In this document: piece by piece, positions 1 through 64,000 of the stretch
Numbering within the stretch: the stretch's first letter is position 1
Layout of the letters: every line of letters starts with the position of its first letter
Source: a virus
Virus record (IMG/VR): IMGVR_UViG_3300046318_000520
Coordinates: 63,704-127,703 of that record
DNA length: 64,000 nucleotides
Reading direction: 5' to 3' (one strand)
The notes under the pieces: generated by a model
Told to the model about the DNA's origin: nothing
The model's database searches: none
The model's input: the letters and a program-made list of their open reading frames with translations, nothing else
Translations under genes and position numbers: made by a program

Positions 1-674
1 ATAGTATCAACCAGTTCAATATGCTCACATTGGATATCCCAGCGTTGACTTATTACATCAAACCTGTCAGAGAAAGAATCATCACCTATCATGTCGTAGT
101 TGTGAAACTTTACCAACTCTGTTTCGTCTGGTCTGTATTTCTTAATGAGCCTCATGTTGTCTTGAAAAGATTTACCATGAGCATAAAGCTCACCATCCAG
201 TATAAAACCTTCAGGAAGTTTACGCAGGTCAGCCAGGATGTGTTCACAAGTGTCAATAGGAGATCCGGTTCTGGAAGTCAGACTGGCATTAGGACCACAA
301 ACAGCAAGAGCTCTCATGCCGTCAAGTTTAGGCTGGACGTAAACGACATTAGTATGCCAGTTGATCTTGTGACCATGGTCTTTAAAATCTTTAGCCAACA
401 TAGGAAGTACAACTGCAACAGTATTAGCTGCTTCTATAGTGGTGAAATAGTCCTCTTTGAGCTTTTCTGCTATTTTGCTTTGCATTTCTGAGATAGCTTG
501 CTCTTCAGCTGTACTTTCATTAGACTTACCTACGTTCTTAGGTTTACATGTTTTACGGTTAGTTACCAGGTTACCATCCAGTAACCCTGCTGATTGTACC
601 AGGTCAGCTCCTTCTGTATAAATATTTAAGATACGAATCTTACCTTTGCTGTCTTTTTTATATAAGCTTATCAT
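1..674 (-). CDS. ATP-dependent DNA ligase (N-terminal part; runs off the window edge; absent from ORF track)
   Basis: Manual translation from ATG 674: MISLYKKDSKGKIR...VLPMLAKDF...VQPKLDGMRALA; KxDG adenylation motif preceded by PMLA. Confidence 0.9.
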   Translation of the reverse strand, partial: MISLYKKDSKGKIRILNIYTEGADLVQSAGLLDGNLVTNRKTCKPKNVGKSNESTAEEQAISEMQSKIAEKLKEDYFTTIEAANTVAVVLPMLAKDFKDHGHKINWHTNVVYVQPKLDGMRALAVCGPNASLTSRTGSPIDTCEHILADLRKLPEGFILDGELYAHGKSFQDNMRLIKKYRPDETELVKFHNYDMIGDDSFSDRFDVISQRWDIQCEHIELVDT

Positions 675-1005
675 TTTCTTTGCGTTTGTTGTCAATATAA
701 GTTTCTAATAATTCATCTACTTCTTCCAGTTCTTCTGCAGTCAGCTGTGAAAACTTTTCTGTAAGCAGCATGACATAGACAAGATCTGTATTGTCAAGCT
801 CCTTTTTTATTTTAAGTACCACATCTGAGCTGGGAAGAAGATCACAGAGGTGGTTAATAGCCACCTCTACTTTCTTCTGGGATTGGGCCAGTGTATATTT
901 TTGCTTATGACTTAATAGTGATTTTGCAAAATCAAGCCTGATCTCTATACACTTCATGTGTTGCATGACGCACATAAATAGTTCTCCAATAGTTCCTTTA
1001 TCCAT
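658..1005 (-). CDS. hypothetical protein
   Basis: 115-aa ORF packed in the replication operon. Confidence 0.7.
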   Translation of the reverse strand: MDKGTIGELFMCVMQHMKCIEIRLDFAKSLLSHKQKYTLAQSQKKVEVAINHLCDLLPSSDVVLKIKKELDNTDLVYVMLLTEKFSQLTAEELEEVDELLETYIDNKRKENDKLI

Positions 1006-1008
1006 AGA

Positions 1009-1848
1009 TTACATGAATGTTACTCCGTATATTTCTTTTACATTACTGGGTTCTATGTTCACTTGTACAAGATCTTGTACAGTTTCTTGTACAGGTTCTA
1101 AGATCTGAACTGGTTTTTGAATACCTGTATTAAGCATGCCGTACTGATCTATAAAAAAGCTGTGTACTTTTTGATGATCTGACAGATAGCTCAACGGATG
1201 GGATTCTTTTAAAGAAAGCGTGATGTGATTGTATAGGGCCCATGCTGAATCCGGATGGCAATTATAGTTGAAACTGGGCTTATCCATTTCACGCTTTACT
1301 ATACCAGTCTGGGTCAGGGTGAGAATTTCCTGCTCAGCAAAAAGCCGACCAAGGATAGTTCCTTTTTCCCTGGGTGTAAGTATCACATCTTTGAGTATTT
1401 CTTTGTCCTGGATCAGCTCATCATAGTGCTGTCTTGCGTTAGCAATCTGGTTAATAATATTAGACTCTACATCATAGAGTGCAGAGCCGGAATGTTTGCG
1501 GGAATAGGTCATCATATCAGAAGATATAACCCCGTTCATACATACAAAGACGCTGGCTCCAACGGCACATTTAAACCTGAGTTGCTTGTTATAAGAGTTA
1601 CACCAGGCAAACATCATTCCCATATCCTTATCGGTGGAATGTGAAAGCTTGATGGTTCCCTGGGCAACCTGCTGGTCCATGGTTGCCTTGTATGTGGTGC
1701 TTTGAATCTCCAATCCAGCCTGGTGAAGTTCCTGGCTGATTTTATCTATGACATAACCGTGTGGAATAACAGCATACTTGTTGCCATGCTGGGGCAGAGC
1801 TACGGAACGTAGGTCTTGTTCTGATACAATAAGCGTTTTTGCGGGCAT
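1009..1848 (-). CDS. DUF932-like protein
   Basis: NSYN...GASVFVCMNG...RKHSG and SAWALYN motifs resemble DUF932. Confidence 0.6.
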   Translation of the reverse strand: MPAKTLIVSEQDLRSVALPQHGNKYAVIPHGYVIDKISQELHQAGLEIQSTTYKATMDQQVAQGTIKLSHSTDKDMGMMFAWCNSYNKQLRFKCAVGASVFVCMNGVISSDMMTYSRKHSGSALYDVESNIINQIANARQHYDELIQDKEILKDVILTPREKGTILGRLFAEQEILTLTQTGIVKREMDKPSFNYNCHPDSAWALYNHITLSLKESHPLSYLSDHQKVHSFFIDQYGMLNTGIQKPVQILEPVQETVQDLVQVNIEPSNVKEIYGVTFM

Positions 1849-1857
1849 ATTATTCTG

Positions 1858-3798
1858 TTAAAAAAGTGAGAGTTGTTGAAATGCACTGGGTCTTGTGGTC
1901 TCTATCTGTTCTATTTGTTTATTTATTTCTTCCAAGTAGTAGTTTATATTGATCTTATAATCTGAAAATGGGACAGATGGATCCATCTTATTGACGACAG
2001 TCTGCATCCATTCACCGGATTCTACTTGTATAGAGCGGCCATCCGGATTACACTTTACAAGCTTGACGCCATCGGAGGAAATAAAATACCTGACGATCTT
2101 CTGTAACCGGTTAATTGTTAGTGTTCCCATGTTGATAAACCTTTCTTCAAAATACCAGACACTTTTGGATTTGACACCTGCACAATAGTCAAGAATATCC
2201 TGGTTCTGCATTAGAAAAGTCCTGGGTTCTATGCCGTTAACAAAATATGCATAGATGGCTTTGGGAATAATCAGAAAGCTTTTGTTCTTGTGAAACACAC
2301 TCACTTTCTTTTTAGCAAGGTCTTCCCATTCAAAAGCACCTTTGCATTTTACTTTTCCCTTCTTATTAATAGCAATATAATTGTTAACGTCACGGATAAT
2401 CATCTTGGAATACTCATCATGTTCCAGGTCAAGCTTAGTCAACATAGACCAGCGTTGACAGATCTCCATATATTTTTCAATCTTATCCGTAGGCAGCATG
2501 GTCTCCATACCGTCTGTGTTTTGCATGAGTGGTATGGCTTCCGGGATTTCTTCACAGATCATTTCATAAAGCATGCTTAACAACAACTGACCATTAATAG
2601 TAATCTGCATGGTCATCTTTGGATCGTATAGAAAACTGTTTTCGTCACCAGTAAGACCGTATGTACTGTTAAGAATAATCTTAAAGACATAGTTCTTGGG
2701 ATCTGTTTTAGGAATCTTTTTACGTTCATCAAAGAACCATTCATAGAGTTCAGTGAATTCATCCTGAGGAATATGTTCCGGATGAAACTTATTACGGATA
2801 GCCAGGTTAGGATAAAAACTCACAACATCTGAAGTGATGATGGTCCAGCCAGGAGGTGCTTCATAAACACCTGTAGCACGAGCACCGTGAATACCACCGA
2901 GCCCATAGTCTGTATTCATACCTTTATACTTGACCGTATACTTAAACCCGTCTTTAGTGGACGTGATTACCTTGGTTCTCAGATAGTCATGCATCTTTTG
3001 AAATTCAGGTGTGTTAAACTTGATATACGGAAGCATGCACTGGCCAAGATAGATCTCCGTGCGTGGTGTACGCAGCGTTTTGATTTCTGACTTATGCCAT
3101 CCCAGTTTCTTGGAAAGAAAGTGCAGGAACAGTTCTTTAGATATCCTTGGTTCAGATGCACTGTACAGGTCTATGCCGTATTCCTTGGTTAGGTTCTGGC
3201 GCAGGACAATCTGTTCCTTGGAATGAACCAAGATCTGCTTAGTAGACAAGACGTCATTAATACAATATTTGATCACACTTTGCAACTGGTCATTATTTGT
3301 AACCGGTTGATTGTGATGATGAGGCATCTCCTCTACGTTCTCCCAGTCTATGGAATACTGTATCCATTTCAAAGAACTCATCTTGGCTTTGTTATCCCAG
3401 TGATTCATCTTAAAAAGATCTATCTGCCTGATCTTGATCTGGTCAGGACGGTACTGCTGGAATTCATTTCTGTTAGAGCGTTCAATGATTTCCTGGGCCT
3501 TGCTGTATATTTCTTTTACAAGGTCAGCTGTACTTAGCCTGAGCAGGTCACGCTGCTTAAAAAGCATCCATTGTGTAATCTGTGCATCAAAAGCCAGTCC
3601 GTTGTAGGAAATATGCCACTGATTAAGATTGACACAGTCGTTAAGAAACTGTACCATCTCAGGAAAATCATTCTGATCTTCATGAATGACAAACACTTTT
3701 TTGACAGACTCATCTTTATAGTGTTGAAACACTGCTACAAAGCAGTTCACTATTGTCTCATAATCCATTACCCAATGCGTAGGTGTTGCTGTTTTCAT
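1858..3798 (-). CDS. polB: family B DNA polymerase (crAss-like type)
   Basis: Exonuclease motifs DYE, YNGLAFD, YCIND; polymerase motifs SDVVSFYPN, KIILNSTYG, NTDG. Confidence 0.93.
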   Translation of the reverse strand: MKTATPTHWVMDYETIVNCFVAVFQHYKDESVKKVFVIHEDQNDFPEMVQFLNDCVNLNQWHISYNGLAFDAQITQWMLFKQRDLLRLSTADLVKEIYSKAQEIIERSNRNEFQQYRPDQIKIRQIDLFKMNHWDNKAKMSSLKWIQYSIDWENVEEMPHHHNQPVTNNDQLQSVIKYCINDVLSTKQILVHSKEQIVLRQNLTKEYGIDLYSASEPRISKELFLHFLSKKLGWHKSEIKTLRTPRTEIYLGQCMLPYIKFNTPEFQKMHDYLRTKVITSTKDGFKYTVKYKGMNTDYGLGGIHGARATGVYEAPPGWTIITSDVVSFYPNLAIRNKFHPEHIPQDEFTELYEWFFDERKKIPKTDPKNYVFKIILNSTYGLTGDENSFLYDPKMTMQITINGQLLLSMLYEMICEEIPEAIPLMQNTDGMETMLPTDKIEKYMEICQRWSMLTKLDLEHDEYSKMIIRDVNNYIAINKKGKVKCKGAFEWEDLAKKKVSVFHKNKSFLIIPKAIYAYFVNGIEPRTFLMQNQDILDYCAGVKSKSVWYFEERFINMGTLTINRLQKIVRYFISSDGVKLVKCNPDGRSIQVESGEWMQTVVNKMDPSVPFSDYKININYYLEEINKQIEQIETTRPSAFQQLSLF

Positions 3799-3840
3799 AT
3801 TGTATAGTGTTCAGTTAAGCTGTCCCCCCTTGATATTAAT

Positions 3841-3869
3841 GAAAAAAAAGGGAGACGTTAATCTCCCTT
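3841..3869 (-). terminator. intrinsic terminator
   Basis: AAGGGAGA/TCTCCCTT hairpin followed by a U-tract on the minus strand. Confidence 0.7.
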
Positions 3870-3893
3870 GTATTCATAGACATATGATCTAAC

Positions 3894-4307
3894 TTAGATA
3901 GTAATCAGATTACTAGCTTTGGTTTCTACAGGAGTCTCTGTTTTTTGTTCCAGGTATTGATTGTAATCAAATACATCAGAATTCAGAGCAATCATGTTGA
4001 TCAGTTCTTTGATCTCTTCTTTGGTTTCTATATAGTATTCATAATAGGTTTCCATTGTCTGGCGGGATTCTGCATAGTCTTTTCCACCGGGACGCTTGCC
4101 AATCTTAAGCATCTCAGGATCACCCAGGGCATTAAGCTTTGGTACCATCTGCAGTGTTTCTTTCTTTTCTTTGCCAATAAGAGCAAGCACACCTACTTCA
4201 AGGTCATAAATAGCTTCGTTGTATGGAGCTTCTATCGTGGCTGGGATCAGTCTGAAAGTTTTTTTGTTACCCCATGTGGAAGTAACCAATAACATTGATT
4301 TATTCAT
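3894..4307 (-). CDS. hypothetical protein
   Basis: 137-aa ORF. Confidence 0.7.
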   Translation of the reverse strand: MNKSMLLVTSTWGNKKTFRLIPATIEAPYNEAIYDLEVGVLALIGKEKKETLQMVPKLNALGDPEMLKIGKRPGGKDYAESRQTMETYYEYYIETKEEIKELINMIALNSDVFDYNQYLEQKTETPVETKASNLITI

Positions 4308-4330
4308 AAGTTCTCTATTTATTCTACAAA

Positions 4331-4891
4331 TTAAACACCTTTATTTAAGCTCTCCAAATTTTCTACAGGAATTTTTAAAGTTTCTTTGTCCATATCCCAG
4401 CTGTCACAGAGTTCTCCGATCTTTTTTAGGAGACTGGGATCTACGTTTAACAGCTTGGCATACACCTCGTAATACTTCTCAGGGTATAAATACGAGTCTA
4501 TGTATTTGTATTCTGAAGAAAGCTCACCGTAGTATTCCTTGATGGCCTTTTTGAGCATGGTACTAAGCTTACTGTATTTTCCTGTAAGAAAGTGAAACCA
4601 GTCATTCTGGTACACCTCAAAATCAAAAACATAAATATTGTAATCCTGGATGTGAATAACCTCTTTGTACAAGGGGTTACCTGTCAACATCTGGGATTCA
4701 AAGGCCAGAAATTCTTCTGTCTTATCTGCTCTATAGCTGACAATTAGTTTTATATCATCTGCTCCGTATAAGTCATGTAAGGATATATACGTACCAGAGG
4801 GACTAAATGCACTGCTTTTTTTAATACCTAAAACAGGGAACAAAAAACTTCTGGACTTTTGAAAGTACTTTCCATACAATGAGTCTATCAT
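4331..4891 (-). CDS. hypothetical protein
   Basis: 186-aa ORF co-oriented with neighbours. Confidence 0.75.
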   Translation of the reverse strand: MIDSLYGKYFQKSRSFLFPVLGIKKSSAFSPSGTYISLHDLYGADDIKLIVSYRADKTEEFLAFESQMLTGNPLYKEVIHIQDYNIYVFDFEVYQNDWFHFLTGKYSKLSTMLKKAIKEYYGELSSEYKYIDSYLYPEKYYEVYAKLLNVDPSLLKKIGELCDSWDMDKETLKIPVENLESLNKGV

Positions 4892-4900
4892 ATTTATTTC

Positions 4901-5932
4901 TTATAGAACTACGTTGCCTTTTGCAAACTCATAGGGCAGGTCGTAGCTCCGGTTCACATAATGCCATTCAGCTGTCTCTAGCACTGTCTTAAATCTATCT
5001 AACCACTTGTTAAGTGTGGTTTCTGTAACAGGAAAGGAATAGGTTTGGAAAGCCCGGTCAATCACTACAAAGTGAAACTTCACCTGGTACTTATCTTCTT
5101 CTATAAGCTTAAGGTACAATCCGGCTATCATAATCATGTACACCACACATTGTAACCAGTATGAATAGTATTCCACACTCTCCGGGAAGTCTTTCAGATC
5201 CTTAGAGGTTGTCTTGATATCATTGACATAGATGATCTTATTATCATGGTCTATTACAATGTTATCAATGATACCCTTCAGACCAAAGATCTTACCAGGG
5301 ATGTCCATCTGCAGCATCTGCTCGTTGATCACTTCTATGTTATCAAACTCAGAAACATCAGATCCAATAAGACTGCAAACAGCTTTGTTAGTCTTGACAA
5401 TTTCTACGGCACTGCTGCAAAACTTAAAGGTTTCTTCGTCAATGAGGGTTTTAGAACCCTTCATCTTAAGAAAAGACCAGTATATGAATGCTTCAGCTGT
5501 CATTATTTTCTCTAAACGCTGCTTATCAGTCTTAAGACTCTGGTGATAGTTCATATCCATCATAACATCCAGAATAGCTCCTTCAAATTCTTCTAGCTTT
5601 TCCCTGGGATCACCGTTGCGTGAAAGCTCTACATGATGACGGTACACTCTGTCTATTACAATACGGAGGTTACCGGATGGTAGTGTGGCAGGGGAGACCA
5701 TGAATTCTTTTTCAAACTTTTCAGGTTCTAAAAGCAATAGATGAATAAGCTTACCCTGAACCAGATGTGTATCCAGTCTTTCTTCTTTAAGTCCCAGCAC
5801 ATACATTTGATAAAAAACCTGGGGATTCCATATCAGCTTGTTAAGACTACTATAAGAGTAGTAGAACTTGCTGGCGTAAAATGATTTTTCCTGGATCTGA
5901 ATGCTTTCTTGCATTAATTCTTCTAGTTCCAT
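4901..5932 (-). CDS. PD-(D/E)XK exonuclease (RecE/ExoVIII-like)
   Basis: SYSSL, GKLIHLLLLEP, KGIIDN...DIKTT and YWLQ motifs. Confidence 0.8.
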   Translation of the reverse strand: MELEELMQESIQIQEKSFYASKFYYSYSSLNKLIWNPQVFYQMYVLGLKEERLDTHLVQGKLIHLLLLEPEKFEKEFMVSPATLPSGNLRIVIDRVYRHHVELSRNGDPREKLEEFEGAILDVMMDMNYHQSLKTDKQRLEKIMTAEAFIYWSFLKMKGSKTLIDEETFKFCSSAVEIVKTNKAVCSLIGSDVSEFDNIEVINEQMLQMDIPGKIFGLKGIIDNIVIDHDNKIIYVNDIKTTSKDLKDFPESVEYYSYWLQCVVYMIMIAGLYLKLIEEDKYQVKFHFVVIDRAFQTYSFPVTETTLNKWLDRFKTVLETAEWHYVNRSYDLPYEFAKGNVVL

Positions 5933-5954
5933 GATTTAATTTTCTTTTGTATGA

Positions 5955-6395
5955 TTATTTATTCTTTGATGTCCAGGCATTCATTGCCCTGTCACCATGT
6001 CCAATAACACAACTTCTGCAGAGAACAGAAACCCATCCGGATGTTACTCCCAGGTCTTGTTCTGATCCACAGTCCTGGCAGGTGTGATTACACATATGTT
6101 CAGCCATGCTGATCATACCTTCTACAATGTCGTCATGACCGTTGGTATAGAACCTGAGTCCTCCGAACTTTTCTTTTAGCTGCACACAAGTGACCTGCTT
6201 AGGCTTGAGCGGGTCATGCTTGGTATACCGGGTTGTCTTATCTATATAGTTTTGGATAGCACCACAGAGCTTGTCTATAATAGATAGCCAACCGGTAGGT
6301 GCATCCTGCCAATTACACTGTCCGGGATTACCTTCGTAGTCCTGAAAGATCTTGGGATACTTAGCTATTAGTCCTTCTGTAGATATCTTTTCCAT
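5955..6395 (-). CDS. conserved phage protein with C-terminal Zn finger
   Basis: QLKEKFGGLRFY motif; CQDCG...LCRSC. Confidence 0.7.
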   Translation of the reverse strand: MEKISTEGLIAKYPKIFQDYEGNPGQCNWQDAPTGWLSIIDKLCGAIQNYIDKTTRYTKHDPLKPKQVTCVQLKEKFGGLRFYTNGHDDIVEGMISMAEHMCNHTCQDCGSEQDLGVTSGWVSVLCRSCVIGHGDRAMNAWTSKNK

Positions 6396-6619
6396 ACACC
6401 TTGTTCTGTTAAAAATGTACTGATACGTTTAGCTGTAGCCTGGTCATAAGTAAGGGCTTCGGTCATTTCAATAAAATGATAAAGCTCATCTATCTTTTTA
6501 TTGGCAGTGTCTAGTTCTGCTATATAAAAATCAGCATCACTTTGCATGGCTTCATTATACTCCTGTTGGTAATCAACTGCAGCATCTATAGTCTCTACGG
6601 AAAACATTGGGTCTTGCAT
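6368..6619 (-). CDS. hypothetical protein
   Basis: 83-aa ORF overlapping the next gene. Confidence 0.6.
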   Translation of the reverse strand: MQDPMFSVETIDAAVDYQQEYNEAMQSDADFYIAELDTANKKIDELYHFIEMTEALTYDQATAKRISTFLTEQGVWKRYLQKD

Positions 6620-6621
6620 AG

Positions 6622-6861
6622 TTATTTTTTTAATTTATCAAGTATTTTTTGCATCTCAGCAAGCACCTTCCTGTTCATATGATGGGTGCTTTTAGGGTCC
6701 GGGTCCAGCTCAGAAAGCGTTCTGTATCTTTCTTTAAGCTTAACCAGTTCCATGTTGTTGTTCTCCATAGCATCAGCTACTCTTTTAAGTTGAATGGCAA
6801 TCTCTGGAAAGGTGTGCTCTATAAGCTTACGACCCATCATGGTCTCGTGTAATTCAGGCAT
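6622..6861 (-). CDS. hypothetical protein
   Basis: 79-aa ORF in operon. Confidence 0.6.
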   Translation of the reverse strand: MPELHETMMGRKLIEHTFPEIAIQLKRVADAMENNNMELVKLKERYRTLSELDPDPKSTHHMNRKVLAEMQKILDKLKK

Positions 6862-6863
6862 GT

Positions 6864-7250
6864 TTACTTTTTTTCTGTTTTAGTTTTTACATTATGACAA
6901 GCCTCACAGAGTACCTGCAGGTTGTCTATTTCACAAAAGAGTCTTTCTACAAACCCTGGTAGGTCTTGTGCACAATTAAGACTTCCTGCTGGGCAAATAT
7001 GATCCACGTTTATAAGTTTATCAGCGTACCATTTTAAACATTGGGCACACTGATACTCAAACTTTTGACGTTTATTTGGTCCTTTGTAGGGTCTCTTGGC
7101 TTCAAGCTTGCACTGTGTAATGGGTTTCCACCAGCGGGATTTTTGTCTTAAAGCAGATCGGATAAAGCTCCAGAAAGCAGACTCAGTCATAGTACCCGCG
7201 TTGCGGGTCTTGGTCACTCTTGGTTTTTTAGTAGTCTTGGCACGGCTCAT
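6864..7250 (-). CDS. HNH endonuclease
   Basis: CAQC...VDHI...NLQVLCEACHNVKT. Confidence 0.85.
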   Translation of the reverse strand: MSRAKTTKKPRVTKTRNAGTMTESAFWSFIRSALRQKSRWWKPITQCKLEAKRPYKGPNKRQKFEYQCAQCLKWYADKLINVDHICPAGSLNCAQDLPGFVERLFCEIDNLQVLCEACHNVKTKTEKK

Positions 7251-7308
7251 ATATGTAGAAGTTAGCTCTACAAATATAAGGAAGTTCTATATTTTAATAA
7301 TGTAGACT

Positions 7309-8289
7309 TTATACATACGCTCCTGTTTTTTTATTCAGCAGCGGAACCAGCCGGTTGCGTACTTCCTTGGCACCAAAATCCCTGATAGAATCTGAGAGAT
7401 CCTTGCTCATTGGTAACAGTAAAGGATGGATTTTATAATCATCCCTGTATTTTTCCATGGCTTTTATGCCAGGCTCGTCATTGTCAAACATGGCAATGAC
7501 AGTAGAATACATTTCTTTGTAATCATCTATAAGATTCTTACGTATCATACTGTTTTCTGAGTCAGGAGCTATGACATCTACGTTTAACCTCAGGCTTTTC
7601 AAGCTCATGATGTCTTTCAAACTGGAGGCAATCACAAGTGTGTGGTGGCCTTCTAGTTGTTCAGAGCCCTGTACATAGTCTCTGATCTTGAGAAACTTCT
7701 TATCCTGGGTTTTAGGTTGGTAAATCTTATATAGAGCACCATCTTCCTTGTAATAACCATAGATATAATTTCCTTTTATGTACAGTTCCTTGTCATCCTT
7801 GGTCATCTTGTAATAATCCAGTGGACGCACGTGATACTGGTCCAGTAATTTAGAACCAATATTAAACTGTGTCCAGTAATACTGATCCTGGCTGCTCCAG
7901 CTTCTAAAACAAACCTGCTCCACCTTATACTTAGAAGCCTGTTTGAATTCCTTCAAGTCGTAGCCTCCGTTATTATGCAGCACAAAGTCATTGTATTTTT
8001 CTACAATGAGCCCGCAGCTTTTATAAAAGCTCAGGCTGGTGATTTCCTTTACCAGGGTAAGATGGTCACCACCTATGCCGGTAGAAAAATCCTTAAACTT
8101 ATACTGCTGTTTTTTATCATCAAAGTAAATACACATACTGGGTGTTTTCTCCTTGGGATTAAACATGGATTTTACCTTGACGTCCTGGCCGCTGAGCTTT
8201 TCCTTTAGCTCACAAAAATGTTCAAACACCCAGGGTACCGGAACATCTTTGATATCATGTACTAGATTTTTTGTGTTAAACATAAACAT
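7309..8289 (-). CDS. DNA primase (TOPRIM)
   Basis: EKTPSM...FKDFSTGIGGD N-terminal domain; SLKD and FDNDEPG, KDLSD TOPRIM motifs. Confidence 0.85.
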   Translation of the reverse strand: MFMFNTKNLVHDIKDVPVPWVFEHFCELKEKLSGQDVKVKSMFNPKEKTPSMCIYFDDKKQQYKFKDFSTGIGGDHLTLVKEITSLSFYKSCGLIVEKYNDFVLHNNGGYDLKEFKQASKYKVEQVCFRSWSSQDQYYWTQFNIGSKLLDQYHVRPLDYYKMTKDDKELYIKGNYIYGYYKEDGALYKIYQPKTQDKKFLKIRDYVQGSEQLEGHHTLVIASSLKDIMSLKSLRLNVDVIAPDSENSMIRKNLIDDYKEMYSTVIAMFDNDEPGIKAMEKYRDDYKIHPLLLPMSKDLSDSIRDFGAKEVRNRLVPLLNKKTGAYV

Positions 8290-8368
8290 ATATTGAGAGT
8301 AAATAAAAAGAGGGGAAAGTAGAAACCCTCCCCGTAATCAAACAATTAAAAATGAACACAGACAGATT

Positions 8369-8980
8369 TTACATATCAAAATCATCATTGATCGGCTCAA
8401 AACTGCTCACAGTTTTAGTGATCAAAGGTTTAAAATGATATTGGTTTGACTTGTCAAACTTATCCAGTTTGGTTTCGTCAAGGTTTACAAACTTGTACCT
8501 TGGCAAAGAGAGTTTAAGAATGGTTTTACCATTGTATTCTTCTTCTGTTCCTTTAAGGAACCAGTAAGAATCCCTGCCTTTAAGTACCTTGATTGCTTGT
8601 GCAACCCAGTCTTCCAAAGAAGACGCAGAAATGTTATCCAGTTCAGCTCTCAGACCAAGCTCAATAGAGATGGCTGTAAGTTTAAACATGATCTCATTTT
8701 TCATCGGGTTGGTTTCATTGTGCTGATCTGTCCACATAGTAGCTGTTACTCTGCCTGACTGACCTTTAAACTTTGGACCATTCTCTTCTCCACGATTGAT
8801 AGACCAGCCCTCAAAGTTTTCCAACGCTGGTCCTTCCAGTGTCAGTTCTAAAACTTTCTTGTCACCTGCACGGCTGGTTCTCACCTGGCCATCAAAGATG
8901 TGGGCATACACTACTCCGGGCTGAAGGGATTTTTCTGATCCACCGGTTGTCTTTACTTCTTGTCCTTTTGTACTAAACAT
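8369..8980 (-). CDS. putative single-stranded DNA-binding protein
   Basis: Lies between primase and Sak4-like ATPase; acidic C-terminus INDDFDM. Confidence 0.5.
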   Translation of the reverse strand: MFSTKGQEVKTTGGSEKSLQPGVVYAHIFDGQVRTSRAGDKKVLELTLEGPALENFEGWSINRGEENGPKFKGQSGRVTATMWTDQHNETNPMKNEIMFKLTAISIELGLRAELDNISASSLEDWVAQAIKVLKGRDSYWFLKGTEEEYNGKTILKLSLPRYKFVNLDETKLDKFDKSNQYHFKPLITKTVSSFEPINDDFDM

Positions 8981-9009
8981 GTTACTGGGTTTTGATTGAA
9001 TAATAAATA

Positions 9010-9693
9010 TCAGTTTTCATAGGCCAGGATTGAATCCTTGACCAGGTTAAGATCATTGGGAATCTCTGCTGTGTCAAACATCCCACGGGGTGACTTGCAG
9101 GTGTTCTCACCGTTGTTTTGGGTTTCAAACACATACCTTAGTTCTCCGTCTTTGTTCTTTTTTACCTTGCCAAAAAGCACGATAGAAAACAGACCTTCCA
9201 GAGAAAGCTTTTCGTCCACCATTTTACCGATGGTCTTGGCTTTAACCTTGCGTTTGCCTTCTGTATCCGTAGATTCTTCAGCATGGGTTAAAAAGATAAT
9301 AGTCAGATCATCTCTCAGATCTTTTGGCAGTCGTGCAATACGTGCCAGGTGTGCACCAATACGAGTGAACTTTTCATATCCTTTTTCATCTACGGAATCA
9401 AAGAATTCAAAAGAGCTCATATACTGGAAGTCATCTACAATGATGGTCTTGATCTCGGTACGCTTCTCATTGACGTAGCGCATACAAGCCTCTATCTGCT
9501 GAGGGCTGGATCCACCATACAGGTTACCGGTAGGATTGTCTTTACTCCAGACACTATACCTTTTCTTCCAGCCTTTGAAGGGCAGGGGCTTGTTTGCCAC
9601 GTTAATAATAAATGTTTCCTTAGGATCAAGATTCTCTATACTGGTTGATTTACCAGTACCGGGGTCTGCAATTATCAATATTCCTTGTGCCAT
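9010..9693 (-). CDS. AAA_24/Sak4-like recombination ATPase
   Basis: Walker A ADPGTGKST; IIVDD Walker B; KSPRGMF...IPNDL. Confidence 0.8.
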   Translation of the reverse strand: MAQGILIIADPGTGKSTSIENLDPKETFIINVANKPLPFKGWKKRYSVWSKDNPTGNLYGGSSPQQIEACMRYVNEKRTEIKTIIVDDFQYMSSFEFFDSVDEKGYEKFTRIGAHLARIARLPKDLRDDLTIIFLTHAEESTDTEGKRKVKAKTIGKMVDEKLSLEGLFSIVLFGKVKKNKDGELRYVFETQNNGENTCKSPRGMFDTAEIPNDLNLVKDSILAYEN

Positions 9694-9695
9694 AA

Positions 9696-10292
9696 TTAAA
9701 AGGGTAAATTGTTATACGGTTTTACAATAAGGTCATTGATCCAGGATTTAAAGCTCACAGGTCTTCCTGTGTGAATAGCAATGTAATCCCTGATAGTCAT
9801 TTCTGCATAAGGAGCATCTGCTTTAGGAGCAAGCTGTTCTGCAGCAGGTTTAGATTGTTCCTCAGGTACAGGTTTTGAACTAAACACTTTATCAAAACTT
9901 GCAACAGCAGAACCTTTTGATATGGCTACAGCTGTAGGGTTTACTACACGCAGCTCATCAAGAGGAACCAAATAAGATCCTTTCTCATTGAGTTCATACT
10001 CTTCATCAAAAGCATTGTTAAAGGGAACCCTGTATACCCTGCGCTCTGTATCCAAAGGATCCAGGTTACGGGTAACCAGTTCAAAATAAAAGCCCTTTTC
10101 TTTTTTAAATTCAGATGCAAAGATTCCTATGACCTGACGCTTGCGGTCATCATAGAAAGGCATCTTCATGTTAAAATCTAAAGGGGAGATCTCCAGGTCT
10201 TTAATAAGATCCATATGATGCTGACGGATAGCGTCAAGCTTCTGCCGCTTCCGTTCCTTCACCTCATCAGGGCTTTGTGTGTAATTATTCAT
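9696..10292 (-). CDS. hypothetical protein
   Basis: 198-aa ORF in operon. Confidence 0.7.
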   Translation of the reverse strand: MNNYTQSPDEVKERKRQKLDAIRQHHMDLIKDLEISPLDFNMKMPFYDDRKRQVIGIFASEFKKEKGFYFELVTRNLDPLDTERRVYRVPFNNAFDEEYELNEKGSYLVPLDELRVVNPTAVAISKGSAVASFDKVFSSKPVPEEQSKPAAEQLAPKADAPYAEMTIRDYIAIHTGRPVSFKSWINDLIVKPYNNLPF

Positions 10293-10302
10293 GTGTTATT
10301 GT

Positions 10303-11376
10303 TTATAATTCTGAGCCCACATCTGCTGAAGGGCTTGTTTCAGTTTTTTTTCTCTGGCTACGGGGTATATAATCACTGGTACCACCTGGGTTATCTGCAC
10401 TAGGTGGTATGATTTCCATCATTCTCTGACGATTAAACTCTGCTTCAAAGAAAAGTATAGGGTCATTGTTACTGGCATTACGTACTTTAAGCAAGTGCAT
10501 AAAGATGTGGTTCTCGTCACAATGAAACTTTTGCGGACCGTAACACCGGATGTCTGCTTTTGCAGGACGGTTTAGTACCACCAGCATATCAGATCCCTGC
10601 ATCAGGGCGTCACCGCCAAAAATGTCAGATGATGTAGGATAGTTAGCAATAGATCCTGGTGTTTTACGGGCAGCTTCGTCAATGGTACGGTTGAGCTGAG
10701 AAAGCATAATCACTATGATAGGCAGCTCATTTTTTATTTTCATGAGCATTTCTACTGTATTATACAGCGTGGTGATTTTTTCTTTTTCAGACGGGTTCTT
10801 TTTAACCAGCCAGGAGTGATCTATAGTTACAATCAATGGATTACCGCTTGGTTTACCATCTTTACCAGGAAGCGTATTATAAAAATGATGTATGGCATCA
10901 TATATTTCCTGGTGAGTCATTGGCGTACCTAAAAACAACCTATGTATTCCTTTAGCGTACATAGCTTTTGTTTCTTGCCTATATCTTTCCAGCATCTGCA
11001 TGCTCCATTCATCAAGCTGTTGATGACTGCTTAACACTACATTATAATCCTTGGCAATCTGGGCAGCAAAGTCACGTGTGCCGTATTGCTTAGTGCCCAT
11101 TTCAAACTGGAATTCCAGCAGGTTAAAAGGCATGTTTGGATTACGGGTGTGTGATTCCCTAAGCAGTTGAGAAGCCACCATTGTTTTACCTGAGCCCGGA
11201 CGGGCAGCAATAGTCAATATGGTTCCCCATTCCAATCCGTTGATACCGGCATTGTTAAGTCCAGCCCACGGTGTTTTAAAGGAAGTAATTCTTCCTGTTC
11301 TACGGTCCTGTATATACTTTAGTGAATCATCAAGAACTTCCAGGTAATTCTTGGCACCATAAAGAAGCTGGCTCAT
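10303..11376 (-). CDS. dnaB: DnaB-like replicative helicase
   Basis: AARPGSGKT, FQFEM, IDH, LSQLNR, LLKVRN. Confidence 0.9.
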   Translation of the reverse strand: MSQLLYGAKNYLEVLDDSLKYIQDRRTGRITSFKTPWAGLNNAGINGLEWGTILTIAARPGSGKTMVASQLLRESHTRNPNMPFNLLEFQFEMGTKQYGTRDFAAQIAKDYNVVLSSHQQLDEWSMQMLERYRQETKAMYAKGIHRLFLGTPMTHQEIYDAIHHFYNTLPGKDGKPSGNPLIVTIDHSWLVKKNPSEKEKITTLYNTVEMLMKIKNELPIIVIMLSQLNRTIDEAARKTPGSIANYPTSSDIFGGDALMQGSDMLVVLNRPAKADIRCYGPQKFHCDENHIFMHLLKVRNASNNDPILFFEAEFNRQRMMEIIPPSADNPGGTSDYIPRSQRKKTETSPSADVGSEL

Positions 11377-11576
11377 ACTCCTGCAGTTTGTAGGCCTTTA
11401 CCTACGGCTTCCATAAGTTTATCCATGCCTTGATCAAGACCGTCAATAAAAGATTTACGCTCTGTTATTAATATAGCAGTATGAAAAGCATCAAATGATA
11501 TACCTCTTAGAGTGCTTATACCATCAAGAGCCACTGTGCTTTTGTTAAATAGTTCCTGGATTTCTTCTGTTGTCAT
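11373..11576 (-). CDS. hypothetical protein
   Basis: ATGA-type overlaps with both neighbours. Confidence 0.6.
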   Translation of the reverse strand: MTTEEIQELFNKSTVALDGISTLRGISFDAFHTAILITERKSFIDGLDQGMDKLMEAVGKGLQTAGV

Positions 11577-11755
11577 TGTTTGCTGATTTTATTAAAAATG
11601 AATTGATATAGTTTATAGGATACAAGAATGACTATTTCTATAGCCACATACTGCCAGAAGTTCATGCTAACAATAAGGTTATCTACAAAAACCCAGTTTA
11701 ACAGTGTAAAAACAATAGACAGAAAGAAACCATGTAGTGTTTTTTCATAATCCAT
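11573..11755 (-). CDS. small membrane protein (2 TM)
   Basis: Two hydrophobic segments. Confidence 0.6.
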   Translation of the reverse strand: MDYEKTLHGFFLSIVFTLLNWVFVDNLIVSMNFWQYVAIEIVILVSYKLYQFIFNKISKQ

Positions 11756-11764
11756 GATATAGTT

Positions 11765-12349
11765 TTATTTAGGAATTTGCTGAAGCAGTGACCTGTCTTC
11801 TCTGATCATCTCACAGTAGTCTGCCAGTTTAGATATAACTACTTTGTTAAGATCACTTTTCTTAATAAAATAACTGCTTGTCATCATGTACTCAAAGTTC
11901 TCCCTGCTCTTGCAATAGACATAGTAGTCAGTGGCTTCTAATATAAGTTCCCATCCATACTCAGGGTAGTTCTTAAAGAACCATACAAAATTGTCCTTGA
12001 GTGTTTTGGTGTTCTGCCGGGCAAGTTCATTGTGTGGAGGTATTCTTTTACTGGGAAATATTTCCCTGTATTCTTTTACTTTGTCCAGGAAATCTTCTCC
12101 CAGCACTTCTGCATCTACTTTTTTTTTGGTTTTAACTAGTCTTGTTTCAAATTCATTGAGAACGGCTATACCTTTTTCTGTCAGTTTGTTGTCTGTAGTA
12201 AGCAAACCCTTTGCCTGACATATAAGGGCTTCTGCTTTTTCATTAATCACATTACCTGGTGATATTTTAGAATAGTAACAGCTGATCAGGTACATTTGAT
12301 TGGGGCTGATACTGTAGGTTCTGCACGGGTTCCATAGTTGATGACTCAT
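11765..12349 (-). CDS. hypothetical protein (possible replication initiation factor)
   Basis: Between the DnaA-domain gene and DnaB; function inferred from position only. Confidence 0.55.
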   Translation of the reverse strand: MSHQLWNPCRTYSISPNQMYLISCYYSKISPGNVINEKAEALICQAKGLLTTDNKLTEKGIAVLNEFETRLVKTKKKVDAEVLGEDFLDKVKEYREIFPSKRIPPHNELARQNTKTLKDNFVWFFKNYPEYGWELILEATDYYVYCKSRENFEYMMTSSYFIKKSDLNKVVISKLADYCEMIREDRSLLQQIPK

Positions 12350-12803
12350 CGGCTGTTAGATTTTGTGATTGATCCTGGTGTTTTTTAATGTGGTTTATAA
12401 TGTTCAGATACTTTTCTCTGAACACAGGGTCTGTTTCTATCAGATTATGAAATAGCTTAAGAGCATTCATAACCGTAGTGTGATCTCTCTTGCCAAGAAT
12501 ATCACCAATAGAGGTGAGTGTATACTTCATTTGCTTGGCTATATAGCAGAAAATAAATCTCAGCTCAGTGATTTCCCGGTATCTGTGTTTGCAATCCAGG
12601 TTAAGCTTCATATCATGTCGGTAGGGGAGAAAGGGTGCAAAAAGATCTTTAAGTTCATCAAGAGAAAGAAGCATCAACTCTGCTGTATCTACAGAGAATT
12701 TTGGAAGAACGGTGGGGAAATAACCCAGTTTGTCATAAAAAGTCACTCTGAACTCTTCAATCATTTTTTTCTCCAGTCTGGCGGCATACTCTGTTGGGTT
12801 CAT
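12267..12803 (-). CDS. protein with DnaA C-terminal (domain IV) HTH
   Basis: LRFIFCYIAK...LTSIGDILGKRDHTTVMNALK matches the DnaA signature IG..FGGRDHTTV. Confidence 0.8.
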   Translation of the reverse strand: MNPTEYAARLEKKMIEEFRVTFYDKLGYFPTVLPKFSVDTAELMLLSLDELKDLFAPFLPYRHDMKLNLDCKHRYREITELRFIFCYIAKQMKYTLTSIGDILGKRDHTTVMNALKLFHNLIETDPVFREKYLNIINHIKKHQDQSQNLTADESSTMEPVQNLQYQPQSNVPDQLLLF

Positions 12804-12871
12804 ATTTTAAAAGTTGGGTTTACAAATGTAGAACAAATGTAGAATTAATCTACAGAAATCCTAAAAAATTC

Positions 12872-12888
12872 GTATATTATATTGTAGA
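12872..12888 (+). promoter_or_regulatory. putative phage late promoter motif GTATATTATATTGTAGA
   Basis: Heads the lysis cassette; recurs at 41297, 42663, 55138, 62588 and 22335(-). Confidence 0.6.
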
Positions 12889-12939
12889 TAGCGGCTAACC
12901 TCTACACTCTCTAAGTTTATATATATAAATATTTCTACT

Positions 12940-13194
12940 ATGGCTAATTTTTATGCCCAAAAAGACGGTAATGGTTATCCCATTCCAGGTACTATGATGA
13001 GCGTGGATGGCTCTGTTCCTGCAGTGAACAACATCATAGCAATCCCTGCCTCAGATGTTTCTTCTACAAAGACCCATCCAATAGGTCTGCGCTATTTTGT
13101 ACGTAAAGATGCAGTGGGTAACATTATACCCAACTCATTGATTATCAGCTTTGAAAAGCCTTCAGGATCTGTTTACGAGTTCAAAAAAGCCTAA
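12940..13194 (+). CDS. hypothetical late protein
   Basis: Internal repeat YAQKDGNGYPIPGT / FVRKDAVGNIIPNS. Confidence 0.7.
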   Translation: MANFYAQKDGNGYPIPGTMMSVDGSVPAVNNIIAIPASDVSSTKTHPIGLRYFVRKDAVGNIIPNSLIISFEKPSGSVYEFKKA

Positions 13195-13203
13195 CCCCTA
13201 ACA

Positions 13204-13527
13204 ATGGCCACTACATCTACCATGGATAAAATAAAAGTCTGGGCATTTCCTGGAATGATGAGCGTCCTAGCAGCTATTATATGGCAGGATGTCCAGGAAA
13301 TTAAAAGTGACACTAAGGCACTTTTAGCTCAGTCTATGATTGATAAAACAAGAATAGATAACCTTGAAAGAGAAGTGTTTGGTAAGACTAATACTGGACT
13401 AGAGTTTCCTGTAAAAGCACCACAGGATATGCCAAGGCCTGTCCTTAGTGACTTTGTAGCAACCAAACCGGAAGAACAGTATTTCAATGAGAAAAAGGAA
13501 TCAGATAATAAACCAAAAATCCTATGA
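13204..13527 (+). CDS. membrane-anchored protein (lysis cassette)
   Basis: N-terminal TM followed by coiled coil. Confidence 0.6.
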   Translation: MATTSTMDKIKVWAFPGMMSVLAAIIWQDVQEIKSDTKALLAQSMIDKTRIDNLEREVFGKTNTGLEFPVKAPQDMPRPVLSDFVATKPEEQYFNEKKESDNKPKIL

Positions 13528-14144
13528 AATCTTCATCATGGCTGACCATTATTGTTATTCTGGTAGTCATAATCCTTTTGCAAAGACTTGATTGTAATGT
13601 CGGTCCAGGTACAGAGGCACCTAAAAACGATACAACAGTAGTCAGGGATACCATCTGGCAGCATTATGACACTACGGTAAAAAAGTCTACAGTGGTCATC
13701 AAGACTATTCATGACACTCTTCCGGTCAAATACTACCCGCATCCCATGTATGACAGTCTTAAGGTGCAGTATCAAGAACTGGCTAAAGATTTTTTAGCCA
13801 GGAGAATATATGCAGACACACTTAAAATTCCCCAGATCAAAGGACTATTCATAGTCAACGACACTGTAAAGAATAATAGACTAATAAGTAGCAGCTGGAG
13901 TGCTGACTACATTATTCCCAAGGTCACTGAAACAATTACTATCACAAAATATCCTAAACCTGAACGCCAGTTTTATGTAGGTGGCGGGTTGTCTGCTAAT
14001 ATGACAAGCCTTGGTATGGCTCAGGCAGGGATACTTTACAAGGATCGTAAAGACAAGATCTTCGGTGCTTTTGTAGCTGCTGTACCTAATGGAAAGATTT
14101 CCTATGGTGTGCAGTCATATTGGAAAATCAGATTTAAAAAATGA
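13524..14144 (+). CDS. putative spanin-like membrane protein
   Basis: N-terminal TM, DT-rich repeats (RDTI, HDTL, NDTV), C-terminal beta-strands ending YWKI; next to holin and endolysin. Confidence 0.5.
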   Translation: MKSSSWLTIIVILVVIILLQRLDCNVGPGTEAPKNDTTVVRDTIWQHYDTTVKKSTVVIKTIHDTLPVKYYPHPMYDSLKVQYQELAKDFLARRIYADTLKIPQIKGLFIVNDTVKNNRLISSSWSADYIIPKVTETITITKYPKPERQFYVGGGLSANMTSLGMAQAGILYKDRKDKIFGAFVAAVPNGKISYGVQSYWKIRFKK

Positions 14145-14422
14145 AAAACATATTCAAATACATAGAACCTATATGGCTTGGAAACAAGGGAAAAGTGTCC
14201 ATTAGAAGGGTACTGGCTCTTGCTTTCACTATAGATTTTATACGAAATACTTCCCATGCCATCCATAAATGGGACGTAGCCAAGTCATACTCTGACGTGG
14301 CCATGTTACTTGGCATAGAAGCCGGACTTATTGCAGCTCTACTGTCTTTGACTACATATACCAGTGTTGTTAATGACAAACTGAACAACAGTAGTTCAGA
14401 ACCAGTTCCCCCAGTGGAATAA
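14141..14422 (+). CDS. putative holin
   Basis: Small hydrophobic protein with GKVSIRR motif directly upstream of the endolysin. Confidence 0.6.
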   Translation: MKNIFKYIEPIWLGNKGKVSIRRVLALAFTIDFIRNTSHAIHKWDVAKSYSDVAMLLGIEAGLIAALLSLTTYTSVVNDKLNNSSSEPVPPVE

Positions 14423-14440
14423 TAATCAACTCCATATCCT

Positions 14441-14968
14441 ATGAAATTACCTAAAGCCTATCAGTGGCTTGCATCTGAAGATGCACCACGTCATCTACTT
14501 AAAGCCATAGAACTATTTGGAACTGCTGAGACCGTTGGGTCTAAGCATAACCCTGTGATCATAGGCTGGGCCAAAGAACTTAGCCTGGATAAAGTGTATG
14601 TCACAGATGAAATACCCTGGTGCGGGCTCTTTGCGGGAATTATTATGCACAGGGCCGGACGTCCCGTAGTAAATAGCCCGTTGTGGGCACTCTCATGGAA
14701 CAAGTTTGGCGTAGGTGTGACCGAGCCTATGCTGGGTGATATTGTCACGTTTAAGCGTGACGGAGGCGGTCATGTCGGTATATACGTTGGTGAAGATGCT
14801 ACAGCATATCACGTACTGGGTGGCAATCAAGGAAACCAGGTGTCAGTGACTCGTATTGCTAAATCAAGATTATCAGCTGCCAGAAGACCTGAGTACAACA
14901 GTAAGCCTGTAAACGTACGTAAGGTGATGTTAGCCAGTAATGGTGTGCTCTCAACTAATGAAGCATGA
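14441..14968 (+). CDS. endolysin, NlpC/P60-CHAP fold (TIGR02594-like)
   Basis: DEIPWCGLF...GDIVTF..GGGHVG...LGGNQ. Confidence 0.85.
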   Translation: MKLPKAYQWLASEDAPRHLLKAIELFGTAETVGSKHNPVIIGWAKELSLDKVYVTDEIPWCGLFAGIIMHRAGRPVVNSPLWALSWNKFGVGVTEPMLGDIVTFKRDGGGHVGIYVGEDATAYHVLGGNQGNQVSVTRIAKSRLSAARRPEYNSKPVNVRKVMLASNGVLSTNEA

Positions 14969-15336
14969 TACTACTAAAAGTCATATTTGTTGTACTATAT
15001 TCTTTTCTGAATATACTACTGGCTAATCATGATGCCTTAAAAATATCAAGACATCAGAAAATAGAACATGGTACCAATGCACTTGTTTACCTGGCTCTGA
15101 TTCTACCGGCAGGATACCTGACTAACAGCTGGATATTTCTGATTGGACTGCTGGCTTTGAGAAGAATAGTTTTTGACACAGCTCTTAATCTTATTAGAGG
15201 ACTAAAGTTTAACTATATTTCTAAAACTACTACGTCTATCATAGACAGACTGTCTTATAACATTCAAGACAAGTTTGGCTACATACCTTATTATGGCGTG
15301 TTTGCCATAATACTAATCATCTCAATCTTTTTATAA
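14965..15336 (+). CDS. membrane protein
   Basis: Several hydrophobic segments. Confidence 0.65.
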   Translation: MILLKVIFVVLYSFLNILLANHDALKISRHQKIEHGTNALVYLALILPAGYLTNSWIFLIGLLALRRIVFDTALNLIRGLKFNYISKTTTSIIDRLSYNIQDKFGYIPYYGVFAIILIISIFL

Positions 15337-15464
15337 TGGCAAAAGGTAAAGGCGGTGGAGAAAGCCGCAAGATCAACTTTGGTAAAAGACGCAAGGGTAA
15401 AGCCCTTAAGCGCAAGGGACCAAAGGACAAGTCAACATCTGTCTACAGAGGACAGGGAAAGTAA
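15336..15464 (+). CDS. small basic protein (42 aa, absent from ORF track)
   Basis: MAKGKGGGESRKINFGKRRKGKALKRKGPKDKSTSVYRGQGK; TAATG-coupled and followed by a terminator. Confidence 0.7.
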   Translation: MAKGKGGGESRKINFGKRRKGKALKRKGPKDKSTSVYRGQGK

Positions 15465-15492
15465 AAGACCGGTTGTTAGCCGGTCTTTTTTT
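15463..15492. terminator. bidirectional terminator
   Basis: AAAAGACCGG-loop-CCGGTCTTTT between convergent genes. Confidence 0.8.
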
Positions 15493-15832
15493 ATTTAATC
15501 CTCCATACACGCCTGGTGCCATCCAGTAGTTTTCTGGTTGTCACCATAAATCCTGTCTTTACTTCTTTTGCAAACTGTTTACAAGCATAGTGAACACCAT
15601 TTGGATTTCTACTCAACGGATCTGATGTTGGTATTAAAAAGCTGTCACCAACTTTCATCATATCAAAAGGAAAGTGATTGTTAAATTCACGCCTTCTACC
15701 CATGATTGTAATACCAGATTCAACATTGTAGGTGTAAACTTTTGGAGCTTCACCTGGTTTTGTTCTTGTAATAGTTGCTGTCACCTGTTTTGCAACAGGT
15801 TTTGGGACAGGTTTTGTTTTACTGGTTGCCAT
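15491..15832 (-). CDS. hypothetical (putative DNA-binding) protein
   Basis: FPFDMMKVGDSFLIP...RVWR motif common in phage proteins. Confidence 0.65.
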   Translation of the reverse strand: MATSKTKPVPKPVAKQVTATITRTKPGEAPKVYTYNVESGITIMGRRREFNNHFPFDMMKVGDSFLIPTSDPLSRNPNGVHYACKQFAKEVKTGFMVTTRKLLDGTRRVWRIK

Positions 15833-15923
15833 AATTAAAATTTTTATGTCCCCAAAGTAAGATTTAATTCATACTTTACTAAGATATAATTCAGATTTTA
15901 GTTATTTAGTTACCAAATGGTAA

Positions 15924-17438
15924 CTATACTGTTAAACCTTTGTTATTAACTCTATGTACTTTTATGCCATCAAATACGACAACTTGTGCATTGTCTGAGT
16001 ATTTTTCTATGACATTACTATTAAAAGAATCAAACCTTGCTCCTTTGATACCAATGAAAAAAGCTTTACTGGAGTAAATACTACATCTATCTTCTGCATC
16101 TGTAATAATAATAGCATTGTTATTATTTCTTTCAACACTCATAACAGCAGCATCAATAGTTGTACCACCGCCACAGTCAATCATTGATATAGACACCAGA
16201 TCATTTTGATATTTCTTGACGCGGGTGTCAAACAAATAAACATCATTGAGCATATCCATCTCAAGCAGTTTAGCTGTAAATGATTTACAAAAATCCAACT
16301 TAGAAATATACTGACCACCTTGTCTGTCTACACCAGAGTCTGAACTCATAGAACCAGATACGTCAATATAAACATCAATCTTACCGATATACTTAACATC
16401 TTTGATCTGTACATCTTCTGCCATGATTTTACGCAGTGCAGGATGCAGAAATACAAAGTCATCAAGACCAGCCAGATTATCTGAGTTGAACAGATCCTCA
16501 TACTTTACAACTTCACGAGAGGAAAAGTAAGAAGTTGATTTATCCAGCAGCTTTTTGATCTTGTCTTTCAAAGATCCCATAGACATGTTGATCTTCTGTA
16601 GCTTCTCTGCAATCTGTCTCATATAATCAGGAGACAGTTTACCTGCTATGTCACCACCGCTTTTATTGGCTTCATCAAACATCTTCTGCTGAATGTCATC
16701 AGAAAGATTATCATCCATGTTTTGACACATCTGTTGGGCTTCTTCCATAGCTTTTTCAAGCTGGTCCTTGCTCATCTTATTGTCAAACATTTTATTAACA
16801 GCATCATCCAGATCCTTCTGATCAAATTCAGATCCTTTGCCATTCATGGCATTCTGAATCTTTTCAGCTGTTTCAGGATCTGTATACTCCATGGCAGCCA
16901 TTTGCATCATATAATACATCATGATACTGCGGGTAAACATACTGGACTTTAAAGATGATGATTCTGTCATGATCTTTCCCACCGGGTTATTGGCTTTCTC
17001 TAAAAACTTAAACTTGGTATGCGTTTTATCAGTGCGTTCTTCAAATTCAAGGTTTTCCATACGGTTATAGTACATCTTGAATATATCACGCATCATGTGT
17101 TTTGGAAACTTATTATACTTTTCTACAACCTTTTTGCTAAACGCTGCAAAGTCAGGCTTTTTAGCATCATCCAGCTTCTTAAACTGGGAATGAGCAGAGA
17201 ACTTTGCATAGTAGTCCTTTACTGTTTTAGAACCGGCGTTGGTTATATACGTATCTACAATGTTTTCCAGTCTTCTCTCATCCAAATAGTGCAAATGAGG
17301 ACTGATCAGATCAGGCTTTTTGTAAAAATCCATTTTACCAAAAAGACCATCTTTGGTTTTATAATGTCCATCCATCTCACCTTTCTTGACTTTCTCAAGA
17401 ATGGTATATACGTTTTTATACTGTTTTCCACTTGCCAT
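15924..17438 (-). CDS. VWA (MIDAS) domain protein, ViaA-like
   Basis: DVSGSMS, GGGT, IITD. Confidence 0.8.
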   Translation of the reverse strand: MASGKQYKNVYTILEKVKKGEMDGHYKTKDGLFGKMDFYKKPDLISPHLHYLDERRLENIVDTYITNAGSKTVKDYYAKFSAHSQFKKLDDAKKPDFAAFSKKVVEKYNKFPKHMMRDIFKMYYNRMENLEFEERTDKTHTKFKFLEKANNPVGKIMTESSSLKSSMFTRSIMMYYMMQMAAMEYTDPETAEKIQNAMNGKGSEFDQKDLDDAVNKMFDNKMSKDQLEKAMEEAQQMCQNMDDNLSDDIQQKMFDEANKSGGDIAGKLSPDYMRQIAEKLQKINMSMGSLKDKIKKLLDKSTSYFSSREVVKYEDLFNSDNLAGLDDFVFLHPALRKIMAEDVQIKDVKYIGKIDVYIDVSGSMSSDSGVDRQGGQYISKLDFCKSFTAKLLEMDMLNDVYLFDTRVKKYQNDLVSISMIDCGGGTTIDAAVMSVERNNNNAIIITDAEDRCSIYSSKAFFIGIKGARFDSFNSNVIEKYSDNAQVVVFDGIKVHRVNNKGLTV

Positions 17439-17525
17439 ATTAGAATTATTTTAACAGATCACTAAGTTCCTGAATGGTAGCCGGTTTAAAGACCGGCGTA
17501 CCATCAGGATTAAAGTGATCTAATC

Positions 17526-18665
17526 TTAAAAAGGGTTACTAGCACTTCTTTCTTCTACAGGCATTTCTTCCATCATCTGGTCAAAATCATCGGAAGACTG
17601 ATAGTCTTGACGTGCCGGGTGATTAGCCAGGATATACTGCATGGAGAGTTCTATCTCACCAACTTGTCCTTCATCCATGATACCACGGGAAGTGTAAGTA
17701 TTAATAAGACTTTCTACTTCAGCAATAGCCAGCTCAAGTTGTTCATTGGTAGTGTAGCTGTGCAGCATCTCCACCTTAGACATTACTGCCTTAACTTCTG
17801 GACTCATCAGTTTGTTCTGCAGTTCAGAACCCGCTGACTGAGAAATCATGATCTGGGCAGTCTTTACCAGGGCTTTGTCTACACTGATGTCCCATATGTA
17901 CGAAACAGCTTTGGTAAGCGTTGGTACAAAAGTTAGTGTACGGTCAGAACTGTGCTGGTAACCTACTTCCAGGTATTTCTCCAGTTTGGTCACAGGTACT
18001 TCTACCATGTCCAGTTCTGCTCTGTTTGGTACACCAATCTTAAATGATTCTTTGTAATTACGGGCACCCTTGTTAAAATATTTGACAAGCTCACCTGCAG
18101 ATACGCGGTTTACAGTCATCTTTAACATAAAACGGTCCCAGAACGGAGAATCAGACTCTTCTTTAGGAATCTCATTACAAGTAGCTACGAATAACTTCCA
18201 CTTACAAGGGATCTTGTGCTTACCGTTAAAAAGAAACTTCTCGTTCATAACACCTAGCATGGCATTACGGATACCGGCTGATGCTTTATCTACCTCGTTA
18301 ATAATAACAATCTCTGCTTCTGCAATAGGAGCTGCCACTTCATACCTGTTTTCTGTAAACAGTTTACCAAGATCTGGCATACCCTTGACTTCTGAAGCCT
18401 TGGTACCCTCGTCAGTCTCCAGGATGTAGATCTTGTTGGCAAAATCCTGGGCGGTCATCTTACCGTCTTTGTTTAGCCAGGCTTTAGCATATTCTATAAT
18501 GGTCTTAGTTTTAGCTACACCAGGTTCACCTACGAGCAAACAAGGCAGACCGGTTGATTCTGCCAGGGCCAGCATTTTGAATACTTCTTCTTTGTTGATC
18601 AAAGATGTATCAATTGTTCTTATTTCCTGTGTTGTCTTTTTAGTTATAGATTTAATTTTTGACAT
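17526..18665 (-). CDS. MoxR/RavA-like AAA+ ATPase (likely start 18665)
   Basis: GEPGVAKT, INEVDKA, ATCN, WDRF; the longer upstream extension overlaps another gene. Confidence 0.85.
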   Translation of the reverse strand: MSKIKSITKKTTQEIRTIDTSLINKEEVFKMLALAESTGLPCLLVGEPGVAKTKTIIEYAKAWLNKDGKMTAQDFANKIYILETDEGTKASEVKGMPDLGKLFTENRYEVAAPIAEAEIVIINEVDKASAGIRNAMLGVMNEKFLFNGKHKIPCKWKLFVATCNEIPKEESDSPFWDRFMLKMTVNRVSAGELVKYFNKGARNYKESFKIGVPNRAELDMVEVPVTKLEKYLEVGYQHSSDRTLTFVPTLTKAVSYIWDISVDKALVKTAQIMISQSAGSELQNKLMSPEVKAVMSKVEMLHSYTTNEQLELAIAEVESLINTYTSRGIMDEGQVGEIELSMQYILANHPARQDYQSSDDFDQMMEEMPVEERSASNPF

Positions 18666-18711
18666 TTTTGGCTTGTGATTAAGTGTTTGTGAAATGTTTG
18701 GTCTAATTAGG

Positions 18712-19137
18712 CTAGAGGTTTGCAAAGGCTGAAGCAGAGTCTGCGTCTGAGAACCCTGTTCCGCTATGTCCTGAAAGATTTTCTTCAACAGGGAAGTTAC
18801 TGACTGGTAATACCTGCTCTGCTCTGCTGGATTTGACTGGCTCAGATCTAAGTACGCGTTCCACAGTAGCCTCATGTCTTTGTTCAATATCTGATACGGG
18901 GGCTGAGATAGTGCTTGATCCATCTTTGGTGTCATCTATAATGTTAAATACAGTAATGTTTGTCTCAGCATTTTTAAGAGCAGGATGTTTACGGATCATA
19001 GTGATCTGCTGGTCTTTAGCATTATATTTGTCCTGGATACTACCATATCCAACATCATCACGCTTCATCCATGTAAGGCCATTGTCTAAATCTTCTAAGA
19101 TCTGTGATACGTACAGATCAACTTTGTTTACTGCCAT
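18712..19137 (-). CDS. hypothetical protein
   Basis: 141-aa ORF. Confidence 0.65.
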   Translation of the reverse strand: MAVNKVDLYVSQILEDLDNGLTWMKRDDVGYGSIQDKYNAKDQQITMIRKHPALKNAETNITVFNIIDDTKDGSSTISAPVSDIEQRHEATVERVLRSEPVKSSRAEQVLPVSNFPVEENLSGHSGTGFSDADSASAFANL

Positions 19138-19149
19138 AGTTTTGATTTT

Positions 19150-19866
19150 TTACCAGTTAATACAAAAATGTTTACCATTATTCTGTTGAATAATTTCATT
19201 GACCCTATTAAAAAGATCTCCGCTGTCCCACACTCCGCCACTATAAGCAGCAGATGCCGGATGAGAAGCTTTTAATATGTAATGATTATCTCCAATTATA
19301 CTTTCCAGTTCCTGGGCTTTCTTACCCAGCAAGCAGAAAATAAGGCCTGAGTTAGTCAGGCTTAGCATATCTATCAAATAGGCAATGAATTCTTGCCATA
19401 TATCATAATGAGAACCTATCTTGTCTATTTGACAAGTGAGTGCTGTGTTAATAAGAAGCACGCCCTGGTTTGCCCAGCGGGTCAGGTCAGGATCCTGGTC
19501 AAAGACACCGTCTTTGTAAACTGTTTTTTCTATCTCATCAAAGATTTTCTGCAAACTAGCCTGTGGTTTCATAGTCATACCGCAGCTAAAAGCCATGCCG
19601 TCAGCTACACCCAGGTAAGGATAAGGATCCTGTCCTATGATTACCACTTTAAGCTGGTTTACAGGAGATTCTTCAAAGGCTTTAAACACATGTTTAAGAG
19701 GCGGTGTAAATCTTTTACCATCTTCACGCAGCTGATACAGTGTCTCCAAAATCCTATCAAAGTCACTGGACATAATAAAAGACCTAAGTTTGACAGCCCA
19801 GCCAGAGGGCGTGAGTTTTTCTATCAGCTTGGTCTTAATTTCTTGAAGGTCTACAGTTTGTATCAC
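19150..19866 (-). CDS. ung: uracil-DNA glycosylase (family 1)
   Basis: VVIIGQDPYP, WANQGVLLIN, ASHPAS. Confidence 0.95.
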   Translation of the reverse strand: MIQTVDLQEIKTKLIEKLTPSGWAVKLRSFIMSSDFDRILETLYQLREDGKRFTPPLKHVFKAFEESPVNQLKVVIIGQDPYPYLGVADGMAFSCGMTMKPQASLQKIFDEIEKTVYKDGVFDQDPDLTRWANQGVLLINTALTCQIDKIGSHYDIWQEFIAYLIDMLSLTNSGLIFCLLGKKAQELESIIGDNHYILKASHPASAAYSGGVWDSGDLFNRVNEIIQQNNGKHFCINW

Positions 19867-19901
19867 AAAAGTTCTTTATTTTTGTTATTAAATTCTACAA
19901 T

Positions 19902-20189
19902 ATGGCTACCTATACAGGCATCAAAACAGAAAGCACTTTTCCAATTACAGTAGGAGGAGGGACCCTGGTCAATCTTCAGAAACTGTTATTATATATTCTT
20001 GCTGATAAAACAGAACAAGAAATCAATGAAGCTTTTGAAAAGATCCTGAAAAAACAGTTTGATGAAGAATGGATAGAACACTATGCTTTTCTTGCAGCTA
20101 TGATCAACGTCATAGAGAGTGCAGCCCGTGAAAAAGGACTCACTGTTGAAGAAAACCTAGATGAACAATCTAATAAACAAGAAAATTAA
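19902..20189 (+). CDS. hypothetical protein (lone plus-strand gene)
   Basis: 95-aa ORF filling the gap with no competing minus-strand ORF. Confidence 0.6.
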   Translation: MATYTGIKTESTFPITVGGGTLVNLQKLLLYILADKTEQEINEAFEKILKKQFDEEWIEHYAFLAAMINVIESAAREKGLTVEENLDEQSNKQEN

Positions 20190-20565
20190 CGTCCTCACCA
20201 ATCTCCATAGCAGCCTGAATAGCCAGGGAAAGTTCCTCACGGGAACATTCACCAAAGCTTTTAGCCAGGAAATACTCTTTTCCTGCCACTTGCCTGGCTA
20301 TACATAAGCCAGCACGGTCCTTTACCAGGATCTTCATGTTTTCTACTGTCTCTCCAATATGAATGGCCAGCTGACGTATGATTACGTGCAGTTTGGCCAG
20401 TTGTGGCAGAGTACCATCATCGTGTTGCACTTCATAGAAGCACTCCACTATACTACCTTCCGGTATGTGCGTGACATACATCTCCTCCTGTTTTGATACA
20501 GCAGCAGACAGAGGTCTTAACAAACCTTCTCTTTTAATAAACTTACCTGTGAAGTGATGTGTCAT
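20170..20565 (-). CDS. hypothetical protein
   Basis: 131-aa ORF. Confidence 0.65.
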   Translation of the reverse strand: MTHHFTGKFIKREGLLRPLSAAVSKQEEMYVTHIPEGSIVECFYEVQHDDGTLPQLAKLHVIIRQLAIHIGETVENMKILVKDRAGLCIARQVAGKEYFLAKSFGECSREELSLAIQAAMEIGEDVNFLVY

Positions 20566-20574
20566 ATTACTTTT

Positions 20575-21678
20575 TTAGGCGTATTCAAAATGCTTGATTT
20601 TTTCCTGGTCAAGATCTTTAAGAGCTTCTTTTACCCAGCGTTCATCTACCGTGTTCTTGTAACACAGGATGTGTACAATAGCAGTGTCATCAGGGTTAAG
20701 TCTAAGTAACCTGCCTATACGCTGATTAGACTTTCTCTCATTACCATATGCATGCATGATTATTCCGGCCCGAAGATTGGGAATATTAATACCCTCGTTG
20801 AGCTGCATTACACAGGAGAGCTGAGTTATTTCATCTCTTTTAAACTTGTCAAGATTAATTTCTGAATCAGCATTACCTGAGTGATAGGAATCTTTACAGA
20901 TACGGTCTGCCTGGTCCTGCGTATTACAAAAGGCAATACACTTGTCCTCTATTTCTGATAATAGATTCTTAGTATAGTGTTCTTTGGTTCTGAAGTCCAT
21001 GATGACACGCATTCTCATGACAGATGATATCTGTTCTTCTTTTTTACTTTGTGCACGCATGATCCGGTCCGTCCAGTAGCCATAGCTTTTTTGCTCAGAT
21101 GTATAAAACGTACCGTTTTTTGTTTTAACAGGGAAGTTATTCTCTGAAGACAAAGAAAGATAGTGCACTATGATACGGTAGTCATTAAGGATCTGGTCAT
21201 CTACAGCATCGTCTGTTATATAGGTATATAGAACAGGACAATACCTGGAAACCATTTGACCTTTCTCACTTTGAGCATATCTGGGCGGAGTACCTGTGAG
21301 ACCCAGTATTCTTTCCTTATATTGCACAAGAAAAAGATTATGGGAATATAACAAACTATGACACTCGTCCAGTATGACAATGTCATAGTTAACGGGATCA
21401 AACTTATTCAAAGACAAATACGTAGTGAATTCTACGTTTTCTAAACTGATACCGAACTTTTCAGCATCTGATCTCCAGGAATCAAAGATGCTCAACTTAG
21501 GTGCTACGACTAATATCTTTAGCTTACCCATATTGAGATCCTGATAATGACTCATATACTTTAAACCAATAAGTGTTTTACCGACCCCCATGCTCACAGC
21601 CAAACCTGCTCTTTTGTATTTAAAAGCTACTTCTAAAGCCTCAGCTTGTATACTGTCTCTTGTATTTTTTTGTTTCAC
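20575..21678 (-). CDS. superfamily 2 DNA helicase
   Basis: MGVGKT, DECH, LTGTP, EGINIP, QRIGRLLR. Confidence 0.9.
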   Translation of the reverse strand: MKQKNTRDSIQAEALEVAFKYKRAGLAVSMGVGKTLIGLKYMSHYQDLNMGKLKILVVAPKLSIFDSWRSDAEKFGISLENVEFTTYLSLNKFDPVNYDIVILDECHSLLYSHNLFLVQYKERILGLTGTPPRYAQSEKGQMVSRYCPVLYTYITDDAVDDQILNDYRIIVHYLSLSSENNFPVKTKNGTFYTSEQKSYGYWTDRIMRAQSKKEEQISSVMRMRVIMDFRTKEHYTKNLLSEIEDKCIAFCNTQDQADRICKDSYHSGNADSEINLDKFKRDEITQLSCVMQLNEGINIPNLRAGIIMHAYGNERKSNQRIGRLLRLNPDDTAIVHILCYKNTVDERWVKEALKDLDQEKIKHFEYA

Positions 21679-22303
21679 ATAACTGTTTTTTAGTTATACA
21701 TTCTTGTTCTGGTCTTAATAGAAAATGATTTTTGTATCTACTAACAACTCTTTTTCCTTTAAGATTTATAGTACCGTTTACTACTGCTTGAGAATGGTTA
21801 AGCCCTGGATAAAGCTTTTCTAGTTTTTTACCAGCAGCTCTTTCAGACTCATATGTTCCTATACAGTTACAATTAATATCATAAATAACTACAGGTTTTT
21901 TCTTATCGTCATGAGTAGGATATTTAAGAAGTCCTAACAACTTTTGTTGTTTAAGCGTAGCTGAGGATTTTCTTCTAGACTCTTCAGAAGGAGTATTCCT
22001 AATAACCTCTAGCGTAATGTTGTATACTGGTTTTAAATTATTAATATACTCCTGCTCTTTTTGAGTCAGAAGTTTTACAGGAACTTCTTCAAGAATTAAA
22101 ACATCAAAATGGTCTTGACCATGCTTATTGTAGCTATTTTGGAGATACGGATTAGCATGAATACCACGTTGTAACTCTGATTGGTGGCGTTTTAATCTGT
22201 AATAAATATTCTTACTACTACCGATGTACTGCTTTTTGTTCTTGATATTAGTTATACAGTAAATACCACAGATTTTTAAGCCAAAAGATCTAGAAATGTT
22301 CAT
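21641..22303 (-). CDS. GIY-YIG homing endonuclease
   Basis: GIYCITN...YIGSS...R...H...E...YN; AT-rich; NUMOD-like C-terminus. Confidence 0.9.
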   Translation of the reverse strand: MNISRSFGLKICGIYCITNIKNKKQYIGSSKNIYYRLKRHQSELQRGIHANPYLQNSYNKHGQDHFDVLILEEVPVKLLTQKEQEYINNLKPVYNITLEVIRNTPSEESRRKSSATLKQQKLLGLLKYPTHDDKKKPVVIYDINCNCIGTYESERAAGKKLEKLYPGLNHSQAVVNGTINLKGKRVVSRYKNHFLLRPEQECITKKQLCETKKYKRQYTS

Positions 22304-22319
22304 AGGATTTAGGTTTAGT

Positions 22320-22445
22320 CTACAATATAATATACTTAAAATGTAGAACTTTTACAAATAAACCCATGGAAATTCCCAAACCGCAACGTTTATTATTAAA
22401 CGCTACGGTGAGAGCTTCCTGTTGGATCTCGTCTCTTTTAGACAT
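22320..22445 (-). pseudogene. stranded original 5' end of the SF2 helicase gene
   Basis: MSKRDEIQQEALTVAFNNKRCGLGISMG aligns with the helicase N-terminus RDSIQAEALEVAFKYKRAGLAVSMG. Confidence 0.8.
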
Positions 22446-22716
22446 ATTGTACGGTGTTTATACGAGCATGTAAGAATGCTGATACAATGATGTTTAAATA
22501 ACGAAGACAGGTTGTGTCAGCACGGTTAATAGCAGCATATAAATCATTATTACATACTGCTCGTACAAAATCCCCACCTGTCAACACACCATCTCTGTGC
22601 ATCATTACAGATCTGACAATATCAGTAAGATGTAATTCTGGTTCAACATGCCAATTGCTAATAATTTCTTTGGCTTTCTGCGTATATGCATCTCTAAGCT
22701 CATCGTAATTATCCAT
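22438..22716 (-). CDS. hypothetical protein
   Basis: GDFVRAVCNNDL..A..RAD motif typical of small phage proteins. Confidence 0.7.
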   Translation of the reverse strand: MDNYDELRDAYTQKAKEIISNWHVEPELHLTDIVRSVMMHRDGVLTGGDFVRAVCNNDLYAAINRADTTCLRYLNIIVSAFLHARINTVQYV

Positions 22717-23062
22717 TGTATAAAGATTTTAGAATTTCATCCCTTGATATAAAATCTACGTTTTGTTCCACCTCTTCCAGTGTAATAACACAGTCTACAG
22801 TTTCACCTTCTTCATCTACACCTACAATGAGCCCGTTACCTGCAAAAGGCTGGTGAGCTCCCTTATAAGTAAAGAAGTGATCACATGGTTTCAGAAGTCC
22901 TTCTTCATCAACCAGTATGCTATCCTGATCTGTAATATAATAAGCTGTTTCAACCATGTCTGCTTTTAAAGCATAATACCACTGATCCAGCATGTCTTTT
23001 TTATCATTGAGCTTTAGTTCTTTTACAGTTTTGTTAAATGCATCAATTAATATTGCTTTCAT
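22709..23062 (-). CDS. hypothetical protein (DUF3846-like)
   Basis: VDEEGLLK...FAGNGLIVGVD. Confidence 0.65.
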   Translation of the reverse strand: MKAILIDAFNKTVKELKLNDKKDMLDQWYYALKADMVETAYYITDQDSILVDEEGLLKPCDHFFTYKGAHQPFAGNGLIVGVDEEGETVDCVITLEEVEQNVDFISRDEILKSLYNG

Positions 23063-23067
23063 ACTTG

Positions 23068-23931
23068 TTAATTTAGTAGTTCTGAAATACCAGGCGTTTC
23101 TTGAGGTAGCATTTTAGCTTTACGGATATAACCATGCTTTTCAAAGCTGTCTATGTAGATCAATTTTCTTTCTGAATGACCTGTTCCACAAGCTTGTAAA
23201 CGCAGGTGTCCTTTGACTAAAAACCCTTCGGTTTTTATAATGGAAGTATACCAGCTGGAATCTATAATATGAACGTTTTGCTTATTCGGGTTTTTATACT
23301 GAACATTATTCACTTTACCGGTAGACTTACCCATTACAACCTTTAGTTCATGATCAGCATAGCTTCTGAACATTACCATCAAACCTGTACCATCACCCAT
23401 TTGTATCAAACTGTTTATTAAGTCATTACCCGCATCATCAAGAGATAGTCCTATAGGGCAATACATCTTATAAACATCTGTATAAGCACAGTCTTTATGC
23501 ATACCTATGTTCTTACGGGAGAAACCCAGGATATCTTCTACGAAAGATACAGTTGACATAGTGCGTTTCTCTTTGTCAATCTTATAAAACATAGCTACCT
23601 TGTTTCTTAAAATAATTCCAGTTGTATATTTTAAGTTTTTAAACATGTAGTCCGGATCTTTTTCAAAAGCTATCCGTAAAGATTCTTTTGACAGTTCTAC
23701 GGCCCTAATAAAACTTTCTGCGGGCATGGTTATGTTCTTTCTAAACTCATCCATGTTTTCTCTAAGAAAAGATTTGATTTCAGATGCTGACCAGACATAT
23801 TCAGGAGACATTTTCTGAGTTCCATCAGGTTCTGAAAACCCAACATAAGGTGTTGGTTTGTAATGAGTGAAATCCATTGGACCATTTAGTATACTGAGAA
23901 TAGGATACTTATCAATTTTATCTGACATCAT
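23068..23931 (-). CDS. hypothetical protein
   Basis: C-terminal VKGHLRLQACG...IYIDSFEK motif seen in many phage proteins. Confidence 0.7.
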   Translation of the reverse strand: MMSDKIDKYPILSILNGPMDFTHYKPTPYVGFSEPDGTQKMSPEYVWSASEIKSFLRENMDEFRKNITMPAESFIRAVELSKESLRIAFEKDPDYMFKNLKYTTGIILRNKVAMFYKIDKEKRTMSTVSFVEDILGFSRKNIGMHKDCAYTDVYKMYCPIGLSLDDAGNDLINSLIQMGDGTGLMVMFRSYADHELKVVMGKSTGKVNNVQYKNPNKQNVHIIDSSWYTSIIKTEGFLVKGHLRLQACGTGHSERKLIYIDSFEKHGYIRKAKMLPQETPGISELLN

Positions 23932-23936
23932 AAGAT

Positions 23937-24323
23937 TTAGTTTAAACGGTTCTCTGAATAACCAAGTTCTTTGGCTTCTGCAGGATTCATTTCAATCCAG
24001 CTGTGGCAAGACCGGCATACAGCCAACCATGAAGAGATCACATTGTGATTTTCTCCACGGCCAGCTTTATGGTGTATGTCAGTAGCTGCTAGGGTACAGT
24101 TTAATAAACGGGCCTGACAATGAGAGTGAAGTGCTAGAAACGCAACGCGTTTTTTGCTGTATTCATCCATAGTCTTTTGCATTTTGCTTGATACAGGGGC
24201 AATAGCTTTAGGCTTTTCTATTTTATACCAGCATTCCTTGCAGTATTTTTCTTTACCGTGACTCTTCCAGATCTGTTTGAGCTGCTTGCAACCATGGCAT
24301 GCTTTCAATTTGACTTGTATCAT
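23937..24323 (-). CDS. HNH-like Zn-binding protein
   Basis: CHGC...CKEC; DIHH...VCRSCH. Confidence 0.7.
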   Translation of the reverse strand: MIQVKLKACHGCKQLKQIWKSHGKEKYCKECWYKIEKPKAIAPVSSKMQKTMDEYSKKRVAFLALHSHCQARLLNCTLAATDIHHKAGRGENHNVISSWLAVCRSCHSWIEMNPAEAKELGYSENRLN

Positions 24324-24510
24324 AGTTAGTTTTCTTACGGATGATGACGCCGTCTTTGACGGATTTACCAAGAATACCCACCGGCTGACGGATGTAGGCA
24401 ATTTCTACTGGTCCATCAGAAAGTATCCTGTCAAGAAGTAAACGGTCTACTTCGTTTTCTGGAATAAGAACCAGCTGCGTAGTACCATTTGCTATAAACA
24501 CGTGTTCCAT
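24253..24510 (-). CDS. hypothetical protein
   Basis: 85-aa ORF. Confidence 0.6.
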   Translation of the reverse strand: MEHVFIANGTTQLVLIPENEVDRLLLDRILSDGPVEIAYIRQPVGILGKSVKDGVIIRKKTNYDTSQIESMPWLQAAQTDLEESR

Positions 24511-24511
24511 T

Positions 24512-25030
24512 TTATTGTGGTTTAATACCTAATTCAAAGAAGTTTTCCGGTAGAAGTCCTTCGTTGACAAGTTTGTGAGCAATATGAACTTGATTAATGC
24601 CAAGTTCTTTAAAAGATTGAGTGGACGATATTTTACCTTCTGGTTTCACAGTGGTAATAGCTTTAATAATTGGACTGTTAGGAAAAATAGTCAGTAGTAT
24701 ATTATCCAGTTTAGAATAAACCACTTCCGTTTTCCAACGATTAAGTGTTTCCTGGATCTGCTGGTGCTTTTCCTGGAGAGTAGAGCGTTTGGTCTTTGGC
24801 ATACGCTGTATTTCATCTTCTGTATAGAAGTTTAGACCATACACTGTCTTAGCATAGATTCTTTGCTGTATCTTATTGAACACTGGCCTGGATATTTCCT
24901 GATATCTGGGTTGTTGTTCAGCTTGATACGTTTCCTTGTACTCAAGGAATTGATAACGGTTGCTTTCTCTAAATGAGATTATAATACCTTCTGCTGTGGC
25001 ACAGACGGTTTTGTTTGGGTTGTATTTCAT
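24512..25030 (-). CDS. hypothetical protein
   Basis: 172-aa ORF. Confidence 0.7.
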   Translation of the reverse strand: MKYNPNKTVCATAEGIIISFRESNRYQFLEYKETYQAEQQPRYQEISRPVFNKIQQRIYAKTVYGLNFYTEDEIQRMPKTKRSTLQEKHQQIQETLNRWKTEVVYSKLDNILLTIFPNSPIIKAITTVKPEGKISSTQSFKELGINQVHIAHKLVNEGLLPENFFELGIKPQ

Positions 25031-25158
25031 AACCTTACAATTATTAGGTAAAAGGAATAAAAGTCTACAAATCTAATACAAGTTCTACATAAATAGAAGA
25101 GAGGATCTGGATTTTATCCAGATCCTCTCTAATATAATAATAAAAGTTCTCTAACTAA

Positions 25159-25626
25159 TTAGAGTTCAGCTCGGCTGGGTCTAAGCCTACCAATAGCTTT
25201 TTGTGCAGCCATAACTTCTTTAATCTCAGTGCTATTATTATGCGTAATGAGTTCATCATGTGCATTCTCATTGAGGGTATAAAAAGTCTGGCGGTAAATA
25301 GGCATATCATCTACCCGGCAAATAATACCTGTGCTACCTGCTATTTTCAGGTCACGGTCAGGATTTTCTGCATTAAAAGGCTCAAAAGATTCTCTGACAA
25401 CAATTTTACCAGCCAGCTCAAAGCCATCGTGATAATTTACTTCCAGCAGATCTTCTACTTTACCTTTAAGAAGAGCAAAACGCTTAGAAAGTCTAAGCCA
25501 GCCTTCATCATTAACCTGGGTTACAACTTGTTCAAGTCTTACGTAACCATACTCCGGATTGTTTTGTGATACGTTGATCACAGTACCTGCTTCATTAGCA
25601 ACTACTTTTACTTTACTGTTTTTCAT
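25159..25626 (-). CDS. hypothetical protein
   Basis: Likely start MKNSK; flanked by hairpins at 25097-25130 and 25657-25687. Confidence 0.7.
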   Translation of the reverse strand: MKNSKVKVVANEAGTVINVSQNNPEYGYVRLEQVVTQVNDEGWLRLSKRFALLKGKVEDLLEVNYHDGFELAGKIVVRESFEPFNAENPDRDLKIAGSTGIICRVDDMPIYRQTFYTLNENAHDELITHNNSTEIKEVMAAQKAIGRLRPSRAEL

Positions 25627-25711
25627 ACAGTGTGTTTGTTTAAATGTTAGGAAATAAAAAAAGCCCCTGGTTAAATAACCAAGGGCTATGCGCGTTAAAA
25701 AAGTAGATCTT

Positions 25712-25960
25712 TCAATCCTTTTCAGGATCAAAGTCTATATCGGAGTCCGTAGATTTGTCGTCATCATATGATTCTGTGAGATCAGGGCGGATACTGCTTT
25801 CAGAAGGAGGTTGTTTGAGTAGTACTGAACCAAACCAGGGATTTTCTAAAACTTCCCCATAGTTATAGGCAATGAGGTACTCAAGTTCTTCATCTGTCAT
25901 TTCAATATACTGCTCTGTACTGATCTCAATCACCTTTCCATTTGGTAATTGGTAGAGCAT
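25712..25960 (-). CDS. acidic hypothetical protein
   Basis: 82-aa ORF. Confidence 0.65.
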   Translation of the reverse strand: MLYQLPNGKVIEISTEQYIEMTDEELEYLIAYNYGEVLENPWFGSVLLKQPPSESSIRPDLTESYDDDKSTDSDIDFDPEKD

Positions 25961-26038
25961 AAGGTTAGCATTTACTATAAAGCTAACATCTACAATCAGT
26001 TCTACAAAATATTGAAAACTAAAGTGCGGACTATAGAG

Positions 26039-26224
26039 CTATAACTTTTTAGACTCAGGACCAAAACGCTGTAAATTGGCAAATTTCTTCTTCCAATACG
26101 CGTTTGTCTTATTGATGTCTTCTTGTCTTTTCAGTAGCTTTTCTTTAAGCTCTGAGTTTTCTTTCTCCAGTTCTTGTATACGTTTTGAATATTTGGGTAC
26201 GAGGCTGAATAATTTGTCAAGCAT
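26039..26224 (-). CDS. small coiled-coil protein
   Basis: 61-aa ORF. Confidence 0.55.
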   Translation of the reverse strand: MLDKLFSLVPKYSKRIQELEKENSELKEKLLKRQEDINKTNAYWKKKFANLQRFGPESKKL

Positions 26225-26226
26225 AA

Positions 26227-26655
26227 TTAAAATGTGATCTCAACAAGTCCTCTTTTAATGTGTACTTTTTTGGCTTGTAAGATATTTACTTCCAGTTCAT
26301 TAATTCGGAAAACAAAACCTTCAGTTCCTAATACAGGACTAAGATCAGGTGCTTGTGCTACTGTTTTCTTAACAGATACACTTGACCTGGCTTGTTTTAC
26401 TGTTTCAGTAATTCTGTCTGTTGCTGCACGCATTTCACTAAGATTCATTGCAGGTGCTGTAGTCTTTCTTGATTTAGTCCTGCTTCTTCTTTTGCGGGCA
26501 AGAATACCTGCGTCTACTAATTTAGCCCTGATGGCGTTAACCCTACCTAGGGTAGTTTCTGTTAATGCTGCTGTTTCTTTAACAGTAATTCCTGACAGCA
26601 ATAGATCTGTTAAATCTTTCTTTTTCTCTTGTGAGAGTTTTGAAATCCGACTCAT
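26227..26655 (-). CDS. HTH DNA-binding protein
   Basis: GITVKETAALTETTLGRVNAIR; C-terminus paralogous to 26736-27083. Confidence 0.65.
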   Translation of the reverse strand: MSRISKLSQEKKKDLTDLLLSGITVKETAALTETTLGRVNAIRAKLVDAGILARKRRSRTKSRKTTAPAMNLSEMRAATDRITETVKQARSSVSVKKTVAQAPDLSPVLGTEGFVFRINELEVNILQAKKVHIKRGLVEITF

Positions 26656-26735
26656 AAACGAACTGTTTATTGGTTTGAGGTAATAAAAAAAGGGTACCCG
26701 TTGGGATACCCTTTCATGAAAATTTAGCTAAGCTC

Positions 26736-27083
26736 TTAAAAATTAATTTCTATCTTATCTTTTCCTATCGTGACATTCTTGGCCTGATCAGATATCTGTA
26801 CAGATATTCCGTTCACTACAAACTTAAATCCATCCTGTTGTGCTAAAGAGTTTACCGATTGAACAGTGTTGTTAATGTTGCTTATAGGTTCTACTGAACC
26901 AGTGGGACGTTTTCCTCTTACAGAAGGAAACTTTAGTCCCTGGCTTTTAAACCGGTTCTTGTAATTATGTACACTGGAAATAGCCATTCCAAATGCTTTT
27001 GCAATGTCTTCTGGTGCTGTACCTTTTGCAACCATTGTCTTCATTTGCTGTATTTCTGCAGCTGTAAGACGTTTGTTAGCCAT
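26736..27083 (-). CDS. HTH DNA-binding protein
   Basis: GTAPEDIAKAFGMAISSVHNYK. Confidence 0.75.
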   Translation of the reverse strand: MANKRLTAAEIQQMKTMVAKGTAPEDIAKAFGMAISSVHNYKNRFKSQGLKFPSVRGKRPTGSVEPISNINNTVQSVNSLAQQDGFKFVVNGISVQISDQAKNVTIGKDKIEINF

Positions 27084-27172
27084 ACGTTTTATTTGTTTTA
27101 CAATATTACAATTTTTCACATAAAATTTGGATTTTACTATATTTACATATACAATTTCTATTAACAATGCCT

Positions 27173-27268
27173 TGTAACTGATTGATTATCAAAGCGTTTA
27201 TCTGCCTTACAAGCAGAGGGTCGGCGGTTCAAACCCGTCAACTCCCACCTGATAATCAAGTAGTTACA
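27173..27268 (+). mobile_element. probable attP: 3' half of tRNA-Val(TAC) flanked by 19-bp inverted repeats with IHF-consensus sites
   Basis: 27200-27249 has anticodon arm TCTGC-CTTACAA-GCAGA, T arm and acceptor 3' strand but no 5' half; adjacent to the integrase. Confidence 0.85.
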
Positions 27269-27288
27269 CGGTTTACTTAAACTAAAAG

Positions 27289-28164
27289 TTGACCATGTTT
27301 CTTACGAAATCCTTAGATTACGCTTTTGACAAGCTAAATGTGGAGCCACATACCAAAGAGTGTGTGGCTTCTTCATTGAAATACATTCAACTGGCCATAC
27401 GCAAGCTTGCATTCAATCAAATAGAAACCAGTAAGATCACCAGAAAGCATATCAGACTAATCATGGACCAGTGTGAGCAGGATCGTAAGCTCTCACCACG
27501 CAACTGGAATGCATACAGGACGTACCTGGTTATGCTCTTTGAACAGTTGGTAGAATATGAGCTAGTGGATGATAATCCTGTCATACAGCTTAAAAAACGC
27601 CAGGAAGATGATGTGATCAGAAAAGTGCTCACTTTAGAGCAGCGTAATCTGCTAATTAACCACCTTACTGAGACAGATCCTGTGTTTTTACGCTTTATCA
27701 AGATATTCTTTCATTCCGGTGCCAGACGTACTGAACTCTTTAGTCTGCGTATAGAAAACATATACCTGGAAAAAGGATCCTACCAGGTTTTCGTCAAAAA
27801 AGGACGAAAGAAACGCTGGGTTACCAAAGTCATAAAAGACATTGCCCTTCCTTTATGGAGGGAGCAGATCAGTGATCACTTGACCGGATATATATTTTCT
27901 ACAGGATTGTTACCAGGTCCAAATCAGATTAGACCTGAACAGGCAACACGCAGGTGGAAAAGACATGTTAAAGATAAATTGAACATAAAAGCAGATTTGT
28001 ATTCCTTAAAACATCTGAACACAGATGAAGTGTCTGCAGAGCTGTCTTTGGCAGAAGCAGCACGGCTTAATAGTCACTCTATACAGATGGCTAGAAAACA
28101 TTATGCTATAAATGAGTCAACAAGGGAACTGGAACGGTTAAAAAAGATCTCAAACCACTTTTAA
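27289..28164 (+). CDS. int: tyrosine integrase/recombinase
   Basis: SGARRTEL (R), K, LYSLKH, NSHS and HY catalytic positions; SAM-like core-binding N-terminus. Confidence 0.88.
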   Translation: MTMFLTKSLDYAFDKLNVEPHTKECVASSLKYIQLAIRKLAFNQIETSKITRKHIRLIMDQCEQDRKLSPRNWNAYRTYLVMLFEQLVEYELVDDNPVIQLKKRQEDDVIRKVLTLEQRNLLINHLTETDPVFLRFIKIFFHSGARRTELFSLRIENIYLEKGSYQVFVKKGRKKRWVTKVIKDIALPLWREQISDHLTGYIFSTGLLPGPNQIRPEQATRRWKRHVKDKLNIKADLYSLKHLNTDEVSAELSLAEAARLNSHSIQMARKHYAINESTRELERLKKISNHF

Positions 28165-28712
28165 GAAGTCTTTTCTTCTATAAAGCTTTTCAGCAGGTCT
28201 GTGAATCTTCCTGTAGCTTCTGACATAGACTGCATGTCAGGTAGTAATGTCAATGAAACGTTATCTATAAAATTACCGTCTTCATCAACTTTATGACCAT
28301 TACGGATCATTTCGTAGATATTGCACTCTTTTTTAATAATGCTTTCTATATGCACTATTACCACTTCCTTTTTTATAGGAAGGTCTTTCCAGTTTTCATC
28401 TATCTCTTTACCTTTTTCTCCAGTGCGCAACCAGGCTTCAGAAGCCCAGGCTACTGCAAAAACGGTAAACTTTTCTTTTACCTTTTTTGAAATCTGTGGG
28501 AGCATTGTTGTAACAAAAGATTCTTTTCCTTCTTCTGTAAGCAAGCTGTCCGGAATAGGTACATGAATAATAGCCTGGGTTTTTTCTTCATCTTTGTTTG
28601 TTGCAAAGATGGTAAAATGGGGAGGCAGTCCTCCTGCATCACTGGTGCCCTGAACAATCATCTCAAGATAATCAGCTTTAAGCTGTTCAAACTTTTCCAT
28701 TGTAATGTCCAT
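28161..28712 (-). CDS. hypothetical protein
   Basis: 183-aa ORF with SEAW motif. Confidence 0.7.
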   Translation of the reverse strand: MDITMEKFEQLKADYLEMIVQGTSDAGGLPPHFTIFATNKDEEKTQAIIHVPIPDSLLTEEGKESFVTTMLPQISKKVKEKFTVFAVAWASEAWLRTGEKGKEIDENWKDLPIKKEVVIVHIESIIKKECNIYEMIRNGHKVDEDGNFIDNVSLTLLPDMQSMSEATGRFTDLLKSFIEEKTS

Positions 28713-28721
28713 ATAAGGGTT

Positions 28722-29573
28722 TTAAAAGATATACCGGATACCAGCCGGATCAAAGAATTCTGCATACAGTTTGGTAAAGTCCTGTATCATTTGACGTTTA
28801 AGCTGCCATTGGTAACGGATATTATCTGGTGCATACTGGCTGTCTTTCATTTCCTGTATGTCTGGTCTCCAGATTAATGATCTCACCTCATCTGAGTTAC
28901 GAGCATGTTGATGTACATTATGTGTGAGGAATATACACTCACACTTGACATTTATACCAGCTTCCCAGATTTCCTTAAAAAGTTTGTGATACTCAACTAA
29001 CCACCCGTCATGATAAATGATAGGAGAGAAGTTGATGTGCACTTCCATGTGATTCTGTAGCCTAGTAATACTAGCTATACGATCTGAGATTTTATCTGTA
29101 CCTGGTTCTAATACATCAGAATATATCTGAGGCATCAGGCTTACCCTGACTCTGTGTTTGACCGGGTCCATATTGTACCAATAAGGTAACAACATTGTAG
29201 GATACTTGGTAGCAAACGTGCTTTTAGCCTTGGGCTCTACATTGAAATAGTCAAAGACTATTTGCCAATCATAATGCTTACGCATAAGAGCTACGTCAGT
29301 GCTGCATCCAATATCAATAGTGTAATATTCAGAATCTACTTGATTAGGAATCTTCGGCCAGGGTTGTTTTTGTACCCATTGATCTACAGATGCTATAATG
29401 GGTAAGAAGTTTTCATTGACATACACTTTGTCATGATTATATCTACCTACATAGCAGTAGGAGGACATACATCCTCCTAAACAGCCATATATAAAGTTTG
29501 GACTGATAGCATCAGAGCTACGTCCATTGTCTCTTGTAATAAGAGTTTTAGTTTTTTGCTTGATGATCTGCAT
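28722..29573 (-). CDS. spore photoproduct lyase-like radical SAM protein
   Basis: GCLGGCMSSYCYV Cys cluster; ATKY, RVSLMP, EVHINFSPII, ECIFLTH. Confidence 0.8.
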   Translation of the reverse strand: MQIIKQKTKTLITRDNGRSSDAISPNFIYGCLGGCMSSYCYVGRYNHDKVYVNENFLPIIASVDQWVQKQPWPKIPNQVDSEYYTIDIGCSTDVALMRKHYDWQIVFDYFNVEPKAKSTFATKYPTMLLPYWYNMDPVKHRVRVSLMPQIYSDVLEPGTDKISDRIASITRLQNHMEVHINFSPIIYHDGWLVEYHKLFKEIWEAGINVKCECIFLTHNVHQHARNSDEVRSLIWRPDIQEMKDSQYAPDNIRYQWQLKRQMIQDFTKLYAEFFDPAGIRYIF

Positions 29574-29677
29574 TAGTTTTTTGTTTTACAAGTGGGACAG
29601 ATCGGTAGACTCTTTTTCTTTTTATAAAAAGTCTGTGTAAATAGCTTTCTACAGTTTTTGCATTTTATCCATTTCAT
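29573..29677 (-). CDS. 34-aa zinc-ribbon peptide
   Basis: MKWIKCKNC...ICPTCKTKN; TAATG-coupled to the next gene. Confidence 0.6.
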   Translation of the reverse strand: MKWIKCKNCRKLFTQTFYKKKKSLPICPTCKTKN

Positions 29678-29680
29678 AGG

Positions 29681-29845
29681 TCATTTTGTTTCTTCTTTTT
29701 CTGTCCTGTGAATATGTGTTGTTCTGATATTTGTCTGACTGATTACAGGTCTGTCAGACGTAATAATACGATAGGCTAAAGCAGCACCAGTAACTGTAAA
29801 AAAGATCATTAGGCCACCGCCTGTTAGAGAAAGAAATGTATCCAT
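29681..29845 (-). CDS. small membrane protein
   Basis: MDTFLSLTGGGLMIFFTVTGAALAYRII... Confidence 0.5.
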   Translation of the reverse strand: MDTFLSLTGGGLMIFFTVTGAALAYRIITSDRPVISQTNIRTTHIHRTEKEETK

Positions 29846-29931
29846 GGTTTATGGTTTAATTGTTAAAGAAAGAAAAACCTCCAGTGTAGAAACACCGGAG
29901 GAAAATTTATAATAAACAATAAAAAACTAAG

Positions 29932-30710
29932 TGGAGGTAGCCGGATTTGAACCGGCGTCCAAACGAGAAGTCAATAAACAAAGAGATGTTACATGCTTAG
30001 TACTGATATCTACTCCGGGATCCCGTATGTAAATAATCTGCACCGTAGTTTTGATCTGTTCATTATGTATATCCCGGCAACATGTGTTACGTTAGTTCAA
30101 AAGAACTCGTACAACTCATGGGAGGAGCGGCATCATCTCCATTCTGTCTTAAAAACAATATGAACTAATCAGTAGGGCTGACCATGTTATGGTCCGATCC
30201 ACCACCTGGTTTTAGCTATCAAGTGTGAAACCAGGAAAGTCCACTTTTATACAAGAGGGCACAGGAAGCATACAGTCAGAACTTTGAGAGTTCAATACTC
30301 TTAACGGTTCGTTTGGCCCAGTGTTTATTACCCTTTTCCCCAACCGCCTATCGTCTGTTTAGGTTCCTGACAATGTATAATAGGAGGGCTGGATGTACGT
30401 TCATGACTTTGGGAGCGTAACTCTTAATATCAATGGGCTAGTGTTTATCCTCCTGTTTTTTTGGACCTCATCTATCCAATGTTCCAGAGATGCCGTTTTG
30501 CCATTTTCTGTTGCCAGGGATAGCTCCCCCGTAGGTTAGGCTGCTACTGCAACCTCACCGAAGATAGAAGCTAAAATAGCTTCACCTTCTGCTACACGAG
30601 AAGACTGTGTCTTGCCGTTTAAAAGTTAGCTCCGTGATTAAAGTGGTTTGAGAACCTTCCCACTGCATGTTTGCTTACCACTCACAAGTCTGTCAAAACC
30701 TGTTACCCCC
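29932..30710 (-). ncRNA. ssrA: tmRNA, oversized (~780 nt)
   Basis: 5' GGGGGTAACAGGTTTTGACAG; 3' GGACGCCGGTTCAAATCCGGCTACCTCCA; G3:U acceptor pair; CTAAGCATGTA; tag frame 30616-30536 ends VAVAA*. Confidence 0.9.
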
Positions 30711-30716
30711 ATATTG

Positions 30717-30968
30717 CTAGTTTAAATCTAATGCTTTAGTCCACTTCTTACAAGAAGCTACAGGATCTTTAACATAGTCTGTTAATTCAGCCATTGCAGC
30801 CAACGGATCTGTAAATGCAATGGATTTACATCCAACACGTACTACGCAGCCTGAAGTAAAAAACTGAATAGTCACTTCATACTGCTGTCTTAATTGATCA
30901 GCTGTAGGAATGTACTGATCTGAATAATCATTTTGTGGTTCTGGAACATGTGATAAATCCGGTCTCAT
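30717..30968 (-). CDS. hypothetical protein
   Basis: 83-aa ORF with GCVVRVGCK motif. Confidence 0.65.
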   Translation of the reverse strand: MRPDLSHVPEPQNDYSDQYIPTADQLRQQYEVTIQFFTSGCVVRVGCKSIAFTDPLAAMAELTDYVKDPVASCKKWTKALDLN

Positions 30969-31010
30969 TGTTTGTTTTTTTTGTGTTATAAATCCTATCT
31001 AAAGTTTAAC

Positions 31011-31346
31011 TTATCCTTTAATGTCTACGTGAATTGTTTTACCTGATAAAACATCCTCTATCAGGTCCTCAATCATCTGACGTTGCTCTGCGTTCAACAG
31101 AGATACTCTATCCACTATTGCCGGTGTGGCAAATGGATCTGACTTGATCTCTACTGATATTCCTTTTCTTACATCGTCATCAAAATGAGGAAAAGTTAGT
31201 ATGTCAGTGATGATCCAGTTTAGCCTGCGGGAATAGTCCTTAAAAATATAAGCACCACGAGTATTTGGTGTGGATCTTATAAAATCTTGCATAAATTCAT
31301 TTGCCATCTTTACATGTTGTATGGCTTGTACAATATTACTGACCAT
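31011..31346 (-). CDS. hypothetical protein
   Basis: 111-aa ORF. Confidence 0.65.
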   Translation of the reverse strand: MVSNIVQAIQHVKMANEFMQDFIRSTPNTRGAYIFKDYSRRLNWIITDILTFPHFDDDVRKGISVEIKSDPFATPAIVDRVSLLNAEQRQMIEDLIEDVLSGKTIHVDIKG

Positions 31347-31650
31347 GAGCTTCAGATTTTACAAGGTCAAGAGCTATTTGGTGTCCAGCTAATGCATCTT
31401 CATGAGATGTATAACGTTTCTGGTACTGATCATGCTCACCACCAAATATCATAGTCTCCCATAATATAGGAGTATCAGATCCTAATGGTGCATGATTAAA
31501 CCCAAGAAATACAGTAGAGACACGAATATCATCGTTTATACGATCTTGCTGAGTGATCTTCATTTCAGCATCTTCATAAAGCTTAAGTGATTCTTGAAGG
31601 GACACCTCGTAAGGTTTTTTGTCCTTGTCTAAAAGATAAAAGTGAGCCAT
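31336..31650 (-). CDS. conserved phage hypothetical protein
   Basis: VSTVFLG...WETMIFGG...RY...A.AGH motif. Confidence 0.7.
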   Translation of the reverse strand: MAHFYLLDKDKKPYEVSLQESLKLYEDAEMKITQQDRINDDIRVSTVFLGFNHAPLGSDTPILWETMIFGGEHDQYQKRYTSHEDALAGHQIALDLVKSEAHGQ

Positions 31651-31757
31651 AGTGTTGTGGTTTTGAGATAAATAAGAGTAACCAGGGCTGGATTCAAACC
31701 AGCGTTCATACTCCATAAGAGGTGCCTATTCTCTTGGCTACCTGGTTATAAGTTTAG

Positions 31758-32366
31758 TTATTTGTATTTTCCCACCCATTGTACTCCTTGGGCGGTGGTG
31801 ATTGTTTTGGGTGATGAGTATGGTACATCATTAGGATAAAATATCTGAGAAGGTGTTAATACATCTTCTTTCTCAAACACTGTTGGGTATTGGTGGATAG
31901 ATTCATACTTTGTCAAAAGTTGACCTATCATCCATACTTCATTTGGATGTTTCTTGTCATGGATTCTACACCAATTAGCAAACTCAAGCATATCCTCCTC
32001 TGTGTACTTATACTTCTCACGAGCTTTGTTGTAACCATTCATAAATGCTAATCTTCTAACAAGGCATTGTTCTTCTGCCCATTCACACATTGGATAATTC
32101 ATTTCAGCCAACTCATCAACACCATCTTCCTGATGTCGGGAATATGGTGGTAGTAAGTCTACACCTTCAAGGAGGGGTGAGCCGTTGAGTGGGAGGTGGG
32201 CAATGATAAGTTTACATACTGATAGATCTGTTAAATAGTCTGGAAACATATTAAGAATACGACCATCTTCTAAGTGCCATCTATCTTTAAAAGGTCTAAC
32301 ATCTCTAATTTTTGAATCATCTACTACCAATAGGTAGTTGTCGGTTTTAATTAGTTTGTGCGTCAT
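31758..32366 (-). CDS. hypothetical protein
   Basis: 202-aa ORF containing YTEEDM motif. Confidence 0.65.
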   Translation of the reverse strand: MTHKLIKTDNYLLVVDDSKIRDVRPFKDRWHLEDGRILNMFPDYLTDLSVCKLIIAHLPLNGSPLLEGVDLLPPYSRHQEDGVDELAEMNYPMCEWAEEQCLVRRLAFMNGYNKAREKYKYTEEDMLEFANWCRIHDKKHPNEVWMIGQLLTKYESIHQYPTVFEKEDVLTPSQIFYPNDVPYSSPKTITTAQGVQWVGKYK

Positions 32367-32596
32367 AATTCTTGGTTTAGAGGTTCTATCCAGCCCAGTC
32401 TGAGCTTGTCTACTGGTGTAAGAGCTGAAGTGTAGTTCATGTAGTTATCCCATTCTTCAGCACAGTGATAAACCACCCGCACTGCTGTAGGGGTGTGATC
32501 TAGGATCTCTTTTACTATACCGTTTTCATACTTAGACTCGTCACATCCTATAAAAGGAACGTAATGTACTTTGTCTCCTGCTTTAAGATGTGTCAT
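32363..32596 (-). CDS. hypothetical protein
   Basis: ATGA-coupled ORF. Confidence 0.65.
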   Translation of the reverse strand: MTHLKAGDKVHYVPFIGCDESKYENGIVKEILDHTPTAVRVVYHCAEEWDNYMNYTSALTPVDKLRLGWIEPLNQEL

Positions 32597-32958
32597 GTGG
32601 TTTTAGGTTTAGATTGTTCTTGATACCAGTTAAGGAATTCCCATATCATTTTTACTACCAATTCTTTTTTTGCACTCATTAATGCATAAAGTAGATTGGT
32701 ATTATGATCCGTTAATGGTCTTGTTTTAGACATGAAGACTATGGGTTTAATCTTCTCAACCACTGTCATTATCCAGTTCCAGTCTGTGTGAAACAGCATA
32801 GACGCTGGTTCAAGAGTCTTACGTATATGCTCTCCAAGCTTTACAGCTTCAGTAGGATGCTCGTAGAAATCAAAGTCTGGGTCATCAGGTGTGAGATTGA
32901 CATACCCTAAGAACTCAGCACACATCTTGTTGTACTCTTTTATATCAAACTGTTTCAT
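32593..32958 (-). CDS. hypothetical protein
   Basis: AEFLG...FHTDWNWIMTVVEKI motif common in Bacteroidetes phages. Confidence 0.7.
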   Translation of the reverse strand: MKQFDIKEYNKMCAEFLGYVNLTPDDPDFDFYEHPTEAVKLGEHIRKTLEPASMLFHTDWNWIMTVVEKIKPIVFMSKTRPLTDHNTNLLYALMSAKKELVVKMIWEFLNWYQEQSKPKTT

Positions 32959-33226
32959 GGTTGTTTGTTTTAGGTTTTATGTCAAAGAACTAAAAAAAGT
33001 GACACTCTAGGTTATCCAGCTTACAAGTGTCGTGGCTGTCCTCTCAGGATGTACGTTGCCATACAGAGCCTCTTTTCTGTCATACAGAGAGAGTGAGGAA
33101 TAGATCGTTGAGAAGTGTTTCCCAGATGATCAACCTGCCGTTATTAAGTAACGGTACTTACCCCTATGGTTATCACACCATTTCTCATCATGTGGGGCAC
33201 ACCATCCGCTGATAAGACGGAACGTG

Positions 33227-33320
33227 AAGTCAGGACAGGGTACGATCCTGTAAGAAGGACTTATTTTCTTTTGCCTCTAACCCATTGGGTATAGCGTTTA
33301 ACCGATTCCGCCACCTGACT
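33227..33320 (-). tRNA. tRNA-like RNA without a canonical anticodon arm
   Basis: Acceptor AGTCAGG/CCTGACT; class-II-like D arm TGGCGGAATCGGTTAAACGC; T arm ACAGG-ATCGTAC-CCTGT. Confidence 0.65.
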
Positions 33321-33380
33321 ATAGGGCCCGATATCCGCGTTTTCATCTCACTCGGGCCATGATGAGCTTCCGACGAGTTG

Positions 33381-33478
33381 CAGCTGAGACAGGATTTGCA
33401 CCTGTACAAGAACCGTTGTTAACCGTCCATGTTCCTACCCCACGGTGAAGAGATGCGTCTACATTCCGCCACTCAGCT
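33381..33478 (-). tRNA. tRNA-like RNA without a canonical anticodon arm
   Basis: Acceptor AGCTGAG/CTCAGCT; D arm TGGCGGAATGTAGACGC; T arm ACAGG-TGCAAAT-CCTGT. Confidence 0.65.
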
Positions 33479-33576
33479 GTTTGAGGATGAGAAGTCCTCT
33501 GTGTTGTGCAAGATGTGTTGCCTTTAAAACACACCCCGACTGTTTCATTCCCTTCTCAGTGGGAACAACACGTAAA

Positions 33577-33695
33577 TGGTTGCAGAGATGGGATTTCAAC
33601 CCATGACCTCCCGGGTATCACCCTGGCGCTCTATTCTCGGAGTAAGGATACCGCGTTATCAGTCCCGGTCCTATTCCTTTCTGAGCTACTCTGCA
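33577..33695 (-). tRNA. tRNA-Ile(GAT)-like RNA with a large D-loop hairpin insertion
   Basis: Acceptor TGCAGAG/CTCTGCA plus encoded ACCA; D stem GCTC/GAGC; loop GTGATAC; T arm ATGGG-TTGAAAT-CCCAT. Confidence 0.7.
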
Positions 33696-33876
33696 TATTC
33701 CATGTTTAACTGGCACACGGTAACCAAGCCTCATCAGAAAGACCTGTGTTGTTCATGGGAGCATGAGCCCCCACCCAGGTATTACGCACTGCTACTTTGC
33801 TGAATAAAATAGAGGGTTTCCCACTTAGCCCTGGTGCAATACCAGGGTTTTTCATACTGTTTACCCTCTTAGATCT

Positions 33877-34209
33877 TTATATGGTGAAGCTTATTTTTTC
33901 CTTACAAGCTTCTATTGTTACTATAGAACTTACGCTGGCATTTTTTGATTCATACCAGGACACAAATTGTAATAAAATTTGTAAATCCATTACTTCAGCA
34001 TAGTCCATAAACATATTTACACCTTTAATATGGTAACCATTACCATCATTAATCATTTGACAAACAACTTCTCCACGGATAGATTTAGACCAGGAATTTC
34101 CTGTCCTGATCAACTTGTATACATCATCAGCATCTTCATTTTCACTGATGTCAATGTTGTAATCATGAGAGTTATCAACAAATACTCTGTACTTTTTTTC
34201 TTTTTTCAT
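33877..34209 (-). CDS. hypothetical protein
   Basis: 110-aa ORF. Confidence 0.65.
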   Translation of the reverse strand: MKKEKKYRVFVDNSHDYNIDISENEDADDVYKLIRTGNSWSKSIRGEVVCQMINDGNGYHIKGVNMFMDYAEVMDLQILLQFVSWYESKNASVSSIVTIEACKEKISFTI

Positions 34210-34481
34210 ATTAGATTTTTATAAAGATTTTACAATCTATCCCAGGGACTACGTTCAGGATCATTATGCAGTTCTAATGAGTATCAACCGTTCGTTTGAC
34301 GGAGCTCAATCATCATGACGTACTACTTAGTTTTAACTGGTCGGGGTGCAAGACAGAAACTTACTTATAGGCTCCTGAGATCAGATTGATGGTTTGTACC
34401 AAGAGCCCAGCAGTCCAATCCAATACCAGCAGCTTTGCAGACTCTGATACGTGAAAAAACCTACTGGGCCTTGGCACTTGA

Positions 34482-34760
34482 TTATTTCAAAAGAGTGGTT
34501 ACCCAACTCTCGTTTTTGCCTCTGCGGGTCCTTTTTATAAGACCCAGGTTAATTAAACTGTCTAACGTTCTTCGTACACTGGACTGGTCCAAGCCACATT
34601 CATCAGACATTTTACTGACGCTCACTGTAGTTTCACCTGTTTCGTTATGAGCATAACTGGCAAGTAAAAGATACAATCCCTTCTCACGGAGCGGAATGTC
34701 AGGGTTCCGCACCACGTTATTACTTACCTGGGTGAACCCATTTTGTAGAAGTGATTTCAT
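34482..34760 (-). CDS. winged-HTH protein (phage replication-initiator-like N-domain)
   Basis: NGFTQVSN...EKGLYLLL...SVRRTLDSLINLGLI; TATATTTG (-7) box just upstream. Confidence 0.7.
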   Translation of the reverse strand: MKSLLQNGFTQVSNNVVRNPDIPLREKGLYLLLASYAHNETGETTVSVSKMSDECGLDQSSVRRTLDSLINLGLIKRTRRGKNESWVTTLLK

Positions 34761-34838
34761 GCGGAAAACAAATATAGAGAACATTTGTAGAACTTGAAAG
34801 AGTAAAAGGGGAATTTTTTTAGAATTCCCCTTAATTTA

Positions 34839-35486
34839 CTATTCACCATCCGTATTAAATAGATTGTTCAACATGTTATCTATGTCAAAATCACCCCCTC
34901 CGCCTCCGCTTGAGACATTTTTGCCATAATAAAAGTTCTTAGACTTGATCATGTTATAATAAGTATCCCATGAATACTGGGAACTTTTTACTAGATCAAT
35001 TCTTTTAAACAACATACCAGGCGTAATAGCGTGATTGTGGTTGTCAGTATCACTTTTTTTGCCATCATCACTGTCATCCTCATCATCAGATGAAGCTAAC
35101 TTGTGCTCTATAAAAAGATCAGCAACACTCATTAAGAAATTAAGCTTGGATTTTATTGCTTTAGGAACATCAGGCCTGTTAAGAGCTATGTATTTACCTA
35201 TAACATCACTGGTAAGATCCTGAAGTTTCATGAATGTCAGCAATGTAAATTCATATTCTAAAGGATTTGTAATAAGACTCAGGGTTCTTGAAAGATCTCC
35301 GGTCACTGTTTTAAACTCACTTGGACAGTCTTCACGGTCCTCATAAAGTTCCATACCTTGCAAAGCATTTGCTATGGTTGAAAAAATAATCTTTTCCCTG
35401 CAACGGTAGAGCTGGTTTTGAGAAAGATTCATGGCTTCATTAAGACTGTCAGCTTGATGATTGATACTAGCGGATTTTAAAAACAT
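34839..35486 (-). CDS. hypothetical protein
   Basis: Likely start MFLKS. Confidence 0.65.
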   Translation of the reverse strand: MFLKSASINHQADSLNEAMNLSQNQLYRCREKIIFSTIANALQGMELYEDREDCPSEFKTVTGDLSRTLSLITNPLEYEFTLLTFMKLQDLTSDVIGKYIALNRPDVPKAIKSKLNFLMSVADLFIEHKLASSDDEDDSDDGKKSDTDNHNHAITPGMLFKRIDLVKSSQYSWDTYYNMIKSKNFYYGKNVSSGGGGGDFDIDNMLNNLFNTDGE

Positions 35487-35496
35487 AATCGTGGTT

Positions 35497-36294
35497 TTAG
35501 AGAGTGTAAAGATTTGAGAAAAATTCTGCAGCGGACTGTGTAGAAGATGCTGCGATGTGAAGAGATGAGATTTCATCTTTGATTTGTGTCATAAACTCTT
35601 TATGATCGTAGTCATTGTAATTACTTCTTACAAAATGAATGAATCCATTAACCAGGTTTTTATACTGGTGACGGTCATATTTTGGAAATAGTGATACAAG
35701 ATCACTTACCATATCAAGCATTTCAACAGCCTGGTCTTCATTTTTGATTTTGAAGCTGCCGTCTTTAATGACACGTAAAGAGCCAAAGACATCAAAGGAA
35801 TTGTGCAGAATACCTGCTATAGAGCAGAATTCCAGATCATAAACATTGTGATAGGACATCAAGCGTTTATAATCAGGCCTGATATAGGACCAGGATTGCA
35901 CATAGTCTGTCAGTTTCCAGGGCTTTGAGCTGTTGTTCAGCATAGCTAAACATTCTATCAACTCTTCTTCTGAACTGATGCTTATTTCTACATATGGAAC
36001 ATCCATGTTATTACGCAAGCATGCATAATATAAATGAGTGCCATCAAGGATGTATGTACCTATAAGTTCAGGAAGATTTAATTTAGAAACGACAACAGGA
36101 CGGATGATACCAAACTTCTTGATAGAATTTGACATCTTAGAGACATGCCCAGGTGAAGGATCACGATTTATACCTTTAAGAAGTTTGAAGCCAGTCTCTG
36201 AATCCTTGGGAAGGAGTTTGACATTAAAAACATTTTTCAGGGCTTGTTTTAAACCTGAATTCTTGCTTTTTATAAAGCTTTGATTTTCTTTCAT
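35497..36294 (-). CDS. ParB/Srx-like N-terminal domain protein
   Basis: INR...PVVV...YILDGTHL...LN...KPW. Confidence 0.7.
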   Translation of the reverse strand: MKENQSFIKSKNSGLKQALKNVFNVKLLPKDSETGFKLLKGINRDPSPGHVSKMSNSIKKFGIIRPVVVSKLNLPELIGTYILDGTHLYYACLRNNMDVPYVEISISSEEELIECLAMLNNSSKPWKLTDYVQSWSYIRPDYKRLMSYHNVYDLEFCSIAGILHNSFDVFGSLRVIKDGSFKIKNEDQAVEMLDMVSDLVSLFPKYDRHQYKNLVNGFIHFVRSNYNDYDHKEFMTQIKDEISSLHIAASSTQSAAEFFSNLYTL

Positions 36295-36577
36295 TTTCAA
36301 TGAATTAGTGTTTATTCAAGAAAGAAATCATAAAAGGAGGCACAGATAGACATCTCACCTCCGGACTTCATGGAAATACTTAATTTTTTATTATAATGAT
36401 GGGCACTATGTATGTCAGATCTATAAGAACAGATATTAAGAACATCTTTATCTTTTCAGACTTGGTACCCACCCAGTTTGTAACAACAACAAGTGTCAGC
36501 ATAGAAATCTTTTTAATGGTTAGAAAATAATGATTAGAACCCCTACGTCTTACGATTTCGGGGTTTCTAACCACAGA

Positions 36578-37423
36578 TTATTTTAGCTTGCTAAATACCT
36601 GATTAACAAGCTGCACAGGTCCAGGTGCATTATTACCTATAATGGCATGATACCCATAGTTATCATGTTCTTCCATTACAGATTCACACATAGGACTGCC
36701 ATAGCCATAATTCATTTCGTACTTCTGTGACAACCATGTGAGAAAAAACGTATGACGATAAGCACCCGTTGTAAATACAGGTGCAAATGTTGTCCAGTTA
36801 AATCTTTCCTGGGCACTTTTTATCCGAACCTGGGTGACGTCATGTTTAAACCCGTCATTATTACGAAATGCTGAAGTACTAAATGTACATAGCCATATCT
36901 CGGTACAGATACCGGCAGTCTCTAATGCATAAATAGTTGGAATGGCAGACTGAGCTATTTTCATGAGCATCTCGTCATCACATCCTGCACTTACACACAT
37001 ATTGATGGCCAGCTTAACTGTTGGCTTAGAGGCGTTTTTACTGGTGATAAAATAAGTATCATCACCACCCACTGCTCTGGATACAGATATACGAGAACCA
37101 AGCTCTTTATACTTGATTTTCTTCTTGTATGTCAGGGCCTGGGTAATAAGCTTTTTATAGCTTTTGTCAGCCATAGTAGTCTTAATACTTTCAGAACACA
37201 GCGTTCTTCCCTTACTGGGATCATTACGTGTACGAAGAAACGTGTCTTTAGAACATTCATTACCATAACGCCAGCTACTGGATGATTCATTCAATATACT
37301 ATTGTAATCAGAATCGTTTGATGAATAAGCTGTTTCAGGAAACTCAGTAGTTGATACGCTCATGAACTCCTTAAGAGAGTCAAGCGTAACATAGAACGTG
37401 TCTTTAATGATTTTTGTCTTCAC
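36578..37423 (-). CDS. putative VWA/CobT-like partner of the adjacent AAA ATPase
   Basis: Directly downstream of the AAA gene; degenerate MIDAS-like NMCVSA; GYGSP. Confidence 0.5.
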   Translation of the reverse strand: MKTKIIKDTFYVTLDSLKEFMSVSTTEFPETAYSSNDSDYNSILNESSSSWRYGNECSKDTFLRTRNDPSKGRTLCSESIKTTMADKSYKKLITQALTYKKKIKYKELGSRISVSRAVGGDDTYFITSKNASKPTVKLAINMCVSAGCDDEMLMKIAQSAIPTIYALETAGICTEIWLCTFSTSAFRNNDGFKHDVTQVRIKSAQERFNWTTFAPVFTTGAYRHTFFLTWLSQKYEMNYGYGSPMCESVMEEHDNYGYHAIIGNNAPGPVQLVNQVFSKLK

Positions 37424-37488
37424 GTTAGTTTTTTTAATGGTTAGAAAAAAAAGAAGGGAGTGTATTGCTACAACTCCCCACTTTGTGT

Positions 37489-38505
37489 TTACACGCCCAC
37501 CGTGGAAATCAATTTATCACGTAGGGTTTCGTCCCAATGTTGTGATGTCATTTCTAACACCTCACGCTTGGTAAAACCATTGCTTAACAGCATGCTTGCA
37601 TCATAAATACTCCTGGTGGAAAACTTTTCTGTTTCCACATGATTCTTCATCCAGTTACGGATTTTCATAAACCAGTTGTAATGATGCTGAGCTATGTTAT
37701 TTTCTACGTTTTGATCATAATCAATCTCCAACCTGCAGAGTTTAAAACGGTCAAGAAATGCCATGTCCTGCATTTCTCTACCCTGATACTCTAATGATCC
37801 TGAACCCCAGGTGTTACCTGCAAGAATGCAATAAAACTCAGGATGTTTAACCGCTACAGGTTTATGTGTGCGGTTAGGTACAGCTATTTGACCAGAACGG
37901 TCAAAAGCTGCGTTTAAGACCACTGCTATACTTGGGCTCATTGCGTCATATTCATCTATGAGAAAGACGCCCCCATTCTCATAAAATCTGAGAAAGGAAG
38001 ATTCCACATAGTTGTTAATATTAGCAAAGCCCGTAAGCTCTGATTTACTAGCTTCTTGATTACAGGAGAAACTCCCATATTCAAGATTCATGGCATCAGC
38101 TGCCTGCTTGGCAAGTGTACTCTTGCCTGAACCGGTGGGTCCTACCACCATGGCCTGACCAAACAATTGCAGAAAGCTTAAAAGCTTTGGCAGTTTGGCA
38201 TGGCATGTTGGATCACTAACAGTGGCCTTGAGTTCTTTGTTTAAGAAGATCTCGGTGCGTTTGCTCTCCATAAAAGAGCTAATGATACCATCACGCTGAA
38301 TGGTCAGGTCAGCTGTGAGCTTATCACAGACCATTTCAGACACTCCGTGCCTGATTTGAACTATTTCCTTTCCAAGGTAGTTCACAACCTCTTTTTGCAG
38401 CATTTCTGCCAGTTTATCGTGTCTTAGTTTGTAAGCCACGAGCTCGTTCACTCTTTCAGTGATTAAAGTTTCTGGAATGCTGATTGAAAACTGTTTCTGT
38501 TCCAT
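37489..38505 (-). CDS. MoxR-superfamily (CobS/NorQ-like) AAA+ ATPase
   Basis: GPTGSGKS, LIDEYD, AGNTWG, AFLDRF, STR. Confidence 0.85.
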   Translation of the reverse strand: MEQKQFSISIPETLITERVNELVAYKLRHDKLAEMLQKEVVNYLGKEIVQIRHGVSEMVCDKLTADLTIQRDGIISSFMESKRTEIFLNKELKATVSDPTCHAKLPKLLSFLQLFGQAMVVGPTGSGKSTLAKQAADAMNLEYGSFSCNQEASKSELTGFANINNYVESSFLRFYENGGVFLIDEYDAMSPSIAVVLNAAFDRSGQIAVPNRTHKPVAVKHPEFYCILAGNTWGSGSLEYQGREMQDMAFLDRFKLCRLEIDYDQNVENNIAQHHYNWFMKIRNWMKNHVETEKFSTRSIYDASMLLSNGFTKREVLEMTSQHWDETLRDKLISTVGV

Positions 38506-38787
38506 TTTGTTCGGTGGGGTTTTTATAATGATTGAAATGTTTACAGAAGAAAAAAGGGGAAGATCCCGTTCCCGTAGTACTGAAGGATCTTCCGCCTCGG
38601 TTAAGTGTTAGGAGACTCCTTGCCTATGGCAGGGTCTCAGATGTGGGTTACTACGTGAGCACTTCGTTGAGAATACTATGTTCCCAATCTTATTGCCACC
38701 CCGTAGGAAGCCGGTAGTCATTCTAACCAGCTATCGTGTCACTCCAGGGCTTGATCCTGGTATGCTTGCCAACGTGACTAAAAACAA

Positions 38788-38883
38788 GATTTATGAGAGC
38801 TTATAAATGAGCTCCTATTAATACTGTATTATATATACTATATATAGTATTATTTACAGCTCAAAAATGAGCTCTCATAAATC
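38788..38883. repeat. 14-bp perfect inverted repeat around an AT-rich palindromic core
   Basis: GATTTATGAGAGCT ... AGCTCTCATAAATC. Confidence 0.8.
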
Positions 38884-38888
38884 AGAAA

Positions 38889-39089
38889 CTAAATGTCCAA
38901 ATACTCCACCCCGTCAATCACTTTTACGGGTGGTGCACACATGATCATGTCATGGTTATTTCCCTTTCCAAGCTGCAGATGCAGCTGGTTAGAACGTATT
39001 CCACGTTCTGCTTTCTTTTTGGCATCCACTTGAATAGAATAAACTCGGATGCCGTTAACTGATTTCTGTGTTGAGAAGACAATCTTCAT
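38889..39089 (-). CDS. hypothetical protein
   Basis: 66-aa ORF. Confidence 0.55.
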   Translation of the reverse strand: MKIVFSTQKSVNGIRVYSIQVDAKKKAERGIRSNQLHLQLGKGNNHDMIMCAPPVKVIDGVEYLDI

Positions 39090-39122
39090 GAGAGAATGTA
39101 TTAGCGTGGTTAAAAAACAATG

Positions 39123-39416
39123 TTAGATCTGATAGCCAAATATTAGCCATGCTAAGCATGCACCTGTACCAATGACACAGATGTAGTTCATGATTAACTG
39201 AGCCCTGCGTTGGTCCCTACGTTCTTTAGAATAAGCAGACCAAGAGTAAGTATCCAGTAACATGGCAATTGATGCCACTAAGAACCCTAACATAAGAACT
39301 ACTAAGAAGTCCTTGTCTAAGTGCTTAGAAGGACTAAACATGATGTACAGTCCATAGCACAGGATAACAGATGCTAATACTAGCATGATTTGGGAGATTT
39401 TAGCCGTCATGACCAA
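39123..39416 (-). CDS. membrane protein (3 TM)
   Basis: Three hydrophobic segments. Confidence 0.6.
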   Translation of the reverse strand: MVMTAKISQIMLVLASVILCYGLYIMFSPSKHLDKDFLVVLMLGFLVASIAMLLDTYSWSAYSKERRDQRRAQLIMNYICVIGTGACLAWLIFGYQI

Positions 39417-39593
39417 TCAATTTTGCGGTTAATAAAACTTGTTTGCTTTTCTGACTACGTCATTCCATGACGCTTTACCCCTGCACCCGTATCCGGATGT
39501 TTTGCAGGAGCTGAATAATACAGAGGCAATAAAAACTAAGAGCAGAATTTTCTTCACGGTGTGTAAAGTTTAATTGATGACAAAGAAAAAGGG

Positions 39594-39815
39594 CTATTTC
39601 AAGCCCTGTTCTTTCTTAACACGATGCCACTGATAGAAGAGATCATCCATCTCTTCTTCCAGCTGTTGCCACCTAGTCTTAGACTTTCCTGGTGGAACTT
39701 CATTCCAAACGTCATCACTATAAAACCTGTAGGCTTTATTAATAACTTGAATGACTTCAGCACATTCTTCTGCCAGGGCTAGTGCTGGAATACCCTCATC
39801 TTTATGTAAACCCAT
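39594..39815 (-). CDS. MazG-like protein
   Basis: LAEECAEVIQ...LEEEMDDL. Confidence 0.6.
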   Translation of the reverse strand: MGLHKDEGIPALALAEECAEVIQVINKAYRFYSDDVWNEVPPGKSKTRWQQLEEEMDDLFYQWHRVKKEQGLK

Positions 39816-39820
39816 AATCT

Positions 39821-40075
39821 TTAGTCAAAGTCAAACTCCTCAAACGGATCTTTACCAGACAGTATACACTCCTTAAGAGCCAAAAGGTTCTCAAGAAATG
39901 TTTCTTCATCAGGAGAAGAACAGAGATATGCATCTGTATCCTTACCCTTAACTACCCATTCAACAAGCTCGTGTTTGTCATTAACAACAAGAAGACAGTC
40001 AGATGACACAGCCAGATAGAATGGATAGATGTCATTAACCATTTGGATAACTGGTTTAGTAGTAGTCTTTACCAT
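39821..40075 (-). CDS. hypothetical protein
   Basis: 84-aa ORF. Confidence 0.55.
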   Translation of the reverse strand: MVKTTTKPVIQMVNDIYPFYLAVSSDCLLVVNDKHELVEWVVKGKDTDAYLCSSPDEETFLENLLALKECILSGKDPFEEFDFD

Positions 40076-40102
40076 ATGTAAATGTGATTTAGTGACAAAA
40101 TA

Positions 40103-40218
40103 ATTCCCCTCTGCGTTCAGTTGTACTTTATGGTCACCCCATCAAGTGGGAGTGTGCACACCCGTAGTGTACATTACAACTGCCTGTCCTTGGGAAACAG
40201 GTTATGACGCATTAGAAT
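40103..40218 (-). ncRNA. twister ribozyme (P1 type)
   Basis: AUUC-UAAUGCG...CCUGU-UUCCCAAGG-ACAGG...CGCA-GAGGG-GAAU. Confidence 0.7.
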
Positions 40219-40334
40219 AAAAACATATCTACCCAAGCCCCTGCGGCCCTTGCCGTTGTTCAAGCTGTCCTTATTATGACAGTAGGTTAGTACACACCGT
40301 TTGCAACCGATATGCATTACTTGGGAGATATGTC

Positions 40335-40631
40335 TTATGAACTAAATATTTTGGACCATTCTTCTCTCTCAGCTTTTGTCATAGTCTCTATTTTACAGAA
40401 GAACTGATCACAGTCTACATCACCTTGCCATCCTACATTCCAATGAGAAGAGAACTGCATATAGTCTACACCATCTAAGCGTATAGTGATCCAACTAGTA
40501 GAACCATTCTCGTTATGACTAATCTTATCTCTGTTAGACTCTACTAGGTGAGTATAAAACTCTTCTGATGAAACTTCTATCAAATCTTGATTGAAATGAT
40601 AGTACTTAGCATATAGTTCAGACTTTCTCAT
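40335..40631 (-). CDS. hypothetical protein
   Basis: 98-aa ORF. Confidence 0.6.
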   Translation of the reverse strand: MRKSELYAKYYHFNQDLIEVSSEEFYTHLVESNRDKISHNENGSTSWITIRLDGVDYMQFSSHWNVGWQGDVDCDQFFCKIETMTKAEREEWSKIFSS

Positions 40632-40870
40632 GGTTATAGCTATTTAATCCGCTTGCCAGATGTAATTAGAGCAAGAGGATAATGTTATTAAATATGGTCT
40701 TGTGGTTGTCTAGCACTCACACATTCACACACAACTGCATAGTAATCAATTACTTATATCAGTTATATGAATGCGTTTATGATTAAGGTTGCAGGTACAG
40801 CACTGATTAGAGTAACAAACAGCCTAACTGAAATAGTTAAGCTGTTTGTACACGCTACAAAAGGGAGAGA

Positions 40871-41122
40871 TTATCTCTCCTTTCCCAATTGCAGTGTGGA
40901 ATTACACAACCATAAGGTTCCTTCTAAGGATTCACCGGTCTTGGTCTTGAGGTCAGGACCACCTACAGTGATAAAGCCAGGCTTTTCATCACTATAGCCT
41001 GTGGCCACAAACACAGTGCCGACAGGAGTTCCTACAAACTCACGGCCCTTGCCTTTTACAAACTGCAGACTGTCAATACCAATGAACTTCTTGAATTGAG
41101 AATAAGGCATCATTCCTTTCAT
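40871..41122 (-). CDS. hypothetical protein (first gene of the leftward block)
   Basis: 83-aa ORF followed by a hairpin. Confidence 0.6.
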   Translation of the reverse strand: MKGMMPYSQFKKFIGIDSLQFVKGKGREFVGTPVGTVFVATGYSDEKPGFITVGGPDLKTKTGESLEGTLWLCNSTLQLGKER

Positions 41123-41333
41123 AAAAAAGATTTATAGATTTATTAATGGGGGTACAAGCACCCTATTAGTAAGGAGGGGAGTTGATGATTAGTACTCCCT
41201 CTCATCCTCCAATACACTATGGGGGTAGTTTGTATTTAGATTTATGCCGGGGGTATTTTTATGTAGAGATTAGCCGGGGGCTTTGGAGATATATCCGTAT
41301 ATTATATTGTAGACTAAACTACTACGTCCCCTT

Positions 41334-41984
41334 ATGAAAGAACCAAACAGAGTAAGAAAGACAGAAATTAAGTATACCCTCACACTTAATGAGGAGCAAA
41401 AAGAGGCTAAGAGGCTTATATTAGAAAATCAGATAGTAGTCATCACGGGACGGGCAGGCTGTGGAAAATCCTTAGTCTCTGCACAAACTGCCCTGGACTT
41501 TCTCTTTAAAAAGCAGATAGATCAGATCTTTGTCACCCGTGCCACTATAGAGGTGGGGAACTCCTTGGGCTTTTTGCCCGGGGGTATCAATGACAAGTTC
41601 AATCCGTATTTAGAGGCATTTATGGAGAACCTGGCCAAATGCTATGATAAGAACAAGATAGACCAGCTTATTCAGGACGAGCGTGTCCTGGCCTATCCGG
41701 TGCAGTTCATTCGGGGTAAAACGATAGATGACATTCTCATTGTAGAAGAGGCCCAGAATCTAAGCAAAGCACAGATGCTGGCTATTCTCACCAGGCTTGG
41801 AAAGAACGGTAAGATCATCATAAACGGGGACAACGAGCAAACAGATATACATGATTCTTATAACGGGCTCACCTATGCCATAGACCTGTCTAAGAAAATA
41901 GAGGGTGTAGAATGGATCAAACTAAAAGAGAACCACCGCTCAGACCTGGTGGGCAAGATATTAACATATGAGTATGGATCTTAA
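41334..41984 (+). CDS. phoH: PhoH-family ATPase
   Basis: GRAGCGKS, LGFLPG, FIRGKT, EEAQN, LTRLG, GD..Q.D, HRS. Confidence 0.93.
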   Translation: MKEPNRVRKTEIKYTLTLNEEQKEAKRLILENQIVVITGRAGCGKSLVSAQTALDFLFKKQIDQIFVTRATIEVGNSLGFLPGGINDKFNPYLEAFMENLAKCYDKNKIDQLIQDERVLAYPVQFIRGKTIDDILIVEEAQNLSKAQMLAILTRLGKNGKIIINGDNEQTDIHDSYNGLTYAIDLSKKIEGVEWIKLKENHRSDLVGKILTYEYGS

Positions 41985-42144
41985 AGAGTAGCTTTGCTAT
42001 AATAGGCAACTGACTATTTACTCACTCACATAATTATTTATTTCTGGTTACTTACACACCGGGAAAAAATATACATACGGCTTTTGTCAGGTTCAAATTG
42101 CTTAAGAGGTTTTCTTTGCTAACTCTTAAAAACCTTGTAGAACT

Positions 42145-42519
42145 ATGGTGAGTGCATATATTATGAACCTTGGCGTCCAACTTTGGGGTAAGAAATGGAG
42201 ATCAGTTATTTTATGGAGCCTGCGTGACGGACCCCTGAGATTCTCTGAGATAAAGCTTGAACTACCCGGATGCTCAGTAAAAGTGCTTTCTGAAGCACTC
42301 AGTGAGCTGGAAGGAAATCAGCTAATCATCAGGACACAGTATAACACTATACCGGTCAGGGTGACCTATCATTTGCATGAAGACACTATGCCAATTATCG
42401 TTGCTCATCGTACCTACAGGAAATTCCTGGCCACCTTTTTACTTGCCCGTACAGAGCAATATAAACTTTCCGAAGAGGTAACTAGAGAACTAAAAGAAAT
42501 GTTAGTTTCCCCTAAGTAA
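42145..42519 (+). CDS. HxlR-family winged-helix regulator
   Basis: KKWRSVIL...RFSEIK...SVKVLSEALSELE...PVRVTY. Confidence 0.85.
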   Translation: MVSAYIMNLGVQLWGKKWRSVILWSLRDGPLRFSEIKLELPGCSVKVLSEALSELEGNQLIIRTQYNTIPVRVTYHLHEDTMPIIVAHRTYRKFLATFLLARTEQYKLSEEVTRELKEMLVSPK

Positions 42520-42547
42520 CATACTACCCTAAAAATTATAATAACAA

Positions 42548-42580
42548 TGCCGCTCACACTAAATGAGCGGCTTTTTTGTT
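42548..42580 (+). terminator. intrinsic terminator
   Basis: GCCGCTCA/TGAGCGGC followed by a T-tract. Confidence 0.8.
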
Positions 42581-42696
42581 TTATGCTATCCACAATACGT
42601 GGATAATATGTAGAGGTTGACTACAATATATAGATTAAATTTGTAGAGTTTAAACTTATTTAGTATATTATAGTGTAGAACAACATCATTATCCCT

Positions 42697-42897
42697 ATGG
42701 CAAAAGTACATGCTAGTTCCCATTACAGAGAGACCACCAACCGCTTCGGTGAAAAAATCATGATACCTGTTGTCAACGTAACAGACGGTATGGCTGAGCG
42801 TGCCCTGGGTATGCAGATGATCAAGGCTACCAACCGCAGCAAGTATATCACCTACAATGAATATCACGTCTCTGCTAAAAAGAAAACCAACATATGA
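42697..42897 (+). CDS. hypothetical protein
   Basis: Follows the promoter motif at 42663. Confidence 0.6.
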   Translation: MAKVHASSHYRETTNRFGEKIMIPVVNVTDGMAERALGMQMIKATNRSKYITYNEYHVSAKKKTNI

Positions 42898-43187
42898 TGA
42901 CTACACATAGCTGCAAACTTCATTGCCATACAATGGATCCGGATAAACTGGAACTGATGGGATTGGAAGACCAGGGTAAGTGGATGCCCTTTACATTTCA
43001 TATGGATATTGTCATAGCCTGTAAATTAACCAGTGATGAGGAAGATATGAATATAGTCAACTGCACCACCATATTTACAGATGGCGGAGACGCTTATATT
43101 ATAGACACTCCGTACAAAGAGTTTCATCAAATGTTTAAAGATTATCACAACCCGGTTGCTGCTTCAACAGAAGAAGCTGACTTGTAA
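42894..43187 (+). CDS. hypothetical protein
   Basis: ATGA-coupled ORF. Confidence 0.65.
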   Translation: MMTTHSCKLHCHTMDPDKLELMGLEDQGKWMPFTFHMDIVIACKLTSDEEDMNIVNCTTIFTDGGDAYIIDTPYKEFHQMFKDYHNPVAASTEEADL

Positions 43188-43198
43188 AACCAAATAAT

Positions 43199-43543
43199 AT
43201 GCCAGAAACAACACAAGAAGAAAAAAACATTCCAACCAAAGAAGAAATCATTTCTTTTTTGAAAGAGCAAATTGAGGTCAAAGAACTTCAGTTTAGACTT
43301 CAGGAGCTAAATGCCAACCTGGCTTCAGCCCGTGCAGAGGAACTAAAAGCTTTGTCTTTTATTTCTCAAATGACCACCCAGCAACCCACCGGTAAAGAAT
43401 ACGAAGGTGGTCAACCTCACACCATCACCGAAGAAGATCTTGCAAACAACCCTGAATTGGTTGAACAAGGTTTAAAAGTGGGAGATGATGTAATTATTCC
43501 AGCTGCAGAACAACCAAAGCGTTCCCTCAAGAAAGGTAAATAA
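43199..43543 (+). CDS. hypothetical protein
   Basis: Coiled coil; C-terminal ANNPEL...GLKVGD (LysM-like fragment). Confidence 0.65.
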   Translation: MPETTQEEKNIPTKEEIISFLKEQIEVKELQFRLQELNANLASARAEELKALSFISQMTTQQPTGKEYEGGQPHTITEEDLANNPELVEQGLKVGDDVIIPAAEQPKRSLKKGK

Positions 43544-43546
43544 ATC

Positions 43547-43978
43547 ATGACTACGCTCTACAAGCTTAAAGATTACACGCACACTTTCAAGTTTGAAAAG
43601 GATCATCCAAAGGAGCTTCGGTGGGATGACAAATACAAAATGTACATGCTTACCCAGCATGATCGGTGCCAGGGTATTTGGTTAAAAGATAAGGAGCAGC
43701 TTGTAGCTGAGTTGATAGTGAGCTGGGAAAGTGATAGTGTATTGCACGGTGACAGCATAACGGTGCTCTCTGAATACAGGAGAAACGGATTAGCCACCAA
43801 GCTTGTAGACGAAATGATTGTATGGGCAGGTAATATGGGATTTGAATGGTTTACAGGAGAGGCAAGAAAAGGTAGTTCCTGGAACGTATTTGAAAACATG
43901 GGTGCTGAGCCTCTTTTTACACATAAGAACTGGCAAAAAACAAAAGAAGATTATATGTTTTTTAAAATGAAGATTTAA
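43547..43978 (+). CDS. GNAT acetyltransferase
   Basis: VLSEYRRNGLATKL acetyl-CoA motif; FENMG. Confidence 0.8.
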   Translation: MTTLYKLKDYTHTFKFEKDHPKELRWDDKYKMYMLTQHDRCQGIWLKDKEQLVAELIVSWESDSVLHGDSITVLSEYRRNGLATKLVDEMIVWAGNMGFEWFTGEARKGSSWNVFENMGAEPLFTHKNWQKTKEDYMFFKMKI

Positions 43979-44349
43979 TGGCTTTAGTAAACCAAGTTGA
44001 TAAAAGAGTGAAGATGTCACAGTGGGAAATTGTAAAATTTCAGTTGTTAACCCACTGCTATTTGTATAAAATAACGGTGAGTGAAAATGACCTGGACTGC
44101 CTCACTCTTCTTGCCATTGAAGGGGAAGCTGAACTTACTAGTTTCTGTTCTAAAGCCTTTGACCTGAACATTTTTTCTTCCATTCAGACAGTGAGAAACT
44201 GCCTGACTAAAGTGGCCAAAAAAAATCTTATTAAAAAAGAAGGTAAAAACAAGAAAAAGATATACCTCAATCCGGAACTCAAGGTGCATTCACAGGGAAA
44301 TATACTGCTGGATTTTAAATTTCTGAGTATTGAAACCCCTAAAGGCTAA
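43978..44349 (+). CDS. winged-helix-like hypothetical protein
   Basis: SIQTVRNCLTK...LIKK...IYLNP. Confidence 0.55.
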   Translation: MALVNQVDKRVKMSQWEIVKFQLLTHCYLYKITVSENDLDCLTLLAIEGEAELTSFCSKAFDLNIFSSIQTVRNCLTKVAKKNLIKKEGKNKKKIYLNPELKVHSQGNILLDFKFLSIETPKG

Positions 44350-44761
44350 AGAGCTCATACCGGTAGTTTGTGATAAAACGGATATTCCTGCCGATGCAGT
44401 GAAAGCCATTGTTGATTTTTACTGGCAGGAAGTGAGAAACAGTATATCAAGTTTAAAACACCAGCGCATTCATTTGACCAACCTGGGTGATTTTACGATT
44501 AAACATTGGAAACTAGATGAGCGGATAAAACATATAGAACTCTTTGATGAAAAAAATAAACAAAAAGGATTACAGCTTATAAATGCGCGGTTCAAAACAG
44601 CAGAGACCTTATATGATCTAAGGGCTGTTAAAAAGCAAATAGCTGAAGAGCAGCAAAGAGCCGACTTTATCAAGCATTATAAAAAAACGCTGAATGAAAC
44701 TAAACAGCATCATACAGATCTGGAAGCACAAGGGTCAGATCATGGAGGGGATAACGAATAA
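44330..44761 (+). CDS. HU/IHF-like DNA-binding protein
   Basis: KELI...AVKAIVDF...IHLTNLGDF. Confidence 0.6.
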   Translation: MKPLKAKELIPVVCDKTDIPADAVKAIVDFYWQEVRNSISSLKHQRIHLTNLGDFTIKHWKLDERIKHIELFDEKNKQKGLQLINARFKTAETLYDLRAVKKQIAEEQQRADFIKHYKKTLNETKQHHTDLEAQGSDHGGDNE

Positions 44762-45020
44762 CATCTTTAAAAGAGAAGATGTGGAACGTGTTGCGGATGC
44801 CCGCATGGAAATCTGTACAAACTGTCCTATATATGACGCAAGTGGAGTGGGATGTATGGTGCTTGGAACACACCCCTGCTGTAACCAGGACAAAGGAGGA
44901 TGTGGATGCTCTCTAACTTTTAAAACACGATCTCTGTCTTCATCATGCCCTATGGGCCGCTGGGAAGCAGAGATGACTCAGGAAGAAGAAGATAAATTAA
45001 ACGAAAAGCTCGGTATTTAA
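44694..45020 (+). CDS. Cys-rich protein
   Basis: RMEICTNCP...CGC...KTR....CPMGRW. Confidence 0.7.
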   Translation: MKLNSIIQIWKHKGQIMEGITNNIFKREDVERVADARMEICTNCPIYDASGVGCMVLGTHPCCNQDKGGCGCSLTFKTRSLSSSCPMGRWEAEMTQEEEDKLNEKLGI

Positions 45021-45023
45021 TCC

Positions 45024-45416
45024 ATGCCTAAGAAAATCAGGAGTGTACAGGACAACGTTTGTTTGTCCATCGTGCACTCCGTAACTAAACAAAAAACTGT
45101 ATACCAAAAACTGAGCGGGGGAGAGTCCTTCCCTGAGCAGAAGGAGGTGCTCATTAAACAACTACATGTAAACAAGTGGTTCAAAAAAGACGGAATCACT
45201 AGTGTTGAAGAGTATGTCACCGCAAAAAACACCATAGCAAAGAACAGGTCTATTGTCTTTGACAAATATTCCGGAAGGTTCTATGCTACCTACCATTCAG
45301 CCAGTGATGTTATGAATAGCATCACGGGTCCAAATGTTAACCAAATCGGATTCAGACATGATACTCAGATTCACACCACACGACCACAAGTATACAAGCA
45401 TAAAGGAGGAAGATAA
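45024..45416 (+). CDS. hypothetical protein
   Basis: 130-aa ORF. Confidence 0.6.
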   Translation: MPKKIRSVQDNVCLSIVHSVTKQKTVYQKLSGGESFPEQKEVLIKQLHVNKWFKKDGITSVEEYVTAKNTIAKNRSIVFDKYSGRFYATYHSASDVMNSITGPNVNQIGFRHDTQIHTTRPQVYKHKGGR

Positions 45417-46194
45417 ACAAGACTGGATCAGTGCCACCACTTTTATCGGAAACTTTAAGCAGCCCTTTGAAGCAGACAAGATAGCAGAAAAATGCTCCCG
45501 CACCAAGAAAAGCAAATGGTACGGACTTACACCGGAAGAAATAAAAACCGCCTGGAAATCTGAAGCCAAGCGTGCCACTGACCTGGGCACCTGGTACCAC
45601 AACCAAAGGGAATCCGATCTGTGTTCCCTACAAACCATAGAACGTAGCGGAGTTACTGTTCCCATCTTTAAGCCCCAGGAAATAGAAGGTGTAAAATATT
45701 CTCCCAACCAACGACTTGTTAACGGGGTCTACCCGGAACACATGGTGTATTTGAGATCGGCAGGTATATGTGGCCAGTCAGATCTTGTTGAAGTGATTGA
45801 CGGAGAGGTACACATCACAGATTACAAAACCAACAAGGAAATAAAGTCATCGGGCTTTACCAACTGGGAAGGTGTTACTACCAAGATGTACAATCCTGTG
45901 AGCCATTTAGATGATTGCAACCTCAGTCATTATTCATTGCAGCTGAGCCTGTACATGTTTATGATTTTAAAGCATAATCCCAAACTAAAGCCAGGTACAC
46001 TTACCATTCACCACATCACTTTTGAGGAACTGGGAAAGGATACGTTTGGCAATCCCATCAGTGCACGGGACAGTAACGGAGATCCTATTGTAACGGACAT
46101 CATTCCCTACGATCTGCCTTATCTGAAATCTGAAATAATATCATTGTTGCACTGGCTGGAAGACAACCGTCATAAAATAAAAGCAAAGAGTTGA
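45358..46194 (+). CDS. PD-(D/E)XK exonuclease
   Basis: SATT, GTWYH, CGQSDL...DYKTN, YSLQLSLY. Confidence 0.85.
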   Translation: MILRFTPHDHKYTSIKEEDKQDWISATTFIGNFKQPFEADKIAEKCSRTKKSKWYGLTPEEIKTAWKSEAKRATDLGTWYHNQRESDLCSLQTIERSGVTVPIFKPQEIEGVKYSPNQRLVNGVYPEHMVYLRSAGICGQSDLVEVIDGEVHITDYKTNKEIKSSGFTNWEGVTTKMYNPVSHLDDCNLSHYSLQLSLYMFMILKHNPKLKPGTLTIHHITFEELGKDTFGNPISARDSNGDPIVTDIIPYDLPYLKSEIISLLHWLEDNRHKIKAKS

Positions 46195-46871
46195 GGGTAG
46201 TGTTTGACCATATTAATGGCTTTGGAAAAGTAAGTGACCAGGATTTTATCTACTCTCAACCTCATGGTGTGCTTGAGCCTGGAGAAACTCCGGAAGAAGC
46301 TTTGGAGCAGGGGTGGATACCCTGGGATGGAGATTGGTATAATCTGAGATCTGTACGCATAGACGTGTCTGAGTACAAACCGCACAAAACTACCCGTAGA
46401 CTAGCTAAAAAAGTGACAGCTCTGCACCAGGAGTTTAAAGATAGTCCCGAACTGCGTGATTTGTATCAAAAGTATTGTGACTATCGTGGTTATAAACGTA
46501 CGATTACATGGGAGCAGTTGTTTACAGGACACATGATAGGCTACTATATTGATGGAGAGATCAAGGCTTATTCTACCGTAGAGCATTTTCATAGTGTGAT
46601 GGTAGCTACACAATTTGTATGGGATTACAAAGAACCAGAGCTTTCTTTAGGTAAGGTGGCACAGATGTACGAGTGTGTTCTAGCAGCTTCTTCTAGTTAC
46701 ACCCATGTTTACATACTTGGCGGATACGAAAAGTGCTGCATGTATAAGTCAGACTTCTATGGGTTTGAGTGGTGGACCGGAACCGAGTGGAACAAAGACA
46801 AAGAATTGTACAAAAAGCTTTGCCTCCGGGATGAAGCTGCAATAGTTACCTATGATGACAATGATTTATGA
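46191..46871 (+). CDS. ATE/Bpt-like aminoacyl-tRNA-protein transferase
   Basis: LEQGW...VRIDVSEYKPHKTTRR...LYQKY...LSLGKVAQMYE...VYILG...MYKSDF follows the ATE_N/ATE_C pattern. Confidence 0.75.
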   Translation: MRVVFDHINGFGKVSDQDFIYSQPHGVLEPGETPEEALEQGWIPWDGDWYNLRSVRIDVSEYKPHKTTRRLAKKVTALHQEFKDSPELRDLYQKYCDYRGYKRTITWEQLFTGHMIGYYIDGEIKAYSTVEHFHSVMVATQFVWDYKEPELSLGKVAQMYECVLAASSSYTHVYILGGYEKCCMYKSDFYGFEWWTGTEWNKDKELYKKLCLRDEAAIVTYDDNDL

Positions 46872-47064
46872 GCCAACTAACAGAGTGGAGGTTAGCACAC
46901 CCAAAGGAAACGGCATTGTATGGTTGGTAACAGACTACGGACATGAAACAGATACGATTTACACAGTGATTATAGATGAGTCAGGAGAGTTTTGGCAGTT
47001 TACACACCGAGACATCAGGGCTAAAAAGAACATAACATTTCAAAGACATGGTAAGACTATTTGA
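46852..47064 (+). CDS. hypothetical protein
   Basis: TPKG...DYG...GEFW motif. Confidence 0.65.
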   Translation: MMTMIYEPTNRVEVSTPKGNGIVWLVTDYGHETDTIYTVIIDESGEFWQFTHRDIRAKKNITFQRHGKTI

Positions 47065-47560
47065 TATACAGAATGGTAAGGTGATACCCTCGGAGCACTG
47101 CTACACTTTGAGCACACTCAAAGCTGTCATGGATGAATATGAAGATGAGGCTCCTAAAATATATGCCTACATATTCTACATGACCTGCCCTAATCCCGAT
47201 CTAAATCCCTTTTTTGATGTACCAGAATCTGAAAAAGAAGAGCTTATTCTCAGAGAAGTTGATGCTGACTTTTCAACTGATGACACTGTTATTGATGACG
47301 CTATCAAGCTGTGCCAGAAAATGTACCAGACATCAACGTACCGGGCTTATATGGGTATCAAGACGATGCTGGACCGGCTTGCTAAGTATATGGAGACAAC
47401 AGAGATTGAGCACGGAAGAGATGGAAACATTACTGCTCTGGTCAACGCTGCTGCCAAGTTTGAAGCTATACGCCAATCGTTTAAGGGAACTCTAAGGGAC
47501 CTTGAAGAAGAGCAACAATCACAAGTTAGAGGTGGACAAAATTTAGCATACGATCAATAA
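47048..47560 (+). CDS. conserved hypothetical protein (candidate small terminase)
   Basis: Helical protein upstream of terL; function inferred from position. Confidence 0.45.
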   Translation: MVRLFDIQNGKVIPSEHCYTLSTLKAVMDEYEDEAPKIYAYIFYMTCPNPDLNPFFDVPESEKEELILREVDADFSTDDTVIDDAIKLCQKMYQTSTYRAYMGIKTMLDRLAKYMETTEIEHGRDGNITALVNAAAKFEAIRQSFKGTLRDLEEEQQSQVRGGQNLAYDQ

Positions 47561-47566
47561 AATATT

Positions 47567-48214
47567 ATGCAGACAACAATTAATCCCTACAAGGAATACA
47601 AACAGAGACTTAACAGCATGTTAGAAAAAGCCATCAAGATAAAAATACCTGATGCTGAGTATGACATAATAAAAGACTTTGCCGAGCAATGGAAAGTTGA
47701 AAAGATAAAAGCAGGTGTTCATTACACTATAGACCAGAACTACATGACCTCAAGAAGTCTTACAGGGCATGCCGGTCAGATTGCTTTGGAACATCATCTT
47801 AATGTGAAGTTCACAGACCTGGATCCAACGTTTGGTTATGAAAAAAATCTACCGGATCTATCACCCGTTGGCCTGCGTGTCGGTATAAAAACACACCGCT
47901 TTGATAATCCTCCGTTGCTGAACTACCTACCTGTTAGTGTTTATGAAAAAATGGATGAGCAGACACAAAAGAAACACTACTACCCACAGATCATTTTATC
48001 AAGGGATCCTAATTGCGCCAAGACCTTTTATATCCTGGGAGTTTATTCAGTGAATATTCTCTGGCACCCTGACTACACAGAAAAAGGTTTGATCTATGAT
48101 GAGAACCTGGCAAACCGTGGTACTAAAATTCCTTTTATAGGACTACACAGAGGGCATGTGTTTAACAGTTTGGAAGAACTTAAAAATATCGTTGGTCCCA
48201 AATGGACCATTTAA
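47567..48214 (+). CDS. putative PD-(D/E)XK-fold protein
   Basis: G..GQ.A...PDL....VGIKT. Confidence 0.45.
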   Translation: MQTTINPYKEYKQRLNSMLEKAIKIKIPDAEYDIIKDFAEQWKVEKIKAGVHYTIDQNYMTSRSLTGHAGQIALEHHLNVKFTDLDPTFGYEKNLPDLSPVGLRVGIKTHRFDNPPLLNYLPVSVYEKMDEQTQKKHYYPQIILSRDPNCAKTFYILGVYSVNILWHPDYTEKGLIYDENLANRGTKIPFIGLHRGHVFNSLEELKNIVGPKWTI

Positions 48215-48217
48215 AAT

Positions 48218-48571
48218 ATGATCAATAACCTATACACCTACAAAGCCACTGTCAACCGGATAATTGACGGGGACACAGCAGAACTGACCATTGACCTGGG
48301 ATTCACCGTAAAGTGGAAATCCACTTGCAGGTTCTATGGTATAAACACACCTGAATTAAAAAGCAGAGATGTAGCCGTCAGAGATAAAGCCAAAGATGCC
48401 AGGCTATATGTAAGCACACAATTAATAACAGGACTGGAAGTGATGATTGTTTCCCGTATGCTGGATAAATATGGCAGGCCACTGGTGGATATTTACTACG
48501 GAAAAGATTTTACAAATCATATTAACCAGGAGCTTGTTGACAAGCAACTGGCTGTGACATATTTATTGTAA
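48218..48571 (+). CDS. thermonuclease (SNase) family protein
   Basis: IIDGDT...GINTPE...DKYGRPL. Confidence 0.88.
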   Translation: MINNLYTYKATVNRIIDGDTAELTIDLGFTVKWKSTCRFYGINTPELKSRDVAVRDKAKDARLYVSTQLITGLEVMIVSRMLDKYGRPLVDIYYGKDFTNHINQELVDKQLAVTYLL

Positions 48572-48661
48572 GGTGGTGAAACTGGCAGACACACCTCCCG
48601 GTCTCGGAGGCGGGAGTGGGGAATCCCCGCTCGTTTGGAGGTTCAAATCCTCCCCTTACAG
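48567..48661 (+). tRNA. class II tRNA-like RNA with atypical anticodon loop (GTC)
   Basis: Acceptor TGTAAGG/CCTTACA-G; CCTCC-CGGTCTC-GGAGG; 8-bp variable arm; GGAGG-TTCAAAT-CCTCC. Confidence 0.8.
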
Positions 48662-48693
48662 CTGATTTATTAATTAACAATAAACCTAAAAAC

Positions 48694-49224
48694 ATGAAAA
48701 AGGTTATTTTTTTAGCATTAGTAATTTTTGCAATGTCGTGCACCAAGAGTACTGACAGCGTTATCCATGGTACCAAGCAGGAAGCCGGAGCCTGGGTATA
48801 TGATTCTGCATTTAAAAAACCGGTACAGGTTACAGATAATTTCTATCTGATCAGCCCAACCTGGGGACAGTCGTTTGATTATGCTTCTAAGAGAGCAGAC
48901 AGGGAACTCTACGTAGGCCTGGCTGTATTGCTGCTGGCTATAGCCGTGTTTCTGGTGATATCAAAAGCTAAAGACGCCGCATGGGTGCCTAAGTTTTTTG
49001 ATAACACACACATCTTTAACATGTGTCTTTTCATTTTACTCTCATCTAGTGCTTCTTCTTTTTTAGCTCATCCCGGTGGTATCAGATTTAATAATGACAA
49101 ATGGGTCAATAAGATTGACTATGACAAAGTAATTAAAGAGTCAGGATCTACACAACCTATCTGGGACAGTCTTGAAACCAACTGCCTTATTGTAGACGGT
49201 CCTTACAATTGTTATACTAAATAA
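48694..49224 (+). CDS. lipoprotein-signal membrane protein
   Basis: MKKVIFLALVIFAMS-C lipobox plus two TM segments. Confidence 0.65.
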   Translation: MKKVIFLALVIFAMSCTKSTDSVIHGTKQEAGAWVYDSAFKKPVQVTDNFYLISPTWGQSFDYASKRADRELYVGLAVLLLAIAVFLVISKAKDAAWVPKFFDNTHIFNMCLFILLSSSASSFLAHPGGIRFNNDKWVNKIDYDKVIKESGSTQPIWDSLETNCLIVDGPYNCYTK

Positions 49225-49323
49225 TCAAAGACAGCTGCAAATAAAGGGGAGTATATGTGCAGTAACCCCAGGGATGATATCTCCCACTGCACTCTTTTTT
49301 TTAAATCATAACCTAATAAAACT

Positions 49324-49503
49324 ATGAAAGCTACCATTCTTATTCTCGGCTTGTTTCTTACAGCCTGTGGTACTAGTACTGTACCCACTCCATCTAGTAT
49401 TACGGAACCAGGTGATGACAGCTCAGTCATCCTGCCTAAAGATATTGACAGCTTACGTGCTGACAGTAGTTTCGGACGTCCCCATCCTCTTAACATTCTA
49501 TAA
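49324..49503 (+). CDS. small lipoprotein (59 aa, absent from ORF track)
   Basis: MKATILILGLFLTA-C lipobox. Confidence 0.55.
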   Translation: MKATILILGLFLTACGTSTVPTPSSITEPGDDSSVILPKDIDSLRADSSFGRPHPLNIL

Positions 49504-49511
49504 TAACAACT

Positions 49512-49793
49512 ATGCAAAATGAAGTTTACACAGATCATGAAGGATTTGGTTTTTACATCCCAGGTCAAGAACCTGTTCATGGACCTGACAATAGTTGCTA
49601 TAATTATGTCTTTCACTATAATGGCTATGCTGGCTTGTGGGCTGCTATTCCTCGTGATGTGTACAATGATTACTGGAGTGACAGTAATACTCCTGGTGTC
49701 ATTCGTAGCAAGTCCATTCAAACGCTTGTGGAGATACTTTATAAAACCCAAGGAGACCCTTCTCTGATAGACCAGTTGACCCGTGAGCAATAA
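49512..49793 (+). CDS. hypothetical protein
   Basis: 93-aa ORF overlapping the terL start. Confidence 0.65.
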   Translation: MQNEVYTDHEGFGFYIPGQEPVHGPDNSCYNYVFHYNGYAGLWAAIPRDVYNDYWSDSNTPGVIRSKSIQTLVEILYKTQGDPSLIDQLTREQ

Positions 49794-51990
49794 TCCGGTG
49801 TATATAGAAGTGCCCACCTATGAAAACAACCAGTGGGGCGTCACAGTATTTCAGACACGGGATGAGTTCCGTGACTTTCTTGTGCCCCTGTTTAAAGAAC
49901 CGGGTGAGTATCAGTTTGACGAAGCTTCTAAAATCTTTAATGTAGAGGGAAGAAAGTTCCAGCAACAGGGTTATTACTGTGCGGCACCTGTTAAGACTAA
50001 AGACTTTATTACCTACTGGAATGACCAGAAAAACAAATGCCGCTTTGGTATCATTGTAAAATCAGACAGCAACACCTGGTATTTATCAAGAGACTACTAC
50101 ATGTGGTTGAACTTCCTGCCAATCTATGACAAGGAAGAAAAACGATTTGACTTTGCCAAGATAAGGGACGCCCAGTATCACATGGCCATGTACGAGATCC
50201 TGGCTGAGATGCATTACAAGCATGCCATCATTTTAAAGAAACGTCAGATTGCATCTTCTTATTTTCACATGGCCAAGCTCATTAACCAGTGGGTCTTTGA
50301 ACAGGGTGCTGTTCTTAAGATTGGTGCCAGTCTTAAAGATTATATTAACGAGAAAGGATCCTGGAAGTTTTTAAATGAGTATAGAAACTTTTTAAACGAG
50401 CACACTGCCTGGTACAGACCGGCAGAACCAGACAAGGTGGGAGCGTGGAACCAGCAGATCAAGGTGAGACAGGGTGGTCGTGATACCTATAGAGGTAACA
50501 AGTCCACCATAAACTCATACAGCTTTGAAAAGGACCCCACAAACGGTGTGGGTGGACCTGTGACATACTTCTTTCATGAAGAGGCAGGAATAGCCCCTAA
50601 AATGGACGACACCTATGGCTTTATGAAACCGGCCCTTAAGTCTGGTCATATCATCACCGGTCAGTTCATAGCTGCAGGATCAGTGGGTGACCTGGATCAG
50701 TGTGAACCCATGAAAGAATACATCCTGCATCCTGAGGAAAACGGATTCTACGGGGTGCCTTCTAATCTTATTGATAAGGACGGGACAATAGGCAGCACTG
50801 GGTTGTTTATTCCGGAACAGTGGAGTATGCCTCCGTATATAGATCAATACGGTAACTCTAAAGTGCAGGAGGCATTAGAGGCCTTAGAGACTGAGTTTGC
50901 TAAAATGAAAAAAGAGCTGGCCCCGGATGCATACCAGCTTACCGTTTCACAGCAACCACGTAACATAGAGGAAGCATTTGCCACCCGTAAGGTGAGCGTA
51001 TTTCCGCCACATCTTATTTCTAAACAACTGCAACGTATATCAGACAAAGAATACCCTGTTGAATATTTAGAACTCTCTCGTAATGCAGAAGGAAAGCTTA
51101 CAGACAAACCCAGTCGTAAGATTCCCATCATGGACTTTCCCATCTCTAAAAAAACAGAAGATAAAGAGGGAGTGCTCTGTGTATACGAGCGTCCCTGTAA
51201 AGATCCACAGTTTGGAAACTATTACGCTTCCATTGACCCGGTGGGAGAGGGTAAGACAACAACATCAGAGTCACTGTGTGCTATCTATGTATATAAAAAC
51301 CCGGTGGAAGTAATCAAAGATGACGGCAATGGTAAAGTGGAGCACAGTATAGAACGGGATAAGATTGTGGCTTCTTGGTGCGGACGTTTTGACGACATCA
51401 ACAAAACCCATGAACGCCTGGAGATGATCATTGAATGGTACAATGCCTGGACCATTGTGGAAAATAACGTGGCCCTGTTCATTCAGTATATGATTAGCCG
51501 CAAACGCCAGCGGTATTTGGTGCCCAAGGACATGATCTTATTTCTTAAAGATATTGGGGCTAATCGTAATGTATTTCAGGAATACGGATGGAAAAACGTG
51601 GGTACACTGTTTAAAGGAAACATTCTCTCCTATGGTATTGAATTTCTAAAAGAGGAGCTGGATGTACAAACAAAAGAAGATGGCACCATTGTAAAAACCA
51701 CCTACGGCGTGGAACGAATACCTGATCCCATGCTCCTTAAAGAGATGCAGGCCTACCAGGAAGGGGTGAATGTGGACAGGTTAGTGGCATTTTGTGCCCT
51801 GGTTGCGTTCTCTAAAATACAACTTTCTAATAGAGGTTTTGCCAAACGTGTAGAACATACAGGCCAAAAGTTGGAGAACTCACAAAAATTCAGTAAATTA
51901 AATTATACCCCCTTTAGGCATTTGGGTGGATCTGGTAACGGGTCACCAAACCAGAGACCTTCCCGTAACGCTTTCAAAAACCTTCGTTAA
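49783..51990 (+). CDS. terL: terminase large subunit
   Basis: LKKRQIASS Walker A variant, FHEEAG Walker B, SIDP and NVDR RNaseH-fold nuclease; crAss-like type. Confidence 0.9.
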   Translation: MSNNPVYIEVPTYENNQWGVTVFQTRDEFRDFLVPLFKEPGEYQFDEASKIFNVEGRKFQQQGYYCAAPVKTKDFITYWNDQKNKCRFGIIVKSDSNTWYLSRDYYMWLNFLPIYDKEEKRFDFAKIRDAQYHMAMYEILAEMHYKHAIILKKRQIASSYFHMAKLINQWVFEQGAVLKIGASLKDYINEKGSWKFLNEYRNFLNEHTAWYRPAEPDKVGAWNQQIKVRQGGRDTYRGNKSTINSYSFEKDPTNGVGGPVTYFFHEEAGIAPKMDDTYGFMKPALKSGHIITGQFIAAGSVGDLDQCEPMKEYILHPEENGFYGVPSNLIDKDGTIGSTGLFIPEQWSMPPYIDQYGNSKVQEALEALETEFAKMKKELAPDAYQLTVSQQPRNIEEAFATRKVSVFPPHLISKQLQRISDKEYPVEYLELSRNAEGKLTDKPSRKIPIMDFPISKKTEDKEGVLCVYERPCKDPQFGNYYASIDPVGEGKTTTSESLCAIYVYKNPVEVIKDDGNGKVEHSIERDKIVASWCGRFDDINKTHERLEMIIEWYNAWTIVENNVALFIQYMISRKRQRYLVPKDMILFLKDIGANRNVFQEYGWKNVGTLFKGNILSYGIEFLKEELDVQTKEDGTIVKTTYGVERIPDPMLLKEMQAYQEGVNVDRLVAFCALVAFSKIQLSNRGFAKRVEHTGQKLENSQKFSKLNYTPFRHLGGSGNGSPNQRPSRNAFKNLR

Positions 51991-51994
51991 TCCT

Positions 51995-52309
51995 ATGGAA
52001 CACTCAGAACTACACCAGGAAAAGATCCAGATATTAAGCCGTTTGATTAAGGAAAGCTCTCTGACCCTGGAAGAAGCCTTGTTGCTTTTACAGGAAGAAG
52101 AGGAGATTACTCCTGTTTCTACACCCAGCTACATACCGGGAACAACAACACCCTGGTCCAATCCTTACTACGGCAGTGGCACATTGCCTCTTACTGGGAC
52201 TATCACTGTTGCTAACACACATGGTGGAATAGGACTTAACACTACTACTACAGCTACATACCCTAATCTCAATACTCCGCAGACCCTGACTGCTGATCTA
52301 AATACCTAA
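51995..52309 (+). CDS. hypothetical protein
   Basis: LTLEEALLLL followed by a Thr/Pro-rich tail. Confidence 0.6.
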   Translation: MEHSELHQEKIQILSRLIKESSLTLEEALLLLQEEEEITPVSTPSYIPGTTTPWSNPYYGSGTLPLTGTITVANTHGGIGLNTTTTATYPNLNTPQTLTADLNT

Positions 52310-52314
52310 GAAAA

Positions 52315-55068
52315 ATGCAGATATATAATGCCATGGATCTCAAGGCTGGTAAAAAGGCCGAATATACAAAGATGGGTACTCTTACCCAGCCTATTCAATT
52401 TCTTCCTGAAAAGGAGAAAAACGAGGAATGGCGTTCTCATAATCTTGACTGGTTAGAGTTTCAGGGTATGAAACAGCTCAGGCGCAATGCCCGCAGGCTG
52501 ATGAAGAATTACAAGCTTGCAAAAGGTATTATAGATAAGACCGACTATATAGTGGAGGATAATAACGAGACTGCAGAGCTGATTGATATACTTACCAAAG
52601 AAGATCAATCTGCTTTAGAGCTAAAGTTCTATCCCATTATTCCCAATGTCGTAAACGTGCTGTGCAATGAGTTTTCTAAAAGAAGCTCACGGATCATGTT
52701 TAGGGCAGTGGATGACATTTCTTACCAGGAAATGCTGGAGGAAAAAAGAGCCATGATAGAGGACGTGTTGGTTCGGCAGGCTGAACAAAAGATCATGATG
52801 AAGATCATGGAGCAGGGAATGGACTTTGAATCTGAGGAAGCTCAGCAAATGATGAGCCCTGAGAACATCCGCAGTCTTCCTGAAATTGAGCAGTTCTTTA
52901 AAAAGGATTATAGAAGCCTTATAGAAGAGTGGGCCACCCATCAGATGATCATAGACAATGAAAGGTTCAGGATGGAAGAGCTTGAGGAGCAGGGTTTTCG
53001 GGACATGCTTATTACAGACAGGGAATTTTGGCACTTTGATCTTAAAGAAGATGACTATGAAATAGAGCTGTGGAACCCGCTGTTGACTTTCTATCATAAA
53101 TCTCCTGATGTCCGCTATATTTCCCAGGGTAATTGGGTGGGTAAGATGGACATGATGAGCGTCAGTGATGTCATTGACAAGTACGGCTGGATGATGAACC
53201 AGGATCAGCTTGAAGCATTGGAGGCCATATATCCGGTACGTTCTGCTGGTTATGCCGTACAAGGTTACCAGAATGACGGATCTTATTATGATGCAACCAA
53301 ATCTCATGAATGGAACACACAGATGCCATCTTTGGCTTATCGTCAGTACATGAGCGTCTATGATGGAAAGTTTGGTACCGGTGATGTTGTTGAATGGATC
53401 CTCTCAGATTCAGAAGACTTGCAGGACTTTGGAAAGTCTCATATGCTCAGGGCCACAACTGTATATTGGAAGAGCCAGCGTAAAGTCGGACACCTTACTA
53501 AGATTACAGAAGAAGGAGAAATAATCCAGGATATTATTTCCGAGCAGTACAAAATAACAGACAAGCCAATGTATAATACGGCTGTCTATAAAGATAAATC
53601 AAAAGACAATCTGCTTTTTGGTGAGCACATTGACTGGATCTGGATTAATGAGGTGTGGGGAGGAATTAAGATTGGACCTAACCGCCCTGCTTTCTGGGGA
53701 CAAAACAACCCCGGGGGCATCAACCCAATATATCTTGGTCTGAACGGGGGAAAGCCCGGACGTATTCCTTTTCAGTTTAAAGGGGATAGCACACTTTATG
53801 GATGTAAACTTCCTGTAGAAGGTGCCGTGTTCGGGGATAGAAACACCCGTTCAGTATCTCTTGTAGATACGATGAAGCCTTTTCAAATAGGCTATAACAT
53901 TGTTAATAATCAGATAGCTGATATCCTGGTAGATGAACTGGGAACCGTAATCATGCTGGACCAGAACGCTTTACCACGTCACTCCATGGGAGAAGACTGG
54001 GGTAAAAATAACCTGGCCAATGCTTACGTAGCCATGAAGAATTTCCAGATGTTACCCCTTGACACATCCATCACCAACACTGAGAACGCCCTGAACTTTC
54101 AGCACTATCAAGTCTTAAACCTGGAACAAACCAATCGTTTGTTATCCAGGGTAAACCTTGCAGGTTACTTTAAGAACCAGGCCTTTGAGGTGATTGGTCT
54201 GAATCCTCAGCGGATGGGTCAGCAGATTGCCCAGCAACAGACTGCCACCGGAGTGGAACAGGCTGTCAGTGCCTCATATGCACAAACCGAGCAGTATTTT
54301 ATACAGCACTCTGATAACCTGATGCCGCGTGTACACCAGATGCGTACTGACCTGGCCCAATACTACCATTCCACAAAACCAAGCGTACGCCTGCAGTATA
54401 TCACCCGTGAGGATGAAAAGGTGAATTTTCAAATGAACGGAACGGATCTACTGATGCGTGACTTTAATATATTCTGCACCACTAAGACAAACTCACGCTC
54501 TATTATGGAGCAGCTTAGGGGACTGGCTCTGAATAACAACACAACAGGTGCTTCCATATTTGACCTTGGAAATATTATAAAAGCAGAGTCCATTGCAGAA
54601 CTTACCGGCGTGCTTAAAAGTGCAGAAGAAAAAAGCAATGCACAGAAGCAGGCTGAAATGCAGCAGCAGCAACAAATGCAGCAGGAGCTGCTGGAATCCC
54701 AGGAGCGTCAAAAACAAATGGATCTTCAGTTTAGAGCAGAACAATCTGATCTTGACAGGCAAACCCAGATTACTGTGGCTGAAATTAGGTCCGCAGGGTA
54801 TGGTGCCCAGTCTGATGTTAATCAAAATCAGATGAGTGATTACCAGGATGCCATAGCTGACATCCGTAAACAGGACCAGTACCAGGATGCAATGAATTTT
54901 AAACGTGAGCAAGAGGTAAATAAAAACAGTACCAACCAATCTAAGCTCAACCTGGATCGTGAAAAACTTCAAACACAGCGTGACATAGCAGACAAACAAC
55001 TGCAGATTGCCAGGGAGAATAAGAACAAATATGACGTTTCCAACAGCTCTTCCAAGAAATCTAAATAA
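52315..55068 (+). CDS. portal protein
   Basis: 917 aa after terL; YPIIPNVVNVL, SLVDTMKPFQ, long C-terminal coiled coil. Confidence 0.85.
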   Translation: MQIYNAMDLKAGKKAEYTKMGTLTQPIQFLPEKEKNEEWRSHNLDWLEFQGMKQLRRNARRLMKNYKLAKGIIDKTDYIVEDNNETAELIDILTKEDQSALELKFYPIIPNVVNVLCNEFSKRSSRIMFRAVDDISYQEMLEEKRAMIEDVLVRQAEQKIMMKIMEQGMDFESEEAQQMMSPENIRSLPEIEQFFKKDYRSLIEEWATHQMIIDNERFRMEELEEQGFRDMLITDREFWHFDLKEDDYEIELWNPLLTFYHKSPDVRYISQGNWVGKMDMMSVSDVIDKYGWMMNQDQLEALEAIYPVRSAGYAVQGYQNDGSYYDATKSHEWNTQMPSLAYRQYMSVYDGKFGTGDVVEWILSDSEDLQDFGKSHMLRATTVYWKSQRKVGHLTKITEEGEIIQDIISEQYKITDKPMYNTAVYKDKSKDNLLFGEHIDWIWINEVWGGIKIGPNRPAFWGQNNPGGINPIYLGLNGGKPGRIPFQFKGDSTLYGCKLPVEGAVFGDRNTRSVSLVDTMKPFQIGYNIVNNQIADILVDELGTVIMLDQNALPRHSMGEDWGKNNLANAYVAMKNFQMLPLDTSITNTENALNFQHYQVLNLEQTNRLLSRVNLAGYFKNQAFEVIGLNPQRMGQQIAQQQTATGVEQAVSASYAQTEQYFIQHSDNLMPRVHQMRTDLAQYYHSTKPSVRLQYITREDEKVNFQMNGTDLLMRDFNIFCTTKTNSRSIMEQLRGLALNNNTTGASIFDLGNIIKAESIAELTGVLKSAEEKSNAQKQAEMQQQQQMQQELLESQERQKQMDLQFRAEQSDLDRQTQITVAEIRSAGYGAQSDVNQNQMSDYQDAIADIRKQDQYQDAMNFKREQEVNKNSTNQSKLNLDREKLQTQRDIADKQLQIARENKNKYDVSNSSSKKSK

Positions 55069-55180
55069 TTATAGCTCTATAATCCGCACGTTAGGTCTCT
55101 TTTAGTTCTACATTTTAAATTTTTAGAGTTTAAAGTTGTATATTATTTATGTAGAGCTACACCAAAAAAACCAATAAGTT

Positions 55181-56425
55181 ATGGAAAACAACCCCACTAG
55201 TGTACAAACTTCTGTACAAACAGTAGACCTTGATATAGACAGCTGGTTAGGAGCCCCCGGTGCAGAGAGTGTTGTAACACCCACTGAACCTGAAAAGTTA
55301 AAAGCTAACATCTTTTCACAGGGAAAAACAGACATGAGTTTTCTGGATGATGCAGATGAAGTAATTGATGACAAAGAAGACAAAGTTTCCCGTGAAACGT
55401 CTCTAACCAAAGAACAAACAGCTGATCTTTTAAATAATCTGGATGATGAGGATGAGACCAAAGGTAAACCAGGACGTCCCAAAACAGAAAAATCAGGATT
55501 AGTTGAGTTTCTTAAAAAAAGAATAGAGTCAAAGGACATGTTTGCCTTTGATGACTATGATGAAAATACACAAGATCTGGGAGATTACCTGGGCACGTTG
55601 TCTGAAAAAGATATAGATGAACTCTGGCAGGCCAACATGGATAACATGAAGCAAGAAGTTGCGGCCAAGACACCTAAAGAGTTTTTTGAATCCCTTCCGG
55701 ATGAATTGCAATATGCTGCTAAATATGTAGCAGACGGTGGTCAGGATCTAAAAGGATTATTCCAGGCTCTTGCCCGTGTTGAACAGGTACGAGAGCTTGA
55801 TCCTACAGAAGAGAACGACCAGGAAAATATTGTAAGATCTTATCTCAGTGCCACAGGTTTTGGAAACGCTGAAGAAATAGATGAAGAGTTGACTACGTGG
55901 AAAGACCTGGGAGTGCTTGAAAAAAAGGCCAAGCAGTTCAAACCCAAACTGGACCAGATGCAGGAAGAGATTGTTCAATCTCAGTTGCAGGATCAGGAAG
56001 CCAGAAAAGAACAACAGCAGGAAGCTGCTGATGCATATATAAAAAACGTATTTGAAGCCCTTCGTCCAGCTGAGATTAACGGTCTTAAACTGGATAAAAA
56101 AACACAGGCCCAGCTTTATTCTGGTCTTGTTCAGCCTCAATACCCTTCCATTAGCGGACGCCCAACAAACCTATTGGGACATCTTTTAGAGAAGTACCAG
56201 TTTGTTGAACCCAACTACCCGCTTATTGCAGAAGCCCTTTGGTTATTGTCTAATCCTGACGAGTACCGTCAAAACCTGACAAAGCAAGGAAAAACCCAGG
56301 CTGTTGAACAAACTGTAAGACAGTTAAAAACAGAGCAGAGTCGTAAAACGGTAAGTACCTATAACGATGATGACGAACCAAAATCCAGAAAAATAGCCAG
56401 ACCTCAGAATATTTTTAAAAGATAA
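55181..56425 (+). CDS. putative scaffolding protein
   Basis: Acidic, helical; between portal and capsid. Confidence 0.55.
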   Translation: MENNPTSVQTSVQTVDLDIDSWLGAPGAESVVTPTEPEKLKANIFSQGKTDMSFLDDADEVIDDKEDKVSRETSLTKEQTADLLNNLDDEDETKGKPGRPKTEKSGLVEFLKKRIESKDMFAFDDYDENTQDLGDYLGTLSEKDIDELWQANMDNMKQEVAAKTPKEFFESLPDELQYAAKYVADGGQDLKGLFQALARVEQVRELDPTEENDQENIVRSYLSATGFGNAEEIDEELTTWKDLGVLEKKAKQFKPKLDQMQEEIVQSQLQDQEARKEQQQEAADAYIKNVFEALRPAEINGLKLDKKTQAQLYSGLVQPQYPSISGRPTNLLGHLLEKYQFVEPNYPLIAEALWLLSNPDEYRQNLTKQGKTQAVEQTVRQLKTEQSRKTVSTYNDDDEPKSRKIARPQNIFKR

Positions 56426-56461
56426 TTTTTTTCAATCCTAACCCTATAAAACAAAAGCCTC

Positions 56462-58081
56462 ATGGCAACACCAGTTTTAAACAATGGTATATTTCTACGG
56501 GATACCAGCTATCAAACTAGCTCACACGTAGACTCTTACCACCTTTCTAATCTGCTTAAATCAGCAGAACCAACTGACCTCGGTCCGGTTGATCTGTGGG
56601 CTATGGCACAAAAGGTTGAAATGCCTTTGTATCAAATGTCTTCTTTTGGCGGAAAGAACGTTATCAGTGTAGATAACGCACGTGGAGAGTACAAGTGGCA
56701 GATTCCAGTTACACAGGATCTTCCTTACATCACAGAAGACATTGAATCAGCTAACTCTACAAAGGGTATTGATGGTCAGTCTTTCAAAATTAAATTAAAC
56801 AAGCGTTCATTTGGCCATGGTGATATCATCACCTATGACAAGTACAACGGAGTTGAAATGTACATCGTAGCAGACGATATTATCCCTGCCGGTGATGGTT
56901 TCATCTACACTGTGCAGCTTGTTAACAACGACAGCACTAAGTTCCTGGACAGCAAGTATGTTCGTCAGGGTACTAAGATGTTCCGTAAAGGTTCTGCTCG
57001 TGGAGAGTACGGAGAGAAATTCTCTGATCTTGGTAATGTAAGTGCAGGTTTCCGTGAATTCTACAACTATGTTGGAGGTGCTGAAGCTCACGTTCACTAT
57101 TCTATCTCTAGTCGTGCAGACTTGATGATGAAAGGTGGAATGAAAGCTGATGGAACTGTTCCTGTAGTTGAGATGTGGAGAAACTTTGACAAGAACATTG
57201 ATCCTTCTGTTTCCAGCATGGAATCTATGGCTGACAAAATGGGTAAGGACTATGTAAAGAAAGCCTACCAGTCTGGCCAGTTGACACGTTCTTTCTTGAC
57301 TACACTTGAGGCAGCTCATTTGACCAAGATTGCTAATGACATTGAAACCTACCTCATGTGGGGACAAGGTGGAAAGGTTAAGCAAGATGGTCCAGATGAT
57401 ATCCGTTTGTCAGTGGGTCTTTGGAAGCAGCTTGATAACTCTTTCAAACGCATCTACAATAAGTCTTCTTTCAACTTGGATCTTTTCAAATCTGAAATCT
57501 TCAACTTCTTCAACGGAAAGGTTGAGTTCCAGGGACCAGATCCTAAGCGTCAGCTGGTTGTACAAACCGGTTTGGGTGGAATGAAACTTATCAACGAAGC
57601 CATTAAGAAAGAAGCTATCAACTCTGGTCTTGTTATCAACGCCTCTGAGGTTGGTGCAATCACCGGAAAAGGTATGGATCTTAACTTTGGTTTTGCTTAC
57701 ACTCAATACGTAATTCCGTTCTTGGCTAACGTTAAGTTTGTCTTGAACCCTGCGTTTGACAACATTCACACCAATGATATTGAGAACCCAATCATTGATG
57801 GTTTCCCATTGTCTTCTTACAACTTCATCATTTTTGATATCACTGAGAACACTAACGACAACATCTACTTGTTGAAGCTTTCTTGGGATAATCAATTGAA
57901 ATGGTTCTATCAGAACGGTACCATGGACTACATGGGACGTACTCAAGGTTTCCAGTCTTCTGGCAACTTCAATGGTTACAGAGTATTCATGACACAAACA
58001 ATGCCTGCAGTATGGGTTAAAGATCCTACTAAAGTATTAAAGATCGTTATGCGTAACCCTGTTACTGGTGGATCATTCTAA
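56462..58081 (+). CDS. major capsid protein
   Basis: crAss-like gene order; highly biased codons; strong hairpin downstream. Confidence 0.85.
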   Translation: MATPVLNNGIFLRDTSYQTSSHVDSYHLSNLLKSAEPTDLGPVDLWAMAQKVEMPLYQMSSFGGKNVISVDNARGEYKWQIPVTQDLPYITEDIESANSTKGIDGQSFKIKLNKRSFGHGDIITYDKYNGVEMYIVADDIIPAGDGFIYTVQLVNNDSTKFLDSKYVRQGTKMFRKGSARGEYGEKFSDLGNVSAGFREFYNYVGGAEAHVHYSISSRADLMMKGGMKADGTVPVVEMWRNFDKNIDPSVSSMESMADKMGKDYVKKAYQSGQLTRSFLTTLEAAHLTKIANDIETYLMWGQGGKVKQDGPDDIRLSVGLWKQLDNSFKRIYNKSSFNLDLFKSEIFNFFNGKVEFQGPDPKRQLVVQTGLGGMKLINEAIKKEAINSGLVINASEVGAITGKGMDLNFGFAYTQYVIPFLANVKFVLNPAFDNIHTNDIENPIIDGFPLSSYNFIIFDITENTNDNIYLLKLSWDNQLKWFYQNGTMDYMGRTQGFQSSGNFNGYRVFMTQTMPAVWVKDPTKVLKIVMRNPVTGGSF

Positions 58082-58166
58082 ATAATAGTCAGTAGGCAAG
58101 GAGCCCCGTAAGGCTTCTTGCACACTTACTGACCTATAGTCTTTCTTTTTACTTTAAAATGTTCCT

Positions 58167-58349
58167 ATGAAATTAATCTTTGGTAATTCCCCTATCACTT
58201 CAATTTTAGGTTACCTCATTGCCGGTCTGGTGGTTATTGAACAATCACTTGTTGCCGGAGAAACAAACTGGGTCTCTATTGGTGTTGCTGTATTAACTGC
58301 CTTGTTGGGCCGTAAAGCAGCTGATGCTGAAAAAGTAGAGAAACTTTAA
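58167..58349 (+). CDS. small 2-TM holin-like protein
   Basis: TSILG...LLG..AAD pattern. Confidence 0.55.
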   Translation: MKLIFGNSPITSILGYLIAGLVVIEQSLVAGETNWVSIGVAVLTALLGRKAADAEKVEKL

Positions 58350-58516
58350 ATCAGTAACAGTACTCAGAACGGATAGCTGCCACCGGTATTGCACCGGATA
58401 ACACCCGTACCAGTCTGAGTCATTTTCCTCTCCCGGAATAGTATTCCAGGACGCCTGTCGGGATTGTACCCTTCTTGAGAGCTTACCACTCTGACAGGCA
58501 CAACACATAATAAGTT

Positions 58517-58753
58517 ATGAGCAACAAAGTACGCATTGGCAGAATGGTCAAAATTGACAACAAGAATAAGAAGAAGTTCTCTACTGAGGCTCCTGTCTAT
58601 TTTGCCGTGATGGTCAAGTATAAAGTTGACGGTGTGGATAAGGTCAGGAACCTTTTGTTCACTGACTGGGAAATGGAACGTGCAGCCGTGAGAGCTGACA
58701 AGAACCCGGAAGACCTGCTTATACAAAGCGGTATTTCCAAGATCATTGATTAA
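58517..58753 (+). CDS. hypothetical protein
   Basis: 78-aa ORF. Confidence 0.65.
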   Translation: MSNKVRIGRMVKIDNKNKKKFSTEAPVYFAVMVKYKVDGVDKVRNLLFTDWEMERAAVRADKNPEDLLIQSGISKIID

Positions 58754-58800
58754 GTAGTTCGGAAATCCCGAACATGTTTATAAAACCAAAAAACCAAACC

Positions 58801-59814
58801 ATGAGTGTAACCATTGTGGAGAAGTACCCACAGAACAAACGTTCAACCATTGCCATCCGACCCTACTTTGATCCTGTTGTAGATAACATGGGACTGCAGA
58901 AATACGGATTGAGTCTTTTTGACGGAGCCTTTCATGAAGAGCAGCTTGCATGCTTAGAGATCAACGGTATCAAAAGATATCTTACCGGTCTCAATGAATT
59001 TTCCCCTGATATAAAAGACCTGCCAGCAGATGAGCAGGAAGCTAAGGTAAAACAGATCCGTATTGTTATAGCCCAGTTGGAAAAAGAACTGGCGGCCAAC
59101 GTAGTGGATCCTAAAGATGAGATGTTCTGGAATAAACTCAAGTTGCTCAAACCAGACAACTTTGATTTCTGGGACAAGATAAAGATTAGGTGCGGTAACG
59201 AGCCTGTATACCTGGAGCCTGACAAAGATCCTTATGATCTGATCAGACTCTACGCTATAGAATCAGGTGGATTTTCCATCATTGCCAAGTCCTTGGAAGA
59301 AGCCAGGCGTATGTCGGTTCCTCCTAAGTTCTACCTGGACAAACTGGAAGAAACTGCATCTATACAAACAGAAGTAAAGAAACTTCGTAACAAGGCACTT
59401 GCTGAACTACAGAAGTTGTTTGATAAGAACCAGAATAAGCTGCTCTATGTAGCCAAGGTGCTGGATCCCAATTCAGCCCAGTACAGGAAGAGTACACCAA
59501 ACGATATCATCTATGACAACATGGATAAATATATCAACGGTGACCTGGTGGAAAAAGACAAACGTAAAACCGCTCAGAGATTCTTGGATGCTTCAGGACT
59601 AGACATGGAAAGTTTAAAAATCAGGGCCATGGTAAAGGACAGTTCATACTACAAGTTCATTGCTACTAAGTCAGATGGTTTTATCTATCACATGGAAACA
59701 GGTACAATGCTGGGACGTACTCCTTCAGACATTGCAGAATACCTGAAAAATCCGCTTAACGAAGAGATTCTTATCAACCTTACTAAGAAGGTAGAGCAAT
59801 ATTGGAATCAGTAA
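58801..59814 (+). CDS. conserved crAss-like post-capsid protein
   Basis: Position in the head module. Confidence 0.55.
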   Translation: MSVTIVEKYPQNKRSTIAIRPYFDPVVDNMGLQKYGLSLFDGAFHEEQLACLEINGIKRYLTGLNEFSPDIKDLPADEQEAKVKQIRIVIAQLEKELAANVVDPKDEMFWNKLKLLKPDNFDFWDKIKIRCGNEPVYLEPDKDPYDLIRLYAIESGGFSIIAKSLEEARRMSVPPKFYLDKLEETASIQTEVKKLRNKALAELQKLFDKNQNKLLYVAKVLDPNSAQYRKSTPNDIIYDNMDKYINGDLVEKDKRKTAQRFLDASGLDMESLKIRAMVKDSSYYKFIATKSDGFIYHMETGTMLGRTPSDIAEYLKNPLNEEILINLTKKVEQYWNQ

Positions 59815-59869
59815 AAACAGTACCCGGGATGCTTCCCGTCAGAACAGCACCCGGGTCATTATATAATTC

Positions 59870-60571
59870 ATGAACAACAACCTCTTACAAATTAAAATTA
59901 AACAGCGGTTGAATAAACTGGCTTCTTTTGATTATGATAATCTTGAGTGCTGGATGGTCCAGGAAGCTTTTAATAAAGCTCAGATAGAATGGGCCAGAAG
60001 ACACATCTACGGGATGAACATACGCAAGGAAGGAGCAGAGCAATCAAGCGGTCTGATAGATGATCTTCAGAAACTTCTTATACAGAAGCTAATGACATCA
60101 TCCAAGAAAGACAAGTTCTTTGAGTCAGAGTTTTTGCCAGCTGATTATTTGCACTTTGTACGGGTTGATGTAAAAGCAAAAGCTGACTGTTGCCCCGAAA
60201 GAGATATGACAGTCTATGAAACAGAAGAGGCCAATGTAGGCGTTCTGTTAAGAGATTCTAACAGGGAACCCAATTTTGAATGGGCAGAGACTTTTGTAAC
60301 CCTGGTTGGAAACAGGCTGAGGGTGTATACCGAAAACAAGTTTGACGTAACACAAACCAGCCTTACATACTACCGTCTTCCCAAGCAGGTCCAGTTTCTG
60401 GGATGCACCAATCCTTCTACGGGAACAGCCTATACAGCTGCCCAGGATTGTGAATTCACAGACGACATAGCCGAGATACTTGTAGATGAAGCAGCAGCCA
60501 TCCTTGCAGGTGATATAGAGAGCATGAACCAATACCAGAGAGAAACGCAAAATGCACAAAGAAATAGCTAA
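59870..60571 (+). CDS. head-tail ring/adaptor protein
   Basis: FNKAQ...LPADYL...YYRLP...EILVDEAA pattern. Confidence 0.6.
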   Translation: MNNNLLQIKIKQRLNKLASFDYDNLECWMVQEAFNKAQIEWARRHIYGMNIRKEGAEQSSGLIDDLQKLLIQKLMTSSKKDKFFESEFLPADYLHFVRVDVKAKADCCPERDMTVYETEEANVGVLLRDSNREPNFEWAETFVTLVGNRLRVYTENKFDVTQTSLTYYRLPKQVQFLGCTNPSTGTAYTAAQDCEFTDDIAEILVDEAAAILAGDIESMNQYQRETQNAQRNS

Positions 60572-60987
60572 TGGCACTAACTAAAATACCAAGACCTGGT
60601 CCAATGGGGCCGTGTACGGAGACAGCAAACTTGCTTGCTCATGCCCAAGGTATGATAACAAGCTTGCATCAGCTTCACCTAAAAGTTTCAGGACCTGGAT
60701 CTTTTGCTGCTCATAAAGCCCTTAATGAGTTTTATGACGGCATGCCGGATCTGGTAGACGCAGTAGCAGAACAATACCAGGGAGCTCGTGAAAAAATCCT
60801 GGATATTCCTGCACCTGCACCATATAAATGTGGATCTGTACCAGAAGCCCTGGCCCATTTAAAAGAGTTGTATAACGAGATTCAAGAGCTGCAAAAAATC
60901 ATGCCGTTCTCTGAGATAGTTAATCAGCTAGATGAGATGAAAAGTCTTATAGCCTCTACCAAGTATAAACTCATGTTCTTACAATAA
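60571..60987 (+). CDS. ferritin/Dps-like protein
   Basis: HQLH...FAAHKALNEFYD...DAVAEQYQG...YKL. Confidence 0.75.
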   Translation: MALTKIPRPGPMGPCTETANLLAHAQGMITSLHQLHLKVSGPGSFAAHKALNEFYDGMPDLVDAVAEQYQGAREKILDIPAPAPYKCGSVPEALAHLKELYNEIQELQKIMPFSEIVNQLDEMKSLIASTKYKLMFLQ

Positions 60988-61026
60988 CAAAATATTTATT
61001 TTTTATAACCCTTAAATTGAAACATC

Positions 61027-62505
61027 ATGTATTTTCCACATTCCTTTAGGAAGTCCTTCTTGGTTTCCTCTGGTACGCTGGCTTCAGGTGTAGCTACCTC
61101 TGCCCTCACTGCAGGACAGATCGGTATGTATGCTCCTACCAGTGCTACCAACTCTACCTTGGCAACAGTTGCTGCCAGCGTAAGTCCTTTTTATGTCATC
61201 CAAGGTTCTTACTTTGCTGCTGACAAAATTGGTTCTCACGGTGGGTACAAAGAGTCTGTCAAGTCTAAGCTTGTCAACCCTAAGTACATCAGCCGCGTTA
61301 TTAGTGTAGTCGGTAAGTCTGCCGTTAACCAGGTAGTAAAAGTAAGTGCTAATGGCATTGGTCTAACTGCTGACGAGACTTACAGGCTTCGTTTGGACGT
61401 TAAAGGTTCTCCAGCTCTTAGGTTCTTGAACCATCAGTTGTACAGAACTTTAGATCATTACTCTGGTTGTGCTAATGCTACTAATCCTTCTTTTAAGAAA
61501 GATCCGGTTTTGGCTCTTCTTGCTTGGAAAGATCAGATTAACAGCTATGCGTTTTTTGATCAAATGATTAAAGCCCGTGTGTACAAGTATGTAACAGTAC
61601 TTTCTGCTACTTCAGCAGTAACTGCTACCACAGCTCAAACAACCATTCCTATGACATCAACCACTGGTGTTGTAGTAGGTCAAAAAGTTGTTGGTACAGG
61701 TATTCCTGCTAATAGCTTTGTAACCACTGTAACTGCTAATACAAGCATCATAATCAAGTATCCAACTCAAGCTGTAGCTCCAACTATTGCTTCTAACGTA
61801 TCTATGCAGTTTTTTACTGACGTATACACTGAAGCTGGAACTGTAGCAGTTATTCCTGGTACTGCTATTGCAACCGGTTTGACTTCTGTTGCTTACAGCT
61901 TTGAGGTAGATGCTGCTTCTTTCACTTACACTCAGGTTCCTCATATTGAGTTTACACTCGGTTATGTAGAAACCAGCTTTGCTGCATGTACTTTCACTCC
62001 TACAGATAAGTATGAGTTGGAACCATTGGTTGCTTATGCTGCTGTTGTAGATGAGAGCGGTGACCCTTGCTTATCAAGTCCTTTTAACGCAAACTCAGCT
62101 GTCAACTCTGCTACTAACCCTTATTTGTCTAGCCATGGTGTTGAGATGCAGGCTCCTGTACAAGCTTCTGGCTTGGGTGAGACTTTGCTTCGTGAGCTTA
62201 TCTTGGATGGTCGTTACCTCCAGAACGCTTACCCTGACTCCAGTCGTGTAGACAGCTTGAGGATGAGAGAGATTGAATCTGATCCAGCTTTGGCTCAGGT
62301 ATCTCGTAGCGGTCTTTATGACAAAGTATTGGTTTTGCATAACGTACCACGTTGGAACAATCCTTCAGGTACTTTTGACAACGACCAGTATTTGCTTGTA
62401 TTCAACGTAGTTAAAGGCACTGCAACATCAGCTATTACGACTTACTTCACAACTGCTGCTAACGCAGCCCAGGGTGCAAGCACCATTGCTTTGGAATCTT
62501 ACTAA
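61027..62505 (+). CDS. abundant structural protein (auxiliary capsid or tail)
   Basis: A/T/S/V-rich with capsid-like codon bias; followed by a terminator. Confidence 0.6.
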   Translation: MYFPHSFRKSFLVSSGTLASGVATSALTAGQIGMYAPTSATNSTLATVAASVSPFYVIQGSYFAADKIGSHGGYKESVKSKLVNPKYISRVISVVGKSAVNQVVKVSANGIGLTADETYRLRLDVKGSPALRFLNHQLYRTLDHYSGCANATNPSFKKDPVLALLAWKDQINSYAFFDQMIKARVYKYVTVLSATSAVTATTAQTTIPMTSTTGVVVGQKVVGTGIPANSFVTTVTANTSIIIKYPTQAVAPTIASNVSMQFFTDVYTEAGTVAVIPGTAIATGLTSVAYSFEVDAASFTYTQVPHIEFTLGYVETSFAACTFTPTDKYELEPLVAYAAVVDESGDPCLSSPFNANSAVNSATNPYLSSHGVEMQAPVQASGLGETLLRELILDGRYLQNAYPDSSRVDSLRMREIESDPALAQVSRSGLYDKVLVLHNVPRWNNPSGTFDNDQYLLVFNVVKGTATSAITTYFTTAANAAQGASTIALESY

Positions 62506-62528
62506 ACAATCAGTATCCTATATAAACT

Positions 62529-62566
62529 GGAGGAGGCACTACCAAGTGCTTCCTCCTTTTTTGTTT
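62529..62566 (+). terminator. intrinsic terminator
   Basis: GGAGGAGGCACT/AGTGCTTCCTCC followed by a T-tract. Confidence 0.8.
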
Positions 62567-62647
62567 TGGTAAAGTCTCCAAAATTCAGTATATTTTTAAT
62601 GAAGACCTCTACACTATTTTATCTCTAAATCCCTCAAGTTTACCTAC

Positions 62648-63193
62648 ATGGCCAATAAACATATATTAAGTTTAGAAATACCAGATACCAACAACATCAA
62701 TGTGTTGAGGGTATTTGATACAAGCTTGTATGCAGCGGACCTGGGTACAAGTTGCGGACTATTAAGGATCACCTCCCCAGGATTTACTGTTCCTGTGTCT
62801 ATAGAAGTTCTTCCCCAGTTTAACCTGGTGCTTAATGCCTGTACACTGGGTATTCAAAGCACGGGATGTGGAGACACTTGTCATCCTATACCAGATGGTA
62901 TATACAAGGTGAACTACTCGGTGTCACCCAACGATAAAGTCTTTGTGGAATATGAATACCTCAGGCTTACCCAGACCATGAACAAGTACTACAACTTGTT
63001 GTCCACGTTGGAGATGGCAGCCTGTGAGCCGGATGCAGATGTAAAAGAACAACTTAAAGAACTCAGGCTTATCAAAAGCTTTTTGGAAGCGGCCAAGGCC
63101 AAAGTGGAATATGCCCATAATCCTGAACAGGGTATGGAGTTATTAGTCTACGCCCAGAAAAGACTTATCCGCCTGGGTAATACAATGTGTTAA
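62648..63193 (+). CDS. structural protein
   Basis: IPDGIYKVNYSV motif; late module. Confidence 0.6.
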   Translation: MANKHILSLEIPDTNNINVLRVFDTSLYAADLGTSCGLLRITSPGFTVPVSIEVLPQFNLVLNACTLGIQSTGCGDTCHPIPDGIYKVNYSVSPNDKVFVEYEYLRLTQTMNKYYNLLSTLEMAACEPDADVKEQLKELRLIKSFLEAAKAKVEYAHNPEQGMELLVYAQKRLIRLGNTMC

Positions 63194-63211
63194 AACCTAA
63201 AACCAAATCAT

Positions 63212-63355
63212 ATGTCTAATTCTTCTTGTCCAAATTGCGGAAACGGTATAACCTGCGGATGCCAAATTAGAACTGCCTCAGACGGTGCACGCGTGTGCAC
63301 AACTTGTGTTGCTATATATGAGCAGCAACTTATCAACTCACAATCACAAAGTTAA
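63212..63355 (+). CDS. 47-aa Cys-rich peptide (absent from ORF track)
   Basis: CPNCG..ITCGCQ...CTTC. Confidence 0.65.
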   Translation: MSNSSCPNCGNGITCGCQIRTASDGARVCTTCVAIYEQQLINSQSQS

Positions 63356-63357
63356 TA

Positions 63358-63981
63358 ATGAGAAATCTGCTACAGGATAAGTCCAAATACTATAAGGTAT
63401 TTGCGGATGACGTGTATAACTCATTCCGTCAGATGCGTTATGGTATCCACTCTGGCCGCCACGACTCAGAATATGAGGTGGCCTCTATAAGAAAAGAACT
63501 GGTGGACTGGCAATCCAATGCAGATAATGATGCCCTTACACAGACCTCTATCAGCTACTATGGCTGGCTTCCTGTTACGTACACCAGTACAGATGAGTCT
63601 GTTGTCTTTAGCTCAGACATTAATGATCCATATCGTTATCTCAAAATATGCTCTACAAACCCTGTGAACGTTGGTGTGAGTTATAACTACGGTACCAACA
63701 GCAATCAAAACCTGATTGATGTTAATACAGGTGGTTGCGTGACCCGGATCAATTTAAACCCGGCTATTACTATTAATAATTCACAGACTGCACAATACAC
63801 CTTCCACCAGGAAGTTGCTTCTGCCACCTGGACCATTAGTCACTCTCTTGGTTTTGTACCTAATGTGCTTACCATGAATGAGTCTGGCCAGGAAATCATG
63901 GGAGCTGTAAGTTCTGCTACTACTACTACTTTGGTAATTCAGTTCTCTGAGCCTGTAACAGGATATGCATACTTATCTTAA
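63358..63981 (+). CDS. putative tail/structural protein
   Basis: C-terminal WTISHSLG..P.V...I.FS.PVTGYAYL domain. Confidence 0.6.
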   Translation: MRNLLQDKSKYYKVFADDVYNSFRQMRYGIHSGRHDSEYEVASIRKELVDWQSNADNDALTQTSISYYGWLPVTYTSTDESVVFSSDINDPYRYLKICSTNPVNVGVSYNYGTNSNQNLIDVNTGGCVTRINLNPAITINNSQTAQYTFHQEVASATWTISHSLGFVPNVLTMNESGQEIMGAVSSATTTTLVIQFSEPVTGYAYLS

Positions 63982-64000
63982 ATGTAATCATGCCTACAGT

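Follow-up and report, generated by a model that had tools for sequence, protein, structure and literature searches.

A homing endonuclease gene inside a phage helicase gene probably brings a replacement gene start

The gene of an XPB-like helicase in the phage genome studied here carries, directly before its Walker A codons, an insert that is very probably a free-standing homing-endonuclease cassette using gene-start replacement, and not an intron or an intein. To our knowledge, homing endonuclease genes are thought to enter the conserved core regions of essential genes only via an intron, an intein, or a split into two working halves; an element supplying a substitute gene start would be a further route in phage. 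The features of the locus are listed below in coordinates of the window, i.e., the whole stretch of 64,000 nucleotides that was analyzed.

22438–22716, minus strand: upstream open reading frame (ORF) of 92 aa, the stop codon of which (22440–22438) overlaps the ATG of the stub.
22362–22445, minus strand: stub, the native 28-codon helicase N-terminus severed from its gene; ATG at 22445, codes for MSKRDEIQQEALTVAFNNKRCGLGISMG.
22320–22361, minus strand: continuation of the stub frame within the cassette, 13 codons (LFVKVLHFKYIIL) followed by a stop codon (22322–22320); conserved left end of the cassette.
21587–22362, minus strand: inserted cassette of 776 nt; its boundaries are ambiguous by 5 nt because the pentamer ATGGG stands at both ends.
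22319–22335, minus strand: promoter-like 17-mer (GTATATTATATTGTAGA) of putative function, 16 nt upstream of the endonuclease ATG.
21641–22303, minus strand: predicted I-TevI-like GIY-YIG homing endonuclease ORF of 220 aa, with Pfam, I-TevI structure and PHROG matches.
21586–21678, minus strand: replacement N-terminus of 31 codons with a GTG start (MKQKNTRDSIQAEALEVAFKYKRAGLAVSMG); its first 38 nt overlap the 3' end of the endonuclease ORF.
20575–21678, minus strand: SF2 (XPB-like) helicase of 367 aa, GTG start at 21678, Walker A GVGKT at 21588–21574.

Everything that the original prediction had described was found at the stated coordinates, on the minus strand, including the overlap of the stub with the upstream stop codon. 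This overlap is the native arrangement of stop and helicase start: the same ATGTCTAA overlap was present in the native relative L104. No Pfam family and no PHROG family was matched by the upstream 92-aa ORF. The distance of 776 bp predicted between the two SMG junctions was recovered as the spacing of the ATGGG pentamers (22367–22363 on the left and 21591–21587 on the right), and the new helicase 5' end does run into the endonuclease 3' end, over 38 nt (21678–21641). The stub ORF comprises 41 codons in total, 28 of them helicase-like. The left end of the cassette, ATGGG followed by [TA]TT[AG]TTTGTAAAA, was retained in 8 of the 11 cassette-type loci examined.

The helicase, with its MGVGKT codons at 21591–21574, matched the Pfam families ResIII (E=2.2e-11) and Helicase_C (E=3.4e-9). 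Its alignment with XPBII (6p4f, E=3e-15) begins at residue 8 (RDxIQAEA), and the N-terminus is therefore needed; the Q-motif region and strand beta-1 fall within the replacement codons. The endonuclease matched Pfam GIY-YIG (PF01541, E=1.6e-12), the catalytic domain of I-TevI (1mk0/1ln0, E=5e-13, residues 12–92) and a PHROG family of homing endonucleases (E=8.8e-21), in agreement with the GIY-YIG ORF predicted in the insert. The GIY and YIG motifs were present in the alignment to I-TevI together with the aligned Arg and Glu of the catalytic domain, presumably the counterparts of I-TevI Arg27 and Glu75. A match to NUMOD1 (E=5.7e-4, 20.5 bits) was under the Pfam cut-off of 22.8. The ORF is thus predicted to encode an I-TevI-like GIY-YIG homing endonuclease, which would cleave DNA; its gene is single-copy in the 127.7-kb genome.

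The cassette is not an assembly artefact, since contigs of three other runs span its junctions (X5 the left one, X3 and X4 the right one). No contig joint skipping the cassette was found among the contigs of four DNA runs. A 385-nt contig matches only 36 nt of the stub and comes from another phage with a native-type allele. No RNA run was listed as containing the locus. In run X3, contig depth was lower across 21071–22363; a mixed population may be the cause, but contig depth is unfit as a measure of this. When the first and last 45 residues of the 98 ORFs were compared with all frame fragments, the present case was the only stranded gene end in the window. The same search returned one further match of 14 residues, which was taken for chance.

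The stub had been described as homologous to the first 31 codons of the helicase, and this was borne out by BLASTP of the stub ORF against the helicase (19/36 identical, E=1e-10) and by a profile of the relatives' N-termini (E=7.6e-19). The BLASTP alignment continues past SMG (GLFVKVLHFKYI versus GVGKTLIGLKYM). Homology reaching into a degenerate Walker A motif (GLFVK versus GVGKT) was considered and rejected; because LFVK is conserved as the left end of the cassette in 8 loci and the DNA alignment of relatives L002 and L120 ends at ATGGG, the extension was taken as cassette sequence, and its likeness to Walker A, statistically unsettled, is possibly due to chance.

Uninterrupted alleles were common among the relatives. 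Among the matches listed, 119 of the 132 distinct related helicases have the start M[SNT]KR..IQ..AL..KRCGLGISMG fused to VGKT, as had been expected of relatives lacking the insert. A replacement-type N-terminus, occupied or scarred, was found in 13 of the 132 distinct alleles listed, a share that is not a population frequency, since the loci comprise the 80 top-ranking ones from each of two scans together with those of smaller scans, while roughly 400–500 candidate loci reported by the scans are not included. The insertion itself is clean. Cassette-bearing L002 and native L120 have helicase bodies identical at 92.6% of amino acids; the L002 stub (3232–3316) matches L120 (3490–3574) at 91.8%, and the L002 body (4088–8604) matches L120 (3570–8086), which gives a 771-nt insert with a shared ATGGG. 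The same pattern was seen between the window and native L104, to the start of which the window stub aligns through ATGGGT. These empty alleles and the L002/L120 insertion support the predicted repair of the target by gene-end replacement. For the strain of the window itself, an uninterrupted allele was not found, and the closest native relative among the matches listed shared only 77% protein identity with it. Megablast of the locus against GenBank phages gave no match, and the nearest isolates by protein, Flavobacterium phages, reached only 31%, so that no annotated relative was informative.

Stub and replacement N-terminus have different affinities. Each stub is nearest to the N-termini of the closest native relatives of its phage, and the replacement N-termini and endonucleases are nearest to those of other cassettes. 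Among the matches listed, identity of the window stub is 86% with the best native N-terminus and 61% with the replacement at the same locus, and the L002 stub has 96% identity to the best native N-terminus, that of L120. The window replacement N-terminus has 89% identity to that of the L108 cassette and at most 64% to any native one listed; between window and L108, 17 codons contain 5 synonymous changes and 1 non-synonymous change. The replacement ends at the same ATGGG as the stub, with the frame restored. Judged by these identities, the comparisons show the new helicase start to be of foreign origin and the replacement N-terminus to travel with the endonuclease. The stubs of the window and L002 differ by 13 synonymous and 8 non-synonymous codon differences, a divergence that is expected if each insertion disabled what had been, up to then, a functional start.

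The distribution of the cassette is patchy. The endonucleases were more similar than the helicase bodies in 19 of 21 pairs (e.g., 94% versus 67% for L009–L139), and the helicase body was the more conserved in the remaining 2. On the helicase tree of 131 bodies, a FastTree phylogeny with many weak forks, 9 changes are required to explain the 13 rows with the cassette; if only well-supported branches are counted, the minimum is 6. The endonuclease cassette is present or absent at one fixed site, and its phylogeny is discordant with that of the host gene. Endonuclease identities of 70–94% show that the transfers were not recent.

Several states of decay were found. The full stub is kept in 5 allele groups (window, L001/L002, L112, L011, and L005), and in L009, L139, and L012 it is trimmed to the 6 codons of LGISMG, without a start, while the helicase is kept. 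No stub was found in L025/L108 and L033. In L004/L005 the endonuclease gene is gone, the stub and the new start are retained, and in L005 the gap between them is about 24 nt. Only a C-terminal endonuclease remnant is left in L025/L107/L108, and in L033 the GIY-YIG body is exchanged for a LAGLIDADG ORF reading into the same tail. As a separate observation, the L012 helicase is split at motif VI; Rfam found no intron in this locus. With many related genomes at hand, all stages of the life cycle are legible at one site, from the empty site through fresh insertion and stub decay to endonuclease loss and endonuclease swap.

The following course of events would account for these states. During co-infection, the enzyme would cut the uninterrupted helicase allele near the SMG/VGKT codons, and the break would be repaired from a cassette-bearing genome, with the stub and the upstream gene as left arm and the helicase body as right arm. 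The repair would copy the cassette into the cut allele; the helicase would then be translated from the new GTG as a complete protein, and the native 28-codon start would be stranded upstream as a relic. Stub and endonuclease gene would thereafter be free to decay, while the replacement start would have to stay. The new allele may be protected: the left junction splits the site, and upstream of the right junction the codons are recoded. Native and cassette alleles do not differ in the Walker A codons ATGGGGGTCGGTAAAAC, which are rebuilt intact at the right junction, so any immunity must rest on the recoded upstream codons (GCT-NTG-AGC versus GGT-ATA-TCN, 8 of 10 cassette alleles). That the cassette destroys its own cut site, as had been proposed, is therefore a conjecture, as only the upstream half of a junction-spanning site is recoded.

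Three other explanations of the locus were weighed. A tandem duplication of the helicase start might have come first and the endonuclease later, between the copies; L004/L005 would then be ancestral and not a deletion scar, and the L005 copies do lie about 24 nt apart with no endonuclease ORF between them. We consider this order of events very improbable, since L005 possesses the conserved left end TTTATTTGTAAAAGTAAATAAAAAG common to endonuclease-bearing cassettes, the replacement N-termini group together and not with the resident lineage, an independent partial deletion in L025/L107/L108 has left the endonuclease C-terminus, and the cassette is scattered over the helicase tree. It is somewhat less improbable, yet still unlikely, that the stub is kept as something useful, either as DNA, providing a left homology arm for homing, or through translation, coupled to the upstream gene, into a 41-aa peptide. 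Its start codon and open frame are intact in the 5 allele groups with a full stub, the stub still overlaps the upstream stop codon in the native manner, and a role of this kind was proposed by Barth et al. for gene fragments in phage HEG islands (PMC10055350, in the part consulted). Against such a use, three loci retain just 6 codons of the stub, three allele groups with an intact helicase lack it altogether, and the read-on after SMG ranges from 0 to 16 codons by locus, so that no conserved peptide is encoded.

A self-splicing intron of group I or another type, with the stub as exon 1 spliced to VGKT, is the least credible of these explanations. In its favour are the nucleotide-exact insertion, a final T of the would-be exon 1 and a final G of the insert. 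In relative L005, the Walker A codons of another ATPase gene are interrupted by a true group I intron that houses a 49%-identical paralogue of the endonuclease. However, no Rfam Intron_gpI (RF00028) was found at E<=10 within 21300–22800 of the window, and none was found in L002, L012, L139, or L108, while the L005 intron, as positive control, scored 64.8 bits; across the whole window, nothing in Rfam reached the gathering score. A full N-terminus homologue with its own start and mostly synonymous evolution occupies the final 93 nt of the insert, and the helicase is kept with a 6-codon startless stub (L009, L139, and L012), without a stub (L025/L108 and L033), or with a stub-to-start gap of about 24 nt (L005). 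The element thus appears intron-less, as claimed originally. The claim that it is intein-less also held: within the insert, the stub frame stays open for only 13 codons, and the endonuclease is read in another frame from its own ATG. Nor are there two non-redundant halves as in genes-in-pieces, the downstream gene holding a full homologue of the stub. A free-standing cassette with gene-start replacement remains the preferred reading.

The promoter-like motif predicted in the insert stood in part. The 17-mer at 22335–22319 has 4 matches in the window versus 0.45 expected, a number reached in 0 of 100 shuffles, and 6 matches across the genome versus 0 for the control; the remaining three window copies lie 18–52 nt upstream of ORF starts, one of them that of a PhoH-like gene. 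A generic sigma-70 scan gave no signal (13 sites versus 11.1 expected) and did not support the motif. The left end of the cassette was also read as a Bacteroidota-type promoter, the consensus of which we take to be TTTG-N18-21-TAnnTTTG; this reading was dropped, with 0 window matches versus 1.6 expected. The recurrent 17-mer suggests that the cassette may alter the timing of helicase expression, as had been proposed.

The L005 paralogue permits a wider, tentative reading, which we hold to be possible but rather doubtful: a lineage of lake-phage GIY-YIG enzymes specialized in P-loop DNA might spare its targets in two interchangeable ways, by start replacement in the helicase gene and by a group I intron in the L005 ATPase gene. 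The paralogue has a similar upstream TTTGTAAA...TTGTATATTTATA module. With the Walker A codons aligned, the insertion points in the two genes are about 4–9 nt apart, and the sites GGTGTA/GCTAAAAC and ATGGG/TGTTGGTAAAAC are alike at 13 of 18 bases. An intron-type endonuclease would have cut a look-alike P-loop site and been captured with a donor gene start, giving rise to the cassette, and the stub would then serve as left homology arm for further homing. If this is true, essential phage genes could in general be invaded by a third route, gene-start replacement, in addition to introns and inteins. As another P-loop site holds a true group I intron with a paralogue, the interconversion of free-standing and intron-borne endonucleases is testable in one phage family.

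For annotation, short orphan ORFs beside endonuclease genes may represent starts stranded from their genes, and chimeric starts may occur in helicases. With respect to phage evolution, horizontal exchange affects the first 31 codons of an essential gene independently of the remainder. For endonuclease discovery, the target is predictable, and natural alleles that are presumably sensitive and resistant are known.

In the literature searched, which lies largely outside the subscription journals, no description of phage start replacement was found. Among phage systems, SegE, one of the T-even SegA–G GIY-YIG enzymes, adjoins and targets the uvsW helicase gene by intronless homing (PMC2988022, in the part consulted). 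The Seg genes and the cassette have in common a free-standing GIY-YIG gene with its own promoter, putative in the cassette, beside an essential gene of DNA metabolism; Seg genes spread by double-strand-break repair with co-conversion of flanking markers, which may also apply to the cassette. Unlike the Seg genes, which sit between genes, the cassette interrupts a coding region, the start of which is now present twice. The genes-in-pieces described in the same source (mobE in Aeh1 nrdA, mobA in T4 gene 60/39, and seg in gene 43 of Aeromonas phage 25) are likewise intronless endonuclease insertions at critical conserved sites of essential phage genes; there, both halves are expressed and reassemble without duplication, whereas the upstream piece is redundant and decaying here. 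ICP1-like phages have HEG islands in which the small genes are pieces of the essential cargo, and such remnants beside phage homing endonucleases were proposed as recombination substrates (PMC10055350); as described in the part consulted, the islands differ from the cassette in having no precise in-gene insertion with a replacement terminus.

The closest parallels are eukaryotic. In the gene hybrids with fungal mORFs (atp6 of Allomyces macrogynus; atp6, atp9, cox2, and nad3 of Glomus sp.), an endonuclease ORF inside a coding region brings a foreign copy of the displaced end in frame, and the native end remains beyond the element (PMC3630166, in the part consulted). Identities of remnant and carried copy to relatives are 91–98% versus 64–81% for mORFs and 86–96% versus 64% in the present case. 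The mORFs are mitochondrial, mostly LAGLIDADG, and replace the 3' end, i.e., the C-terminus; the phage cassette replaces the 5' end with a new start overlapping the endonuclease ORF and must therefore supply a start codon and translation signals too. The WHO elements of Torulaspora and Lachancea yeasts home into FBA1, with allele-specific cleavage demonstrated, and they also home without an intron or protein splicing, an end of the target gene being replaced at each integration (PMC7282813, in the part consulted). Unlike the cassette, they replace the 3' end of a nuclear eukaryotic gene and have an intein-derived nuclease; repeated homing has produced clusters of WHO elements, whereas the present phage genome has a single cassette. 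The published gene-end replacers compared here (mORFs and WHO elements), as described in these sources, all replace the 3' end; with its replaced 5' end, the phage cassette is thus a variant of gene-end replacers and not a member of the mORF or WHO families.

The locus was encoded on the minus strand and comprised the following features:

22716..22438, minus strand: upstream ORF of 92 aa, its stop overlapping the ATG of the short ORF
22445..22320, minus strand: short ORF; the first 28 codons (the stub) encode MSKRDEIQQEALTVAFNNKRCGLGISMG, followed by 13 further codons and a stop
22362..21587, minus strand: insert (the cassette), 776 nt, with ATGGG at both ends (22367..22363 and 21591..21587)
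22303..21641, minus strand: GIY-YIG ORF, 220 aa
21678..20575, minus strand: helicase ORF, 367 aa, GTG start, beginning MKQKNTRDSIQAEALEVAFKYKRAGLAVSMGVGKT and overlapping the 220-aa ORF by 38 nt

Matches to ResIII (E=2.2e-11) and Helicase_C (E=3.4e-9) identified the 367-aa protein as an SF2 helicase; its closest solved relative was archaeal XPBII (E=3e-15), with the alignment starting by residue 8 (RDxIQAEA..., Q-motif region). In the 220-aa protein, a GIY-YIG domain was identified (E=1.6e-12), and NUMOD1 matched below threshold; the catalytic domain matched I-TevI (E=5e-13) and retained the conserved Arg and Glu. No second copy of the gene was found in the virus genome (127.7 kb, 99% complete). 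The claimed homology of the stub to the helicase start was borne out, far above chance (BLASTP E=1e-10; profile E=7.6e-19).

Four contig scans, covering viral and metagenome sequences, yielded 182 loci from relatives; the helicase was present in 172 of them, representing 132 distinct alleles. The original prediction was that uninterrupted relatives, with the stub fused to VGKT, should exist, and 119 of the 132 alleles in this best-match sample were of this native type, starting M[SNT]KR[DE].IQ..AL......KRCGLGISMGVGKT. A replacement-type start (VKQKNTRD.., MKIKKTRE.., MIEKHTRE.., or MTSRKTRD..) was encoded in the other 13 of 132, which is not a population frequency because each large scan contributed its best 80 loci. 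The window's closest relative, L104 (helicase body 77%), was native, its start reading MSKRDEIQQEALDIAFKHKRCGLGISMGVGKT. In another locus, L006, a GIY-YIG/NUMOD1 ORF of 318 aa (145-1101) was located ~500 nt upstream of an uninterrupted native-start helicase.

The insertion was clean. Helicase bodies of the cassette-bearing locus L002 and the native locus L120 were 92.6% identical; in BLASTN, the L120 gene start (3490-3574) matched the L002 stub (3232-3316) at 91.8%, and L120 from 3570 on matched the L002 helicase from 4088 on at 85.8%. Thus, the L002 insertion adds 771 bases, bounded by two copies of ATGGG, with no native sequence lost. The window and L104 demonstrated the same pattern. Contigs from three other runs confirmed the arrangement in the window and contained no empty-site variant of its strain. 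In one of these runs, X3, contigs covering window 21071-22435 broke at about 21071-21091 and 22363-22435, and the pieces between the breaks had a depth of 6.6-8.4 vs. 21-27.7 in the flanks; this drop could reflect a mixed population at the locus, but contig depth is not a valid measure of this.

Among native N-termini, the best match to the window stub was 86% identical; the L002 stub and the L120 N-terminus were 96% identical. For replacement N-termini, identity to native starts did not exceed 64%, but it reached 89% between two cassettes (window and L108). Judged by sequence identity, the replacement start is foreign and the stub native. The replacement starts of the window and L108 differed by five synonymous changes and one non-synonymous change in 17 codons; thus, the region is functional coding sequence. 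The stubs of the window and L002 had 13 synonymous and 8 non-synonymous codon differences, as expected if each had worked as a start until a separate insertion.

Three other readings of the split were considered. For a group I intron, no Rfam match was found in window 21300-22800 at E<=10, anywhere in the window at the gathering score, or in L002, L012, L139, and L108, while the same method did detect an intron in this phage family, and the intron reading was rejected. That intron (RF00028, 8211-8478, 64.8 bits, E=8e-16) was found in L005 (6850-8900, on the contig of L004) with a paralogous GIY-YIG ORF (7527-8447, 306 aa), 49% identical to that of the cassette over about 150 residues. The paralogue sits within the Walker A codons of a gene for a second ATPase (...LLVGNPGV / AKTKTII...). 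L005 was the only locus in which this ATPase gene was split; the homologue in the window (18935..17526, minus strand) was uninterrupted, as were those of 88 distinct loci. An intein was rejected because the stub frame reaches a stop within the insert and the endonuclease ORF lies in a different frame. Genes in pieces were rejected too, since the downstream gene duplicates all that the stub encodes. The earlier interpretation, an intron-less and intein-less element replacing a gene end, is supported by the empty alleles, the clean insertion, and the foreign start.

When cassette-bearing phages were compared pairwise, the endonucleases were more alike than the helicase bodies in 19 of 21 pairs (for example, identities of 94% vs. 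67% and 87% vs. 59%); both exceptions included the locus L112. In the helicase-body tree (FastTree, 131 rows, Walker A residues and the following 20 residues excluded), the 13 cassette rows required nine changes, and well-supported branches forced at least six. The cassette left end (ATGGG, then [TA]TT[AG]TTTGTAAAA...) was kept in 8 of the 11 cassette-type loci examined. The following forms were found:

Full stub: window, L001/L002, L112, L011, L005
Stub reduced to LGISMG, without start codon: L009, L139, L012
Endonuclease gene lost, leaving the stub, left end, and new start with ~24 nt between them: L004/L005
Endonuclease ORF reduced to its last ~43 residues: L025/L107/L108
GIY-YIG body swapped for a LAGLIDADG-type ORF ending in the same ...ETKTYKRQYTS tail: L033, 198-926

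Relatives with such cut-down or altered cassettes indicate that the helicase is independent of the stub. The phage of L005 carries the intron-borne paralogue and the endonuclease-deleted helicase scar together. In L033, one type of endonuclease has taken the place of another at a single site; the new ORF matched a PHROG endonuclease (E=6e-48) and scored slightly below the Pfam cut-off for LAGLIDADG. Its shared 11-residue tail overlaps the helicase's replacement start and survives because it doubles as that start. An additional ~200 nt, common to L139 (319-500) and L108 (3283-3470), separated the upstream gene from the cassette or what remained of it. A 316-aa ORF that matched NUMOD1 further split the L012 helicase (3100-4360) at motif VI (..NERKSSQRI / GRLLRLNP..), leaving a C-terminal piece of 47 residues with neither a start codon nor a duplicated end.

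The enzyme, expressed from its own putative promoter, would cut near the SMG/VGKT codons when a co-infecting relative has an empty helicase allele. The Walker A codons are nearly invariant among 118 native alleles and therefore a good target. I-TevI cuts some 20-25 nt upstream of its insertion point; by analogy, the cut here may lie at the same distance, within the replaced region. Donor-templated repair would then copy the cassette, with homology supplied on the left by the stub together with the upstream gene and on the right by the body of the helicase. The Walker A codons cannot protect the cassette allele because they are rebuilt unchanged; protection may come from the interruption of the target site at the left junction or from recoding directly upstream of the right junction, where 8 of 10 cassette alleles had GCT-NTG-AGC and natives had GGT-ATA-TCN. 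Cutting, repair, and protection probably proceed by this route.

Regarding expression, the locus was present in no RNA run, a generic sigma-70 scan was uninformative, and a Bacteroidota promoter consensus had no match. The endonuclease ATG was preceded, at a distance of 16 nt, by the 17-mer GTATATTATATTGTAGA. This sequence occurred six times genome-wide and four times in the window, where 0.45 copies were expected and none of 100 shuffles reached four:

12872-12888, plus strand
41297-41313, plus strand
42663-42679, plus strand
22335-22319, minus strand

The other window copies were 18-52 nt upstream of same-orientation ORF starts, including a PhoH-like gene, and variants were found in other cassettes. 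The 17-mer is probably a phage-family promoter or other start signal carried by the cassette. Shine-Dalgarno-like sequences preceded only 1 of 89 crude gene calls in the window; this scarcity and the closest isolates by helicase (Flavobacterium, Cellulophaga, and crAss-like phages) are hints, not proof, of a Bacteroidota host.

No description of start replacement in phages was found in the literature searched, whose coverage was incomplete. Phage free-standing endonucleases are located between genes (Seg, Mob) or split them (mobE, mobA) (PMC2988022), and gene fragments adjoin phage endonuclease genes in ICP1-like HEG islands (PMC10055350). Fungal mitochondrial mORF gene hybrids (PMC3630166) and yeast WHO elements (PMC7282813) replace gene ends by the same logic, but at 3' ends, whereas the cassette acts at a 5' end and in a phage. 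The site offers an unusually complete comparative series, and at a different P-loop site a paralogue is carried in a true intron. Our analysis supports the cassette as the 5'-end phage form of a known kind of homing element.

Follow-up and report, generated by a model that had tools for sequence, protein, structure and literature searches.

Integrases of the lambda type work by a heterobivalent mechanism on a phage attachment site of the form P-core-P', and they need an N-terminal domain for bridging between arm and core sites. Cre, XerC/D/H and IntI consist of core-binding and catalytic domains only (about 290–340 residues), and their substrates are short symmetric sites (lox, dif) or the folded attC. 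In the Bacteroidota, IntDOT and the NBU1 integrase IntN1 are tyrosine integrases of about 400 residues that depart from the canonical catalytic residues, and NBU1 targets the end of a tRNA gene. Both enzymes serve non-phage elements, mobilisable or conjugative ones of Bacteroides; the enzyme studied here is likened to them by description.

Few known phages rival the crAss-like phages in abundance, and how this group persists with its hosts is an open question. To our knowledge, the cultured members are described as unable to lysogenise. In the accessible portions of two sources they are said to persist without lysogeny modules (PMC9980608; PMC8375218). The accessible part of the first also notes that some crAss-like phages have integrases, with reference to PMC7886860, in the available main text of which the word 'integrase' does not occur. 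For the Epsilon crAss-like phages, a gut group on another branch than the phage described below, a temperate lifestyle has likewise been proposed from genome content, namely genes for repressors and anti-repressors as well as incomplete prophages in Parabacteroides; integrase genes were searched for, and the available text reports neither an integrase nor an attP (PMC11054128). The literature we searched contained no description of an int-attP pair in a crAss-like phage.

We analysed a window of 64,000 nucleotides (positions 63,704–127,703 of the IMG/VR record IMGVR_UViG_3300046318_000520) in which a tyrosine recombinase gene lies beside a partial tRNA gene. We consider it likely that the two form a functional site-specific integration module, int plus attP, of a large freshwater crAss-related phage, directed at tRNA-Val(TAC) of its host. 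This reading draws on what we observe of the anatomy of the locus, its conservation, its match to host tRNA genes and the behaviour of its relatives. The features, in window coordinates, are as follows.

26736–27083, minus strand: helix-turn-helix gene, about 115 residues from an ATG at 27083 (ORF scanned as 26736–27167), called from weak Pfam and PHROG matches
27084–27172, no strand: intergenic left flank, presumed divergent promoter region, 49–58 of 89 positions shared with the related contigs L002, L005 and L006
27173–27191, no strand: left arm (TGTAACT-GAT-TGATTATCA), phage-specific, from an inverted-repeat search and comparison with relatives
27200–27249, plus strand: 3' part of tRNA-Val(TAC) followed by CC, the proposed attP core, from sequence reading, ARAGORN, Rfam and conservation
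27200–27268, plus strand: stretch common to host-like attB contigs, made up of the tRNA 3' part and about 20 nt of 3' flank, from blastn and alignment
27250–27268, no strand: right arm (TGATAATCA-AGT-AGTTACA), shared with the 3' flank of host tRNA-Val
27295–28164, plus strand: tyrosine integrase of 289 residues with core-binding and catalytic domains only, from Pfam, PHROG and alignments

The module occupies 90.9–91.9 kb of a linear virus record of 127,703 bp that is rated 99% complete, so that it lies mid-record with phage genes on both sides, in the unintegrated form, as the original prediction had it. An HNH endonuclease and a radical-SAM gene adjoin it (Pfam/PHROG scans), and terminase, portal and capsid genes follow 22–30 kb to its right (PHROG scan; E 2.7e-62 for terminase, 1.1e-90 for portal and 8.9e-32 for the head protein). 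ORFs of 4791, 1759 and 1568 residues fit the very large virion proteins of crAss-like phages. The large terminase subunit matches 129 phage records at less than 60% identity, the best rows at 25%; the listed names are those of crAss-type phages, and we take these records to be crAss-like phages. For the capsid, matches range from 22 to 28% identity, the best being Leptolyngbya phage Lbo-JY46 (28%; a literature search by name found no paper on this phage), followed by crAssE-Sib (23%). The label 'crAss-like' thus holds at a distance, and close kinship does not. This is a large phage of lake water whose kinship with the crAss gut phages is distant and which, given 22–28% identity, may lie outside the formal order Crassvirales.

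The fragment itself can be read directly as tRNA. Window positions 27200–27247 correspond to tRNA positions 26–73, ending in the discriminator A, after which comes CC. The anticodon stem (TCTGC/GCAGA) encloses the loop CTTACAA, with the anticodon TAC for valine, and is followed by a variable loop, a T arm (GGCGG/TTCAAAC/CCGTC) and the 3' acceptor strand AACTCCC. ARAGORN called no tRNA here, its sole call in the window being a tRNA-Asp at 48567–48662. The Rfam tRNA model matches 27180–27247 with 22.1 bits against a gathering score of 29 (E 0.044), and it marks the 5' acceptor pairs as non-standard. The missing ARAGORN call and the sub-gathering match with its non-standard 5' pairs therefore indicate a 3' part without a 5' half, as had been predicted. 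Also as predicted, the recombinase is directly downstream: 45 nt separate the end of the fragment from the int ATG, which opens the ORF of 289 residues.

The integrase ORF starts at 27289 (TTG) or, more likely, at 27295 (ATG, MFLTK...), and ends at 28164. Its product matches Pfam PF00589 over residues 113–229 (28.4 bits, cut-off 27.1) and PHROG 1, 'integrase' (E 1.1e-23). It has Arg I (GARRTEL), the Lys, the late His and the Tyr (KHY); in a comparison of 59 family members, R, K, YSLKH, H and Y never vary. Because the HxxR box reads YSLKH in every one of them, including members inserted at tRNAs, the expected Arg II position is held by K or H throughout the family. One member of 315 residues, P0142, differs in length by C-terminal read-through only.

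The protein starts where the core-binding domain of its homologues starts, and an N-terminal domain of about 110 residues, present in the chromosomal and phage homologues, is absent from the alignment. The original prediction had the enzyme of about 290 residues apparently without an arm-binding domain, and the comparison bears this out. In a model of a full-length homologue, the N-terminal domain consists of three strands and a helix, and the best structural match of the model is full-length lambda Int. The whole model matches lambda Int (E 5e-10), Tn1549 Int, XerA and Cre. Upstream of the phage int start, the reading frame stays open for 13 nt and no further. We rejected the idea of a split gene, as the 127.7-kb genome contains no separate gene for the N-terminal domain (the strongest matches have E 0.24 by hmmsearch and, over 38 residues, E 0.001 by tblastn).

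A short enzyme could be a broken one. The module would then be a relic without activity, acquired in a single event from an integrative element of the Bacteroidota or from a siphovirus and truncated at the N-terminus of int, in a phage that is strictly lytic. The loss of a domain found in all homologues of about 390–420 residues fits such a history, as do the graded truncation among relatives (364, 345 and 336 residues) and our failure to find an inserted copy in IMG/VR or the sampled genomes. The pattern of conservation argues otherwise. In the five of six integrase pairs that were computable, dN/dS is 0.06–0.14, and the synonymous sites of int are saturated (pS 0.72–0.78). Intact proteins of exactly 289 residues form 21 clusters, 67–96% identical, on contigs of up to 127 kb. 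Among relatives with integrases 64–80% identical, 47–49 of the 50 positions of the non-coding fragment are kept, whereas the flanks have drifted to 31–65% (49–58 of 89 positions on the left, 8–17 of 26 on the right; the L142 row was left out of all alignment counts). The arms of the site covary, as described below. On the contigs of these relatives the portal is 81–82% identical in three of the five records searched. We regard the relic as very unlikely.

The original prediction had proposed comparing the fragment with Bacteroidota tRNA-Val genes as a handle on the host. The exact 47-nt fragment has no match in 185,579 species genomes, owing to a single base in the T-loop, A57. We therefore searched with a T-arm/acceptor pattern in which the T-loop was left open, which gave at least 120 loci, and examined 80 titles. 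Bacteroidota names are carried by 78 of these 80 listed matches, and 43 are names of the Chitinophagaceae type. Although the pattern allowed it, A57 occurs in none of the 130 genome matches listed. The commonest full-length variants among the matches listed differ from the 48 nt of the window at one T-loop base (47/48), and the variant carried by the relatives L002–L004 (TTCGATC) is identical to many of the Bacteroidota tRNA-Val genes listed. Among the same listed matches, 106 of 130 lie in tRNAs that start with GGGAGTT, the 5' acceptor strand that complements AACTCCC of the phage. The fragment thus behaves as expected of an attP core: it is nearly unchanged in diverged relatives, it matches tRNA-Val(TAC) of the Bacteroidota and its acceptor strand fits the 5' strand of the host. 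On these grounds the host is predicted to belong to the Bacteroidota and is most likely a member of the Chitinophagaceae. In a tblastn search at E 1e-3 of 120 of these tRNA-matched loci, each of up to 8 kb, the integrase had no match.

Two host-like metagenome contigs with a whole tRNA-Val, L140 and L141, extend the match beyond the tRNA and through the right arm (65/70 and 65/69, respectively, by blastn). Neither carries int or any phage gene. In addition, eight partial tRNA-Val copies in bacterial genomes begin inside the anticodon stem or loop.

The nearest relatives of the enzyme show what such a module does elsewhere. A homologue is present in 41 of 401 Chitinophagaceae genomes (best identity 45%). 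At 10 of the 15 best chromosomal loci, a whole tRNA stands directly upstream in the same orientation (Met four times, Val(TAC) and His twice each, Lys and Arg once each). In genome G118, an attL/attR pair lies 43 kb apart at tRNA-Val(TAC), and on G179:C77 a tRNA-Val is followed by int and then by the contig end within a portal-like gene. These chromosomal integrases of about 390–420 residues (G179:C77, G118:C1 and others) and that of Cellulophaga phage phi46:1 (398 residues) belong to the same family as the phage enzyme, with 33–46% identity over the core-binding and catalytic domains and the same invariant R, K, YSLKH, H and Y. The Chitinophagaceae elements also share the layout of a tRNA 3' end followed within about 50–110 nt by int, and two of them use tRNA-Val(TAC). 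They differ from the phage in several respects. Homologues of the Chitinophagaceae and phi46:1 type have the N-terminal domain of about 110 residues, which the phage enzyme is without; direct arm-type repeats are present in G118 (GTTACCC) and in the viral contig L176 (GTCACA), with none visible by eye at the window site; and the Chitinophagaceae homologues are seen inserted, unlike the phage of the window.

The two-domain build invites comparison with Cre, Xer and IntI, which need no arm sites, and raises the possibility that the recombinase acts on the phage's own genome, as Cre does at lox or Xer at dif, to resolve multimers or maintain an episomal carrier state, and that the tRNA-like core is merely the place where it recombines. 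Structural matches of the homologue's model include chains of Cre, XerH and IntI (E 1e-6 to 5e-7), and persistence without lysogeny modules, as described in the sources cited above, would suit such a role. A resolution site, however, needs neither a 48-nt copy of a host tRNA with a fitting acceptor strand nor 20 nt of host 3' flank. The phage site is a 69-nt copy of the end of a host tRNA gene, in contrast to the short symmetric or folded sites of those enzymes, and the closest homologues, unlike Cre, Xer and IntI, are integrases of the heterobivalent type that sit at tRNA genes. We think it distinctly unlikely that the recombinase has this self-directed function. Integration remains the preferred reading, and the likeness to lambda Int is then one of a tyrosine integrase beside an attP whose core matches a host site. 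The phage enzyme differs from lambda Int in being without the arm-binding domain, and its core is bracketed by one inverted repeat in which the IHF consensus is not conserved.

This repeat, described in the original prediction as a near-perfect 19-bp one, holds up: 27173–27191 and 27250–27268 are complementary at 17 of 19 positions by reading. In a repeat search of 26600–28300, the longest inverted repeat contains it (27161–27191 and 27250–27280; 31 nt, 77% complementary, 58 nt apart). The two arms have different histories. The left arm is kept at 15–17 of 19 positions in relatives and at the background level of 7–8 of 19 in host contigs, and it has no counterpart upstream of tRNA-Val in the host contigs compared. 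The right arm is identical at 17 of 19 positions to both L140 and L141, where AGTTACA in the tRNA-Val 3' flank is part of a terminator hairpin; as its sequence reads, this arm belongs to the stretch shared with the host tRNA 3' flank and is no phage element of its own. L002, L005 and L006 retain the inverted arms, and among six sequences three stem pairs show compensated changes on both sides. A single inverted pair (GTAACT...TGATWATCA) flanks the core; by eye only, AGTTAC within it is similar to the GTTACCC repeats of G118. L176, an unrelated contig whose integrase is 35% identical, brackets its partial tRNA-Val with an inverted repeat of its own (13/14). In L088 and L103, the spacing between the tRNA end and TGATWATCA is three bases.

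The exact IHF consensus that had been noted in each arm is there: WATCAANNNNTTR occurs once per arm, at 27175–27187 on the minus strand and at 27254–27266 on the plus strand. A role for IHF does not follow. The motif scored is the E. coli-type consensus, and by reading it is kept in neither arm of L005 and in one of the two arms of L006. The window as a whole has 12 such sites where 5.8 ± 2.45 are expected, and 3 of 100 shuffles reach that number. An IHF-assisted attP is not supported.

An inverted repeat that adjoins a tyrosine recombinase could also delimit a DNA switch that the enzyme inverts. The arms are only 58 nt apart, however, and the orientation of the fragment relative to int is the same in the window, in all six IMG/VR contigs and in all three metagenome contigs of attP form (two of these duplicate, exactly or nearly, related IMG/VR contigs). 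The 58-nt segment was seen in the opposite orientation in none of the assemblies examined, and we consider such a switch extremely improbable.

Alternatively, arms and fragment may function mainly as structured RNA, a tRNA-like leader of int, closed by a 19-bp stem, through which int expression is controlled, and not, or not only, as a DNA site. The region 27168–27300 folds at -40 kcal/mol (z -5.15; none of 200 shuffles as stable), the three covarying pairs stay paired through two-sided changes, and both arms would be on one transcript in the attP form only. Yet the tRNA arms themselves account for much of the stability of the fold, two inverted copies of one protein-binding site would be just as likely to show compensated changes, and the match to the host flank is left unexplained. 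A leader of this kind, which can coexist with integration, seems to us unlikely as the main function.

If the arms are instead protein-binding sites, as the integration reading would have it, the neighbouring gene offers a possible ligand. The helix-turn-helix gene is divergent from int across the attachment site, and its start ATGGCTAAC is conserved in L002–L005, with similarity dropping beyond the start. It matches Pfam HTH_7, HTH_29 and HTH_23 at E 8e-4 to 6e-3, all below the cut-offs, and PHROG 323, 'transcriptional regulator', at 3.6e-5; its product is a candidate regulator or directionality factor. Among the 15 neighbouring ORFs, PHROGs and/or Pfam gave no match to an excisionase or a CI-type repressor; 11 are without a family match, and the weak matches of the others are to this HTH regulator, an HNH endonuclease, SPL and one unnamed family. 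The phage differs from the Epsilon phages, which have repressors, in combining an int-attP pair and a host tRNA match with no recognised repressor in these ORFs.

Searches for the inserted form returned attP forms and bare host sites. In IMG/VR, all six contigs with the left arm and the fragment have the attP form. The junction of the tRNA end and the right arm gave five metagenome matches, three of attP form and two on host contigs without int or a phage gene. A search of IMG/VR with the whole tRNA-Val gave only L176, another attP, and L177, with a distant integrase (22%). About 900 Chitinophagales genomes were sampled starting from the Chitinophagaceae (401 at the level of the family, 401 of the order and 101 of the genus), and the closest integrases in them are 45, 40 and 45% identical, respectively. 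The phage portal had one match in the 401 family genomes, on a distant crAss-like contig at 27%. Two freshwater metagenomes, X2 and X3, from two studies distinct from that of X1, the possible source, hold 0.77–0.79 of the phage words in pieces that are 99+% alike, and the soil metagenome X4 holds a relative of about 94%. In the Logan assemblies of X1–X4, the phage contigs break and restart inside 27201–27229, as expected if the de Bruijn graph branches on tRNA words common to bacteria; the loose ends are tRNA genes with 2–4 differences, and no attL or attR joint was reported. Since genomes were sampled and assemblies are short, absence from these searches does not establish true absence. Against the integration reading stand the missing inserted copy, the absent arm-binding domain, the K or H at the Arg II position, the T-loop base A57 seen in no listed genome match, and the lack of a recognised repressor or excisionase among the 15 neighbouring ORFs. 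The lysogeny suggested in the original prediction is favoured by the int-attP anatomy, the host match and the conservation; because neither an attL nor an attR of the phage was found, it is proposed here and not observed, and we infer integration itself.

Under the integration reading, the 289-residue enzyme would recombine attP with a Bacteroidota host's tRNA-Val(TAC) gene, the attP core being the copy of tRNA positions 26–73 plus about 20 nt of tRNA 3' flank (27200–27268). Strand exchange would probably take place in the 7-nt anticodon loop (27206–27212), between the halves of the anticodon stem, a placement suggested by the point at which identity begins, here and in the eight partial genome copies. 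Insertion would join the 5' third of the host tRNA to the phage-borne 3' two thirds beside int (attL), and the tRNA gene would stay whole, since the phage part carries the matching acceptor strand AACTCCC; the 3' part of the host gene would be displaced to behind the left arm of the phage (attR). In this scheme the enzyme would have lost the arm-binding-type N-terminal domain of its relatives, and the inverted arms that covary (GTAACT-N3-TGATWATCA) would flank the core in attR as they do in attP. We infer the role of the arms: they probably bind a dimeric accessory protein, for which the neighbouring HTH protein is a candidate, or extra integrase subunits.

A more far-reaching version, which we offer tentatively and consider rather doubtful, is that this is a new attP architecture that replaces the arm-binding domain and arm-type sites. 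An arm-less integrase would act on a core held between two inverted arms that covary, of which the right one would be copied from the terminator of the host tRNA and the left one kept complementary to it. The arms might be bridged by an HTH dimer, or might pair into a tRNA-like leader RNA present only in the unintegrated phage; in either case they would signal the state of the genome to the enzyme and thereby set the direction of recombination.

A copy of a tRNA 3' end beside an integrase is a classic mark of a phage able to insert into the host chromosome. A clade of freshwater crAss relatives of about 115–128 kb keeps an integrase and a host-matching attachment site under strong purifying selection, and true lysogeny is a testable possibility for this freshwater branch. 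For these uncultured phages a likely host group can be named, Bacteroidota of the Chitinophagaceae type. The compact integrase of 289 residues and its site of about 100 bp are available for study, and, in having lost the arm-binding domain and carrying inverted arms that covary, the clade offers a natural experiment on the control of directionality in tyrosine integrases.

The putative attachment site and its integrase gene lie together in the window.

Features of the integrase module in the window
26736-27083, divergent: helix-turn-helix gene, the left boundary of the module
27173-27191 and 27250-27268: left and right arms of an inverted repeat, 17/19 complementary
27200-27247, + strand: 3' part of tRNA-Val(TAC), tRNA positions 26-73 by sequence reading, then CC
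From ATG 27295 (TTG 27289 in the ORF listing): integrase ORF of 289 aa, starting 45 nt beyond the end of the fragment (27249)

The fragment contains the anticodon stem (TCTGC/GCAGA), the loop CTTACAA with anticodon TAC, the T arm, the acceptor 3' strand AACTCCC and the discriminator A. ARAGORN calls no complete tRNA at 27200-27247, and the Rfam tRNA model scores 22.1 bits where 29 are required, and leaves the 5' acceptor pairs unformed; the fragment is therefore a tRNA-Val(TAC) 3' part without its 5' half, as the original prediction held. The other two elements it described are also there: a near-perfect 19-bp inverted repeat around the fragment, which is the longest in 26600-28300 when extended (31 nt, 77%, 58 nt between arms), and directly downstream a tyrosine recombinase, whose ORF passes the Pfam Phage_integrase threshold (28.4 bits versus 27.1) and matches PHROG 1 'integrase' at 1.1e-23. 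A profile scan of the ORFs neighbouring the module names no repressor or excisionase.

The same layout of helix-turn-helix gene, left arm, tRNA-Val fragment, right arm and integrase is found in all six IMG/VR contigs of related phages (L002-L007), whose integrases are 64-80% identical to that of the window. Of five records searched, three (L003, L005, L006) have a portal 81-82% identical on the same contig; the two lacking it are L002, a fragment, and L176, an unrelated viral contig. Compared with the window, L002, L005 and L006 keep 47-49 of 50 positions in the fragment and 15-17 of 19 in each arm, versus 4/8 in the spacer, 49-58/89 in the left flank and 8-17/26 in the right flank. Synonymous sites of the integrase gene are saturated (pS 0.72-0.78), and dN/dS is 0.06-0.14 in the five computable pairs. 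In a large protein collection, 21 clusters at 67-96% identity are exactly 289 aa long, and the contigs that encode them reach 127 kb. An inactive relic is unlike this pattern of low dN/dS, a fragment kept while its flanks drift, and 21 intact 289-aa clusters. The proposed search for junctions of the inserted phage (attL/attR) or inserted relatives of this clade found none in IMG/VR, one metagenome scan and the sampled genomes. We consider it probable that this is a working integration module.

Which host gene does the fragment resemble? No exact match to the window's 47 nt occurs in 185,579 species genomes. A repeat scan with the T-loop left open matches at least 120 loci. Among the matches listed, 78 of 80 titles are Bacteroidota by name; these 78 comprise 43 of Chitinophagaceae type, counting named genera that we take to be members of that family, 16 Alistipes/Rikenellaceae, 12 unspecific and 7 others. 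The fragment thus serves as the handle for host prediction that it was suggested to be. The tRNA begins with GGGAGTT, the exact complement of the phage AACTCCC, in 106 of 130 matches listed, and the commonest genomic variants among those listed are one base off the window, in the T-loop (A57 versus G). T-loops TTCGAAC and TTCGATC are of Chitinophagaceae type and TTCGAAT is that of Alistipes; many host genes are identical to the TTCGATC variant, which L002-L004 and L006 carry. At least eight further matches are partial copies, in which identity begins within the stem or loop of the anticodon arm (L021, L045, L059, L061, L095, L100, L132, L137); these eight are the traces of other elements that have inserted here.

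At seven Bacteroidota loci (L019, L028, L043, L050, L054, L064, L138), a second tRNA-like sequence lies beside tRNA-Val or close to it; its T arm and acceptor 3' strand are the same, but it has another anticodon arm and lacks the GGGAGTT start. Three unannotated 'Staphylococcus phage' records (OR845009.1, OR845007.1, OR850214.1) match window 27200-27249 over 41-50 nt; no other record of the phage collection has a megablast hit to the 16-kb stretch used as query. The matches are presumably tRNA-Val genes there, the anticodon arm being common to many bacteria.

The similarity to the host extends beyond the tRNA. A metagenome scan for the tRNA end plus right arm returns five contigs, three of them phage relatives in attP form. 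The host-like contigs L140 and L141 have a whole tRNA-Val, a promoter-like upstream region and ordinary genes; 3' of the tRNA they read CTTGATAATCA-NNN-AGTTACA, then a hairpin with a T run. By blastn, identity to window 27200-27268 is 65/69 for L141 and 65/70 for L140, and no further phage similarity was found elsewhere in either contig. The match between L141 and the right side of L006 extends still further. In two Chitinophagaceae MAG loci (L088, L103), TGATAATCAAG follows the tRNA, one base further out. Because the host-like contigs share the fragment through the right arm, this arm belongs to the common core of attP and attB, the host site. On the host side it forms one strand of the tRNA terminator stem; in the phage it is matched by the left arm, to which nothing upstream of the host tRNA-Val corresponds (7-8/19 identity).

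The conserved parts of the arms are GTAACT and a near-palindrome, TGATWATCA, with 3-4 free bases between them. Three arm pairs vary on both sides among six sequences yet stay complementary; one of these tracks an A/G difference also seen between the host contigs. Folded as RNA, the whole element reaches -40 kcal/mol (z -5.15). The arms may represent a protein site present in two inverted copies, or may pair as a stem in RNA, and the covariation and the fold fit both equally. An IHF consensus is indeed present in each window arm, as predicted (12 sites in the window versus 5.8 expected), but a functional reading is not supported, as by eye the consensus is gone from both L005 arms and one L006 arm.

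Homologues of the integrase (E <= 1e-8) occur in 41 of 401 sampled Chitinophagaceae genomes, with a best identity of 45% and lengths of 389-422 aa. Ten of the 15 best loci have a complete tRNA immediately upstream and on the same strand (Met four times, Val(TAC) and His twice each, Lys and Arg once); of the remaining five, four are truncated by a contig end or broken. The Chitinophagaceae genome G118 has a whole tRNA-Val(TAC) at the integrase gene and, 43 kb apart, a partial copy starting in the D loop, which is an attL/attR pair. Here (G118:C1:3072020-3115145; L190, L192, L148), GTTACCC repeats lie on both element arms and the integrase is 37-38% identical. In G179, a 2.2-Mb Chitinophagaceae-family MAG of ~30% GC with six integrase-family paralogues (contigs C77, C173, C284, C67, C145, C234), the best homologue is 3' of tRNA-Val(TAC) on a contig ending in a portal-like gene. 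Another contig, G179:C13 (L160/L161, 23.2 kb), belongs to a distant crAss-like phage (24-30% identity), and its TerL, portal, capsid and tail genes are ordered as in the window; no link was found between it and the integrase contig C77. At 9660-9900 (-), the unrelated viral contig L176 has a partial GGGAGTT-type tRNA-Val between the arms of a separate inverted repeat (TGGATAAAGAT, 13/14). The site has GTCACA repeats in each arm, and the integrase of L176 is full-length and 35% identical. It represents another, independent attP directed at the same host gene.

In alignment, the window integrase starts where the homologues' core-binding domain starts. The best named phage match is the Cellulophaga phi46:1 integrase (33%, 398 aa), and relatives have intermediate lengths of 364, 345 and 336 aa. 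In a model of the 401-aa G179 protein (pLDDT 93), the core-binding domain is preceded by three strands and a long helix. The structure that matches this model best is full-length lambda integrase (365 aligned columns versus 276-284 for the lambda 75-356 fragment; Foldseek column counts, not ranges), consistent with a predicted arm-binding-type domain. The missing N-terminal domain was not found elsewhere in the phage genome, in agreement with the proposal that the ~290-aa integrase lacks such a domain. R, K, Y-S-x-K-H, H and Y are invariant across 59 family members, so the unusual K/H at the second-arginine box characterises the family and does not indicate decay.

The virus record is linear, 127,703 bp and rated 99% complete, the window being its right half (63704-127703). 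PHROG-type family matches identify TerL (2.7e-62), portal (1.1e-90) and capsid (8.9e-32). By tblastn, TerL matches 129 phage records, which we take to be crAss-like, at identities all below 60% and ~25% in the best rows; the names include uncultured crAss phages, Bacteroides, Flavobacterium FPSV, Cellulophaga, Azobacteroides and IAS. The capsid is closest to that of Leptolyngbya phage Lbo-JY46 (unclassified Caudoviricetes, 28%), then crAssE-Sib (23%). Because these identities are so low, the designation 'crAss-like' stands in a wide sense only. By capsid, no cultured phage comes closer (28% identity across 99% of the protein) than this Leptolyngbya phage, PP438436.1 (L193), which has a 125-kb genome and infects the cyanobacterium Leptolyngbya boryana; its genes are nearly all unannotated, and no homologue of the window integrase was found in it. 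The phage genome includes ORFs of 4791, 1759 and 1568 aa. In freshwater-metagenome runs of two further studies, 0.77-0.79 of the stretch's sampled words are present, with assembled pieces 99+% alike.

Around the module, the window encodes a spore-photoproduct-lyase-like radical SAM protein just right of the integrase gene (28722-29573, -; PF20903, 3.7e-10) and an HNH endonuclease in the early-gene block to the left (23937-24401, -; PHROG 740, 7.8e-11). The window's sole ARAGORN tRNA is tRNA-Asp(GTC) at 48567-48662 (+), which at 96 nt is ~20 nt over the usual. The relative L006 has an Rfam tmRNA match of ~640 nt at 5321-5963 (-; 66.2 bits, E 5e-24) and adjoining it a 99-nt tRNA-like match at 5971-6069 (-), ~1.5 kb downstream of the integrase gene. 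The window counterpart is at about 29900-30710; ARAGORN calls no tmRNA in the window.

Crossover by tRNA-targeting integrases follows a pattern of sublocations, of which the anticodon stem-loop is one. We suggest that the integrase would bind the anticodon stem halves and exchange strands in the loop, which would fit the left identity edge at position 26 and the eight partial copies. Insertion would leave a whole tRNA-Val beside the integrase gene, with its 5' third from the host and its 3' two thirds from the phage. Because the region left of attP would move to the far prophage end, the integrase gene would be parted from any promoter there; it would instead lie downstream of the tRNA gene, where the terminator hairpin would lack its second half. 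Direction control would have to come from something other than arm-core bridging, a candidate factor being the helix-turn-helix protein on the palindromes.

Integrase modules that target tRNA genes are textbook systems. For epsilon crAss-like phages, temperate behaviour is proposed from repressor genes and incomplete prophages in PMC11054128. Integrases in some crAss-like phages are mentioned second-hand in PMC9980608, and the main text of the paper it cites (PMC7886860) contains none. We found no described int-attP pair in a crAss-like phage in the literature searched. The locus is best seen as a probable integration module of the usual kind that occurs in an uncommon group of phages, with an arm-less integrase and covarying inverted arms.

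Follow-up and report, generated by a model that had tools for sequence, protein, structure and literature searches.

tmRNA is generally regarded as a molecule of ~350–400 nt, with 3′ pseudoknots that vary and are modest in size. Cryo-EM places its PK2–PK4 arc outside the ribosome, around the 30S head, and the published tags range from 8 to 35 residues. The comparative set of 2005 gives a typical length of about 350 nt and a range of 250–425 nt (PMC1168896), 10 codons is reported as the most frequent tag length (PMC11915505), and the PK2–PK4 arc has been described in a review as dispensable and interchangeable in vitro (PMC3985003). A survey of phages reports tmRNA genes in 402 of 18,146 genomes (PMC9004378). 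The known phage tmRNAs, from mycobacteriophages and, in two-piece form, from marine myophages such as Melnitz, are encoded by the phage's own ssrA without an accompanying smpB.

Here we describe a tmRNA gene of 779 nt from a crAss-like lake or freshwater phage with a genome of 127.7 kb. It lies in a stretch of 64,000 nt of that genome, here called the window. With the standard one-piece tmRNA (SsrA; RF00023; E. coli) it shares the tRNA-like domain with G3:U, the T arm, helix 2, a tag frame placed between PK1 and PK2, putative further pseudoknots and a tag ending in Ala-Ala. It differs in its length, in its tag of 26 codons, in belonging to a phage without smpB and in failing with both RF00023 and ARAGORN. 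The absence of smpB is shared with the known phage tmRNAs, but the present family is one-piece, resides in crAss-like phages and has a long family-specific tag and variable expansions. In tag length it resembles the extended tags of Mycoplasma that are read by Lon, with 27 residues reported for M. pneumoniae (PMC8403727); those tags are described as ending in AFA and accompanying the loss of ClpXP (PMC3985003), whereas the phage tag keeps a ClpX-type Ala-Ala end. The cyanobacterial one-piece tmRNAs, in which PK4 is replaced by tandem pk4a and pk4b (PMC1168896), provide a precedent for multiplied pseudoknots in the 3′ arc; the phage adds instead a larger four-helix module between PK2 and PK3 and an enlarged hairpin domain, and the total is far bigger. 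Genes whose T loop is interrupted by a group I intron are also oversized, and one relative within the phage family has this form, but the inserts in the window gene lie elsewhere, are unmatched by any intron family and stay in place in RNA-library contigs. By analogy only, the inserts recall the expansion segments and intervening sequences of rRNA, which are lineage-specific, stem-closed additions of variable length at fixed peripheral sites; the RNA is a different one, and the tmRNA inserts may be either retained like the former or excised like the latter.

Architecture of the tmRNA gene

The gene occupies 29932–30710 on the minus strand, as do all of its parts described below. Its length of exactly 779 nt, discriminator A included, was obtained by a script that looked for an acceptor stem of 7 bp next to a T stem of 5 bp (row L001 is the window's own genome), and the gene aligns colinearly with relatives of 355–681 nt from viral and metagenome contigs. 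The acceptor stem pairs GGGGGTA with TACCTCC, followed by A. Its 5′ strand, GGGGGUA (30704–30710), includes G3; the G3:U pair is present in 19 of 19 relatives and the adjacent pairs show compensatory changes. CCA is absent from the gene, CTT being the bases directly past the discriminator. The D-loop-like segment GGUUUUGAC (30692–30700) falls in a conserved part of the family alignment and corresponds to GGTTTTGAC at gene positions 11–19, of the form GGxUUyGAC. At the other end, 29932–29956 holds the T arm (GCCGG UUCAAAU CCGGC), the 3′ acceptor strand UACCUCC and the discriminator A. The T arm, GCCGG-TTCAAAT-CCGGC in the DNA, has a loop of the GGUUCRANUCC type, its stem covaries in the family (columns 448–452 with 460–464), and a local alignment of RF00023 spans the T arm and acceptor. 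The initial annotation had proposed tRNA-like ends 779 nt apart with a G3:U determinant, a D-loop-like segment and a T arm, and all of these were recovered where it had placed them.

Helix 2 is long, and alignment with the relatives identifies both of its strands in the window gene. The 5′ strand, followed by the PK1 region, occupies 30623–30691, and the 3′ strand, which includes CUAAGCAUGU, occupies 29957–30000. The family has many compensatory changes in this helix (columns 21–48 with 409–444); the pairs between columns 409–414 and 43–48 are invariant or compensated. Within the PK1 region the putative stems AGUGG/CCACU and GUUCU/GGAGC were read by eye. PK2 (30499–30534) has a first stem that covaries in the family (columns 196–210), and a natural variant shows one compensatory double change and two one-sided pair-keeping changes in this pseudoknot. 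The PK3 region, UUUCCUGGUU ... AAACCAGGUGGUGG ... GACCAU/AUGGUC (30172–30245), is 92–98% identical to relatives over 38–65 nt, and the PK4 region, UACGGUGCAGAU ... AUCAGUAC (30001–30046), was aligned with three relatives (L002, L125 and L020). PK2 is supported by both covariation and the strain variant; PK1, PK3 and PK4 were assigned solely by eye or by alignment. RNAalifold does not predict pseudoknots.

The order of these elements is standard, from the 5′ acceptor strand through the tag to the T arm and 3′ acceptor strand. A two-piece (permuted) form was considered and is ruled out by this order; RF04321 scored only 16.4 bits. A group I intron-form gene was likewise rejected, the T loop being intact and 29700–30900 being free of Intron_gpI matches up to an E of 10. 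The locus has no ORF of at least 60 aa between the minus-strand ORFs 29681–29845 and 30717–30968. Small ORFs within the gene (29993–30163, plus strand; 30212–30343, minus strand; 30393–30539, plus strand) were dismissed as genes, having no Pfam match and one weak PHROG match (E 0.023). A hairpin resembling an intrinsic terminator, in which 6 of the 10 pairs are G-C and after which comes TTTTTCTTTC with a U tract, lies 30 nt past the 3′ end of the tmRNA (29878–29901, minus strand); one such site occurs in the region, against a mean of 0.9 in shuffles.

Relatives and detection by standard tools

By alignment to its relatives, the window gene is a standard one-piece tmRNA gene, and because this architecture and this tag are found again in dozens of independent contigs the resemblance is not due to chance. 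That the phage encodes a one-piece tmRNA follows from its ends and from the colinear alignment with relatives that are called by standard tools. To the 402-nt gene L010 the window gene is colinear at gene positions 1–212, 466–513 and 702–779, with 81–98% identity, and other relatives align likewise. RNAalifold applied to 19 short members gave 56 pairs, and compensatory change is seen in 32 of these; the covariation proposed earlier as a check is found in the acceptor stem, the T stem, helix 2 and stem 1 of PK2. The family spans phages whose terminases are 28–82% identical. Its genes range from 355 to 779 nt, and the window gene is the longest of 47 unique genes, the intron-bearing one aside, so that its size is the extreme of a continuum and not a one-off. 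The intron-bearing relative, L021, has an 812-nt group I intron in the T loop (RF00028, 85.5 bits) and served as positive control for the intron search.

The window gene itself escapes the standard tools. ARAGORN called no tmRNA in the window, and the gene was unmatched at the Rfam gathering score; with a relaxed E-value threshold RF00023 gave a local match of 17 bits to the 3′ end only, against a gathering threshold of 47 bits. Among the relatives, RF00023 scored above gathering in 15 of 16 scanned loci (60.7–98.8 bits), the 16th being the gene split by the group I intron, and long relatives of 640–681 nt still reached 64–66 bits. Of 22 loci, 11 gave an ARAGORN tmRNA call with the same tag frame, and the genes called all measure 355–424 nt. 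ARAGORN and RF00023, the tools named for a check in the initial annotation, thus do not call the window gene but do call relatives of it. We attribute the failure at the Rfam gathering score to the two large inserts.

Among 50,697 GenBank phage records, blastn of the 779-nt gene gave no match and tblastn of the tag gave none at E up to 10. With the 355-nt relative as blastn query, matches were confined to 30–40 nt at the T arm. We found no description of this tag family, or of a one-piece tmRNA this large, in the literature searched, and such genes may be catalogued in the database of PMC11915505.

The tag reading frame

The tag frame (30536–30616) has no start codon. It lies between PK1 and PK2, begins with the resume codon GGC, runs for 26 codons to a TAA stop and reads GKTQSSRVAEGEAILASIFGEVAVAA*, with a hydrophobic-Ala-Ala end. 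The translation is that given in the initial annotation, ARAGORN assigns this frame to 11 relatives, and the frame is conserved among homologues. The tag core is common to 22 loci from viruses and about 46 from metagenomes, and it is retained between phages whose terminases are just 28–29% identical. Matches to the tag pattern were short tag frames ending in Ala-Ala in 22 of 22 viral cases and about 46 of 92 metagenome cases; in 185,579 bacterial species genomes, none of 42 matches was a tag frame.

Conservation in this frame follows codon position. Over 28 unique 26-codon tags, the variable columns number 9, 8 and 24 of 26 at the three codon positions, and when the codons forced by the search pattern are set aside they number 8, 8 and 15 of 17. 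All family tag frames stop directly after the hydrophobic-Ala-Ala or a similar end. Part of the conservation is due to an RNA hairpin of 12 bp at codons 10–19 (EGEAILASIF; 30560–30589), for which RNAalifold gives pairs over columns 131–160. This hairpin has compensatory changes, for example at columns 139–151 (AU 14, GC 4) and 142–148 (AU 10, UA 5, UG 2). Relatives found through an RNA motif rather than through the tag have open frames of 22–26 codons with different sequences; the scan for the PK3 motif AAACYAGGTGGTGGA was too unspecific, with tmRNA ends in 8 among at least 118 new loci.

A length of 26 residues is not unprecedented, given the 27 residues of M. pneumoniae. The amphipathic character proposed in the initial annotation was rejected, since 696 to 2108 of 5000 shuffles, according to which stretch was considered, had a helical hydrophobic moment at least as high.

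The two expansions

The doubled size of the gene comes from two expandable sites in the PK2–PK4 arc. In 44 genes, variation in length is confined to the segments from PK2 to PK3 (31–336 nt) and from PK3 to helix 2 (39–199 nt), and the 5′ part is near-constant at 193–208 nt. The ~400 extra nt pointed out in the initial annotation are thus real, and they are at least partly structured, as the module helices and compensatory changes described below indicate.

Expansion A, of ~253 nt, lies between PK2 and PK3 (30246–30498), where L010 has 3 nt in place of gene positions 213–465. It contains two copies of a recurrent module of ~105 nt, which is found in the family at this site and is marked by the motifs AUAAA, a UUAAGA-hairpin and CCAAAG. 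The module has four helices, P1–P4, of which P1 and P3 cross each other in a predicted pseudoknot. Copy A (30380–30487) matches a covariance model built from other phages' copies only, over the full model length (25.7 bits, E 0.0054), and its helices comprise 21 bp against a shuffle mean of 13.0, with 1 of 1000 shuffles as high. Copy B (30253–30369) is more diverged; the same four helices again give 21 bp, against a shuffle mean of 16.2 and with 50 of 1000 shuffles as high, and it has no match to the covariance model at E up to 1. In a natural variant, P4 of copy B has a compensatory change from U-A to C-G, and P2 and P3 have changes that keep their pairs. The model also finds a second copy in the relatives L099 and L007. 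P1–P4 are present in 7 of 7 module copies examined, of four diverged types, with 20–23 bp against shuffle means of 13–16. The helices were first proposed by eye and were measured with our own script, and with just four diverged types the covariation statistics are thin. The covariance model was built from four near-identical copies (alignment A2) because MAFFT (alignment A1) misplaced the 3′ part of the module; two rows of alignment A3, L157 and L005, are doubtful. The module region matches no Rfam family.

Expansion B, of ~125 nt at about 30047–30171, lies between PK3 and PK4 and is closed by a stem (UGAU-UA-GUUCAU ... AUGAAC-AG-AUCA) that appears in both the MFE and the centroid folds. With it the PK3-to-helix-2 segment of the window gene measures 199 nt, the maximum among the 44 genes. 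BLAST of expansion B against the family loci found no relative, and an exact 19-mer from it had no match in viral contigs. The insert sequence, folded in three pieces, was no better than shuffles (z −1.05, −0.35 and +0.89).

RNA-library contigs

Contigs assembled from four RNA-library runs, which possibly contain DNA and carry no information on ends, strand, expression level or processing, are unbroken over 30216–30656 (X13), 30205–30533 (X20) and 30125–30245 (X16). They cross both junctions of expansion A and the junction between PK3 and expansion B. Contig cover leaves out 29914–29977; such gaps carry no meaning. The X13 contig differs from the window gene by 14 substitutions: four make up two compensatory double changes, four are one-sided and keep their pairs, one breaks a terminal pair and five are unpaired.

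Genome context and host

SmpB is not detectable anywhere in the 127.7-kb phage genome, which extends to the whole genome the earlier remark that the window has no smpB. Pfam searches of the genome also detected no ClpP, no Lon (Lon_C), no SspB and no CCA-adding enzyme (PolyA_pol). The relatives of its terminase are exclusively from crAss-like phages of Bacteroidota, which makes a Bacteroidota host plausible. When a short family member was compared by blastn with 401 Bacteroidota genomes, 35 genomes gave matches, all to the 3′ end, of at most 68 nt and mostly ~30 nt; matches of this kind are uninformative about the host. A conserved neighbor of 183 aa (28161–28712) belongs to no Pfam or PHROG family and falls only in viral hypothetical clusters of the Atlas.

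Discussion

The tRNA-like domain, helix 2, PK2 and the tag frame of the window gene are intact, and compensatory conservation of these elements extends across many phages. We consider it probable that this is a working standard one-piece tmRNA gene of a crAss-like freshwater phage of ~128 kb, with its inserts retained as expansion segments. From what is known of tmRNA biology, the RNA would be transcribed with the early/replication gene block and would end at the terminator-like hairpin (29878–29901). Host enzymes would trim its ends and complete the CCA, host AlaRS would charge it with alanine through G3:U, and host SmpB and EF-Tu would carry it to stalled ribosomes. Translation would then resume at GGC (30616) and append the 26-residue tag ending in Ala-Ala.

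In our reading the inserts stay in the mature RNA as expansion segments. If they were intervening sequences removed from a precursor, by splicing or by RNase III-type cutting at the closing stems, the working RNA would be ~400 nt long or a set of base-paired fragments. Suitable stems exist, in that expansion B is closed by a helix of ~10 bp and P1 joins the ends of each module, and there are precedents in the intervening sequences of rRNA and in the permuted two-piece tmRNAs. Group I introns do occur in the family, as in the T loop of L021, and it has been suggested that introns outside the T loop may be systematically missed (PMC11915505). No intron family matches this locus, however, and the RNA-library contigs run uninterrupted through the junctions of expansion A and the PK3/expansion B junction. 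The same libraries contain joined forms that skip 30213–30497 or 30246–30497, but these carry 34 or 120 other letters, and so represent relatives with other inserts and not splice products. The compensatory changes within copy B fit a retained folded part better, though a processing stem would be conserved as well. Excision of the inserts is, in our judgment, unlikely.

It is more doubtful still that the gene has become a relic, decaying or neutral, in which a captured tmRNA is tolerated, bloated by junk insertions and no longer active in trans-translation. Such an origin could account for a gene that is the longest of its family (again leaving aside the one with the intron), that lies below the detection limits of ARAGORN and Rfam and whose inserts fold no better than shuffles. 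It is hard to reconcile with core elements that are all intact, with a tag core identical to that of the relatives and with substitutions relative to a near-identical strain that mostly keep pairs; moreover, the family persists over a wide range of terminase identity, and its other long members are still recognized by RF00023. We regard a relic as very improbable. A tag frame that is never translated, in an RNA that works solely by means of its tRNA-like domain, for instance as a competitor of or substitute for the host tmRNA that adds no tag, is the reading to which we give the least credence. Its conservation would then be structural, as some of the peptide conservation indeed is within the compensated hairpin at codons 10–19, and a tag-less form that inhibits the host tmRNA is reported from the mycobacteriophage DS6A (PMC11915505). 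But variation concentrates at third positions also outside the hairpin and the pattern-forced codons, every frame stops right after hydrophobic-Ala-Ala or a similar end, and the relatives found by motif keep open frames with different sequences.

Beyond a working tmRNA, the expansions may be functional RNA domains and not passive growth, and the tag may set a phage-determined fate, giving a phage-customized form of trans-translation on host SmpB; this is a tentative suggestion, which we consider less likely than not. If it were true, the duplicated module and the domain formed by expansion B could serve as a docking site for a phage or host factor where the rescuing ribosome faces the solvent, or could alternatively shield the RNA from host nucleases. 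The 26-residue tag could send rescued proteins to an outcome that the phage determines, in place of ordinary ClpXP clearance, and the RNA would possibly be the largest one-piece mature tmRNA described.

In summary, the arc from PK2 to helix 2 of a tmRNA can absorb more than 400 extra nt at two fixed sites, and the additions include a reusable pseudoknot module outside the Rfam families. As longer members are missed by ARAGORN and at the Rfam gathering score, phage tmRNAs are probably under-counted. The conserved phage-specific tag, absent from the pattern matches in bacterial genomes, offers a handle on what a crAss-like phage gains from its own rescue RNA. Candidate gains are a capacity for rescue while the host is being shut off, a substitute for a host tmRNA that defense systems target, and redirection of the tagged proteins.

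Identity of the tmRNA gene

The virus record (127,703 bp and 99% complete according to CheckV), of which the window is the right half, lacks ORFs of at least 60 aa between the minus-strand ORFs 29681–29845 and 30717–30968. The tmRNA gene lies there on the minus strand (29932–30710), starts with GGGGGTAACAGGTTTTGAC and ends with GGACGCCGGTTCAAATCCGGCTACCTCCA, then CTT, and a terminator-like hairpin follows beyond its 3' end (29878–29901, minus strand). A script pairing a 7-bp acceptor helix with an adjoining 5-bp T stem gave a gene length of 779 nt with G3:U present. The tag frame, 30616–30536, is found downstream of TTTTAAAC and reads GKTQSSRVAEGEAILASIFGEVAVAA followed by a stop. The ends, tag frame and coordinates of the initial annotation proved correct in all details.

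The first relatives, the viral contigs L002 (~444 nt gene) and L003 (~377 nt), were found with exact strings from both gene ends; they share the same architecture and near-identical 26-codon tags. Viral contigs, bacterial and archaeal genomes, and metagenome contigs were then searched for the tag core with a degenerate pattern. Each of the 22 matches in viral contigs lies in a short frame ending A(V/I/L)AA-stop. In 185,579 bacterial and archaeal species (one genome each) the pattern matched 42 times and yielded no tags, 40 matches being inside open frames of at least 104 codons and two in short frames without the Ala-Ala end. Among 92 matches in metagenome contigs, 38 passed a strict tag filter, and eight further family tags have other ends (ELEVA, TELV, LALA, LVAA, MAA) or are cut by the contig end.

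ARAGORN made no tmRNA call on the window, Rfam at gathering score missed the gene, and RF00023 aligned with its 3' end alone (17 bits). The miss is attributed to length. ARAGORN reported a tmRNA with the same tag frame in 11 of 22 family loci, every gene being 355–424 nt, and made no call for any of the 11 loci with genes of at least 444 nt. RF00023 scored 60.7–98.8 bits in 15 of the 16 related loci scanned, including genes of 643–684 nt; the sixteenth, L021, has a group I intron inside. The window gene is colinear with the 402-nt gene of L010, positions 1–212, 466–513 and 702–779 being 81%, 98% and 82% identical. For 19 short members RNAalifold predicted 56 pairs, of which 32 show compensatory change. 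Covariation is seen in the acceptor stem, the T stem, helix 2 and the PK2 stem, and G3:U is kept in 19/19. Judged by this colinearity with relatives scored by RF00023 or ARAGORN, and by covariation among the 19 homologues, the window gene belongs to a genuine tmRNA family.

In L021 (6574–7911 of an IMG/VR contig) the family tmRNA is split in the T loop, after GGGUU, by a group I intron (7082–7893; RF00028, 85.5 bits) whose opposite strand contains a 202-aa ORF. The spliced form comprises 526 nt. According to the 2025 tmRNA database paper (PMC11915505), tmRNA introns are reported in the T loop only, with the same loop position seen only in Bacteroidia, and none exceeds 700 bp; the longest genes there are a permuted one of 1152 bp that includes a repeat element and an intron-containing one of 1116 bp. 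The L021 intron (812 nt) and gene (1338 bp) are longer than those maxima.

The tag

The 32 unique tag-coding sequences have 26 codons in 28 cases and 27 codons in four. In the 26-codon set, variable columns number 9, 8 and 24 of 26 at codon positions 1, 2 and 3, respectively, and 8, 8 and 15 of 17 outside the nine codons fixed by the search pattern. This concentration at third positions is, by comparative reasoning, the signature of a translated tag frame, and conservation of the frame among homologues is thereby borne out in the 28 unique 26-codon tags. As the search pattern itself specified the VAEGEAILA core, invariance there among those matches cannot count as independent evidence; what does count is one member found via an RNA motif, which has EGD instead of EGE in the core. 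Other relatives found in this way have different tags of 22–26 codons, for example GNVQLSEMTFEKAIEFVNEYEMAA and GNTNVDLSDYTVESLFAELEGELALA. Codons 10–19 (EGEAILASIF) also fold into a 12-bp hairpin that shows compensatory changes, so that part of the tag's conservation is due to RNA structure. The suggestion that the tag is amphipathic was not upheld, as 696–2108 of 5000 shuffles, depending on the stretch, reached the observed helical hydrophobic moment.

The 26-residue length is unusual, not unprecedented. The commonest tmRNA tag length given in PMC11915505 is 10, and in two sampled Bacteroidota genomes the tags are 9 and 10 residues long. The tag of M. pneumoniae, described in PMC8403727 as thought to be adapted to Lon, has 27 residues compared with 26 here. 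Other long tags (22–26 codons), rich in acidic and hydrophobic residues and some ending ELELA, LALA or EMAA, were seen in viral contigs matched by RNA motif (L203, L254, L275, L193, L215 and L163/L263). Long tags look like a wider habit of related aquatic phage tmRNAs.

Extra length and a recurrent module

Landmarks could be placed in 44 family genes. The 5' part to the PK2 end is constant in them (193–208 nt). Lengths of 31–336 nt (median 52.5; window 297) were measured for the PK2-to-PK3 segment and of 39–199 nt (median 68; the window has the maximum) for the PK3-to-helix-2 segment. These lengths place the window gene at the extreme of a continuum, and among 47 unique genes only the intron-bearing L021 is longer.

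Expansion A, between PK2 and PK3 (30246–30498, minus strand), contains two diverged copies of a module, copy A at 30380–30487 and copy B at 30253–30369. Among related loci, L009, L023, L103, L149, L021 and L073 have one copy each, while L007 and L099 have two. A covariance model built from four near-identical copies, all from other phages, matched window copy A (25.7 bits, E 0.0054) and the second copy of both L007 and L099 (33.5 bits, E 7e-5) along the entire model but missed window copy B. The search of 579 kb gave no convincing match beyond tmRNA genes. The seven copies examined fall into four diverged types, and the same four helices can form in all: P1 (CUGGA/UCCAG, CAGGAA/UUCCUG, UUGGAA/UUCCAG, ACUGGA/UCCAGU), the hairpin P2, whose sequence is wholly different between types, P3 (AGGAGG/CCUCCU, AGGGUA/UGCCCU, GGAGC/GCUCC, GGGAG/CUCCC) and P4 (GAGU/GCUC, GAGU/ACUC, GAAC/GUUC, GAGC/GCUC). 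The helices are arranged around the conserved AUAAA, UUAAGA-hairpin and CCAAAG motifs. Since P1 and P3 cross, the module is a pseudoknot. Its helices total 20–23 bp versus shuffle means of 13–16, and 1, 50, 12, 0, 3, 3 and 18 of 1000 shuffles per copy reached the observed total.

Expansion B, between PK3 and PK4 (~30047–30171, minus strand), has a closing helix UGAU-UA-GUUCAU/AUGAAC-AG-AUCA and by eye looks like an enlarged version of the short ACUGAUCAG hairpin that small family members have there. Its interior has no relative among the family loci examined, and the three insert pieces all fold no better than shuffles.

Whether the inserts are retained or spliced out bears on the size of the RNA, and contigs from four coded runs were mapped on the locus. 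Joints that skip expansion A have 34 or 120 other letters between their sides; splicing is therefore rejected as their origin in favor of relatives with other inserts, and no intron family matched in the tmRNA region. Three contigs assembled from RNA-library runs, in which DNA was possibly present, are consistent with retention, short of proof: X13 (437 nt) runs unbroken through 30216–30656, that is, the whole of expansion A, PK2, tag and PK1, X20 (360 nt) covers 30205–30533, and X16 (151 nt) covers 30125–30245, across the PK3/expansion B junction. X13, with its 14 substitutions, represents a slightly different strain and is for that reason the more informative. Four of these make two compensatory doubles (U-A to C-G in P4 of copy B and G-C to U-A in PK2 stem 1), four are one-sided and keep the pair, one disrupts a terminal pair of P1 and five are in stretches called unpaired. 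This mostly pair-keeping pattern points to PK2 and the module being folded and under selection.

Phage, neighbors and partners

In GenBank, relatives of the terminase were confined to crAss-like phages of Bacteroides, Flavobacterium, Cellulophaga and Azobacteroides, none reaching 60% identity. All five family genomes tested (114–127 kb) have a terminase homologue, at 82, 78, 67, 29 and 28% identity, so that the tag family extends across deeply diverged members of these phages. Runs containing the sequence are labelled as freshwater, soil and marine metagenomes, with freshwater at the top.

The tmRNA is within a block common to relatives that encodes a replication-initiator HTH protein, a ParB-like protein and a 183-aa protein. 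The last (28161–28712, minus strand) is a neighbor of the tmRNA in 20 of 53 family loci and has no Pfam or PHROG family, the Atlas giving viral hypothetical clusters only. Other genes in the window encode a tyrosine-recombinase-like protein (27289–28164, plus strand; Phage_integrase, 28.4 bits; 64–80% identity in 6/53 family loci), a spore-photoproduct-lyase-like radical-SAM protein just downstream of the tmRNA (28722–29573, minus strand; PF20903, 39.7 bits) and, in the early region, a MoxR-type AAA+ ATPase (17526–18935, minus strand; PF20030 bpMoxR, 80.8 bits).

Several other RNA elements were observed. An over-long tRNA-like gene, called tRNA-Asp(GTC) of 96 nt by ARAGORN, is at 48567–48662 (plus strand), and similar genes occur at L022:3665–3784, L021:246–370 and 522–649, L020:7012–7116 and L013:3631–3729, where Rfam tRNA matches span 99–128 nt; these genes (96–128 nt) may have inserts or long extra arms. 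A whole-genome search gave an RF00005 (tRNA) match of 36.9 bits at 31679–31747 (minus strand), overlapping the 3' end of ORF 31336–31716; ARAGORN and the window-wide Rfam gathering scan gave nothing there. A Hatchet ribozyme (RF02678, 82.4 bits) is at 191–325 of the related phage contig L005, ~8 kb from its tmRNA.

Implications

tmRNA genes are reported for 402 of 18,146 phage genomes in PMC9004378, and PMC11915505 counts 79 phage sequences, from RefSeq viruses. The present family had no match in 50,697 GenBank phage records, and no description of it emerged from the literature searched; a member may still be catalogued in supplementary tables. Its unusual features are the tmRNA size, a new recurrent pseudoknot module and the phage-specific conserved tag; the tmRNA itself is genuine and of a known kind.

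The initial annotation noted no smpB in the window, and Pfam matched no SmpB, ClpP, Lon, SspB or CCA-adding enzyme in the whole phage genome either; charging, delivery, CCA completion and proteolysis therefore need host factors or phage proteins of unrecognized families. By analogy with established tmRNA biology, the RNA would be charged with alanine via G3:U, delivered with SmpB and EF-Tu, and would resume translation at GGC and add a tag ending Ala-Ala. Comparative analysis establishes the window gene as an intact, selected tmRNA with a translated-looking 26-codon frame, having two expanded sites in the PK2–PK4 arc that are at least partly structured. In cryo-EM structures this arc lies around the 30S head, external to the ribosome, and such a location would explain why growth at this site is possible. 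A phage-specific function arising from the modules or the tag is a matter of speculation.
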